DNA from: Thermoplasmatota archaeon
GTDB taxonomy: Archaea > Thermoplasmatota > E2 > DHVEG-1
Length of the DNA stretch: 64,000 nt
Reading direction: 5' to 3'
NCBI GenBank assembly: GCA_025457885.1
Contig: JALOTN010000001.1
Coordinates: 2,822-66,821 of the forward strand
Of this stretch, positions 1 through 64,000 are shown piece by piece (the stretch's first letter is position 1; each line of letters starts with the position of its first letter). A program made the translations under genes and the position numbers. Under the pieces are notes generated by a model. The model was not told the origin of the DNA and did not search any database. It saw nothing but the letters and a program-made list of their open reading frames with translations.

Positions 1-1337
1 GAGGTATGGATGGTGCGATCGCCCATTGTCGCATCTGGATGTAAGGGGATGTTCATGGTTTTTTTCGGGGCATCTGTTACGGTCAGTTGCACGGGGTCAG
101 GGACATAGTAATATCGTTTGACTTTGGGATCGAGATACTTGCGGTTCACGGATTCGACCAAGCTGAAGTCCACTATGGATTCTACTTTTGAAAACCCTTG
201 TTGAAGGACGAATTGTTTGATTGCTTCTGGGACGATCCCTCGTCGCTTCAATCCTCGCAGGGTTGGTAGTCGAACATCATCAAAGCCCAAGACCAATCCT
301 TGTTCAATGAGGGGTTTTATCTTCCGTTTTGACACCGGCATGCCATCAATGGATAAGCGTGAGAACTCCATGAGATGAGGGGTTCGGAGATGAAGGAGGC
401 TGAGTATTTTGAAATACACTTCGTCGCGTAACTCATATTCTTTGGTTCGGAACGGGTGGGTCACGCCACTGATGCTATCCTCTACGGCTCCAGCGAAATC
501 ATAGGTCGGCCAGACATGGTACTTCTCATTGGTCAATGGATGTTTCGCGGTGATCACTCGGAATAAGGTCGGGTCGCGCATCGCGGTGTTCTCACTATTC
601 ATTTCTCCATGTAATCGAAGGATCCAGGGATTTTCCGGGGATGCCAGCATTTGTTTCCAGAGGTCCAACCCGGTTGTTCCTGTATATTGTTCTTGACAGG
701 CACATGGTTTCCCATGGAACCGTCCTTCCCGGATGATTTCGGATGCGCATTTGCAGACATAGGCATCTTTCTGACGGATGAGTTGTTCTGCGAGTTTGTA
801 ATGTGTCTGCAGGTTGTCTGAGGTGTGATATTCGCTGTCCCATTCTACCCCAAGCCAGTGGAGGTCTTCTTTCTGCGCATCATAAAACTCAAGGAGTGCG
901 TTTTCTGGGTTGGTGTCATCGAAGCGTAAAATGAACTTCCCGTCATACAACCGGGCGTACTCGGAGTCGATGATCGCTGCTTTCGCATGGCCGATATGGA
1001 GGTACCCGTTTGGTTCTGGTGGAAAACGAGTCACCACTTTTCCTTTTTCAGCACAGGGTAAAGCAGGTAATGAGAAGTCCTTTTCTTTCTTTTCTTTGTG
1101 TAATAACTCTGGGGCAAGATTTGTAAGCTCTGTCAGTTGATCGTCAGGGGACATGGCATTGACTTGCTTGACGACTTGAGAAACAACAGGGATGATCTCC
1201 CCAGGTGACACCCCGTCTTTTTTCAATGCTGCAATGACCTTTCCCGTCACTGCTTTTTCATTGGCTTTACCGTTGAATAACACCGCGTTCTGTAATGCGT
1301 ACTTTCGTGCCTCACGCTGTATCCGCTGGGTAGACAT
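1..1337 (-). CDS. gltX: glutamyl-tRNA synthetase (archaeal/eukaryotic GlxRS type); C-terminus cut by window edge
   Basis: The minus-strand frame is open from the window edge to ATG at 1335-1337, so it is absent from the ORF track. Translation reads MSTQRIQREARKYALQNAVLFNGKANEK...PPEPNGYLHIGHAKAAIIDSEYARLYDGKFILRFDDTNPE with the class I HIGH motif, and ...DGMPVSKRK is a KMSKS-like motif. Confidence 0.8.
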   Translation of the reverse strand, partial: MSTQRIQREARKYALQNAVLFNGKANEKAVTGKVIAALKKDGVSPGEIIPVVSQVVKQVNAMSPDDQLTELTNLAPELLHKEKKEKDFSLPALPCAEKGKVVTRFPPEPNGYLHIGHAKAAIIDSEYARLYDGKFILRFDDTNPENALLEFYDAQKEDLHWLGVEWDSEYHTSDNLQTHYKLAEQLIRQKDAYVCKCASEIIREGRFHGKPCACQEQYTGTTGLDLWKQMLASPENPWILRLHGEMNSENTAMRDPTLFRVITAKHPLTNEKYHVWPTYDFAGAVEDSISGVTHPFRTKEYELRDEVYFKILSLLHLRTPHLMEFSRLSIDGMPVSKRKIKPLIEQGLVLGFDDVRLPTLRGLKRRGIVPEAIKQFVLQQGFSKVESIVDFSLVESVNRKYLDPKVKRYYYVPDPVQLTVTDAPKKTMNIPLHPDATMGDRTIHT

Positions 1338-1339
1338 GA

Positions 1340-2323
1340 TTACTTTTCTCTCTGGATGGTATACTCGATGAGTTGATATAACAGCTCTTTGGCATCGGAT
1401 GGTTTGAGGATTTTTAACGCGTCTTTTGCTTGGTTGACGAGTGCTAAAGCGCGGTTTTGTGCGTATTCTATGGACCCAAGGTCCCTAAAAAGATCATAGA
1501 CAAGGGCGACATCGTCTTCTGATGCGGCATGGTTCCCGAACACTTCATCCAGATGTTTTTTATTCTGTCCGGTCGCATGGGTGAGACTATGGACCGCGAT
1601 GAGGGTTTTTTTGCCGTTGCGGATGTCATTGCCGATGTCCTTTCCCAATGTTGTTGCGGTGCTGCTCATGTCTAGGTAATCATCCCAGATTTGGAAGGCT
1701 AAACCAAGGGTCATCCCGTATGTTTTTAAGGCAGCGACCTCAGGGGGTGTGCCTCCACCGATCATCGCACCGCCTTTTCCGGCTAATTCGAATAACGCGC
1801 CGGTTTTCTTCCCAATCATATCCAGGTATTCCTGCTCGGTGACTGTTTTGCGTGATTCAAATTCCATGTCGAGTTGTTGTCCTTCGCAGATGGCGATGAT
1901 GCCGTCGATGAAATCATACTGGAGGAGTTTGTAGGTCTGAAAATCAACGGATGTCTTAAGGAGGGATTCAAAGGCTTTTGCAAATAATAAGTCCCCTGCG
2001 AGGATCGCAGCTGGTTCCCCGAATTTTATATGCACAGCGGGGAGGTTGCGTCGGAGGAGGGAATGATCCATGATATCATCATGAACCAAGGTGAAGTTAT
2101 GGATAAGCTCTAATCCAGCAGCGAGGGGGAGTGCTTTTGTTGGGTCTCCTGAGACACTTTCACAGCAGGTTAATGTGAGAAATGGTCTGATGCGTTTCCC
2201 ACCTGCGGCAGGGAGATGTTGGGAGGCTTCGTAGAGTTTTGTGGGTTTTTTTATCGCAAGGTACTGTTGCCAGTAGGTGTTAAACATTTCGGCTCGTTTC
2301 GTAAGTTCATTCTGTAGATCCAT
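1340..2323 (-). CDS. idsA: geranylgeranyl diphosphate synthase (trans-polyprenyl synthetase)
   Basis: Two DDxxD motifs (LVHDDIMD, IWDDYLD) and a GKKTGALF motif. The likely start is MDLQNEL at 2323, since the track ORF extends into the upstream gene. It overlaps fni by 17 nt. Confidence 0.8.
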   Translation of the reverse strand: MDLQNELTKRAEMFNTYWQQYLAIKKPTKLYEASQHLPAAGGKRIRPFLTLTCCESVSGDPTKALPLAAGLELIHNFTLVHDDIMDHSLLRRNLPAVHIKFGEPAAILAGDLLFAKAFESLLKTSVDFQTYKLLQYDFIDGIIAICEGQQLDMEFESRKTVTEQEYLDMIGKKTGALFELAGKGGAMIGGGTPPEVAALKTYGMTLGLAFQIWDDYLDMSSTATTLGKDIGNDIRNGKKTLIAVHSLTHATGQNKKHLDEVFGNHAASEDDVALVYDLFRDLGSIEYAQNRALALVNQAKDALKILKPSDAKELLYQLIEYTIQREK

Positions 2324-3353
2324 AACGTACTTCCACCGTTGAGAGCTTATCGACGGTATCGGCACCAACCAGGAACATCGCGATTCGCAGTTCCCTGGTG
2401 ATGATCTCAAGCTCTTGTTCTAATGTTTTTGTATCCTTTAATGCTGGTTTAAGCAGGGCATGGGCCATGCCTGCAGCGCTTGCTCCAAGCACGAGTGCTC
2501 TTGCGATATCTAAGCCATCGCGGATGCCACCGGTCGCTATGATGGGGAGTTCCCAGCTGATTGCTTTTCCCACCTCAAGGATGCTGGTGGGAGTCGGGAT
2601 GCCCCAGTCCCAGAACGTTTGACCAGCGCGCATGTTCCGGATGTCTCCTTTGAGTTTCGCCCGATAATATTCAACTGCGGAAAATGAGGTGCCGCCGGCG
2701 CCTCCAACGTCAATGCCGCAGATCTTCGTTTTTTTCAGTTGATGGGCGATTTTGCTGGAGATACCTGCGCCGCTTTCTTTGATGATGATGGGGCGACTGA
2801 ACTCTCGTGAGAGCATGTCGATGGTCGCAAGACATCCTTTTGCTTGGGCTTCGCCTTCTGGTTGTATTGCTTCTTGTAAGAAGTTTAGGCAGACTGCTAG
2901 CACATCTGCATCTATCATTTCGACGATCTTTCCTGCGTTCTGGAGGATCTGCTGTTTGTCCCAAAGGACCATTTGTGATGCTCCGATGTTGGCAATCTTC
3001 AGGGGGATGTCGTATTCTTTGATGATGCTGTAGGTTTCTACGAGTTTTTGGTTTTCAAGGGCGGCTCGTTGGGAGCCAACACCCATGCCTATCTGGTAGG
3101 TGGCTGCGGCTGCCGCGAGATGCTCATTGATTTTCTTGCCTTCGGAATACCCGCCAGTCATGCCTGAGATGATGAGGGGAGCAGAAAGTTTCTTTCCGAA
3201 CAACGTGGTTGATAAATCGATTTCGTTTTCGTTGATCTCCGGGAGCGCGTTATGGATGAGTTGCACATCGTCCCAGTAGTTTCGATGCGCAGACACGCTC
3301 TCTTTTAAAGAGATTTGAACGTGTTCACGTTTCCTTTCCTCCGTTTGATTCAT
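2307..3353 (-). CDS. fni: isopentenyl-diphosphate delta-isomerase, type 2 (FMN-dependent)
   Basis: TIM-barrel IDI-2 hallmarks: ISGMTGG, glycine-rich GIDVGGAGGTSF and ATGGIRDGLD. It is the same size as characterised IDI-2 proteins. Confidence 0.85.
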   Translation of the reverse strand: MNQTEERKREHVQISLKESVSAHRNYWDDVQLIHNALPEINENEIDLSTTLFGKKLSAPLIISGMTGGYSEGKKINEHLAAAAATYQIGMGVGSQRAALENQKLVETYSIIKEYDIPLKIANIGASQMVLWDKQQILQNAGKIVEMIDADVLAVCLNFLQEAIQPEGEAQAKGCLATIDMLSREFSRPIIIKESGAGISSKIAHQLKKTKICGIDVGGAGGTSFSAVEYYRAKLKGDIRNMRAGQTFWDWGIPTPTSILEVGKAISWELPIIATGGIRDGLDIARALVLGASAAGMAHALLKPALKDTKTLEQELEIITRELRIAMFLVGADTVDKLSTVEVRYGSTE

Positions 3354-4132
3354 GGTTTTTCTCCGTATACGATGGTGGATCGTGTCTTTTTTCCCTTTAA
3401 GGTATCATATAGTCGGTTATGTATATTCCCATTTACCAGGATGGTGTCTGCTCCTGTTTTCGCTACTTGTTTGATGGTATGAATCTTTCCTTTCATCCCT
3501 TCGGTCACATCCGCATGATCATCAAGGGAGGTGGTGAGATTTTCTAGGTCTTTTATGGTGATGTTTTCAAAGAAGGTCGCATTCTTGTTTGTCTTGGGGT
3601 TAGCGGAGTATAATCCGTCTTCGTCGATGACGAAGATGACTTTTTCTGGTTTGAACTCTGCAGCGAGTAATTGGATGAGCAGGTCTCCTGAGCAGATGGA
3701 AAAACCAAGCTGGTTATCCAAAGCGACATCACCGTAACTGACCGGCATGAAACCCAGGGCTAGGTATTTTTTGAAGATGTTGTAATCAATATGGGCAATC
3801 GCATGGTCGGAAAGGGAGAGGATCGCATGGGGCGGGAGGGAGACGGCTGGGATGCTATGGTTCTGCAGGGAGGCTAGAACAAGGGTGTTTAATCGTTGGA
3901 CCATGGTGTGGGTCAGGGCGAAGCCTTCCACCTGTTTTCGTTGTCTGTAGCCTGTGTTGAGTTTGTATTGTTTCGCAAGGATATGGCCAAAAGAGCCTGC
4001 GCCATGGATGATGATCCCTGGTTTGCTGGCTTTTTTGATCTCCGCTGCAAGCTGGTCCATGATTTCTTGTTTGAAGCAGCATTCCTGTGCTTTGTTGGTG
4101 ATGACACTCCCACCGAGTTTGATGAGAAACAT
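3350..4132 (-). CDS. ipk: isopentenyl phosphate kinase (amino-acid-kinase fold)
   Basis: MFLIKLGGSVITNK...IIHGAGSFGH; the N-terminal glycine motifs are typical of IPK. A 4-nt ATGA overlap with fni places IPK-IDI2-GGPPS in one operon. Confidence 0.75.
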   Translation of the reverse strand: MFLIKLGGSVITNKAQECCFKQEIMDQLAAEIKKASKPGIIIHGAGSFGHILAKQYKLNTGYRQRKQVEGFALTHTMVQRLNTLVLASLQNHSIPAVSLPPHAILSLSDHAIAHIDYNIFKKYLALGFMPVSYGDVALDNQLGFSICSGDLLIQLLAAEFKPEKVIFVIDEDGLYSANPKTNKNATFFENITIKDLENLTTSLDDHADVTEGMKGKIHTIKQVAKTGADTILVNGNIHNRLYDTLKGKKTRSTIVYGEKP

Positions 4133-4205
4133 AGGTTACCTGCATGAATCTGGCTGTAAAAAAGGATTGTGATAGCACGGGGATAATATGATGGTCACCG
4201 ATGTA

Positions 4206-4423
4206 TCATTCTTTTCTATGGGAGAAGGGGGGTTTGTTCTTGTTCTGCTCCTGAATCAGCCACAGGGAGATCGGCATGGCTGCTGATGAACGCATGGTGC
4301 TCTGGGACCATTCCATGATCTCCTGCTCCGGGGTGTTCGTCCGACACTCCTCACAGATGAAGAATTTATCATCAAAGACCAATCCACTTTGATGCTCCTG
4401 GAGATGAAATTTCTGTTTACACA
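4206..4423 (-). CDS. small Cys4 zinc-finger protein (hypothetical)
   Basis: The conserved-looking part begins MCEMCKQKFHLQEHQ...FICEECRTN with two CxxC pairs. The upstream part of the track ORF is low-complexity. Start chosen at the internal ATG at 4423. Confidence 0.3.
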
Positions 4424-4725
4424 TCTCACACATTTTTTCTGAAATATGTACTCCTCCTAAACCACTTCCAAGTTTCAGGTTGTGATCACATTTCTTTATG
4501 AAGTTTAAATATAAAATCCTTTTGGATGAAAAAGAAAAAAAAGAAGAGAGGGATGGGATGCAAAGGGAACTGGGAAAGTGGCAGATATGCCAGCAGCTCC
4601 GGCTGGCAGATCCTCCGTAACTTTTAGTCAATTGAATATGGTAGGGTGGTTCTCGCTTATTAACTTCGAGGTGGGGTCAGTGAAAGTATTCAATGACATT
4701 TACTGAAAAAGAGAAAATTGTCATA

Positions 4726-5661
4726 TCACGGTTCATAAATTACCGTGGTGGTGACATTCACTGGTGCTCCATGCTGTGACATATTATCATACATGTAGGG
4801 TGTGAAGGAAACGGTTATGGTATCGGCTCCAGAGAAACCGAATGGTGGCGTAATATAAAGAAAAGCGAAATTATTCCCGCCGTCTTCTTCTAATACAATT
4901 TGATCAGTAACCAATACATTCCAATCATTCCCGGGAGAATCAACGATTTCCATTTTTACGAGAGTCCTTGCATTCCCATGATTTATGAGATTGAAATACA
5001 GATGCGACATCTCACCGGGGATGACATCCAGATGATCGCTTTCAGGTTCAATGATGATATGGGGCAGGTACCCTGGCAAACAAGTTACAGTAGCAGTCTG
5101 GTCACATCCATTCACCAAAGGTATGAACCCAAGTGGGCCACGTAGTGTCTTCACCTCAGCATGTATTGGAATTACGCAGAGTGCATATGCTGGGGCATGC
5201 TCATCAATCGCAATAGAAAGAGAAACGTTCTGAGATGAGATAGCATCACTTACAGGGAACTGAATCTCAGAAGCTGAAAGAGACGCTGTACTCCAAATTG
5301 GTATCTCACCAAGCTCCAATACAACCGTAACAACCTGGTGAGTGACCATACAATAATACCGAATAATCTTTCCGATAAGAGGATATGAAAGGATAGTGGT
5401 ATAGGTGATCGTGAGGTTCACGATCCTAGGCGCCCCCCCTGGTACGAGAGGCGTGTGTGTCGCATTCCCACTCCAAGAAATGACGATGACACTATCCAGA
5501 GAAAACCACCCATCCCCCGATAAAGAATGATTCTCCTTGTTCCTCTGATCGGATACCAGTGAAAATGACATAGCCCCTGTGATATCCTGAGCCGTGATTG
5601 GTATACCATATGCTGCAATCAAAAGAAACACTATGACAACGGCGCAATGTTTTCTATCCAA
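4726..5661 (-). CDS. secreted/surface protein, hypothetical
   Basis: TTG start in the track. N-terminal hydrophobic signal (AVVIVFLLIAAYGIPITAQD). Thr/Ser/Val-rich beta-type composition with several N-x-S/T sequons. Confidence 0.45.
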   Translation of the reverse strand: MDRKHCAVVIVFLLIAAYGIPITAQDITGAMSFSLVSDQRNKENHSLSGDGWFSLDSVIVISWSGNATHTPLVPGGAPRIVNLTITYTTILSYPLIGKIIRYYCMVTHQVVTVVLELGEIPIWSTASLSASEIQFPVSDAISSQNVSLSIAIDEHAPAYALCVIPIHAEVKTLRGPLGFIPLVNGCDQTATVTCLPGYLPHIIIEPESDHLDVIPGEMSHLYFNLINHGNARTLVKMEIVDSPGNDWNVLVTDQIVLEEDGGNNFAFLYITPPFGFSGADTITVSFTPYMYDNMSQHGAPVNVTTTVIYEP

Positions 5662-5815
5662 TGTCTTTCCCCCATATCACTAATTTTATAACAAGGTTCT
5701 CCTATAAATATATTGTCAATTCGTATTTTAAACAAAGAAACGAAAATAAGAGGAAAACAGATGAATTAATGAATCACCACAGCATGACAGATGACATACC
5801 AGGAAGAAAACACTC

Positions 5816-7036
5816 ATGACCCCGCCCCTGAGAGATACCCTTGAAAGACTCAGCCCAGCACTTACTGAGACTCTTCAAATGGTCTTCTGGCAAAACACAT
5901 TTGCGACCAAAGCAATAGAACACACCATTAAACACCAACCCGACTGGGGGAACGATACACGAGCGGTTTTTTCCGAAACCGTGTATGACCTCATCCGATG
6001 GTGGAGACCACTCTGGTTCCTCCTCAACACAGAACCATCCTCAGCACCAGAGGACCTTCAACGGATCATTCTCATCTACCTGTTTTCAAAGAAAGGGGAT
6101 CTTTCTGCGCTCAAACACAAAAAAGGATTCGACACCGAACAGCTTTTCCAACGACTCCAAACCATAAAACATACTCGGGTTCTCCGTGAGTCCATCCCTG
6201 ATTGGCTCGATGGCAGAGGGGAAAAAGAAGTAGGTGATCGATGGGAACCAGTCCTTACCGCATTGAATACACTACCAGACCTGATCATCAGAGTCAACAA
6301 TCTACGGACTTCACCAAAAGAACTCCTTGCGATCCTCCGGAAAGAACACATCACTGCCGAACCAATTGACGGACACCCAGATGCACTCCTCATCAAAGAA
6401 AAAACCAATGTGTTCATCCTCCCCAGCTACAGCGCCGGGCTTTTTGAGGTCCAGGACGCTGCCTCCCAGATGGTCAGCAGGATCCTCGACCCCCGTCCAG
6501 GGATGCGAGTCATTGACGCCTGCGCAGGAGAAGGAAGCAAAACACTCCATCTCGCGGCACTCCTAAAGAACAAAGGAAAGATCATCGCCATGGACACCCA
6601 AGAATGGAAACTACAAGAACTCCGCAGACGAGCCATAAAAGCAGGAGCCGACACCATAGAAACACGACTCATCACCTCCACAAAAACCTACAAACACATG
6701 AAAGCAACCGCGGACCGACTGCTCCTAGACGTCCCCTGCTCAGGGCTGGGAACCCTCCGAAGGAACCCGGACATCAAATGGAAACTCACCTCCGATGACC
6801 TCACCAGACTCATCCATCTCCAACAAGAGCTCCTTGAAACATACCACAGTCTTCTCAAACCACAAGGAACCATGGTGTACTCCGTTTGCAGCATCCTGCC
6901 CTCAGAAGGAGAAGAACACATCAAACGATTCCTCCAGTCCCATCAAGACTTCCGCCTCCTCAAAGAACAACGATCCTGGCCAGACACTGATCAAACCGAC
7001 GGATTCTACATCGCACTCCTCCAACGAACCAGATAA
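5816..7036 (+). CDS. RsmB/NOP2/Sun-family RNA cytosine-C5 methyltransferase
   Basis: SAM motif [12 protein letters not shown], and the catalytic pair DVPCSG...TMVYSVCSI. Confidence 0.8.
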
Positions 7037-7052
7037 CACCGGATTCGAAACC

Positions 7053-7098
7053 ATATAAAAGGAAAGACAAATACCTAGTCCCAGGAAAAAGAGGAGGT
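7053..7098 (+). promoter_or_regulatory. archaeal promoter (TATA catataaaa) plus Shine-Dalgarno GAGGAGGT for xth
   Basis: TATA-like box 44-52 nt upstream of ATG. GAGGAGGT lies 7 nt upstream of ATG. Confidence 0.35.
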
Positions 7099-7104
7099 AC
7101 GCTG

Positions 7105-7869
7105 ATGAAGATTTTGTCTTGGAATGTTAACGGCATCAGAGCAGCCGAAAAAAAAGGATTTTATACCTGGTTTCAGAAAGAATCCCCAGACATCATGTGC
7201 CTCCAAGAGATAAAAGCTACACCAGACCAACTCCCACCCCATCTCAGAAACATCCCAGGATACCACACCTATTGGAACCCAGCGGAGCGAAAAGGCTACA
7301 GCGGGGTTGCGACATTCTCTAAACAAAAACCACTCATGGTCAACACAGGGTTTGGCAGAGAAGAGTTCGACAACGAAGGACGCATCCTCATTACCACCTA
7401 TCCATCGTTTACCTTATTTAACATCTACTTCCCAAACGGAAAGAAAAACAAAGAACGACTCCAATACAAACTCGACTTCTACGACGAGTTCCTCAGCTAC
7501 GCTGACGACCTTAAAACAAAAAAACACAACATCATCGTCTGCGGCGACGTCAACACCGCCCATAAAGAAATCGACCTGGCACGACCAAAAGAAAACGAAC
7601 ATATCTCCGGGTTCCTCCCCGTGGAACGAGCCTGGATCGACACCTTCCTTGACCATGGATACGTCGACACCTTCCGTCATTTCCACACAGAGCCACACCA
7701 ATACACCTGGTGGGACCTCAAAACCGCAGCCCGAACACGCAACGTCGGCTGGAGAATCGACTATTTCTTCGTCAACAAAGAATTCCTCCCACAGATAACA
7801 AACGCATGTATCCACCAAGAGGTCATCGGCTCAGACCACTGCCCCATCGGAATAGAAATCAAAGAATAA
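7105..7869 (+). CDS. xth: exodeoxyribonuclease III / AP endonuclease (Xth/APE1 family)
   Basis: [12 protein letters not shown]...CLQE...[10 protein letters not shown]...WWD...GSDHCPI. Canonical EEP nuclease motifs along the full length. Confidence 0.9.
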
Positions 7870-7887
7870 AAAAAGGAGAAAAACACT

Positions 7888-9390
7888 ATGAAGGAATCAC
7901 TTGAGTATATCTACAAAGAACAAAAAGAAGTCTCTATCTATGGAGGCATCGCTGCACTGCTCGGATGGGACCAGATGACCTACATGCCACCCAAAGGAAG
8001 CGACGGACGAGCAGAACAACTATCTCTCATCTCACGGCTCGCCCATGAACGCGTCACCTCAGAAACACTCTACACCCATCTCAAGAAACTCAATGAAAAA
8101 GCGGATACTCTGACGAAAAAAGACCACCTCGTGGTAACCAAACTCTTCAAAGACGTGGAAAAAGCACGAAAACTCCCCGCTGAGTTCGTCGAAAAAATGA
8201 CCAGGACCACGTCCATCGCATACGGCGTCTGGCAAGAGGCACGCGAAAAAAATGATTTTTCCCTATTCCGACCACACCTTGAGCAGATCGTGGAACTGGA
8301 AAAACAATACTACGACTACATCAAACTCCCAGGTCATCCCTATAACACCCTGTTGGATGATTACGAAGAAGGCATGACTGTAGAGGTCCTCCAAAAAGAA
8401 TTCACCATCCTTCGTAAACAACTCGTAGAACTCCTCCAGACCATCACCACCACCGAACGCTATCACCATCAACAGCCTCCGACATTCAAACTTGCCAATG
8501 CGCAACAACAGGAGCTCTGCAGCATCCTGCTTTCTCACATGAACATCCCCTTTGACCGATCACGTCTGGACATCTCCACCCACCCCTTCACCACCTCCAT
8601 GGGAGACGACGACATCCGGTTCACCACCAACTACGAACGAGAAGGATTCCTCTCCTCCTTTTTCTCCACCGCCCATGAGGCAGGCCATGCGCTCTATGAG
8701 CTTGGCATCCTCAAAGGAGACTACAAAGACACCATCATCTCCAACGCACCCTCCCTTGGCATCCATGAGTCGCAATCCCGGTTCTGGGAAAACATGATCG
8801 CCCGCAGCAAACCATTCTGGGTTTTCTTCGCCCCGCTCTTCCAAAAAACCGCCCCGAACGAATGCAGTAAAATGAATACTGATGTTTGGTATCACTCCAT
8901 CAACCAAGTCAGACCCACCTTCATCAGAACGGAAGCTGACGAACTCACCTACTGCCTCCATGTGATCCTTCGCTTCGAACTCGAACTGGACCTCCTGATG
9001 GACAAAATCACCATTAACGAATTACCTGCCGCCTGGAACCAGAAAGTCACCGAGTTCCTCGGAATCACCCCGAAAACCAACCGAGAAGGCGTCCTGCAGG
9101 ACATGCACTGGAGCGGAGGAGAATTTGGGTATTTCCCCACCTACGCCATCGGGACCATGTACGCCTCACAACTCTTCAGACAATTCAAAAAAGAACACCC
9201 AACCGCTGATGAAGAAATCCAACGAGGCGATTTTTCACACATCTTACACTGGCTTAACGACCATATCTATCAATATGGGTCACTCATGACGGCGGACGAC
9301 ATCATCAAACACACCTGCGGGGAAGGGTTAAATTCTAAAATCTTCGTCAGTTATCTAAAAGAGAAATACTATCCCTTATACGGGGTCTAA
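7888..9390 (+). CDS. M32 carboxypeptidase (Taq-type metallocarboxypeptidase)
   Basis: About 500 aa, with HEAGHALYE (HExxH) and the downstream HESQSRFWEN motif typical of M32. Confidence 0.85.
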   Translation: MKESLEYIYKEQKEVSIYGGIAALLGWDQMTYMPPKGSDGRAEQLSLISRLAHERVTSETLYTHLKKLNEKADTLTKKDHLVVTKLFKDVEKARKLPAEFVEKMTRTTSIAYGVWQEAREKNDFSLFRPHLEQIVELEKQYYDYIKLPGHPYNTLLDDYEEGMTVEVLQKEFTILRKQLVELLQTITTTERYHHQQPPTFKLANAQQQELCSILLSHMNIPFDRSRLDISTHPFTTSMGDDDIRFTTNYEREGFLSSFFSTAHEAGHALYELGILKGDYKDTIISNAPSLGIHESQSRFWENMIARSKPFWVFFAPLFQKTAPNECSKMNTDVWYHSINQVRPTFIRTEADELTYCLHVILRFELELDLLMDKITINELPAAWNQKVTEFLGITPKTNREGVLQDMHWSGGEFGYFPTYAIGTMYASQLFRQFKKEHPTADEEIQRGDFSHILHWLNDHIYQYGSLMTADDIIKHTCGEGLNSKIFVSYLKEKYYPLYGV

Positions 9391-9401
9391 GGAGCAACAA
9401 C

Positions 9402-10079
9402 ATGGCAATCCTGGTATTGGTCAGACATGGGCAATCACAATGGAACCTTGAGAACCGGTTCACCGGCTGGGTGGACGTCCCCCTCTCAGTAAAAGGAAGA
9501 GAGGAAGCAACACAAGCAGGAAAGAAACTCAAAGACATCCGGTTCGACACCATCTACGTCTCCCATCTCCTGCGCGCAATCCAAACCATGCATTACATCC
9601 TCCTGGAACTCCCCGATGAACGCATCCCGATCCTCTATCATGAGGATGGACGGATTCATGCCTGGGAACATTACGCTGGCTCCCGAGAAAAAGAAATCCC
9701 TATCTATCAATCCGTGGACCTCGCGGAACGATACTATGGAGACCTCCAGGGACTCAACAAGGCAGAGACCATGAAGAAATACGGGGAAGCACAGGTTCAT
9801 CTCTGGCGACGCAGCTATGATGTGAATCCACCTCGTGGAGAAAGCCTCAAGGACACCTGTGAACGCACCATCCCCTATTACAAAAAAAATATCGAACCAG
9901 AGCTGCAAGCAAATAAGAACGTGCTCATCGTCGCCCATGGAAACAGCCTCCGGTCCATCACCAAATACGTTGAAACCATCTCCGATGAAGAAATCCCAAA
10001 GGTTGAAATCCCCACAGGAGTACCCATCGTCTACACCTTTGATTCTCAAATGAAGGTCAGACAAAAGACGCTCCTCTAG
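9402..10079 (+). CDS. gpmA: 2,3-bisphosphoglycerate-dependent phosphoglycerate mutase (histidine phosphatase family)
   Basis: LVLVRHGQSQWN (RHG catalytic His) ... ERYYG ... VAHGNSLR. Confidence 0.8.
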   Translation: MAILVLVRHGQSQWNLENRFTGWVDVPLSVKGREEATQAGKKLKDIRFDTIYVSHLLRAIQTMHYILLELPDERIPILYHEDGRIHAWEHYAGSREKEIPIYQSVDLAERYYGDLQGLNKAETMKKYGEAQVHLWRRSYDVNPPRGESLKDTCERTIPYYKKNIEPELQANKNVLIVAHGNSLRSITKYVETISDEEIPKVEIPTGVPIVYTFDSQMKVRQKTLL

Positions 10080-10118
10080 AGGACAAAACCTAAATACCTG
10101 TTTTTAATCACAGTTAAC

Positions 10119-10142
10119 TTATAAAATACAACAGAAGAGGAA
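10119..10142 (+). promoter_or_regulatory. archaeal promoter TATA box (ttataaaat) and SD-like AGAGGAAAG upstream of the Zn-ribbon ABC ATPase operon
   Basis: Position 20-28 nt upstream of ATG at 10147. Confidence 0.3.
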
Positions 10143-10146
10143 AGAT

Positions 10147-20008: not shown

Positions 20009-20605
20009 TTATTGAAGAAGCGAGGGTAACTCGGAGAGGCTCTGTATCGTGATATCCGCTGGAATGCGCAGGCCAACCATCATGCATCCTGCTGCTTGTG
20101 CTGCTTTCACGTCACTTGTTGTATCACCAATCAGCAAAACCTTTTTGACATCGACTCCAAGTAAATCACATGCTTTGAAAACGATCTCCGGGTCAGGCTT
20201 GGATTTCATTACATCATCGCTGGTGACGACCACGTCAAAATACGCCTCGATGTCGAATTTCTGTAGAATCTGCAAGGCACAATCTGTAGGGGTGTTTGTG
20301 ATCACGGCCTTCCTATACGATGTGAGGAGCTGAAGAGTAGCTCGAGTATCAGCATAGATTTTCACAAAATCGAGGTGACTGCCATAGGTGATGTTGCAGA
20401 ATTGTGCGACATCTGGGTTGAGATGCAATCGTTTGAGGTTTGCTTTTAAGTCATGACCCCAGTAGGTGTGCATAAACTCGTCTCTGGAGATCTCCTGGTG
20501 TTTGAACATCAGAAGCGCGTTATTTAACGCCTTCCACCAGGCATCAAGGGAATCAACAAGGACACCATCCATATCAAAGAGGATTGCACTGGGAGTAAAT
20601 GGCAT
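20009..20605 (-). CDS. HAD-superfamily hydrolase (phosphatase/beta-phosphoglucomutase-like)
   Basis: Start at internal MPFTPSAILFDMDGVLVDS (DxDGxxxD motif I), then VITNTP (motif II), K...IGDTTSDVKAAQAAG (motifs III/IV). Confidence 0.75.
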   Translation of the reverse strand: MPFTPSAILFDMDGVLVDSLDAWWKALNNALLMFKHQEISRDEFMHTYWGHDLKANLKRLHLNPDVAQFCNITYGSHLDFVKIYADTRATLQLLTSYRKAVITNTPTDCALQILQKFDIEAYFDVVVTSDDVMKSKPDPEIVFKACDLLGVDVKKVLLIGDTTSDVKAAQAAGCMMVGLRIPADITIQSLSELPSLLQ

Positions 20606-20733
20606 AATCTTCTGGGGCTGCTGAACCCGACGGTGGTACAAAAAGGTTTTCATACCATGCGGTTTAAATAGAAAAAACATGATGAGTTTTGTTGATGAAG
20701 GAACTCCATATCTCATCGCAGCGAAGAAACCAG

Positions 20734-21093
20734 ATGATTGACATTACATATCAGGTCCAACAGACTGTAAGTGAGGAAAAAGTCATCGATGGTTTTGTTA
20801 TCGTATATGTTCCTCATACAACCGCTGGCGTGACCATCAACGAGGGAGCAGACCCAGACGTCCAACAAGACATCATGGAGACGTTGGGAAAATTAATACC
20901 AGAGAACCGTTCCTATCATCATTCAGAAGGAAACAGTGATGCGCATATCAAAGCAAGTCTTCTAGGCTCATCGACTACGATACTTGTGAAAGGAGGAAGA
21001 CTCGTGTTAGGTACCTGGCAGCATGTTTTTTTCTATGAAGGAGACGGACCACGGCACCGGACGGTCTATGTATCGGCACAAAAAAACAGGTGA
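20734..21093 (+). CDS. YjbQ/UPF0047 family protein
   Basis: MIDITYQVQ...GFVIVYVPHTTAGVTINEGADPDVQQD...SDAHIKASLLGSS...GTWQHVFFYEGDGPRHR is the conserved YjbQ core. Confidence 0.7.
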   Translation: MIDITYQVQQTVSEEKVIDGFVIVYVPHTTAGVTINEGADPDVQQDIMETLGKLIPENRSYHHSEGNSDAHIKASLLGSSTTILVKGGRLVLGTWQHVFFYEGDGPRHRTVYVSAQKNR

Positions 21094-21095
21094 TC

Positions 21096-21218
21096 ACATG
21101 ATTCCTTTGATGGCTGCAATGCATTCCTCACAGATCTTTTTCGGTTTGCCTTTTATCTGGATATGCCGCATGGTGTGTTCATCACATGCGTTGTTACAGA
21201 CTACACATTTTTCCATAG
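21096..21218 (-). CDS. tiny Cys4 zinc-ribbon protein (40 aa)
   Basis: Translated by hand (below the track cutoff): MEKCVVCNNACDEHTMRHIQIKGKPKKICEECIAAIKGIM. CxxC-(19)-CxxC. Confidence 0.4.
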
Positions 21219-21511
21219 GAGATCATCTTCTTTTTAGTTAGCTGCCCCCGCGGAAATCATCACAGGGTTCGTCTTCCCCCATCGGTCGAGCATGTTCCGC
21301 ATGGTCTGGTTGAAGGCAGATATCCACCGATATCTTCTTCATTGGTTTCCCGCAACAGGAGGGGGTTTTTTTCTTTTCTTTGACGATAGTCTTTTTCTTG
21401 CAGGTCTGACATTGATAATAATCAACCGTATGCCTTCACCTCATGTTTCACATGGGTTTGTTCTATTTAAAACTAGGTTTTGGAGGTACCCATAAAGTTA
21501 TTAGATGCAAA

Positions 21512-21811
21512 ATGAATATGAACGCAATGAAACGCGAAGTAGTCCCTGGAAAAAAAACGACTCATCATGTGAAAATCTATACATTGAGTACTTGCGGTTG
21601 GTGCAAGAAGACAAAGGAGTTGCTTAAGGCTCTTGATGTTGCGTTTGAGTATGTGGATGTCGACCAGTTATCCGGTGAAGATTATACGGAGGCAACCGAG
21701 GAAGTGAAAAAATACAACCCGTATCGTACCTATCCGACAATCGTTATCGATCATGGGAAACATGTAATTCTTGGGTTTAAGGATAAGGAAATCATGGAGC
21801 GGCTCCGTTGA
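21512..21811 (+). CDS. glutaredoxin/thioredoxin-like small redoxin
   Basis: Start taken at MNMNAMKRE (a TATA-like ctatttaaaa lies ~40 nt upstream). Active site TCGWCKK; about 100 aa with the Grx-like layout YPTIVIDHGK. Confidence 0.7.
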   Translation: MNMNAMKREVVPGKKTTHHVKIYTLSTCGWCKKTKELLKALDVAFEYVDVDQLSGEDYTEATEEVKKYNPYRTYPTIVIDHGKHVILGFKDKEIMERLR

Positions 21812-22341
21812 TGACAGAGAAACAGTCCATTGTTGAAGCGATGAAGAGGAATGCGAAGGATAACGGGTATTTTCTTTGTCCGGATCAGCAGTTGTTTGAT
21901 GATTTGATCGATGGTCTTGCGACGAACACGGCTCGGTATGGGTATGGGTCTTGTCCGTGTCGTGTGGCAAGTGGTTCGAAGAACTATGATGTAGACATCA
22001 TCTGTCCCTGTGAGTACCGTGATGCGGATGTTGATGAGTTTGGGATGTGCTATTGTGGGTTGTTTGTGAATGAAAAAGTGAAAAACAATCCGTCCTTGCT
22101 TGGCCCGATCCCGGAGCGGCGGCCACAAGAGGTCATCGATGCAGCGCTTTCTGCGTCAGAGCAGAAACCACAGGTCTCAAAAGACGTGCTTTCTGGGTCG
22201 AATACAGGTAAGAAAGCAGAGGGTATGAAAATCTGGAGATGTACTGTCTGTGGGTATTTGTGTGCCAGGGAGCTGCCTCCACCAATCTGTCCTATCTGTA
22301 AGGCAAAAGCAGAGCGGTTTGAGGTTTTCACCATCACATAA
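21808..22341 (+). CDS. ferredoxin:thioredoxin-reductase-like catalytic domain fused to a C-terminal rubredoxin-like domain (FDR-type ferredoxin:disulfide reductase)
   Basis: CPC-(16)-CPC-(11)-CYC spacing characteristic of the FTR catalytic subunit. C-terminal WRCTVCGY...(13)...CPICKA rubredoxin knuckles. A 4-nt overlap with the redoxin gene places both in one operon. Confidence 0.7.
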   Translation: MMTEKQSIVEAMKRNAKDNGYFLCPDQQLFDDLIDGLATNTARYGYGSCPCRVASGSKNYDVDIICPCEYRDADVDEFGMCYCGLFVNEKVKNNPSLLGPIPERRPQEVIDAALSASEQKPQVSKDVLSGSNTGKKAEGMKIWRCTVCGYLCARELPPPICPICKAKAERFEVFTIT

Positions 22342-22354
22342 AATGAGGCTTTGC

Positions 22355-22795
22355 TTAGACGATCTCGCGGATTTTCTTTATGATTTCTTCTTTTTGCCCG
22401 GTGGTCAACTCTTGGTCTAGTTTCGGGTACAACGAGGCTTCCTCAAAGGTCTTATGTGCCATGATGAATTCTTTGAACTCATGGAATTTCACTGTTTTGT
22501 TCCACATAAGGTCCTTGCGCATGATTCTTATTTTGTTAAGGATCTCGTTATGTTGTTGGACAAGTTCTGGGACCATCTTATATCCTTCAAGGATGTTCTT
22601 TGGGTTATATGAGGAGAAGATGGCTTTTTCTTCGGTGAATATATGTTTTTCTAGTTCCCATTCGAAGGTATCAAACACCTTCATGAGAGAGACCAACTCA
22701 ATGCCGATGCTTTTTTCTACATCATGGAGTAGTTTGAGAATTTTTGTATGGTCAGCAGTCATCAACTCAAGTATTGTTGTTGTTTTCATTTTCAT
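22355..22795 (-). CDS. hemerythrin-like domain protein
   Basis: H...H/E pairs spaced as in hemerythrin HHE cation-binding domains (DHTKILKLLHD..., ...HIFTEE..., ...HNEILNKI..., ...HKTFEE...). Confidence 0.55.
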   Translation of the reverse strand: MKMKTTTILELMTADHTKILKLLHDVEKSIGIELVSLMKVFDTFEWELEKHIFTEEKAIFSSYNPKNILEGYKMVPELVQQHNEILNKIRIMRKDLMWNKTVKFHEFKEFIMAHKTFEEASLYPKLDQELTTGQKEEIIKKIREIV

Positions 22796-22932
22796 CTAAC
22801 CCCTGGTTCGATTACCTGTTTTGAGATACGAACACAAGTTAATAAAATAACGCTTGGGTCTTCTTAGGAAGATCTTTGTTGTTTTATCGTAATCTCTTTA
22901 AGTGGGGATGGTTTCCAGGCTATGGATCTCGT

Positions 22933-23880
22933 ATGGATCTTGTTGCGATTACCTTTCAATCCGTCGTCCTACTTCTTGGTATCGGGGTGTTTGGTTTTTT
23001 GATTGTCCAGCGTAAGGTAATTGCGGAAAACGCCCTGGGTGCCTTGTCGAATCTTGCGTTGGATATTGCTTTACCGTGTCTTGTGTTTGTAAACATTGTT
23101 TCCACCTTCTCACCTCAGGATATCCCAGATTGGTGGGTGCTTCCGCTCTGGTGGGGTGTGTTTACTGGGATTGCTGCGCTCCTGACAGGGATGTTTATGT
23201 TTGTTTCGAAGAAGACGACGAGACGGGAGTTCGCCATGAGCCTGTTTTTACATAATGGGTTGTTTTTCCCTCTTGCAATCCTCACAGGGATGTTTGGTGC
23301 CTCATCCTCGTATTTGGTGTCTCTGTTTATATTCATGATCTTTTATCCTGCGTTTCTGTTCAATATTTATCCTTTTTTCTATGGGAAGAACGAGAAAGGA
23401 ATCAATTGGAAGCGGATCTTTAACCTTGTTTTTGTTTCGACGATCCTTGCGTTGGTGATCCGTTTTGCTGATGTGCAATCCTATGTGCCGGATATCGTCC
23501 TGATGATTCTTTCGATGTTAGGTGCGATGGCAGTACCGTTGTTGATGTTAGTAATTGGAGGAAGTCTTTCGATCGATTTTCAGCGGAAGGGAAAGATATA
23601 TAGCTCTGAGATTGTGAAATTCGTAGTGATAAAAAACCTGTTGTTCCCCGTGATCATGCTTGGGGTGTTATTGGTCATCAGGCCATCGTATCAGATTGGA
23701 TTGCTATTGATGTTGCAGAGTGCGGTTCCGCCGGTGACTGCACTGCCGATTTTTACAAAACGAGTAGGTGGGAACGAATCGATCGTGAATCAGTTCCTGG
23801 TTGGTAGTTTCATCGGGTCGTTGGTGAGTATTCCCTTGGTTATCTCGCTTTTCAGTTTGTTTTTCCCGATTGGTTCATAG
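22933..23880 (+). CDS. auxin-efflux-carrier (AEC/PIN-like) family membrane transporter
   Basis: Start at internal ATG MDLVAITFQSVVLLLGIGVFGFLI. About 10 TM segments in a 5+5 arrangement with a central loop, as in the AEC family. Confidence 0.5.
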   Translation: MDLVAITFQSVVLLLGIGVFGFLIVQRKVIAENALGALSNLALDIALPCLVFVNIVSTFSPQDIPDWWVLPLWWGVFTGIAALLTGMFMFVSKKTTRREFAMSLFLHNGLFFPLAILTGMFGASSSYLVSLFIFMIFYPAFLFNIYPFFYGKNEKGINWKRIFNLVFVSTILALVIRFADVQSYVPDIVLMILSMLGAMAVPLLMLVIGGSLSIDFQRKGKIYSSEIVKFVVIKNLLFPVIMLGVLLVIRPSYQIGLLLMLQSAVPPVTALPIFTKRVGGNESIVNQFLVGSFIGSLVSIPLVISLFSLFFPIGS

Positions 23881-24228
23881 TTATTTGTGTTCGCAGGAGT
23901 CGCATCCAGAGGGGAAGATTCCTTTGGCCATGAAGATTTTGCAGATGCGACAGGTTTCCTTAATCATGGCATCATCGGTGTCGTTAAGGATACGTTGGCT
24001 GGAGAGTTTTATCTCTTTAATGAGTTCTTCATCGTCAATGGTTTTATTCCCTCGTTTGTGGGAGACGTACTGGCAGACGGCAGCGGGGGTGATACCGAGT
24101 TTTTCCGCGGCTTGTTTCTGGCTGAGTCCGAAGTTGGTGATGAGGCTTTCTGCGAGTTCTTTTCGTATGAGGGGCAGTCCATTCCATATTACGTATTCAC
24201 AGGGAACGCGTTTCATCAAAGGGTACAA
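23881..24228 (-). CDS. HTH-domain regulator with C-terminal Cys4 metal site
   Basis: LSQKQAAEKLGITPAAVCQYVS helix-turn-helix, followed by CRICK...(13)...CDSCEHK. Confidence 0.45.
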   Translation of the reverse strand: MYPLMKRVPCEYVIWNGLPLIRKELAESLITNFGLSQKQAAEKLGITPAAVCQYVSHKRGNKTIDDEELIKEIKLSSQRILNDTDDAMIKETCRICKIFMAKGIFPSGCDSCEHK

Positions 24229-24554
24229 TTGTTATTTTATACTTATAATTAATGTTTTTACTTTTTTTAAAGGACCTGAAAAATGGATGACGGTTATGGA
24301 TGGTTTGACTGGAGAAACAGCTGCGAAAGTTTTATATACGGTAGGTGTATTAACAATTGTTAATAGGGGTATATTAGAGATTAATGAAGAGGGCCTAACA
24401 CCAATCACGTTAACAAACGTGGAGATGTAAACACAAACGGGAAAAATATTTTTTGCATCCCATCCTTTCCTCCTCTCCTCACCAACCTAAAATTCCCGTT
24501 TGTCTTACATCTCTACCTTGTTTTTCCATACACCAATTCCAAAGCGGAGGACCC

Positions 24555-25178
24555 ATGAACGACCTGCCTTCGACCATCACAAACCTCAAACAAAGCAACA
24601 CACAAAAAAAAATACAAAAGCGCATCCAGGAGTTCAAACACCTCGATACACACTCCGCTGAGGAACTTTTCACCGAACTATGCTTCTGCATCCTGACCGC
24701 GAACTTCAACTCAGAACGAACCATCCACATCCATGGAAAACTCCACTCATGTTTTTGCACAGAAACCAAAAAATCCCTAGAAAAAAAACTCAGAGCACAC
24801 GGATACCGCTTCCCCCACACCAGAGCAGCGTACATCGTCGACGCACGATCAAAAAAAGACATCCTCCCCACCATCATACACACCAAATCCCACGAGGAAC
24901 GACGAGACTGGCTTGCACAAAACATCCCAGGAATCGGCTACAAAGAAGCCAGCCACTTCCTCCGAAACATCGGCTTTGATGACTACGCCATCATCGACTT
25001 CCACATCCTCGACATCCTCGAACGACACCAGCTCATCACCACACCAAAGACCCTCACCACAAAAAAATACAAGGAAATCGAAAAAATCCTCAGGTCGCTA
25101 GCAACACAGACCCATCTAACCCTAGCCGAACTAGACTTCTACCTCTGGTACCTCGAAACCGGAAAAATATTGAAATAA
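24555..25178 (+). CDS. N-glycosylase/DNA lyase, archaeal Ogg2-type 8-oxoguanine glycosylase (HhH-GPD)
   Basis: Start at MNDLPS, preceded by GGAGGA. HhH motif NIPGIGYKEASHFLRNIGF, then D (DYAIID) as catalytic Asp. About 205 aa, as in the Ogg2 family. Confidence 0.6.
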   Translation: MNDLPSTITNLKQSNTQKKIQKRIQEFKHLDTHSAEELFTELCFCILTANFNSERTIHIHGKLHSCFCTETKKSLEKKLRAHGYRFPHTRAAYIVDARSKKDILPTIIHTKSHEERRDWLAQNIPGIGYKEASHFLRNIGFDDYAIIDFHILDILERHQLITTPKTLTTKKYKEIEKILRSLATQTHLTLAELDFYLWYLETGKILK

Positions 25179-25196
25179 CACTCTATCCTCCTTCTC

Positions 25197-25889
25197 ATGG
25201 ACTACGACAAGATCATCAGCACCCTCCACTCTTTAGCAAACCCAACAAACGTACACGGCATGGCACGCTACGGCATAAACACCCACAACAACCTTGGTAT
25301 TTCCATCTACCAGCTCCGACCACTCGCAAAACACATCGGCACCAACCATCCCCTTGCTCTCAAACTCTGGGACTCCAAAATCCACGACGCACGACTCCTA
25401 GCCTGTTTCATCGACGACCCAACCCAAATCACCAGCGAACAAATGGACACCTGGGCGGCAGATTTCGACTCCTGGGACATCTGCGACCAAGCCTGCACCA
25501 GCCTGTTCGACCGCTCACCACTCGCCACCAAAAAAGTCTTCCAATGGGCAGAACAGGAACAAGAGTTCATCAGACGCGCCGCCTTCAGCCTCATCGCAGG
25601 ACTCGCGGTCCACGATAAAACAATAACTGAAAAGGATTTCGACGCATTCCTCACCCTCTGCATCACACACGCGACCGATGAACGTAACTATGTGAAAAAA
25701 GCAGTGAATTGGGCGTTACGAAACATCGGGAAACAAAGCATACCGTTGAACAAAAAAGCACTCAAAACCGCAGAACAAATAAAAAAAATACATTCAAAGT
25801 CAGCACGATGGATAGCATCAGACGCGATCCGAGAACTCACCAGTCAGAAGATACAAGAAAAACTCAAAAGTAAAAAGAAGAAAAAATAA
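25197..25889 (+). CDS. DNA alkylation repair protein (AlkD/AlkC-like HEAT-repeat glycosylase family)
   Basis: About 230 aa of helical repeats. ...WDICDQ... and a KKAVNWALRNIGK-type C-terminus match the family pattern. Confidence 0.65.
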   Translation: MDYDKIISTLHSLANPTNVHGMARYGINTHNNLGISIYQLRPLAKHIGTNHPLALKLWDSKIHDARLLACFIDDPTQITSEQMDTWAADFDSWDICDQACTSLFDRSPLATKKVFQWAEQEQEFIRRAAFSLIAGLAVHDKTITEKDFDAFLTLCITHATDERNYVKKAVNWALRNIGKQSIPLNKKALKTAEQIKKIHSKSARWIASDAIRELTSQKIQEKLKSKKKKK

Positions 25890-25910
25890 AAAAAAACCTT
25901 TTTTACAGGC
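25881..25910. terminator. bidirectional A-run/T-run (aaaaaataaaaaaaaacctttttt) between convergent genes
   Basis: T-rich on both strands immediately after the stops of the AlkD-like gene (+) and the ferredoxin gene (-), as in archaeal oligo-T terminators. Confidence 0.3.
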
Positions 25911-26070
25911 TGAGTGCTTTCACCGGGCATTCATCAACACAAGTGCCACAATCAATGCAGGTGTCCTCATTGACCTCTGCCTTCTCAGTAACCTTAATTG
26001 CCTCCACAGGACATGCTGCCACACAGGCTGCACAACCAGTACAGGTTGCCTTATCGACTTTTACTGCCAT
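25903..26070 (-). CDS. 2x[4Fe-4S] ferredoxin (55 aa)
   Basis: Hand translation: MAVKVDKATCTGCAACVAACPVEAIKV...EDTCIDCGTCVDECPVKALSL. Two CxxCxxCxxxCP motifs. Confidence 0.65.
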   Translation of the reverse strand: MAVKVDKATCTGCAACVAACPVEAIKVTEKAEVNEDTCIDCGTCVDECPVKALSL

Positions 26071-26176
26071 ATTGGTTTTACCTCGTGGTCCCTGATACAG
26101 GTTATCCTATTTATTTTTTCCCCTTAAGGACATTAAGGATGATGATGAAGAAACCTACTGAAATTTCCAATGAACC

Positions 26177-26428
26177 TTATTTGGGTCTGTACCGATCCAT
26201 CTTCTTATTCGCCTGTCGTCCACTCAAAGTAAAATAGACATACACAACCCCTAACTCAAGACCAAAAAACACAAGAAAATACAGGAACGTCACCGCAATC
26301 TTCCCAGGTATAAAACCATACGACAAGGTTATCGACCCAAGGAACGGGATGAACATCCCAATCAACACCAATAAAAGCACCTTGATGAGATCCGTATTTT
26401 TCCCCATACAACCCCCAACAACATTCAT
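26177..26428 (-). CDS. small membrane protein, hypothetical
   Basis: Two TM helices. No recognisable motif. Confidence 0.3.
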   Translation of the reverse strand: MNVVGGCMGKNTDLIKVLLLVLIGMFIPFLGSITLSYGFIPGKIAVTFLYFLVFFGLELGVVYVYFTLSGRQANKKMDRYRPK

Positions 26429-26452
26429 TCTATTTTAAAGCTATTTCCTCTC

Positions 26453-27505
26453 TTAACAGATCCTTGGGATAGGGTCTCCAAGAGGTTTACGCAGAATCCG
26501 TTTCCCACCCACCGCAGTCTGCAAAACAACACCAGAAACCTTGTTCGTCGCTTCCCCGATGATCGCCGCATGCTTTCCCAACGGATGCTTCTTCAACACC
26601 GATAACAGGTCATCTGCTTTTTCCTTTACAACACCAAGGACAACCTTCCCTTCATTACCAATCTCTAATGGATCAATCCCCAGCATGTCACAGGCGGATT
26701 GAACACCCTTTGGGATAGGGATCGCATCCTCATCTAAGAGAATCCCAACCTGGGATTTCTCAGAAAATTCGTTCACAGTGTTCGCCAATCCCCCACGGGT
26801 CGGATCCTTCGCAGTGACAACCCCACCTTCCTCTAGCAACACCTGCATCAGTCCATTCAACGGAGCGATATCTGAATGAATCTTCGTCTCAAAACCATAC
26901 CCCTCACGAAATGAAAGCAATGCAATACCATGTTCCCCGACAGTACCAGAAAGAATCAAAACATCCCCAGATTTAAGATTACTATCCACCAACCACCGGC
27001 TCGTGAACTTCCGATGCCGTTTCACCTCCTTGATGTTTCCCTCAAGCATAACACTACGTCTCCCAATCCCACTTGTATTAATCATGAACTGCTGCAACGC
27101 ACCTTTTTCCACGACCTTGGTGTCACCGGTGACAATGGGTACGTGCGCTTTTCTTGCCATCCGCCCCATACTACGAACAATCGTCTCAAAAGTCTCCAGA
27201 GAAAATCCCTCCTCGATGATGAACCCAGCAGATAACGCCAAAGGAGAGCCCCCGACGACCGCAACATCATTAATCGTCCCACAGACCGCAAGAGACCCAA
27301 GGTCACCCCCAGGAAAAATCAAAGGTTGCACCGTATGGGAATCTGTAGAAAACACGATATCATCAACCACCGCAGCATCATCAAGAGCAGCCAAAGGCAC
27401 TTCTGCAGCTCCCTGGTTCTTAAAAAAACGTAAGATGTTCTCTTTGATGAGCTGATCCATCAGCTCCCCACCCGCACCCTGTGCAAGTGTTATCTTCTGC
27501 GCCAT
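26453..27505 (-). CDS. hypE: [NiFe]-hydrogenase maturation protein HypE
   Basis: Start at MAQKITLAQGAGG, with AGGGGA 6 nt upstream. PurM-like AIR-synthase fold. C-terminal ...DPIPRIC (PRIC motif carrying the carbamoyl/cyano-accepting Cys). Confidence 0.85.
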   Translation of the reverse strand: MAQKITLAQGAGGELMDQLIKENILRFFKNQGAAEVPLAALDDAAVVDDIVFSTDSHTVQPLIFPGGDLGSLAVCGTINDVAVVGGSPLALSAGFIIEEGFSLETFETIVRSMGRMARKAHVPIVTGDTKVVEKGALQQFMINTSGIGRRSVMLEGNIKEVKRHRKFTSRWLVDSNLKSGDVLILSGTVGEHGIALLSFREGYGFETKIHSDIAPLNGLMQVLLEEGGVVTAKDPTRGGLANTVNEFSEKSQVGILLDEDAIPIPKGVQSACDMLGIDPLEIGNEGKVVLGVVKEKADDLLSVLKKHPLGKHAAIIGEATNKVSGVVLQTAVGGKRILRKPLGDPIPRIC

Positions 27506-27589
27506 ATTATCCCCTAAACGTCCAGTCTTCTTATGAGTAGCCATCAAAAAGATTTATTTATATTCTCTGTTACCATCCCTCTGCGACAT

Positions 27590-27850
27590 ATGTGGCTATG
27601 GCAAGATATAGTTCTGACAATCATCAACTTCGGGTTCCTCATCACCGCAATCCCTGCGATTTACCGAAATTATAAACACAAGGAGGCAAAAAGCCAGTCA
27701 CTATCCATGTATCTTGTCACCGCAGTCCTCTTATCAGTCATGGCGTACGTGTTTCTCACCCTTGATATGCTCCTCAGCTGCCTTTCCACCGCTGGGACCG
27801 GCATCATGTGGTATTTCTTAACCTATCAAAAGATCATCTACTCCAAATAA
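27590..27850 (+). CDS. small membrane protein (3 TM), hypothetical
   Basis: Start at MWLWQDIV. Hydrophobic segments only. Confidence 0.3.
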   Translation: MWLWQDIVLTIINFGFLITAIPAIYRNYKHKEAKSQSLSMYLVTAVLLSVMAYVFLTLDMLLSCLSTAGTGIMWYFLTYQKIIYSK

Positions 27851-27902
27851 CCGACGGCTAAGATTGAAAAAAAACGAAACTCCAAAAGACTATCTCTCTG
27901 TT

Positions 27903-28823
27903 TTAATACGGATATTTCTTCCCAAGCACCTCAGTTGAGGACAACGCAGCAACCGCCCCCTTAGCACAGGCAGTAATCACTTGCCGTAAGCCTCCCGTGA
28001 TGTCCCCAGCAGCATACACACCTCGAACAGATGTTCGTTGTCCACCATCGACAAGGACATACCCGTTGTCATCAGTCTTCAGCTGTAATTTCTTTGCAAT
28101 CTCATTTTGCGGAAGAACCCCCACAGAAGCAAACACCCCCTCAACCGGTAAGACTGACCGCGCGCTGGTCTCCAGATTAAAAAGACGAAGGGAGGTGACG
28201 GTGTCTTTTCCTTTTATCTCCTCGACGAGGGTGTTGAAATGAAACTGTACTCCTTTCGTACGAGCTTCATCCTCATACATCTTCTCTGCACGAAACTGTT
28301 CACGACGATGAATCACATGAACGTCCTTACAACCGAGCTGTTTTAAGAAAATGGATTCAATAAGCGCAGTATTGCCCCCACCCACCACTGCTACTCGTTT
28401 TCCTTTGAAGAAGAACCCATCGCAGGTCGCACAATACGACACTCCCTTCCCAATGAACTCTGCTTCACCAGGGACATCAAGCTTCTTATGTTCCGTCCCA
28501 CTGCAGAGGATGACCGCACCCACGTGATAAGAGGCTTTCTCCGTGGTTATCAAAAATCCATTTGATGCAACAGTAACATCCTTAACCTCCTCATAGAAAT
28601 GAAAATCAGCGTACTTCGCCGCGTGCTGTCTCATTTTTTCAACAAGCTCGATACCAGGGATTGCATCAAATCCCACGTAATTTTCGATATTTGGAGCGAC
28701 CTGCAGAAGCCCACCTCCCGCCCCACGATCGAACACAACCGTTGAAATCCCAGACCGTTTCGCATAGATAGCTGCAGAAAAACCAGCAGGACCAGCACCG
28801 ATAATCGCCAACTCATAATCCAT
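27903..28823 (-). CDS. trxB: thioredoxin-disulfide reductase
   Basis: Start MDYELAIIGAGPAGFSAA (FAD GxGxxG). Redox-active CATC. Second dinucleotide motif VAVVGGGNTA. GDITGG near the C-terminus. Confidence 0.85.
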   Translation of the reverse strand: MDYELAIIGAGPAGFSAAIYAKRSGISTVVFDRGAGGGLLQVAPNIENYVGFDAIPGIELVEKMRQHAAKYADFHFYEEVKDVTVASNGFLITTEKASYHVGAVILCSGTEHKKLDVPGEAEFIGKGVSYCATCDGFFFKGKRVAVVGGGNTALIESIFLKQLGCKDVHVIHRREQFRAEKMYEDEARTKGVQFHFNTLVEEIKGKDTVTSLRLFNLETSARSVLPVEGVFASVGVLPQNEIAKKLQLKTDDNGYVLVDGGQRTSVRGVYAAGDITGGLRQVITACAKGAVAALSSTEVLGKKYPY

Positions 28824-28858
28824 GAAACACCTCATAGATACTGCCCTATTAAGTTTTT

Positions 28859-29551
28859 TTAAACACCCCGGAGAGCACATCGTTTGAAATACGGTTGTAT
28901 TTCTTTTAACGTCTCCCGGAGATATTCCAGGTGATACGGCAACGTCGTCTCAAGTGATGGAGACACCAAAGGAGGTTTACTCTTGAACTGCTGAAGGAAA
29001 TATGCCTCCGCTCCGTTCAACCATTCAGCGATCTCAACGATGTCTTCTTTGAAAAGCAACCCAGGGATAAACGTGGTCTTGAACTCATAGGCTGGTGCCT
29101 TGGTTTTCAGAAGATCAATCGACGCTTGAATTCTGGTCAGGTCACTTTTCACACCAGTCAATTGAGGATATTTCTTCTTTGGGGCTTTCACATCCATGGC
29201 GATGTAATCCACCAGTTGTTGTTCAAGAAGTTCATTGAGTCGTTCGGGGAACATTCCGTTTGTATCTATTTTAACCAATAACCGCATGTCTTTAACCTTT
29301 CTTACAAAATCAACCAAGTCCTCCTGAAGAAGAGGTTCACCTCCTGAAATGACGACCCCTTCAAGAAGAGTCTTTCTCTTTGAAAGAAAGGAAAGGATCT
29401 CCGCCTCAGGGAACAACTCTGCAGTCCCCAAGGCAAGGTTCTTATTATAACAGAAGGGACAGCGGAAGTTACATCCGCTGGTCCAGACAATCGCGCTGAT
29501 CCGATCAGGGTAATCCAGCAGCGATGTCTTCTGAAACCCCCCTATGTTCAT
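28859..29551 (-). CDS. nrdG: anaerobic ribonucleotide reductase activating protein (radical SAM)
   Basis: CNFRCPFC radical-SAM cysteine triad near the N-terminus. 4-nt overlap with nrdD. Confidence 0.85.
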   Translation of the reverse strand: MNIGGFQKTSLLDYPDRISAIVWTSGCNFRCPFCYNKNLALGTAELFPEAEILSFLSKRKTLLEGVVISGGEPLLQEDLVDFVRKVKDMRLLVKIDTNGMFPERLNELLEQQLVDYIAMDVKAPKKKYPQLTGVKSDLTRIQASIDLLKTKAPAYEFKTTFIPGLLFKEDIVEIAEWLNGAEAYFLQQFKSKPPLVSPSLETTLPYHLEYLRETLKEIQPYFKRCALRGV

Positions 29552-31692
29552 GCGGTAACAAGGACCTTTTCCCGCAGATCAAAGGTGGTTCGATCGCGGA
29601 ACTCCTGTTGCTTACCTTTGTTCCATTGGTTCACTGGCCTGATGTAACCGACGACACGGGAGTAGATTTCACATTCCGTGGTCTTCTGAGCAGCTTGACA
29701 GGTCGGGCAGAGCTGATGCTCCCCAGCGATGTACCCATGGTCCGGGCAGACACTAAATGTTGGAGTAATCGTGTAATACGGGAGTGCATAGTTTTCTGCG
29801 ACCTTACGAACAAGATTCTTCGTCGCAGTAGGTGACGGCTCTTCTTCACCAAGGAAGATATGCAGGACTGTACCACCCGTGTATTTGGTCTGCAGACTAT
29901 CCTGCAGGTCAAGTGCTTCGAACACATCAGTCGTGAACCCTACGGGTAGCTGTGTAGAGTTGGTGTAGTACGGCTGGACGTCTCTGCCTCGGTTCTGCGA
30001 GTAAATCTCCTGGTTATAGGTGCGTAATTCAGGATAATATTTCTTGTCCAGTCGTGCGAGTCGATAGCTGGTCCCCTCCCCAGGGGTAGCCTCCAGGTTG
30101 AAGATGTTGCCCGTTTCTTCTTGGTAATCCATGATGCGAGTCCGCATATAATCAAGGACCTTCTCCGCGAATGCTTTCCCTTCAGGATCTGCGATGCTTT
30201 TATTCATGAAGTTGAGGAGCGCATCATTCATACCGATGAGTCCAATGGTAGAGAAATGATTTTTCCAGTACTCCCCGAAGGTCTTCTGCACATCAGACAG
30301 ATAGTAACGCGAGTACGGGTGGAGTCCGCTAGAGGTAAGGTTTTCAATAAGGTCTCTTTTGATTTCAAGGCTCTGCCTTGCGAGCATCATCAGCTTGTCA
30401 AGTCGTTCGAAGAAATCGGTATCATCTTTTGCTAGGTACCCAATCCGTGGCATGTTTAGGGTGACGACGCCGATAGACCCGGTTTTCGGGTTCGCACCAA
30501 ACAAGCCTCCACCTCGTTTCTGTAGCTCTCTGTTGTCCAAGCGTAATCGACAACACATACTACGTGCGTCCTCTGGTTTCATGTCACTGTTAATGAAGTT
30601 TGAGAAATAGGGGATCCCGTATTTTGCGGTCATATCCCAGAGGGGAGCAAGACCGTCGTTATTCCAGTTAAAATCCTTTGTAATATTGTAGGTAGGAATC
30701 GGGAAGGTGAAGGGCCGTCCTTTCGCATCCCCATCATGCATGATCTCCGCGAACGCATGGTTAATCATGTCCATCTCCCCGGTGTACTCACTGTAGTTGT
30801 TATCCATCAGGTTTCCACCGATGATCGCCGGCTCCTCCATCATATAACTGGGGACGGTCAGGTCCATGGTGATGTTCGTAAATGGGCTTTGGAACCCGAC
30901 CCGTGTGGGCACATTCATGTTGAAGAGGAACTTCTGCATCTCCTGTTTAACGCTGTCGTAGGAGAGCTGGTCTTTGGCGATGAAAGGAGCAAGCAAGGAA
31001 TCAAAGTTCGACAGCGCCTGTGCACCTGCTGCCTCACCTTGCAAGGTGTAAAGATAGTTGACAATCTGCATGAGTGCAGTGCTGAAATGCTTGGCTGGTT
31101 TGCTTTCGATTTTCCCTGAGACTCCTTTGAAACCGAGGAGCAGTAAATCCTTTAGATCCCACCCTACGCAGTACGCTCCGAGGGTACCCAGATCGTGAAT
31201 ATGGTAATCTCCCCGGGAGTGCGCATCGCCGATCTCGGGGGGGTAAATCTTGTTGAGCCAGTAATGGGAGACGATGCTTTCGGTCGCATAGACGTTGAGC
31301 CCCTGGAGGGAGTAACTCATGTTGCTGTTCTCGTTGACCTTCCAGTCTAGCATGCTCAGATAGTCGTCGACCACATCGATGTCTTTGAGCAATCCTCCGA
31401 TTTCCCGCATGTCCTGGTGTTGTTTCCGATAGAGGATGAAGGCTTTGGCGGTCTTCGCATGTCCGTCTTCGATGAGGACTTTTTCAACGGCATCCTGGAC
31501 TTGTTCGACGGTTGGTATTTCACCGCGTTTGAGTTCTTTTTCTAAAATAGATAGGACTTGATCAGTAAGCTCTGCGGCGCGTTTGTAGTCCTTTCCACCC
31601 ACGGCTTGGGCGGCTTTCCAGATGGCTTCTGTGATTCTCACAGGGTTGAAATCAACGATCTTTCCGTCTCGTTTTCTTATCTTTCGTATCAT
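29548..31692 (-). CDS. nrdD: anaerobic ribonucleoside-triphosphate reductase (class III)
   Basis: N-terminal ATP-cone (MIRKIRKRDGKIVDFN...). C-terminal Zn-ribbon CPDHGY...CPTC. Glycyl-radical motif RVVGY near the C-terminus. Confidence 0.9.
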   Translation of the reverse strand: MIRKIRKRDGKIVDFNPVRITEAIWKAAQAVGGKDYKRAAELTDQVLSILEKELKRGEIPTVEQVQDAVEKVLIEDGHAKTAKAFILYRKQHQDMREIGGLLKDIDVVDDYLSMLDWKVNENSNMSYSLQGLNVYATESIVSHYWLNKIYPPEIGDAHSRGDYHIHDLGTLGAYCVGWDLKDLLLLGFKGVSGKIESKPAKHFSTALMQIVNYLYTLQGEAAGAQALSNFDSLLAPFIAKDQLSYDSVKQEMQKFLFNMNVPTRVGFQSPFTNITMDLTVPSYMMEEPAIIGGNLMDNNYSEYTGEMDMINHAFAEIMHDGDAKGRPFTFPIPTYNITKDFNWNNDGLAPLWDMTAKYGIPYFSNFINSDMKPEDARSMCCRLRLDNRELQKRGGGLFGANPKTGSIGVVTLNMPRIGYLAKDDTDFFERLDKLMMLARQSLEIKRDLIENLTSSGLHPYSRYYLSDVQKTFGEYWKNHFSTIGLIGMNDALLNFMNKSIADPEGKAFAEKVLDYMRTRIMDYQEETGNIFNLEATPGEGTSYRLARLDKKYYPELRTYNQEIYSQNRGRDVQPYYTNSTQLPVGFTTDVFEALDLQDSLQTKYTGGTVLHIFLGEEEPSPTATKNLVRKVAENYALPYYTITPTFSVCPDHGYIAGEHQLCPTCQAAQKTTECEIYSRVVGYIRPVNQWNKGKQQEFRDRTTFDLREKVLVTA

Positions 31693-31713
31693 GTGTTTCT
31701 CTCCTTCTCCTTA

Positions 31714-32160
31714 TTATTTTTCTGTCAGATTTTTAACCTCTTTTTCAAAGCTGGTGACATCGGTGAATTGCCGGTAGACTGATGCGAACCGGATGTAGGC
31801 GACCTGGTCGACTTCTTTGAGAGCTTCCATGACGTATTCACCGATGAGTGTGGTTTCGACTTCTTCTTTTCCGGTGCGTCTGATTTTTTCTTCGATTCCA
31901 TCGATCATCTCTTCGATTTTCTCGTGGCTGATCGGGCGTTTTTCGAGTGCTTTTGCGATGCCGTTTCTGATTTTGCAGCGGTCGTATCGTTCGCGTCTGC
32001 CGTCTTTTTTAATGACGAAGAGGGGTACCATTTCGATGTATTCGTAGGTCGTGAACCGCTTGTTGCAGCTGAGACATTCTCGTCGTCTGCGGATGGACCC
32101 ACCGGTGTCGCGCGAGTCGGTAACCTTCGTGTCAATATGGTTGCAATAGGGGCAATTCAT
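31714..32160 (-). CDS. nrdR: NrdR-family transcriptional repressor (Zn-ribbon + ATP-cone)
   Basis: MNCPYCNH...(18)...[12 protein letters not shown] zinc ribbon, followed by an ATP-cone ([16 protein letters not shown]...). Sits 21 nt upstream of nrdD with an AGGAGAAGGAGAG SD between them. Confidence 0.8.
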
Positions 32161-32186
32161 CTCCCATCACCAGATATGCTCCAGAT

Positions 32187-32238
32187 ACAATATATGGTAT
32201 AGCAAAAAAATTAAGCTACAAACTGTAGTATATTTTGG
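32187..32238 (-). promoter_or_regulatory. nrdR operon promoter region with two ATATAT-centred imperfect palindromes
   Basis: acaatatatggtat (32187-32200) lies 27-40 nt upstream of the nrdR ATG, at TATA-box distance. gtagtatattttgg (32225-32238) is 38 nt further upstream. Confidence 0.25.
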
Positions 32239-32311
32239 TGGTTTTTAAATATTGTGATTTATTGAAAAAACAAGGTTTTCCACGAGTCGATTTATTAACC
32301 AGTGCGACGTG

Positions 32312-32941
32312 CTAGAGTGTGACGATTTTCGCCTGCGAAACGACATTCCGTACAAGCTCATCGACGTTGATTTTCTGCTCCTCAGCCAATATGTGCTCCA
32401 ATCTTGCCTGGGTGGATGGTTTCATCGGAACCGCAGCGCACCCCTCCGCTGGTGCGATGGACAAATCAAACGTCCCAATCTGCTTGGCTATTTTGATGGT
32501 ATCTTCCTTGTCAAATCCAATCAAGGGTCGAAGGATAGGGATGCTGACTGCTTGTTCCACAACCCGGAGGTTCTGCAGTGTCTGTGAGGCTACCTGACCA
32601 AGAGAATCCCCCATGATAACAGCCTCTGCTTGTTCTTTTCGTGCGAATGCCTCTGCATAGCGCAGCATCATTCGTTTGCACACCACGCAGGTATATTTAT
32701 TGTTACAATGAATCTTATATGCCTCCAGAGTCTGCCCATGGGGAAGCAGGTAGGCAGACAGCTTCGATGAGACCATTGTTTTCAGATACTTTGCTAGGGT
32801 GATGAACTTCTCAATCTCACGGTCATCGATGAACGGACGGTTATCGGCATGAAGCAGGATCAATTCATCTGCCTTCTTTGAAAGAAGATACGCAGCCACC
32901 GGGGAATCAATCCCGCTGGAGATCAACGCGACCAGCTTCAT
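32312..32941 (-). CDS. PP-loop ATP-pyrophosphatase, ThiI-like tRNA sulfurtransferase catalytic domain without THUMP
   Basis: ALISSGIDSPVA (SGGxDS-type PP-loop) and CVVCKR (CxxC as in methanogen ThiI). Only about 209 aa. Confidence 0.65.
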   Translation of the reverse strand: MKLVALISSGIDSPVAAYLLSKKADELILLHADNRPFIDDREIEKFITLAKYLKTMVSSKLSAYLLPHGQTLEAYKIHCNNKYTCVVCKRMMLRYAEAFARKEQAEAVIMGDSLGQVASQTLQNLRVVEQAVSIPILRPLIGFDKEDTIKIAKQIGTFDLSIAPAEGCAAVPMKPSTQARLEHILAEEQKINVDELVRNVVSQAKIVTL

Positions 32942-33249
32942 AGGGTCTCCACATCCACATACTCAAGGTATTCCTTCAATCCACCAACGGCGGGCAGAAC
33001 AAGGATTTCCGGCACTTCATAGGGATGCAGGGTGCGGATTCTTTGGATCGTCTGCTGGATGTTGCGCTCCATGGTTTTGGCAAGCAGCACATATTCAGTT
33101 GCTTCCTCTATCTTCCCTTGCCAGCGGTAGATCGACTCAATCTTTGGCAGGATATGCACACAAGCAACCAGTTTCTCTGTTACCAAGCAACGGGCGATGG
33201 TCCGAGCCGTCTCAAGAGTATCGGTGGTCGAATAAATAACAGAAACCAT
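32938..33249 (-). CDS. cutA: divalent-cation tolerance protein CutA
   Basis: 103 aa ...TEKLVACVHILPKIESIYRWQGKIEE...EVPEI is the conserved CutA1 core. 4-nt overlap with the upstream gene. Confidence 0.8.
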   Translation of the reverse strand: MVSVIYSTTDTLETARTIARCLVTEKLVACVHILPKIESIYRWQGKIEEATEYVLLAKTMERNIQQTIQRIRTLHPYEVPEILVLPAVGGLKEYLEYVDVETL

Positions 33250-33274
33250 GAAAACACCAATAGGGAGAATGATT

Positions 33275-33685
33275 TTAAGGATTTGTATGAGGAAAATAAG
33301 AGGTTACATCTAAGGAATCGATGGTTCGAAGGACTTCTTGAGAGGACCCGTAGAACAGATGACTCTGACAGATACAATCGCTACATCCGAACCGGGGGAT
33401 GCTTCTCAGATCGTTTGCAACCTCTTGAGCGATTATGCATTCTTCTTTTCGATTACTTTCTTTGTAAAAAACGTCGACCATCGTAGTAAACGGGAGAAGA
33501 TAATCAATGTGCCAATGAATCTTCTTCTGGCTGCGTAGATGCCGTTGGATTCGCTGTTCCAGTCCATTCAATGCAGACCCGACGTAGACGTACCATCCTT
33601 TTTTAAAATCAACCATACCTAGTTTTCCTACTTGGAGAGATGTCTCATTTGGAAGTTCCATCACCAGCAGATAGGTCCCTTTCAT
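33275..33685 (-). CDS. GIY-YIG superfamily / DUF123-like protein
   Basis: GTYLLVMEL...GWYVYVGSA...RIQRH...HWHIDYL matches the GIY-YIG-like layout seen in DUF123 proteins. Cys cluster CSDCIC. Confidence 0.55.
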
Positions 33686-33737
33686 CAGAAGGATAAAGGG
33701 ATAGATTCTTATAAGACCGATTCTGATTCCATCCCTG

Positions 33738-34103
33738 ATGACATCACATCACCCCCAGTTCATCACCATTGAAAACCTCTCAGATGCACGAACAGAAATA
33801 CAAAAGATTGGAAGCGACCCGAAGAGCATCGACATCATGGCCCCCAAAGCGGTGTTTAAGATCATCGCAGTAAATCAAGTCGTCCTGCAGGATGCCATCA
33901 TTATCAAACAGGACATGCTCTCACTCGGTGGAGAAGTCGCCATCCCTCGAGAGGCATTCGAGCTGCAGAAAAACCCCGCCACCATCCTCATCATGGGGAC
34001 GGTGACACAACATCGAGAACTCGTTGAAAAACTCCAGCGGCACTACCCGCGCATCCAAGAAATCTCCAGGGAACTTTTTGAACTACTCGCAAAAATCTCC
34101 TAG
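33738..34103 (+). CDS. hypothetical protein
   Basis: 121-aa ORF in the correct orientation directly upstream of purB. No motif recognised. Confidence 0.3.
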
Positions 34104-34144
34104 ACAAACCCGGTCCACAAAAGACATTAACTCATAGACGATTC

Positions 34145-35509
34145 ATGGTGAGATGCCTTATGGAAAATCCTGTCTGTCCCCTTGATTTCCGCTATGGGCG
34201 AAAAGAGATAAAGGACGTCTTTGGCGAGACAAGCAAACTCCAATATCTATTAGATGTCGAGGCGGCCCTGGCTCGTGCCCATGCTGTTGTTGGCAACATT
34301 TCAAAGAAAGCAGCTGATGAAATATCAAAAAAAGCAACAGTGAAGTACGTCACGGTCAAACGGGTCAATGAAATCGAAAAAGAAACCAGACATGACATCA
34401 TGGCGGTCACCAAAGCACTCAGCGAGGTCTGCAGCGGTGATGCAGGCAAATACGTGCATCTGGGAGCCACCAGCTATGACATTGTTGACACCGCCAACGC
34501 CTTACAGTTTGCTGCAGCGACTGATCTTATCAAAGCACAGACAAGAGAGCTCCGAGTCACTCTCGTCAACCTTGCAAAGGAGTATAAAAACACAATCATG
34601 GCAGGACGGACCCATGGACAGTTCTCCATCCCCATTACCTTTGGTTTAAAAATGGCGGTCTATGCTATGGAGGTCGACCGACATTTGGAACGACTCCACG
34701 AATGCAAATCACGTCTCCTTGTCGGCAAGATGTCTGGTGCGGTCGGCTCCGGGGCAGCAATGGGAAAACATGCCCTAAAAATCCAGGAGTTGGTCATGAC
34801 CGACCTCAAACTCGGGACCGATGAGGCAGCCACCCAGATCGTCGGTCGGGACCGTTACATCGAGCTTCTCTCCGTTTTAGCCAATATCGCTAGCAGTATG
34901 GAAAAATTCGCAACAGAGATCCGTAACCTCCAACGCAGCGAGATTAACGAAGTCTCTGAAGCCTTCGAAGCGAAGAAACAGGTCGGCTCCTCAACAATGC
35001 CACAGAAACGCAACCCCATCCTCTGTGAACAAGTATGTGGGATCGCTAGGGTCATCAGAGGCTTCATCATCCCAGCCTACGAGAACGCCATCCAATGGCA
35101 TGAACGCGACCTCTGCAATTCCTCCTCAGAACGCTTCATCCTCCCTCATTCCCTTATCATGACAGACTGGATCGTCTTCCAGATGAACAAAGTGTTCCGC
35201 AACCTCCAAATAAACCCAGAGCGGATGCGACAAAACCTGGAGAACTCCAAAGGACTTCCCATGGCTGAAGCAGTCATGACAAAACTGGTGGAAAAAGGAA
35301 TGGGACGCGGGGATGCCCATGAGCTTGTCAGAACCTGCTCCTTAAAAGCGGTCACCGATGACCGACAGCTCCTCACCGTGCTACTTGAGAACCCGAAAGT
35401 CATCAAACTCCTGAAGAAAAAGGAATTAGAAGACGTCATGAACCCCCGAAACTATCTGGGTGTCTCCGATAAGATCGTCGATCACGTCGTCAAAAAACTC
35501 ACTCGATAA
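34145..35509 (+). CDS. purB: adenylosuccinate lyase
   Basis: Fumarate-lyase signature GSSTMPQKRNP; PurB-like N-terminus; size about 450 aa. The start may be the second ATG at 34160. Confidence 0.9.
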   Translation: MVRCLMENPVCPLDFRYGRKEIKDVFGETSKLQYLLDVEAALARAHAVVGNISKKAADEISKKATVKYVTVKRVNEIEKETRHDIMAVTKALSEVCSGDAGKYVHLGATSYDIVDTANALQFAAATDLIKAQTRELRVTLVNLAKEYKNTIMAGRTHGQFSIPITFGLKMAVYAMEVDRHLERLHECKSRLLVGKMSGAVGSGAAMGKHALKIQELVMTDLKLGTDEAATQIVGRDRYIELLSVLANIASSMEKFATEIRNLQRSEINEVSEAFEAKKQVGSSTMPQKRNPILCEQVCGIARVIRGFIIPAYENAIQWHERDLCNSSSERFILPHSLIMTDWIVFQMNKVFRNLQINPERMRQNLENSKGLPMAEAVMTKLVEKGMGRGDAHELVRTCSLKAVTDDRQLLTVLLENPKVIKLLKKKELEDVMNPRNYLGVSDKIVDHVVKKLTR

Positions 35510-35525
35510 CAAAAGGTGTTGAACC

Positions 35526-36566
35526 ATGGATAAACTCGAAAAACTCACGACAAACGCCCAGGAAATCGTCACCATTGAAGAACTCAAAACTGTTTTAGAA
35601 AAACCCCATCCGAAAGCCTACATCGGATTCGAACCATCCGGGGTGGTCCATCTTGGATGGAAAATCTGCACAAACAAGATAAAAGATTTTCTTACCTGCG
35701 GATTCGATTTTACAGTACTGCTTGCGGACTGGCATGCGTACATCAACGATAAACTCGGGGGGGACCTTGAGAAAATCAAACTCTGTGGACGCTACATGCA
35801 GGACTGCTTCGCAGCCATGGGCGTCGATACCAGTAAAGTACGATTCGTGTACGCCAGTGATTATGTGAATGACGCAAAATACTGGGAGCTGGTGCTTAAG
35901 ACATCAAAAGCAACATCAGTTGCTAGGGTGAAACGCGCCATGGACATCATGGGACGCGGGGAGGAAGAAGGAGAAAAAGACCTCTCAAAACTCTTCTATC
36001 CGGCGATGCAAGTCTCCGACATCTTCTACCTGCAGCTTGATGTCGCCTACGGAGGCACAGACCAACGACATGCCCATATGCTCGCTAGAGATGTCGCAAA
36101 AAAAATTGGGAGAACCGCACCAGTCGCCATACACACACCATTATTAACAAGCCTTCAGGCAGACGGAAGGATGAACCCCATCGAAGCAAAGATGAGCAAA
36201 AGCAAACCAGAGACCATGATTTCTATCCATGATACTCCCGACATGGTGAAAAAGAAACTCAGTAAGGCATTCTGCCCTGAGAAACAAATCGAGGGAAACC
36301 CGGTTCTGGAGGTCTGCAAGTTCGTCATCTTCCCAGACCTTGAAGGAAAACCATTCCTTATCCAACGACCAGAGAAATTCGGCGGGAACCTGCAGTTCAC
36401 CACGTACCAGGAGTTAGAAAACGCATTCGCCGCAGGACTCCATCCACTGGACCTGAAGAATGCCACAGCTCAACACATCAACACTATCCTAGAGCCTGTA
36501 CATCGATACTTCGAAACCCACCCTGAGAATCTACAGAAAATGAAAACAGCAGGCATCCTTCAATAA
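35526..36566 (+). CDS. tyrS: tyrosyl-tRNA synthetase (archaeal type)
   Basis: GFEPSGVVHLGW (HIGH-like) and KMSKSKP (KMSKS). Confidence 0.9.
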   Translation: MDKLEKLTTNAQEIVTIEELKTVLEKPHPKAYIGFEPSGVVHLGWKICTNKIKDFLTCGFDFTVLLADWHAYINDKLGGDLEKIKLCGRYMQDCFAAMGVDTSKVRFVYASDYVNDAKYWELVLKTSKATSVARVKRAMDIMGRGEEEGEKDLSKLFYPAMQVSDIFYLQLDVAYGGTDQRHAHMLARDVAKKIGRTAPVAIHTPLLTSLQADGRMNPIEAKMSKSKPETMISIHDTPDMVKKKLSKAFCPEKQIEGNPVLEVCKFVIFPDLEGKPFLIQRPEKFGGNLQFTTYQELENAFAAGLHPLDLKNATAQHINTILEPVHRYFETHPENLQKMKTAGILQ

Positions 36567-36621
36567 CGACAAAAAAAACCCTTTTAATAAGGACAAAATA
36601 AAATGATAAAGAAGGAAAGGA

Positions 36622-39564
36622 TTATCTTCCTTCGTTACAAGGCTCATACGGGTTAAACGCAGGGTCACCAAAGAGGATGTACTCCTGGAAGCTGACGTAT
36701 TTTGACTCCATCATCGGGCTAAGACCTTTTGAAGCGGTTGTCTTGTAGACATCCGATTGATCCACATTCTCCCCGATGTAGACATTTAATGGAGGAGACC
36801 ACCAGAGTTCCCAGTCTGCATCAGCAATTAGATAATTATTCTTCGCATTCCGAAGAGCTAATCCAACACTATAGTTGAATTTCTCCAGATTCGTACAGGT
36901 ATCCTCGTATATCTTCTCCCCGAAGTGGGCTTCAGGGAAAAGCTCCCGTTCCCATTGACCTTTTGCCTTGATGTACTTCAAGTAGGTCTGCAAGGGTAAA
37001 TCATATTTCCTGTTCTTTGGTTCAAGATACCCTCCCCCAATGTTCGAACCAGTCGGGGAAGCGATCAGGGAAGCCACTCCCGCATGCAACAAGGATTGCC
37101 CGATGTTTGCCTTTGAATACATCCCATCGAGTTTCCCGCAGATGCAGCTCTCCAGCCACATGAAGGACGGGCCCAGTTTCATGTTCGACACAGTCCGAGT
37201 TGTGTAATCACCAGCAGAACCCAGGTCCCCTCCAGGTCCGACAAAACCACCAGCGATTGGAACTAGTGTTTGTGTAAGCAACCATTTCATGATTGGGCCA
37301 CCAAGACCGGATGCGACAAGATCGTTCCCACCAACACCGAACAAGAACTGATTCCCATGACCATTCACAAACAAATAATTACTCGTCTCGAAGATCTCCC
37401 CACCGTTCACATTGCCTTCCCCGGAGATCCGGCGAATCTGCCATTTCTGAAAGAGAGCCTTGTTAAGAAGGTTGCTGCCCTTAATCTTTGATAAGGTATC
37501 CTCGCTAAGTCCCTTTACCATTCCTTCCTCATATAACGCCCCCTGTAGGTTAAAACCCAAAGGTTTTACTACCTCGACTGCGGCTCGGTGATACGTCATC
37601 TCTGCATATCCTGTAAATGCTTTCATGGGCTCTCCACGTTTAATCATCTTCAGGATGTCGCCGAAGACGAGATACCGGATCAAGGGTTTTTGGAAATCCT
37701 GCCCGCCACCAACGAGAAGACCGAAATTGTCCTTCCAAGTATCCAAATTATTTGTTAGGTCGTTATAGAATACGCTTTTCAGAATCAATGCACTGGCATC
37801 TTGGGCATCCCAGCCGGTGATCCGACCCACAATATTTTCGATGAATGGGTATTTCTCCTCAGTTTCACTATAAACGTCGTTTGCCATGTTCTCCCATTCA
37901 TACGGCACAGGATCAATATTCCCATACAAGACATCACTAGGAGTTCCACCACCGCAATAATAGGGAGTGTCATCCACACCATCCCCATCAATATCCCCCA
38001 GAGGTTCTGCATGATTTTGATAATAGTAATTCGGTAGAACAGTTGCATCACCAACTAAGGCGATGTACATCGGATCCTTCGCATAATAGTCCCGTAAGGT
38101 CTTAAGATCACGGGTATCATTCATTTGGATACCTGCAAGAAACGCCAACAGATTATTCAACGGTGCATGAATCTCATCAAAAAAATGCCTATTAGAAAGA
38201 GGCGCGAGCTTTGGGTTTTTCCCACCCACATAAATGCCTGGACATGTTTCTCCGTCATCGGTTATTTTATCATCATCAGCAGTGAACGCAAACTCTGGTT
38301 TTCCATACAGGATTCCTTGATGATATGCAGTAAGGTACGGAGCAACAGAAGAGAGCCCTTTCATCATGGGATAAACGGGGTTTTCAAGTTTTTCGACAAC
38401 AACCTTGACTGACACTTCTCCTTGTTTCTTCACTAGCCAACTTCCAGAGGCTGAAATCGTATAATCAACCCCACTACGATCGTACAACACTGATTCTGAA
38501 TAGAGGACATCTTTTATGATATTGCCACTTGAATCTCGCTGAGGGATACCACCTGCAGCGGTGGACCCAGGGGCGATCTCAAATTTCTGAAGCGCAGAAG
38601 GCAGCTCTTCTAGATTTGGTCCCATGGTGAATGTGATGGCATCTCCCATCTCATCGCAATATTCGGAATCATGGTTAATCCCCTCAAACTTCACTAATGC
38701 ATACTTATAATCCTGAGGAATAGTAAACACCCAGCTTGCAGAACCGCTCCCTGAAATCATGCCACGTAGCGCACGGAGCAGTTGACTTTGGGAACCAGTA
38801 CCAAGAATCGTTGGTCCAAAAGTGTACTCCTTACTATCCTGCACCACCGGTGGCCACGCATCCACAGGGTTCGTTAATGTGATATAATCGATTTCATGCT
38901 TCAGTTTTTGTTCAACAACGATGATTGTTGCCTCAACTATCTCCTCTGCGGATTTGAACTTTAAAACAGATCCGAATCCTTTTAGGTTTGTTCCACAGAT
39001 GATTGTTTTTTCGACGCCAAGATCATTGAGCACTCGGGTCACGTCCGCATCGACGGAATCCGTCACAATCACCGGTATCCTAAGATAAGATGCAATTGGT
39101 GTTGCTATGACGCCAAGCTCATATCCCTGTTCGTTGTTCTCAATAAGTAACGCTGCTTCACAATGATCCCAATAGTCCATGGCTATCCGTAAAGAAGCAT
39201 TTTTCGCAGATTCATCATGTTGGATAGTTTCAGCATATCCTGTTCGATGCAATTGATCTTGCAAACGAGTCACTGCAGTGGAAGGATTTGTAAAATTCAT
39301 GACATATAATGGGATGATCATCTGCTGACCGGATGCATCATAATTCACAGCCAAGGGTGTTGCAATCAAAGGGAAAAAGGGATTACATGGGCAGACAGTG
39401 ATCGATGCTGGCGTGTCTTTCAGGTCACCAGTGATATCAAGGAAATCAAGTGTTTTTACGGATTCTGCTGTGACTTGTTGTGGAACCCAGTAATAGACCC
39501 CGATCGCGGCAAAAACAAGGATAAGTACTCCGACGACTACGATGATTTTATCGTTCTTCATCAT
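36622..39564 (-). CDS. large secreted clan-CD cysteine peptidase homologue (C25/gingipain-like), membrane-anchored
   Basis: N-terminal TM anchor. Catalytic-type motifs NGHGNQF (His-Gly after a hydrophobic strand) and FMWLESCICG (Cys), about 75 aa apart. C-terminal ILFGDPAF. Paralogous to the 12369..15974 protein. Confidence 0.65.
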   Translation of the reverse strand: MMKNDKIIVVVGVLILVFAAIGVYYWVPQQVTAESVKTLDFLDITGDLKDTPASITVCPCNPFFPLIATPLAVNYDASGQQMIIPLYVMNFTNPSTAVTRLQDQLHRTGYAETIQHDESAKNASLRIAMDYWDHCEAALLIENNEQGYELGVIATPIASYLRIPVIVTDSVDADVTRVLNDLGVEKTIICGTNLKGFGSVLKFKSAEEIVEATIIVVEQKLKHEIDYITLTNPVDAWPPVVQDSKEYTFGPTILGTGSQSQLLRALRGMISGSGSASWVFTIPQDYKYALVKFEGINHDSEYCDEMGDAITFTMGPNLEELPSALQKFEIAPGSTAAGGIPQRDSSGNIIKDVLYSESVLYDRSGVDYTISASGSWLVKKQGEVSVKVVVEKLENPVYPMMKGLSSVAPYLTAYHQGILYGKPEFAFTADDDKITDDGETCPGIYVGGKNPKLAPLSNRHFFDEIHAPLNNLLAFLAGIQMNDTRDLKTLRDYYAKDPMYIALVGDATVLPNYYYQNHAEPLGDIDGDGVDDTPYYCGGGTPSDVLYGNIDPVPYEWENMANDVYSETEEKYPFIENIVGRITGWDAQDASALILKSVFYNDLTNNLDTWKDNFGLLVGGGQDFQKPLIRYLVFGDILKMIKRGEPMKAFTGYAEMTYHRAAVEVVKPLGFNLQGALYEEGMVKGLSEDTLSKIKGSNLLNKALFQKWQIRRISGEGNVNGGEIFETSNYLFVNGHGNQFLFGVGGNDLVASGLGGPIMKWLLTQTLVPIAGGFVGPGGDLGSAGDYTTRTVSNMKLGPSFMWLESCICGKLDGMYSKANIGQSLLHAGVASLIASPTGSNIGGGYLEPKNRKYDLPLQTYLKYIKAKGQWERELFPEAHFGEKIYEDTCTNLEKFNYSVGLALRNAKNNYLIADADWELWWSPPLNVYIGENVDQSDVYKTTASKGLSPMMESKYVSFQEYILFGDPAFNPYEPCNEGR

Positions 39565-39734
39565 GATTTAATCCTCCAACATGGATAATAATCTGTGTCT
39601 TTGTATATTTACAACATTCTATATAATAGTTTCTATTATTACTAGGAGAGGAGATTTTATGGAAAAAACACCTAATGAATGAATACGTTTAAGAAGGAAC
39701 CACTTATTACCACCACAAAAGGAGAAAAAACCGT

Positions 39735-40112
39735 ATGCCTGGTGAAGAAATACCCCCGCAACTACAAGATCAAATCAACAGATTACAGCAAGCACGTGCA
39801 CAGCTTCAGATGATCTCCCAACAACGACAACAGGTGGAGATCCAGCTGAAAGAAACAGAGGAGGCATTAAAGGAAATCGAAGCAGTGACTGAGAAAACAC
39901 CTATTTACAAAAGCATTGGTGCATTGCTGATTAAAACGAAAGGAAAAAGTGAGATAAAGAAAGAGTTAACCTCCACAAAAGAATCCCTGGAGTTGCGGAA
40001 AACAACCCTAGAAAAACAAGAAGGGCGCAGTAGAGAAAAACTCACTGAGCTGCAAAGCAAAGTAGAAAGCTCCTTGAAACTCGCTGGAGGAATAGGACCT
40101 CTCAATGGTTAA
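39735..40112 (+). CDS. pfdB: prefoldin beta subunit
   Basis: 125 aa coiled-coil / beta-hairpin / coiled-coil (...IYKSIGALLIKTKGKSEIKKEL...). AGGAG SD upstream. Confidence 0.75.
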   Translation: MPGEEIPPQLQDQINRLQQARAQLQMISQQRQQVEIQLKETEEALKEIEAVTEKTPIYKSIGALLIKTKGKSEIKKELTSTKESLELRKTTLEKQEGRSREKLTELQSKVESSLKLAGGIGPLNG

Positions 40113-40404
40113 AAAACATATTTTTTCTGCCCATTCTGATTTAAAGACAGGATTCTTCAGTAAATTGTTCCTCATCCTTGGAGTCGTCCTGCTTTTCATT
40201 TACCTTGTTGAGTTCGCAGCACATCCCCTGGGTTTGAGCGAGGATTTGAATGGCACCATCCTAGCGTTTGCCATCCTCTGCATCGGCTTAGGATTGATTT
40301 CCTATTTCTTCTCCTGTCAATTCTCAAAACTTTCAAAGATTGCAGAAGAAATTGAGACTGACGAGTCCCTCATCGACACCGAAGAACCCGATGAGGAACA
40401 CTAA
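40105..40404 (+). CDS. small membrane protein with acidic C-terminus, hypothetical
   Basis: Two TM helices. Overlaps the pfdB end by 8 nt. Confidence 0.3.
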   Translation: MVKKHIFSAHSDLKTGFFSKLFLILGVVLLFIYLVEFAAHPLGLSEDLNGTILAFAILCIGLGLISYFFSCQFSKLSKIAEEIETDESLIDTEEPDEEH

Positions 40405-40416
40405 TCTTTTTTTTTA

Positions 40417-41169
40417 TTATTTCCCATAGCGTCGTTTTCGGTGTTGATACGATCGTATCGCTAACAAAAAATCCCGTTTTTGTAACGCTGGCCAATACAT
40501 ATCACAGAAGTACAACTCGGAATACGCCAGCTGCCAGAGTAAAAAATTTGAGATTCGCTCCTCACCAGATGTCCGCAGAATCAAATCTGGGTCTGGCAAC
40601 CCACTCGTATAGAGATATGAAGAGACCGTGTTTTGGGAGATGTCCTTTACTTTCAACTTCCCTTTCTTGATATCGCCCCCCATCCGCTGGATCGCTTGAA
40701 TAATCTCCTCTCGACCACCGTATGCGAGTGCGATATTCAAATGATAGGATTTATATGATTTTGTTAATTCCATGATGGATTTTGCGGATTGCTGAATATC
40801 TTTTGGGAGCGAATCGAGCTTTCCAAGGATCCTTACGCGGACCTTGTTTCGATGGATCCTAGAATCCTCCTTTGCCAGATCCAACTCCTGCTTTAGCAAG
40901 ACCATTAAGGTCTTGACTTCTTTTTCACTTCGTTTGAAATTCTCTGTGGAGAATGCATAAATCGTCAGAACTCGTATCCCCAGGTCGAAACACCAGTCTA
41001 ATACCTCTTCAATCTTCTCTTTTCCGAAGATGTGTCCTGCTTCCACAGACAATCCGAGTTCTTTGGCGAACCTGCGGTTTCCATCCATGATGATCGCGAT
41101 GTGCCGCGGCAGTGGGTACTGTCGAATCTCCTCGAGGAGTTTGACGTCAAGAAACTCCTTGATTTTCAT
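40417..41169 (-). CDS. uppS: undecaprenyl-diphosphate synthase (cis-prenyltransferase)
   Basis: Start at internal MKIKEF; the track ORF has a 52-aa upstream extension. PRHIAIIMDGNRRFA, then ...ALAYGGREEI, then RTSGEERISNFLLWQ. Confidence 0.85.
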   Translation of the reverse strand: MKIKEFLDVKLLEEIRQYPLPRHIAIIMDGNRRFAKELGLSVEAGHIFGKEKIEEVLDWCFDLGIRVLTIYAFSTENFKRSEKEVKTLMVLLKQELDLAKEDSRIHRNKVRVRILGKLDSLPKDIQQSAKSIMELTKSYKSYHLNIALAYGGREEIIQAIQRMGGDIKKGKLKVKDISQNTVSSYLYTSGLPDPDLILRTSGEERISNFLLWQLAYSELYFCDMYWPALQKRDFLLAIRSYQHRKRRYGK

Positions 41170-41426
41170 GGAAAAAAATTGATAGAGAGAGGATCGGTAG
41201 AACGCTGCAAGAACCCGTTGCCCCGTCGTGGTCTGAATGACGTACTTTTCCCATTCGTTGATTTTCTTTCCAGCAAGGATTCTGAGTGTCGGTTTTTGAG
41301 AACTGATAGGGTTCCCTCCAGACAAATCAATAGTACTACCAATATATAGAGTTACTGATAATATTCATATGATAATAAAAATGAAAAGGGTATCCTCTAC
41401 AGAGAACGCTCTCCTCCGTTCTGCTC

Positions 41427-42140
41427 TTATGCATCTGTGGTAGTCGCATCGAGGATCTCCTCTTCGATTTCCTCGATTTCTTTTTCATACCCTATAGGAT
41501 CCTGAATCGCCCGGATGGTCTCCTGCAGTTCTTCTTTCTCACTGCCGGTAAGGTTCTTCATCTCAACGACCTGCTCAAGTAACGGGATGATATCTGTTCG
41601 CTCCTGTTTTACAAAATTATATGTGAAATCCTCGATGAGGAACCATCCTTTATACCGCCAGGGTTTCCCAATGTAATCCTTGGTAATCTTCACCATGAAC
41701 TCGTATGACTCAGGCCCAAGGATCCCAGTCAACCCACCCACCAGATACGAGTTATATTTTTTATTGTTAAACTGTTCCTCGATCTCCTCGATGAGTGGGG
41801 CGATCGACAGATCTCCGATGTCCTGCAACGCAAACATCGCTTCTTCATTTGCTAATGAATCATCGGTTTCTCGTTTTAAAAACGCGATCAACGCAGGGAT
41901 CGCCTGAGGGTCTTTGGTTTCACGGAAAATCGTTAAGGCAAAATAACAACTCCAGGTGAATTCCGTCTTAAGAAGTTCCAGGAGACTTGGGGTCGCCTGC
42001 GCACCCAACTCAATGAGATCCTTAATAGTCTGCAATGCGTACCTCCGGACATCCTCCTCTTCTTTTTCCATGAACTCCTCAGTGTCAAGTGATTGTAAAA
42101 AATCAATTTTATCCTGAGACATTTCGACCTGTTTTAACAT
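41427..42140 (-). CDS. HEAT/PBS-lyase-like repeat protein, hypothetical
   Basis: Repeated AIPALIAFL...D...VR-type helical repeats. Very acidic C-terminus. Confidence 0.4.
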   Translation of the reverse strand: MLKQVEMSQDKIDFLQSLDTEEFMEKEEEDVRRYALQTIKDLIELGAQATPSLLELLKTEFTWSCYFALTIFRETKDPQAIPALIAFLKRETDDSLANEEAMFALQDIGDLSIAPLIEEIEEQFNNKKYNSYLVGGLTGILGPESYEFMVKITKDYIGKPWRYKGWFLIEDFTYNFVKQERTDIIPLLEQVVEMKNLTGSEKEELQETIRAIQDPIGYEKEIEEIEEEILDATTTDA

Positions 42141-42477
42141 GATACCCCTCTGACTGGTAAACTGATGTATGTTACTTAAAGATTTGTCCGATGAGGAAAA
42201 ACATACAGATATATTTGGTGAATCAGAATGATTCGTTTCTTTTACCATGAGCCACCAAAACAATGGTCAGAACCAACTGTCGGAGAGAAGAGATGATATC
42301 AGAACCGAAATCATTCAGAAGGTGGAAAAACGGGAAGGTTCGAACTTTTTTTTATTTTCTTTTTTTCCATGTGACTTTTTAGTTTTTTCTGAGTAATCAT
42401 CTGTGATGTTTTGAGTAGGTCTCAATCAAAGAAGCAATAACTATTAATGAGGAGATAATTACACGTCGCGGGTATGT

Positions 42478-43194
42478 ATGGCAGCTATCGAAGTGAAAAA
42501 TCTCGTTAAGAGATATGGTTCGACTGATGCAGTGAAAGGAATCTCCTTTTCAATTAATGAAGGAGAAATCTTCGGATTGATTGGACCGAATGGTGCTGGG
42601 AAGACCACCACCTTGCGAGTCTTGGCTACCTTGCTTTCGATTAATGACGGTTCGGTAACAATATTAGGCTATGATTTGAGTAAACAAGCAGGGGAGATAC
42701 GGAAACTCATCAGCTATCTACCAGAGGATGCTGGTGCTTATAAAAATCTCACGGGGAGAGCATATCTTCAATTTATCGCTAATTTCTTTGATTCAAAAGA
42801 TGCACCGACCATGGTGAAGAAAGGCATTGAGATTACAGACCTGGGAAAACGTATCGATGACCGGGTCGATACCTATAGTAAAGGAATGATGCGACGATTG
42901 CTGGTTGGACGGGCGTTAATGACGAATCCGAAGATGGCTATTCTTGATGAGCCGACCTCCGGTCTTGATGTCATCAACGCCCAAGAGATTCGAAAACTCG
43001 TCAAAACCACGGCACAAGCAGGGACTACGGTTCTGCTTTCTTCTCATAATATGCTTGAGGTCGAGTACCTCTGTGATCGGATCGCGTTGATATCAGAAGG
43101 AAAAATCGTCGAAGAAGGAAAACCAAAAGCGTTAATGGAGAAGCATCAAGCACGAAACATTGAGGAAGTCTTCGTACGGACGGTGCATGAATGA
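42478..43194 (+). CDS. ABC transporter ATP-binding protein (ABC-2 type)
   Basis: Walker A GPNGAGKTT, signature YSKGMMRR (LSGG variant), Walker B ILDEPTSGLD, H-loop SSHNM. Confidence 0.85.
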   Translation: MAAIEVKNLVKRYGSTDAVKGISFSINEGEIFGLIGPNGAGKTTTLRVLATLLSINDGSVTILGYDLSKQAGEIRKLISYLPEDAGAYKNLTGRAYLQFIANFFDSKDAPTMVKKGIEITDLGKRIDDRVDTYSKGMMRRLLVGRALMTNPKMAILDEPTSGLDVINAQEIRKLVKTTAQAGTTVLLSSHNMLEVEYLCDRIALISEGKIVEEGKPKALMEKHQARNIEEVFVRTVHE

Positions 43195-44471
43195 GCGGCC
43201 TTGGGAATATTACGAAAAAAGAGATACGTGAGCTGATGACTCCAGCGACATTTGTTCCGATTATCCTTGTTGCTGCGATTTTTGCCACAATGGGAAACAG
43301 CATTCAAGGAATCCAGGATCAAGCAACGGAGCCGCCCACCATTGGTATCATTAATGAGGATACCAGCAGTTTTGGCATCATCGCCTCCGATATACTCCAT
43401 ACTAGAGCAAAATCAGTCTTTAACTCCACCTCCCTTTCAGAGTTGCAGGAGGGACTACAGACCGTCAAAGACCGGAACGGTGTTGCAATTATCATCATCC
43501 CAGAGAATTTCACCGGACGGATTATCCAAGAGCAACAAGGGACGTTCCAGGTCTATTGGATCATGAAAGGAGCAGGAATCATGGATACCATCTCCTCAGG
43601 TGCCGTCGAGGGTCTTATCGCCTATATCAACACCAACATCTCCAGAGAGCTTATCACCCAGAACTCAACAGTGAATGCGTCATTTGTGCTTTCACCGACC
43701 ATCCGACAGGAGACGACGTACTTCAAGGACCGCGAGTTTGTCGGCATCTCACCAAATACGATCTCAAGCATGCTGTCGTCGCAGTCCTTGCTGATCCCCA
43801 TCGTCATCATGATGATCATCATCATGGCAGGAGGCATTGTCATCACCTCAATGGCACTAGAAAAGGAGAATAAGACCCTTGAAACACTTTTAACACTCCC
43901 TGTCAAACGTACCAGTATCGTCTCAGGGAAGATCATCGCCGCAGCAGTCATCGGACTTATCCTTGCGGTCATCTACATGATCGGGATGCAGTTCTATTTC
44001 TCAGGCTTTCAATTCTCTGTGGGGGTAAACCTTGAGACATATGGTATTGTGTTAACCTCTATGGATTTCATCTGGATTGGACTATCTTTGTTCCTTGCCT
44101 TAATCGCAGGTCTTGCCTTGTGCATGCTTCTGGGGACTTTTGCGAAGAACTATAAAAGCGCACAGACCCTCACCTTCCCCATCACCATGCTGGCGATGAT
44201 CCCGATGTTCATCACCATGTTTGCGGATTTCGACACCTTACCAATGGCATTAAAAATCTTTACGTTCGCCATCCCGTTTTCTCATCCGATGCTTGCCCCA
44301 CGCGCACTCCTCTTCCATGATTACACCTTAGTGATTGGCGGTCTTATCTACGTCGCAGCGTTCGCCATCATCACCATCAGCATTGTTGTCTGGATATTCA
44401 AAACAGACCGACTCCTTGTAGGAACAACAAAATTCAAATGGCTCGCACCATTGGTACGACGCCGACGATAA
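43191..44471 (+). CDS. ABC-2 type transporter permease with large N-terminal extracytoplasmic domain
   Basis: 4-nt overlap with the ATPase. N-terminal TM, about 170-aa loop, then five TM segments. Confidence 0.75.
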   Translation: MSGLGNITKKEIRELMTPATFVPIILVAAIFATMGNSIQGIQDQATEPPTIGIINEDTSSFGIIASDILHTRAKSVFNSTSLSELQEGLQTVKDRNGVAIIIIPENFTGRIIQEQQGTFQVYWIMKGAGIMDTISSGAVEGLIAYINTNISRELITQNSTVNASFVLSPTIRQETTYFKDREFVGISPNTISSMLSSQSLLIPIVIMMIIIMAGGIVITSMALEKENKTLETLLTLPVKRTSIVSGKIIAAAVIGLILAVIYMIGMQFYFSGFQFSVGVNLETYGIVLTSMDFIWIGLSLFLALIAGLALCMLLGTFAKNYKSAQTLTFPITMLAMIPMFITMFADFDTLPMALKIFTFAIPFSHPMLAPRALLFHDYTLVIGGLIYVAAFAIITISIVVWIFKTDRLLVGTTKFKWLAPLVRRRR

Positions 44472-44592
44472 CCACACCAGAGAAAAATAGCGATACTTCA
44501 AGGGAAATCAGAGTACCAAGCCATCTGAAGCCATACCTGGTAGCAAAGGTTTTTATAGACAACCAGCTACTGTTTTTAATAGGGGATACAAT

Positions 44593-46479
44593 ATGAAGAA
44601 TCACACACATCATCAGAAATCACGAATATGGGAAAAAATGACCGGGTGGAAGGGCATCTGGTTCCATATCGCAGGCATCATTGCAATCATTTGGTTCCTA
44701 GTAAGAGTCGTGCCGAAACCACAACGGGCACAATACCCTTGCCAACAGGTCGCTATGTCCCTCTCTCTAGGATACATTGCCTTTTGGAGCATTCTTTTCA
44801 CTGGTTTAATCGTCTGGTTACGCACTGCTAAAACACGGTTCGCTAAAACTCTTCCAACGATTGCGACAGCATTTATTGTCGTATTCACCATCACCGGTGC
44901 CGTGTTTGCCACCAATTATCTCCAAACAGAACCACAACCTTCCGCGATGTCCTGGGACCCTATCCCAAAAGACCCCATGGGAACCGGAACCGGAGGGACC
45001 CCTGGTGGAGTCGTCTGGGTGTGGAACCCCAACGCTACAGAGAGAGAACTCACAGGATACTGGTGGGAACAACAAAATAACAACCAAGAAATCATTGATC
45101 AGATGTTCTCCTTAGGGATCCAAGGATACACGGGAACATCAACAGATGTAGATGCCTGGGGCGCACTTTTTACCTATTTCAATGAAGCCCATGGAAATGG
45201 GACCATCGGGTATCAACCCGGGGAAAAAATCGCGATAAAAATAAATCTGAATAATGCACTTGGGGGTGTTGGTGATCCCTATCCCAAAGAGGATAATGAC
45301 CGAGACGCTAGCCCCTACGTCATCAAAGCATTGCTCCACCAATTAGTCACTGTTGTTGGCGTCGCCCAAGAAGACATCACCCTTTTTGATGCCTCTCGAC
45401 CTATCCTTAACTATCTTTACAACCGAATCTATTATAAGAACTACCCAGCAGACCCCCTCATCGAAGAATTCCCAGACATTCACTACGTCGACTCATTAGG
45501 AGGAGCAACGGGTCGAGAACAAGTCATTCCAAGTTCGACACATCTGTATTTCTCCGATGGCGTTACTCGGACGCTTCCCACCTGTGTCGTCGAAGCTAAA
45601 TATATCATCAATATGCCCTTGCTGAAACGACATCCGATCAACACCGGTGTCACCCTCTCAGGGAAGAACTACTTCGGATGCTTCATCGAACCGGTTGCTG
45701 ATATCCACCCGTATCATATCTCGGGCCTCACTATGGGAAACCCTGCACCACAAGTGGATCTCTTCGCCTATGAACATCTCGGAGGAAAAACACTCTTGTA
45801 TCTCGGAGATGGGACCTTTGCTACTAAAGTAGACCATCGGACCATCGCGAAATTCCAGATGTACCCCTTCAACGATGATTGGACAAACAGTCTGTTCTTC
45901 TCGCAAGACCCCGTCGCCGTTGATTCTGTGATGTATGATTTCCTATTCACCGAAGGGACCAACCCCATTGAAGGAGCCCAGAATTACCTCCACCAATCAG
46001 CTGTACCCACGCCAAACACCTATGACCCAGAGGATGATGGCATCTACCTCTCCGCAAGTCTAGGGGTCCACGAGCACTGGGACAGAACCGTTGATATCTT
46101 CTCTACAGAGAGATACTCTGGGGTTGGTGGCGATGGGATTGATTATCGCACCTTTGGAGAAGAGTTCGTCCGACCAGGGGTCGTGTTCATCAACCCACAG
46201 GAAAAACATCTCTACCTCTTCGGCACTGATAAAGGAGCGTTCCCCGTCTCGCTCATTATCGGGAAGATAGACGTTGAAGCACAACTCAACGGAGTCTCGG
46301 GAACTGTTGAAAAAATAGAGTTTTATGTTGATAACAAACTCCAATTCAGTGATACAGAAGCACCTTATCTCTGGACATGGACCAAACTGTCGATCTTCAG
46401 CCATACTGTGAAGGTCATTGCGTATTACGACGCAGTCAATACCACAAGCAATGAAATAAAAGTCTGGAAACTCCTCTGA
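44593..46479 (+). CDS. membrane-anchored extracytoplasmic protein with DUF362-like core and C-terminal Ig-like domain
   Basis: Two N-terminal TM helices. The central region (IKINLN...LLKRHPINTGVTLSGKNYFGCF...) matches DUF362 from memory. Beta-rich C-terminus. Confidence 0.4.
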   Translation: MKNHTHHQKSRIWEKMTGWKGIWFHIAGIIAIIWFLVRVVPKPQRAQYPCQQVAMSLSLGYIAFWSILFTGLIVWLRTAKTRFAKTLPTIATAFIVVFTITGAVFATNYLQTEPQPSAMSWDPIPKDPMGTGTGGTPGGVVWVWNPNATERELTGYWWEQQNNNQEIIDQMFSLGIQGYTGTSTDVDAWGALFTYFNEAHGNGTIGYQPGEKIAIKINLNNALGGVGDPYPKEDNDRDASPYVIKALLHQLVTVVGVAQEDITLFDASRPILNYLYNRIYYKNYPADPLIEEFPDIHYVDSLGGATGREQVIPSSTHLYFSDGVTRTLPTCVVEAKYIINMPLLKRHPINTGVTLSGKNYFGCFIEPVADIHPYHISGLTMGNPAPQVDLFAYEHLGGKTLLYLGDGTFATKVDHRTIAKFQMYPFNDDWTNSLFFSQDPVAVDSVMYDFLFTEGTNPIEGAQNYLHQSAVPTPNTYDPEDDGIYLSASLGVHEHWDRTVDIFSTERYSGVGGDGIDYRTFGEEFVRPGVVFINPQEKHLYLFGTDKGAFPVSLIIGKIDVEAQLNGVSGTVEKIEFYVDNKLQFSDTEAPYLWTWTKLSIFSHTVKVIAYYDAVNTTSNEIKVWKLL

Positions 46480-46535
46480 GATACAGAGACACTTCACCCA
46501 GCAGAAAAGAACATCCCTTGAATGAATCTTCAACC

Positions 46536-46838
46536 CTAGGTGCATTCTTCTTTTTCATTTTTTTTAAAATGCTTCAAAATCATATATAAAATGAGTGTCA
46601 GAATACCCCATAACAACAAGGCAGCAATCAAGAGAATCCATAAAGGAATGCTTGGGAGTGTTGACACTGCGATGGTCGTCGAATGATTGATTTGCATATC
46701 TGAAAGAATCTGAGGAAGTCTGTCCCACATATCAAGTAACGGTTGAATGAAAAGAACGGAGACGACGAATGCACAAACCCAGATGATACCGACAGAAATG
46801 ATCATCGCATAGGAGAGCAGTTTCCAATCCACGTTCAT
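46536..46838 (-). CDS. small membrane protein, hypothetical
   Basis: Three hydrophobic helices. Confidence 0.3.
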   Translation of the reverse strand: MNVDWKLLSYAMIISVGIIWVCAFVVSVLFIQPLLDMWDRLPQILSDMQINHSTTIAVSTLPSIPLWILLIAALLLWGILTLILYMILKHFKKNEKEECT

Positions 46839-46973
46839 CTAGTATTAATGTGTCTTCAGCTATATGAACATATAGCAAAACTCATTATCTATTCATGGTA
46901 AGCATTACGAATAAGCAGGCGTGGTGATAGTCGAACCAATGACTAAAATGCGAGGAGAAATCTGATAGATTTT

Positions 46974-47330
46974 TTATTCTATATTCAATCCGTTCAGCCG
47001 TTTTTTTAATTCAGTATAGACTACTTGTTTCTTCTTGGAGGTTAGGTGAAAGAGTGTTTTAGAAATCATGGCTGCTGAGATGGTGAAGATATAGTTTAAT
47101 TTAATCACGCTGTCCTGTATTGCGCCCTCTTCTTTCGAAAGTGGGATTCCTTTCATCTTCGTATTGCTTGTTATTCCTGCGACAACAATGTTATCGAATT
47201 CTTCGAAGAGAATAAGAGCAGGTCTTTTTTTAATTTCGAACGTATCGGTGAACTGTACCTGGGCAAGAACGACATCGCCGGGTCTACGCATCATTCCACG
47301 CCTCGTCTTCCTTATTGTCCCAAAGCTCAT
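46974..47330 (-). CDS. type II toxin, PemK/MazF-like endoribonuclease
   Basis: ...RRPGDVVLAQVQFTD...KKRPALIL...NIVVAGITSN... fits the MazF/PemK SH3-like core. The true start is probably the internal MMRRPGD. Confidence 0.55.
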   Translation of the reverse strand: MSFGTIRKTRRGMMRRPGDVVLAQVQFTDTFEIKKRPALILFEEFDNIVVAGITSNTKMKGIPLSKEEGAIQDSVIKLNYIFTISAAMISKTLFHLTSKKKQVVYTELKKRLNGLNIE

Positions 47331-47511
47331 TCATCTTGGGTTGTTGTATCTTATGCAAGAACTCGTCGTACTGGTTTCTTTTCTTGAGATTTCTGATGAT
47401 TTCGATCATGTGTACGATCAGTTCATTATAGGTCTGTCGTGGATACTCCTTGTTTTTTTTCAGGGATTCAACTACGGATTTATCCAATTGAATCGTTGTC
47501 ACCTTGCTCAC
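47284..47511 (-). CDS. antitoxin, ribbon-helix-helix-like
   Basis: 75 aa upstream of and overlapping the toxin gene. N-terminal beta-strand TTIQLDKSVVESLKK followed by helices. Confidence 0.45.
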   Translation of the reverse strand: MSKVTTIQLDKSVVESLKKNKEYPRQTYNELIVHMIEIIRNLKKRNQYDEFLHKIQQPKMNELWDNKEDEAWNDA

Positions 47512-47583
47512 TATATATCACCTATAGTTACTATATAGAACATTATATATAAAGATTTTGTCAAAGTCCAACATAAAAGTAGC

Positions 47584-47657
47584 GGACGTGGCGGGATTCG
47601 AACCCGCGGTTACCGACTTAGAAGGCCGGTGCCTTATCCAGGCTAGGCCACACGCCC
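47584..47657 (-). tRNA. tRNA-Arg (anticodon TCT)
   Basis: Cloverleaf folded by hand: acceptor GGGCGUG/CACGUCC (one G-U), D-stem GCCU/AGGC, anticodon stem CCGGC/GUCGG with loop CUUCUAA, T-arm GCGGG-UUCGAAU-CCCGC, discriminator G. CCA not encoded. Confidence 0.75.
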
Positions 47658-47668
47658 AAAGAGAGTAG

Positions 47669-47756
47669 CGCTGAGGGGGAGATTCGAACTCCCGCTCCCC
47701 TTGCGGAGAACCGGCTCTCAAGGCCGGCGCGGTGGACCGAGCTTTGCTACCTCAGC
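47669..47756 (-). tRNA. tRNA-Ser (anticodon TGA), type II with long variable arm
   Basis: Acceptor GCUGAGG/CCUCAGC. Anticodon stem CCGGC/GCCGG with loop CUUGAGA. Variable arm CUCC-GCAAGG-GGAG. T-arm GGGAG-UUCGAAU-CUCCC. G73. Confidence 0.7.
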
Positions 47757-47810
47757 AGTGTTTCAGCTATACTGCAAGGGTATAAGATATTCTTATAAAA
47801 AAGGGTTGTT

Positions 47811-48125
47811 CTAGGATTTCAGAACAATCTCGATGTGTACACCATCAGGGACCTGGATTCTCATCAGCTGCCGCAATGCACGATCGCTGGCATCCAGATC
47901 GATGAGTCGTTTATGGATACGCATCTCCCAATGGTCAATGGTCTCCGTGCCCTCGCCATCGGGTGATTTCCTACAGGGAACCCGCAGCCGTTTCGTCGGC
48001 ATCGGCACCGGTCCTCGCAACGCGACACCGGTCTTTTCTGCAATCATCTTAATTTGCGTACACACTTCCTCAAGCTTTGTTGATTCCGTGCTGGTCAATG
48101 AAATTCGTGCTTTCTGTGCTGGCAT
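47811..48125 (-). CDS. rps10: 30S ribosomal protein S10
   Basis: ...[46 protein letters not shown]... is the conserved S10 core. Lies immediately downstream of tuf, as in archaea. Confidence 0.9.
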
Positions 48126-48173
48126 ACGTGGTTGCCCCCGTTAAAATAAATAAAGAAGAAGAGAGGAGGAAAT

Positions 48174-49457
48174 TTACTTTGCCGCCTCGACTTCTAAACA
48201 GACACCAGCTGCGACGGTCTGCCCCATATCTCGGATGGCGAATCTCCCAAGCTGTGGGATCTTCTTTGATGATTCGATGACCATCGGACGGGTGGGGATG
48301 ATTTTAACGATCGCGGCATCTCCTGTTTTGATGAAATCAGGGTTCTCTTCTTTGACTTGCCCGGTCTTCGGATCCAGCTTCTTCTGGATCTCTTCAAATC
48401 TGCAGGCGACTTGCGCCGTGTAGCAGTGGAAGACAGGCGTGTATCCTTTCGTAATGACAGATGGGTGGTTCAGAACCATGATCTGTGCGATGAATGATTT
48501 TGCGACAGTGGGTGGGTCGTTTGTTGGTCCTGCGACGTCACCTCGTTTGATATCTCCCTTGTTGACACCGCGGACGTTGACACCAATGTTGTCTCCAGGC
48601 ATTGCCTCATTGATCATCTCATGGTGCATCTCAATGGTTTTGACTTCACCAACAACACCACCAGGTTTCATGCTGGGTTTGAACATCAGGCTCATCCCGG
48701 GTTTCATGATACCGCACTCGACCTTTCCGACAGGGACGGTCCCGACACCTTTAATGGTGTAGACGTCCTGGATTGGCCATCGGAGTGGAAGGTTCACGGG
48801 TTTTTCTGGGAGAATAAATTTGTCAATTGCTTTTAGAATGGTATCGCCGGTCCACCAGGTGATTCCCTTTTTATCTTTAATATTATCTCCTTCGAATGCA
48901 GAGACAGGGACGAATTGCAGTTGTTCATCTTTGTATCCAACGCTTTTTGCTAATGCATGCACATCCGCTTTGACGGTTTCATAGCGGGCTTTATCGTAGG
49001 GTGGTGTAGTAGCATCCATCTGGTTGATCGCGACGATCATCTGTTTGACACCCAAGGTTCGAGCAAGGAACATGTGTTCCTTTGTCTGTGCCATGACACC
49101 ATGTTGGGCAGCAACGACAAGGATTGCCGCGTCAGCCTGGGATGTACCAGTGATCATGTTTTTCACGAAATCTCGGTGACCCGGAGCATCAATGATGGTG
49201 ATGTAATATTTATCTGTATCAAATCGCTTGTGCGCGACATCAATAGTGACTCCTCGTTCTCGTTCCTCTTTCAGTTGGTCGAAAATCCAGGCAAGAGCGA
49301 AACTTTCTTTCCCTTTTGCTTTTGCTTCTTCTTTGAATTTTTCAACCATATGTGCTGGGAACTGTCCGGTATCAAGTAAGATTCTTCCGACGAGTGTGGA
49401 CTTGCCGTGATCGACGTGACCAATAATTACTAAATTTAGGTGTGGTTTTTCAGCCAT
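48174..49457 (-). CDS. tuf: translation elongation factor 1-alpha (aEF-1alpha)
   Basis: [27 protein letters not shown]...DAPGHRDF...NQMD; full-length GTPase with archaeal/eukaryotic EF1A motifs. Confidence 0.95.
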
Positions 49458-49609
49458 AATTTTACCTCCAAGAGTCTACATTTCTATTCAGTATTTATCT
49501 TTTCCTATTTCCTTTCTTTAGTTCGAAGGTTTGATAGCGTATAGGCTTCTTATTTATAAGTTTTACCTAGATGACAGGAGACGCGTCTCTGTATTCAAAA
49601 AAGAGTTCA

Positions 49610-50992
49610 CTATCCACTTTGTATGAACGAATCGACAATGTTTTTGTAATATGTCGCTACTTGCTCAGCTTTCTGCTTTTGTTTCGCTTCAACATACACT
49701 CGGAAAATCGGCTCAGTCCCAGAGGGACGCATCAGGACCCATCCATCGGTCATGAATACTTTCAATCCATCGATTCTATCGATACGGATGATTTCTTTAT
49801 GATGTTTCATCTCTTCAGCTAAGCGGTCCATGACTGGTATTTTTTTCTCATTAGGGCAGCTAATCTTTGTTTTGAACATCTCATAGGAAGGAATATGCGC
49901 AATCAGTTCTGATAATGGTTTTTCCTCTGATGCGAGAATCTCAAGCATGGTTACAAGAGACATCGCGGAGTCACGACAGTACTGGAACGCTGGGAAGATA
50001 AGACCCCCGTTCTCTTCTCCTCCGAACACCGCCTGGTTCTTTTTCATCACCTCAGCGACGATAGGGGAACCGACCTTTGTGTAGATAACCTTCCCATTGT
50101 TCTGAGTGATGACGTCCTCAAAACAGGTGGAGGTTGTGACAGGTGTGACAGTGATTCCTCCTTTTGTTTTCTTCATCATATACTGTCCAACCAAGGAGAG
50201 TGATTTATCCCCCCAGAGGTATGAACCATTCTCATCAATGAAAATCGCCCGATCTGCGTCTCCATCGAGACCGACCCCGAACGACGCATGTGTCTCAGAG
50301 ACTTTTTTCATAAGACCAGTGAGATTCTCTGGTATTGGTTCTGAATGACGACCAGGGAATCTTCCATCTGGTTCACAATTCAGCAGGGTGACTGTACATC
50401 CGAGTTTTTTCAATAGTAATGGTGCGACAAGGCTTCCTGCACCGTTTCCACAGTCAAGGACCACATGAAAATGGTGTTTTTTGATTTTGGAGACATCCAC
50501 CTGTGACAGCACACCTTTGATGTACAGCTCGATGGCGCCAGACCAGGTTGAATATCGACCAACAGTCCTCCAGTCTGATAATAAGAATTGTTTTGAGAAG
50601 TAGATTTGTTCGATTGCCTCCTCAACATCTTTTGTCAGCTCTGCCCCATCGTTTGCTGTTCCTTTGATTCCATTGTAGAGAGGTGGGTTGTGGGAAGCAG
50701 TGATGATGACACCAGCGTCGAAGTGCTTTTCCTTCACAGTATATTGAAGAGTTGGCGTGGGAACAACTCCGACGTCAACGATGTCACAGCCTGTAGAGAG
50801 AAAACCCGCGGTGACTGCGGATTTCAACATATGGTTTGAAAGCCGTGCGTCGGTCCCAATGACGCAGGTCGGCCGAGGAATTGTGTTCTTCAGATAAGTC
50901 CCATAGGCTTGTCCGATTTCCATGGCAAGAGTGCTGTTCATATCTTGGTTGACGACGCCTCTGATGCCGTTAGTGCCAAACAACCGGGTCAT
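49610..50992 (-). CDS. alpha-D-phosphohexomutase (phosphoglucosamine/phosphomannomutase, archaeal GlmM-like)
   Basis: FGTNGIRG N-terminus, active-site ITASHNPP (TASHNP phosphoserine loop), metal-binding GVGLDGDADR. Confidence 0.8.
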   Translation of the reverse strand: MTRLFGTNGIRGVVNQDMNSTLAMEIGQAYGTYLKNTIPRPTCVIGTDARLSNHMLKSAVTAGFLSTGCDIVDVGVVPTPTLQYTVKEKHFDAGVIITASHNPPLYNGIKGTANDGAELTKDVEEAIEQIYFSKQFLLSDWRTVGRYSTWSGAIELYIKGVLSQVDVSKIKKHHFHVVLDCGNGAGSLVAPLLLKKLGCTVTLLNCEPDGRFPGRHSEPIPENLTGLMKKVSETHASFGVGLDGDADRAIFIDENGSYLWGDKSLSLVGQYMMKKTKGGITVTPVTTSTCFEDVITQNNGKVIYTKVGSPIVAEVMKKNQAVFGGEENGGLIFPAFQYCRDSAMSLVTMLEILASEEKPLSELIAHIPSYEMFKTKISCPNEKKIPVMDRLAEEMKHHKEIIRIDRIDGLKVFMTDGWVLMRPSGTEPIFRVYVEAKQKQKAEQVATYYKNIVDSFIQSG

Positions 50993-51006
50993 TTCCTTCT
51001 CCTTCT

Positions 51007-52404
51007 TTAGTGGGTTGTTTTTCTTTGTTGGATCATTTCCTGTGTTTTTTTCAGAAACCTTGTGGAGAGCTCTTCAAGGATTTCTGGTGTGTCCGCTTCT
51101 GCGGTTAACCGGATGATCGGGCTGGTGTTTGAGGCACGTATGAGCACCCAGCCTTCTTTGAAATCCACTCGCACGCCATCCAGGGTGTTTACCTGCTTGT
51201 ATTCCTTTGAAAGCTGCTGCTGTAGCTGCGTGATGACCTCGAATTTCAGAGTATCTGCGCATTCGATTTCTTCTTTTCTGGTTGGATAGCTGGGGAATTC
51301 AATGACCAGGTCGTGAAGTGGCTGTTTGACTTGCTCCAGGATCTGAGCGATCTTCAAGGGAACAACGATAGCATCATCGAACAGGAAATATTCTGGGATG
51401 ATGAGATGACCAGAGGATTCTATCCCAAGAAGGGCATGGGTCTGTTTTGCCTCCAATGTTAAGAAGGTATGACCGACCTGGATTTGTTTGATATGATGCC
51501 CTAAAGGCTCGAGTTGTTCTTTGACTGTTTTGCTGCATTCGACGTTGATGATGATGGTTCCTTTGTTGTTTTTCAGACCATGTTTCCCGATGATGATGCC
51601 GGTTTGGTCTGCGGAGAGAATCTGCCCGGTGTTATCCACGATAACTGCACGGTCTCCGTCACCATCAAAGGCGACACCAAAATCACAGTGGTTGTTCTTC
51701 ACGGTTTGGACAAGGGTCGTCAGATTCTTTGGTTTCGGGTCTGAGGGGCGTTTGGAGAAGCTGGGGTCCGGGTCGCAGAACACCGGGGTCACCTGCAAAC
51801 CAATATTGGTGAAGATTTCTGGTGCGGAAAGCGTCATACTAGCTCCCCCACAGTCAAGTGCGACCCTGATTTTTTTCTGAAACTTGAATTTCGATGAGAA
51901 GAACTCCTGGTATCTCTCTGTTGCATCAACCGCGGTGACCTGACCAATCTGATCCCATGAGACAAGCTTGAAGGAATCCTGAAGGACTAGGTCTCGTATC
52001 GCCATGAGGTTCTGCTCAGGGAACCCGACACCATCCCCGTAATAGAACTTGATGCCGTTCCATTCCGGTGGCAAATGGCTTGCGGTGACAAACGCAATCA
52101 AATCAGCCTTCAGTTTTCCTCCTGTGTAAAGGGTTTGACCAAACGAGGTCGTCCCGGTATAATCGATATGGACACCGGTCGCAGTGACTCCGGCGATGAA
52201 CGCATGAGCCAGGCTTTGGCTGGATTGTCGGATATCACCCCCGACCGTGATATGCGTCCCTCTCATAGTGTGTTTCACATAGGTGCCCGCTGCTAAACCA
52301 ATTTTATAGAAGACTTCAGGGGTGACGTCTTTGTTGTATAATCCTCTGATGTCGTACGCCCGGAAAATAAGTGGTGATATTGGTTGGTTCATAACAGAAG
52401 ACAT
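51007..52404 (-). CDS. alpha-D-phosphohexomutase (phosphomannomutase/phosphoglucomutase family), paralogue
   Basis: FRAYDIRG N-terminus, TASHLPPEWNG phosphoserine loop, GVAFDGDGDR metal loop. Confidence 0.8.
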   Translation of the reverse strand: MSSVMNQPISPLIFRAYDIRGLYNKDVTPEVFYKIGLAAGTYVKHTMRGTHITVGGDIRQSSQSLAHAFIAGVTATGVHIDYTGTTSFGQTLYTGGKLKADLIAFVTASHLPPEWNGIKFYYGDGVGFPEQNLMAIRDLVLQDSFKLVSWDQIGQVTAVDATERYQEFFSSKFKFQKKIRVALDCGGASMTLSAPEIFTNIGLQVTPVFCDPDPSFSKRPSDPKPKNLTTLVQTVKNNHCDFGVAFDGDGDRAVIVDNTGQILSADQTGIIIGKHGLKNNKGTIIINVECSKTVKEQLEPLGHHIKQIQVGHTFLTLEAKQTHALLGIESSGHLIIPEYFLFDDAIVVPLKIAQILEQVKQPLHDLVIEFPSYPTRKEEIECADTLKFEVITQLQQQLSKEYKQVNTLDGVRVDFKEGWVLIRASNTSPIIRLTAEADTPEILEELSTRFLKKTQEMIQQRKTTH

Positions 52405-52446
52405 GAGCTGCTGGTTATAAAAATCTGATTGCTCAATGACCGTGTG

Positions 52447-53475
52447 TTACTCCCCGATGACATTCCCAATCTGTTTGCTAGGGTACCCCTCGGGTATTGG
52501 TTGGTTCCAGACTACGGCGTTCTCCAGGCTGGTCCCCTGCCGGATGCTTTCGTTATCACCGACAGCGACATTCCGAAGCATCACCCCATCCCCGATGGTG
52601 ACATTCTGACCAATCACACAATGGTCCATCGTGACGTTCTCCCCAACAACGACCTCATCGAATAACACACTTGAGTCAATCGATGAATTCTTCCCCACCG
52701 TCACTTTGTTTCCCACGCAAGACAGCTGCAGTTTCCCATATACGTTGCATTGCTCCCCTTGAATGAATGTTTTTTTCTGTTTCTCCAACAACAATCGATG
52801 GACAGAAAGATAGCTACTGATCCTTCCCACATCAATCCAATGTCCTTGGAATTTATACCCGAAGAACCGCCCGGTGTTCTGGATAATCTGCGGGAAGATT
52901 TCTTTTTCCATGGAGACGAGTTTACCAGATTCGATATAGTTTAGCACCTGTGGCTCCAGCAGGTACGCCCCGGCGTTAATCAGATCAGAAGGGGCATCCT
53001 CCGCTTTGGGTTTCTCAACAAATTTCGTAATCGCCCCATCGTTCCTGATGTCCACCACCCCAAACTCAGAGACATTCTCCACAGGCCAAAGGGAGATGGT
53101 CGCCACTGCTTTTTTCCGCTCATGGAATCGGAGCATCTCCCCTAGATTCAGCGAACAGATGATATCTGCATTGAGCACAAAGAAATTCCCGACGATATGC
53201 TTCTCCGCAAACTTCACTGCCCCACCAGTCCCTAATGGTTCTGGTTCTTCGTTGACAATGATGGTCCTGCCAAAATCATGACTACAGAAATACTCCTCGA
53301 TTTGTTCTCGTCGGTAATTCACCGCAAGAACAACCGTATCGACCTTCTTTGGTAACGTCTTGATCAAATGAGCAATCATCGGCTCATTCAGGATCGGTAA
53401 AAGCGATTTTGCTCGAGTAAACGTGAATGGTCGTAGTCGGGTGCCAAAGCCTCCAGCAAGGATAATTGCCTCCAT
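52447..53475 (-). CDS. bifunctional sugar-1-phosphate nucleotidyltransferase / left-handed-beta-helix acyltransferase (archaeal GlmU-like)
   Basis: N-terminal ILAGGFGTRLRPFT (NTP-transferase). C-terminal hexapeptide repeats (VGKNSSIDSSVL..., VGENVTMDHCVI..., IGDGVMLRNVAV...). Confidence 0.75.
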   Translation of the reverse strand: MEAIILAGGFGTRLRPFTFTRAKSLLPILNEPMIAHLIKTLPKKVDTVVLAVNYRREQIEEYFCSHDFGRTIIVNEEPEPLGTGGAVKFAEKHIVGNFFVLNADIICSLNLGEMLRFHERKKAVATISLWPVENVSEFGVVDIRNDGAITKFVEKPKAEDAPSDLINAGAYLLEPQVLNYIESGKLVSMEKEIFPQIIQNTGRFFGYKFQGHWIDVGRISSYLSVHRLLLEKQKKTFIQGEQCNVYGKLQLSCVGNKVTVGKNSSIDSSVLFDEVVVGENVTMDHCVIGQNVTIGDGVMLRNVAVGDNESIRQGTSLENAVVWNQPIPEGYPSKQIGNVIGE

Positions 53476-53614
53476 ATGAATCCCTATATGATGTTCTGAG
53501 ACCCTGAAATGGTTGTTGCGTATTAAATCGTTTCTTTTCTGTGAATATCAGAAATAAACGAAAAGAATTTATATGATTAGAATATTATAATTACAACAGA
53601 CCTTAGGGGATACC

Positions 53615-54475
53615 ATGAAAAGAAACATAAAAATTAGCATATGCATCATTTCACTAATCTGTGCTGCTGTTTTGATCACTCCGGTGAGTGCTGTTGGATT
53701 CAACAGACTTTCTGCAACGTCCGAAACCACCAAGCCCCAACAAACAATGCAATCACAATACTGGGCATTATTATTCGCGGTCGGCACCTACGAGGGAAAT
53801 CCAGATCAGGATCGCCCATCGATGCTGGACGCCTGTGACGCTTTATATGACACCCTTCTGGATTCACCACAAAACTGGCAGGCAAGCAACATCCATGTCC
53901 AAAAAGGTGGACAATGTTATCTTCAGAATTTGATAAAAGAATTACTCTGGCTTCGGAAAAACTCCCGTAGTGAGGACTATGTGTTCATCTACCTAACCAC
54001 TCATGGGTTCTATCTGACAAAAAGCAATGGCGCTTTATGGGACCTCCCACCCAAGGACGAGCCAGATGGGACTGATGAATTTCTCTTCATGTACAATGGA
54101 TTTAGTACATCCTATGGTATCATCTGGGATGACCTGTTGAATTTCTTCGTCAGCATCATCCGATGCAAAGGCCTCTGCCTTGTGGTTGACAGCTGTTATA
54201 GTGGAGGGTTTAATGATATGCCACTACCAAGCTCCAACCAACTACGGTTCACCGCGATGTCCAGCCAAGAAAACGAGGTCTCCTATGGATCTACCTTCTC
54301 AGAATGGTTCATCAGCGGTTTAGCCGGATGGGGTGATTTCGGAGGGAATGGCGATGGTATTAACTCTGCGGAGGAAGCATACACCTGGGCTGAATTCTGG
54401 GTGAATCTCGGTGGCGAACAACACCCGACATACGTCGACTTATACGGCGGGGAAATGCCCCTCACCTATACCTAA
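53615..54475 (+). CDS. secreted legumain-like (clan CD, C13/C14-like) cysteine peptidase
   Basis: Signal peptide ISICIISLICAAVLITPVSA. VFIYLTTHGF (hydrophobic strand + His-Gly) and LCLVVDSCYSGGF (hydrophobic strand + D-x-C), about 65 aa apart, as in the legumain/caspase catalytic dyad. Confidence 0.6.
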   Translation: MKRNIKISICIISLICAAVLITPVSAVGFNRLSATSETTKPQQTMQSQYWALLFAVGTYEGNPDQDRPSMLDACDALYDTLLDSPQNWQASNIHVQKGGQCYLQNLIKELLWLRKNSRSEDYVFIYLTTHGFYLTKSNGALWDLPPKDEPDGTDEFLFMYNGFSTSYGIIWDDLLNFFVSIIRCKGLCLVVDSCYSGGFNDMPLPSSNQLRFTAMSSQENEVSYGSTFSEWFISGLAGWGDFGGNGDGINSAEEAYTWAEFWVNLGGEQHPTYVDLYGGEMPLTYT

Positions 54476-54572
54476 GAAAAAAAGAATACCTTCCGATTCG
54501 CTGGTACTGAAACATTTAAAAAGCAATAGAAATTCTGGTTACGCTACACACAAAGACAGTGTTCTCCCTATT

Positions 54573-54605
54573 GGGCTCGTGGTCTAGTTGGTTAAGATGA
54601 AGCCC
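54573..54605 (+). other. tRNA 5'-half-like fragment (acceptor stem + D-arm + start of anticodon stem), not a complete tRNA
   Basis: GGGCUCGUGGUCUAGUUGGUUAAGAUGAAGCCC. The first 26 nt have the canonical tRNA 5' layout (7-bp acceptor strand, U8, D-stem GUCU/AGAU, D-loop AGUUGGUUA). No matching anticodon 3' strand, T-arm or acceptor 3' strand within 300 nt on either strand. Confidence 0.4.
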
Positions 54606-54817
54606 ATATCTCTGCGCTAATCGCCGAGAAAATCGGCGAGTATCTCAGCGATATTTTCCTACGGACTCTTTCTCTTCTTATTTTTTAGTTAGAAAATAAC
54701 GAACAAGAGTGACTAATAAACGACAGGGCCGTTTATTCATGGCACGAGTGCCATTTCATGGGTGAGTGAGATTTAAATTATCCGTTGAACATACGTTCAA
54801 CTAATCGGGAGAAAATC

Positions 54818-55498
54818 ATGAATTCTGACAAAAAATATTACGATGAAAAACTTTCAGCGAATAAACTAAAAAGCTGTTACGAAATCGCCCCTCCTCGTAT
54901 CCTGCAATATCTTGAAGCTGAAGTGAATCACGTTCTTCAAAAAATCAATCCGGGCGATTCCGTTCTGGAACTTGGCTGCGGTTATGGGCGAATATTGCCG
55001 CAACTGGCCCAAAAAGCGGATATTGTAGTAGGCATTGATACGTCCCTTCAAAGCCTGGCTCTGGCCAAAGAAACGATTCAAGACTTTCAGAACTGTTACT
55101 TGGTGGGAATGGACGCTATCCAGCTTGCATTCGCCAATCAAATATTCGATGTCGTCGTCTGCATCCAAAACGGCATCTCGGCGTTTCACGTAGATAAGGC
55201 AGATTTGATAAGGGAAAGCATTCGTGTAACAAAACCAGGCGGAATCGTACTCTTTTCAAGCTATTCAGGCAAGTTTTGGCCTCACCGGCTGCACTGGTTC
55301 CAATTACAGTCAGACGCAGGGTTAATCGGGGAGATAGACTCTGAAAAAACCAGGGACGGAGTCATCGTCTGTAAAGATGGATTTACTGCGACAACTGTCA
55401 GTAAAAAACAATTCAAAACGTTAACACAAAGATTCAATGTAAAAACAAATATCGTCGAAGTGGATGAATCAAGTCTTTTTTGTGAGATTCATCCTTGA
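54818..55498 (+). CDS. class I SAM-dependent methyltransferase (type 11 domain)
   Basis: VLELGCGYGRILPQLA (motif I), VVGIDTS (motif II), PGGIVLFS (post-III). ATG at 54818 with GGGAG 8 nt upstream. The track ORF starts at a TTG inside a palindrome. Confidence 0.7.
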   Translation: MNSDKKYYDEKLSANKLKSCYEIAPPRILQYLEAEVNHVLQKINPGDSVLELGCGYGRILPQLAQKADIVVGIDTSLQSLALAKETIQDFQNCYLVGMDAIQLAFANQIFDVVVCIQNGISAFHVDKADLIRESIRVTKPGGIVLFSSYSGKFWPHRLHWFQLQSDAGLIGEIDSEKTRDGVIVCKDGFTATTVSKKQFKTLTQRFNVKTNIVEVDESSLFCEIHP

Positions 55499-55583
55499 TT
55501 AACAGTTACTAATATTTCCCCACGGACACTTTCTCTCTATTCTTTTTCTCCCTAATATCCAATCCAGCTAGTTTATTCTACTT

Positions 55584-64000: not shown

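Follow-up and report, generated by a model that had tools for sequence, protein, structure and literature searches.

Several types of mobile elements that integrate into tRNA genes have been described. Elements with pNOB8-type integrases as well as bacterial tRNA-targeting islands and ICEs carry an intact int gene, use a tRNA gene as attB, and present direct repeats and an intact tRNA gene at one end, with the crossover located mostly in the anticodon loop, the T-loop or the 3' end (Williams 2002 classes, as given in PMC8371274). Archaeal tyrosine recombinases of the SSV type also integrate into tRNA genes; in these systems attP is part of the int ORF, which is split on integration (PMC7253208). 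For pTN3-like integrases, represented by pTN3 and TKV4 of the Thermococcales, the tRNA gene's 5' half serves as attB and expression of the restored tRNA is driven by the integrase promoter (PMC8371274); a 2021 review presented targeting of the tRNA 5' end as a property that only pTN3-like integrases show among archaea. A 5' tRNA fragment, a recombinase-coding insertion and an intact tRNA gene have also been reported for tRNA-Thr(GGU) of Caldiarchaeum subterraneum (Sugahara et al. 2012, PMC3293823).

We analyzed a tRNA 5' fragment (i.e., the stub) located in a 64,000-nt stretch of DNA (i.e., the window) from an uncultured member of the Thermoplasmata. We consider it probable (approx. 80%) that this stub represents the attL of an approx. 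49-kb plasmid-like element, which integrated by site-specific recombination at the extreme 5' end of a tRNA-Val(GAC) gene. An att-site remnant of a tRNA-targeting element was among the explanations offered in a previous sequence-only reading of the window, and it is the one favored by the intact tRNA gene, the direct repeat, the integrase gene at the far end and the empty sites in relatives described below.

The closest analogues of the locus are pTN3 and TKV4, with which it shares several features, i.e., an attB within the tRNA gene's 5' part, restoration of an uninterrupted tRNA gene (PMC8371274, PMC5495485), an integrase gene that reads towards the restored tRNA, which would then depend on a promoter of the element or of the integrase gene, and a 5' tRNA fragment left together with the native promoter at the other end. 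On the other hand, lineage and target are different (Thermoplasmatota and tRNA-Val(GAC) here, Thermococcales and tRNA-Leu there), and the block of identity is 22-23 bp as compared to 41 bp, with a 43-bp minimal site, in pTN3 (PMC5495485). The integrase itself (int338) has 338 aa, with XerA as the nearest solved relative, whereas the catalytic Tyr of IntpTN3 is residue 428 (PMC5495485); as judged by protein size and nearest relatives, int338 appears unlikely to be a member of the pTN3 integrase family. The order of 5' tRNA fragment, recombinase-coding insertion and intact tRNA gene is shared with C. subterraneum, as is the co-existence of several alleles of the locus in a natural population (PMC3293823); however, the insertion in that organism is transposon-like, with a length of 1.8 kb, and its tRNA gained introns, while the insertion described here is approx. 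49 kb, plasmid-like and associated with a tRNA without intron. In most pNOB8-type elements, tRNA-targeting islands and ICEs, the duplicated segment is the 3' part of the tRNA; here it is the 5' end, with displacement of the native promoter. Finally, in contrast to the split gene of SSV-type elements, int338 is intact and is located 53 nt outside the core; a suicidal integrase element of the SSV type was rejected, as int338 is full length and wholly outside the repeat. Overall, integration into tRNA genes is a known phenomenon, to which the locus appears to add new instances with respect to lineage, target tRNA, short core and integrase.

The stub had been described as a 33-mer, GGGCTCGTGGTCTAGTTGGTTAAGATGAAGCCC, which is present at positions 54573-54605 as a single copy in the window. 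The first ~26 nt of this 33-mer had been considered a canonical tRNA 5' part. Alignments revealed that positions 54573-54594 are the exact first 22 nt of tRNA-Val(GAC) in relatives, comprising the acceptor 5' strand, U8, G9, the D-stem 5' strand and the D-loop; the description is thus correct for 22 nt but not beyond, and a length of 26-33 nt is an overestimate. After nucleotide 22, the intact gene reads TGACGTCTCCC while the window reads AGATGAAGCCC. The latter bases, which are foreign, provide the apparent D-stem 3' strand and the closing helix of the 33-mer, such that the AGAT strand of the proposed 4-bp D-stem is not part of a tRNA and the pairing of AAGCCC back to GGGCU (a GGGCU/AGCCC closing helix) uses foreign bases. 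Alignments of two related loci to the window (L020, which carries the intact gene in a very close relative, 98% identical over 887 nt, and L003, 100% identical over 1,011 nt) both stop exactly at 54594. Moreover, when the 100 nt past the break were compared to the rest of the tRNA and its downstream flank, the local score was 15, as compared to a mean of 15.0 for shuffled sequences.

At position 54573, neither ARAGORN nor Rfam, whether run at the gathering score or at E ≤ 10, identified a tRNA. A cloverleaf at the stub, which the sequence-only reading had named as an alternative outcome, was thus recovered by neither program: with regard to RF00005 membership, no complete cloverleaf scored above the threshold and only 22 nt of the tRNA remain. 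In agreement with the sequence-only reading, no tRNA 3' half was found near the stub, and the only tRNAs that ARAGORN identified in the window were tRNA-Arg and tRNA-Ser (47582-47756). The region of the stub did not fold better than shuffled sequences (z = -1.7) and the Rfam signals represented sub-threshold noise only; we thus rejected the interpretation of the spacer as a structured RNA. The three hairpins previously listed for the spacer are all present, although the coordinates of two were off by one base: TCGCCGA-GAAAA-TCGGCGA (54621-54639) is located in the element arm at 54595-54694, while GGCACGAGTGCC (54741-54752) and GTTGAAC-ATAC-GTTCAAC (54784-54801) are located in the conserved 5' region of a methyltransferase cassette.

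The lack of a cloverleaf would also fit a decayed tRNA pseudogene or a chance resemblance to a tRNA, as would the zero matches obtained when 185,579 species genomes were scanned for an exact 26-mer and an exact 20-mer from the stub. These scans were empty, however, because both patterns held foreign bases after position 22. Conversely, the 22-mer and its 60-nt upstream flank are identical or nearly so to those of intact alleles, the drop in similarity is abrupt rather than gradual, and the flanks are 98-100% identical to intact alleles. These data are not consistent with a decayed tRNA gene, and we regard decay or coincidence as very improbable.

The left flank of the stub is chromosomal. A caspase/C13-like gene (53615..54475, + strand; Pfam) represents the conserved left flank of the tRNA-Val locus, and its orthologues are located directly upstream of tRNA-Val in five related loci (L007, L010, L012, L020 and L034); the flanking genes in the window also include an aEF-1alpha type elongation factor and phosphoglucomutases, and these genes, together with the names of their homologues, assign the window to an uncultured member of the Thermoplasmata/Thermoplasmatota. 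In L007 and L012 the order is caspase-like gene, a conserved 100-nt spacer, an intact tRNA-Val(GAC) with the sequence GGGCTCGTGGTCTAGTTGGTTATGACGTCTCCCTGACACGGAGGAGGTCTTGAGTTCGAATCTCAACGAGCCCA, Band_7, a small gene, MatE and GAF. The window shares with these two loci the spacer, including the BRE/TATA-like sequence GAAACATTTAAAAAG (at about 54509-54523), as well as the first 22 nt of the tRNA, and then diverges. The region at 54503..54548 (+ strand), which contains this BRE/TATA-like sequence, is nearly invariant among the window, the empty sites of L007 and L012 and the attL of L010, and is absent upstream of the tRNA copies restored by elements. Its position and conservation suggest that this region is the native tRNA-Val promoter, and we refer to it as the putative promoter. 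Elsewhere in the window, a PemK-like toxin gene and a small DUF7557 partner adjoin the tRNA-Ser(TGA)/tRNA-Arg(TCT) pair (46974-47756); only the tRNA-Ser was detected at the corresponding locus end in some relatives (L007-L012).

As the element runs far past the window, its full extent is invisible from the window alone. The window region is 100% identical to a JGI metagenome contig (3300037461 Ga0392394_0000139; 74,630 bp) that reaches 52 kb past the right end of the window, and proteins of the window are also encoded, together with the right-flank Band_7 protein MCU0849748.1, on a 112,495-bp NCBI MAG contig, which carries the proteins MCU0849717 to MCU0849748. We used a composite of the window and four further sequences (L006, L101, L102 and L098), which showed zero mismatches in the overlaps and in which the only unseen stretch is 1,594 nt inside a single 2,041-aa gene. 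Coordinates beyond 64,000 are window-equivalent positions and refer to sequence outside the window.

An intact copy of the tRNA represented by the stub, for which the sequence-only reading had recommended a search, is present on the same contig. This tRNA-Val(GAC) gene (103580-103654, + strand; ARAGORN; Rfam, 65.6 bits) has no intron and is preceded by a foreign flank, while its downstream flank is native and is followed by Band_7 (103717-104652, - strand), the right chromosomal flank. A direct repeat delimiting the insertion was also found, i.e., an exact 22-mer (23 nt if the preceding T is counted) at 54573-54594 and at 103580-103601; no other copy of the 22-mer and no other tRNA-Val piece occur in the 104-kb composite. 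When the composite was compared to L020, L007 and L012, each aligned in two blocks, the first reaching 54597 and the second beginning at 103579, with the core as the only overlap. The empty site thus consists of the left flank, the tRNA and the right flank, sharing the 22-23-nt repeat, and the insertion comprises positions 54595-103579 (48,985 bp). A chimeric assembly is unlikely, as the junction at the stub (22|AGATG) is identical in an independent Logan assembly (L005; SRR12684589). The DNA gyrase B gene in the right flank (L098 1000-4215, outside the window) carries an intein, with PF14890 located between the GyrB domains.

The far end of the element also bears on the suggestion that the stub is the 5' half of a split tRNA, joined in trans to a separate 3' half as in Nanoarchaeum equitans. 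Mobile-element integration was suggested as one way in which tRNA genes become fragmented (PMC3293823), and the putative native promoter still precedes the stub. However, an intact tRNA-Val(GAC) is located 49 kb away on the same contig, no isolated 3' half was found in the 104 kb, sibling strains carry an uninterrupted gene at the locus, and the sequence downstream of the stub shows no significant structure (z = -1.7, as above). Furthermore, the break is at position 21/22, which is not known as a site of tRNA splitting (known sites include 37/38 and others). The intact gene, the break position and the uninterrupted sibling alleles refute a split-tRNA half, and we give this reading next to no weight.

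Under our preferred reading, i.e., integration of a 49-kb element at the tRNA 5' end, the first 22-23 nt of the tRNA gene would also have been present in attP of the element. Recombination in the shared core would have joined the native promoter and tRNA nucleotides 1-22 to element DNA, generating the stub, while at the other end, 48,985 bp away, the copy of nucleotides 1-22 from the element would have been joined to the native remainder, restoring an intact tRNA gene. The layout can be written as A-O-P' ... P-O-B, with O representing tRNA nucleotides 1-22, and would be the expected product of recombination between attP and the chromosomal gene. The crossover itself would have occurred within the 22-23 bp core. 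As replacement of the 5' end leaves the native promoter with the stub, the restored tRNA would rely on transcription from the element; by analogy with pTN3-like integrases (PMC8371274), it would be transcribed from the integrase gene or from an element promoter. The orphaned putative promoter, on the other hand, may still fire into the element.

The sequence-only reading had further suggested that an integrase gene be sought nearby, and such a gene was found at the far end of the element. The gene for int338, a tyrosine integrase (102510-103526, + strand, i.e., the same strand as the tRNA; L102 18309-19325), reads towards the intact tRNA-Val, with its stop located 53 nt before the tRNA. The protein covers profile positions 2-170 of the 172 positions of PF00589 and matches XerA (5HXY; E = 1.6e-14), its closest solved relative, with Arg I, Lys, His/Trp and the catalytic Tyr aligned; generic plasmid recombinases are only 24-26% identical. 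Where XerA and most tyrosine recombinases show H-x-x-R, int338 shows Y-x-x-K. Recombinase activity of int338 is thus putative, and int338 would be the enzyme that catalyzed integration. No relatives of int338 or of the TraG-like protein of the element were found in viral or provirus contigs, and the junction pattern was absent from these contigs as well; neither a circular or excised form nor an independent attP was identified.

We reconstructed attP by joining the two element arms across the core (...CATCGCCAT-GGGCTCGTGGTCTAGTTGGTTA-AGATGAAGCCCATATC...). The reconstructed site shows a perfect 7-bp inverted repeat, ATGGGCT(N23)AGCCCAT, that brackets the core. When the arms were shuffled, such a repeat was observed at that position in 27 of 2000 shuffles and, if the position was left free, in 219 of 2000; the inverted repeat is thus suggestive but, given the weak statistic, not conclusive as a feature of the att site. 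As read from these arms, the 33-mer at the stub would essentially correspond to the inverted-repeat site in its attL hybrid form.

The attL itself consists of the core copy (54573..54594, + strand; 22 nt, representing tRNA-Val(GAC) positions 1-21 in standard numbering), which is shared by attP and attB, and the element arm P' (54595..54694, + strand). This arm is a 100-nt orphan segment that starts with AGATGAAGCCC and contains T-runs in addition to the hairpin at 54621-54639; it showed no similarity to the remaining tRNA or to any other fetched locus. The window holds the left 9.4 kb of the element (54595..64000), while the rest extends to window-equivalent position 103,579. The previous placement of the stub at the border of a compositionally atypical region was confirmed, as the GC content of the element is 41.5% as compared to 46-47% in the flanks, with internal blocks that range from 35% to 53%.

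Directly after the arm, a methyltransferase gene (54818-55498) is located within a cassette at 54695..55547 (+ strand) that includes a 123-nt upstream region with the palindrome ATGGCAC..GTGCCAT and its own TATA-like box. The cassette shows 80% nucleotide identity over 860 nt to sequences from another Thermoplasmatota MAG (L095/L096), where it adjoins a DUF87/TrwB ATPase and DDE/rve transposases. Relatives of the methyltransferase protein with 65-85% identity were found in Bathyarchaeota, Promethearchaeota, WOR-3, Aminicenantes, Zixibacteria and others. Sequence comparisons thus indicate that the methyltransferase gene, together with its upstream region, behaves as a mobile cassette. The cassette is followed by cargo genes for a NosD-like secreted protein and a 210-aa membrane protein (55584..57275, - strand). 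The membrane protein is 58% identical to a protein of the L010 element, and the NosD-like protein has a relative inside the L034 element; both of these smaller elements are also located at tRNA-Val. A further gene of the element within the window (57440-63124) encodes a giant secreted protein of 1,894 aa with PKD domains; the part of this gene that encodes the C-terminal portion is a block of 50% GC within DNA of 30-39% GC.

Beyond the window, the element encodes a TraG/VirD4-like ATPase (69594-71429), an initiator of the Orc1/Cdc6 family (76655-77737; L101 4871-5953) that matches TIGR02928 at 230 bits, above the NCBIfam cutoff, and a second giant secreted protein of 2,041 aa with M28 peptidase, PKD and NosD/beta-helix domains (81483-87608). 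A defence-like CTD8 and MC2 gene pair is followed by the gene for a 639-aa protein (L101 6453-7995); this trio recurs in an unrelated defence-island context (L093), and the best homologue of the 639-aa protein (P0121) is located in an unrelated defence island. An nSTAND NTPase (L102 7559-9949) is located beside a truncated tyrosine integrase, int336 (90637-91647, - strand; L102 6436-7446), which covers only positions 3-144 of the 172 positions of PF00589, ends before the region of the catalytic Tyr and is probably a remnant of another element. Between 94.2 and 103.5 kb, a co-directional module encodes a HerA/VirB4-like DUF87 ATPase, a Prok-JAB protein, a histone-fold protein and int338. A search of the element for viral hallmark genes gave none, and it is best described as a mosaic, plasmid-like integrated element that is possibly conjugative.

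A survey of the locus, performed as a metagenome scan with Band_7, revealed that tRNA-Val is also occupied by other elements. Small elements (approx. 5 kb), whose integrase is a different one, leave 5' stubs of 39 nt (L010, L008 and L003) or 3' fragments of 44 nt (L013, L018, L027, L034 and L038), and all of their junctions at tRNA-Val fall in the anticodon loop. Two of these elements are located at L010 6960-11918 and L034 4987-10500, while those in L013, L018, L027 and L038 are located next to Band_7. The integrases of the small elements are related (66% identity), yet they duplicate opposite parts of the tRNA (nucleotides 1-39 and 31-74, respectively), such that the portion of this one gene that is restored by related small elements is the 5' one in some cases and the 3' one in others. 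We also considered the L010 integrase as a partitioned gene of the SSV type, given an 80-aa ORF that reads into the tRNA, but rejected this interpretation as the related integrases of L013 and L034 start beside the core and look complete. Overall, the tRNA-Val locus is a landing pad for at least three unrelated integrase types.

Different alleles of the locus were also found within what appears to be a single population. In sample 3300081805, the same strain-level population, with caspase-like and Band_7 proteins identical to those of the window, carries a small element and not the 49-kb island (L003/L100). Among the Logan contigs of SRR12684589, breaks occur at the repeat, with one contig ending at tRNA nucleotide 22 (L002), one starting 8 nt before the tRNA (L005) and one ending at nucleotide 18 (L099). 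This assembly behavior suggests that occupied and alternative alleles co-exist in one sample.

Among about 40 copies and fragments of tRNA-Val surveyed, the junction in the window is the only one at position 22. This raises the alternative that the identity at the 5' end was originally longer (e.g., ~40 nt) and that attL was later cut by a deletion or insertion inside the island; the stub would then still mark the border of the island, but the break at 22/23 would be a rearrangement scar rather than the edge of the att core. The 39-nt stubs left by L010-type elements at the same site would fit such a history, and a core of 22-23 bp is short as compared to pTN3 (PMC5495485). In addition, the island is a mosaic with GC contents of 35-53% by block, and holds a second, truncated integrase (int336), and only 100 nt separate its mobile methyltransferase cassette from the junction. 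On the other hand, the arm beside the restored tRNA shows no relationship to that of L010-type elements, and int338 directly adjoins it. The sequence after the break, moreover, completes the 7-bp inverted repeat, which would be unexpected for an arbitrary deletion endpoint (27/2000 shuffles), and the 100-nt orphan segment matches nothing else. We consider such secondary truncation unlikely, though it retains more weight than decay or a split tRNA. A pure deletion scar, considered because all other junctions fall in the anticodon loop, was downgraded by the intact tRNA, the adjacent int338 and the exact repeat.

Integration by int338 at the 5' end of tRNA-Val, our preferred reading, can also be compared to a more distant relative. 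In L090 (1795-3238), 41 nt separate the end of an int338 homologue (41% identity), which has the same upstream neighbor (108 aa) and is located next to Band_7, from the 5' end of the tRNA-Gly(CCC) downstream; this represents the same geometry at another tRNA. No 5' stub of tRNA-Gly was found in roughly 9 kb of the 17,147-bp L090 contig (Ga0172362_10002139). The arm upstream of this tRNA-Gly holds two copies of a direct repeat, GCTATGAACATGT.

It is tempting to hypothesize that int338 and its relative in L090 represent a Thermoplasmatota integrase family that is unrelated in sequence to pTN3-like integrases and in which targeting of the 22-23 bp at the very 5' end of tRNA genes arose independently; we offer this hypothesis tentatively and with some doubt. 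In such a family, integration would displace the native promoter and leave an essential tRNA dependent on transcription from the element, while the orphan promoter with the stub would read into the element, where it could direct transcription of the first genes, e.g., those of the methyltransferase cassette. The 33-mer would then essentially be the hybrid core site (TGGGCT...AGCCCA).

On the basis of these data, an unusual tRNA-like fragment becomes a marker that precisely delimits a 49-kb mobile element in an uncultured member of the Thermoplasmata. For genome annotation, they indicate that a lone tRNA 5' stub that retains an intact tRNA promoter predicts an island border well, and that an intact copy should be looked for before a 5' stub is called a split tRNA gene. 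If true, a second lineage with tRNA 5'-end targeting would widen the picture drawn in the 2021 review, and the locus described here would represent a natural case of an essential tRNA re-wired to the promoter of a mobile element.
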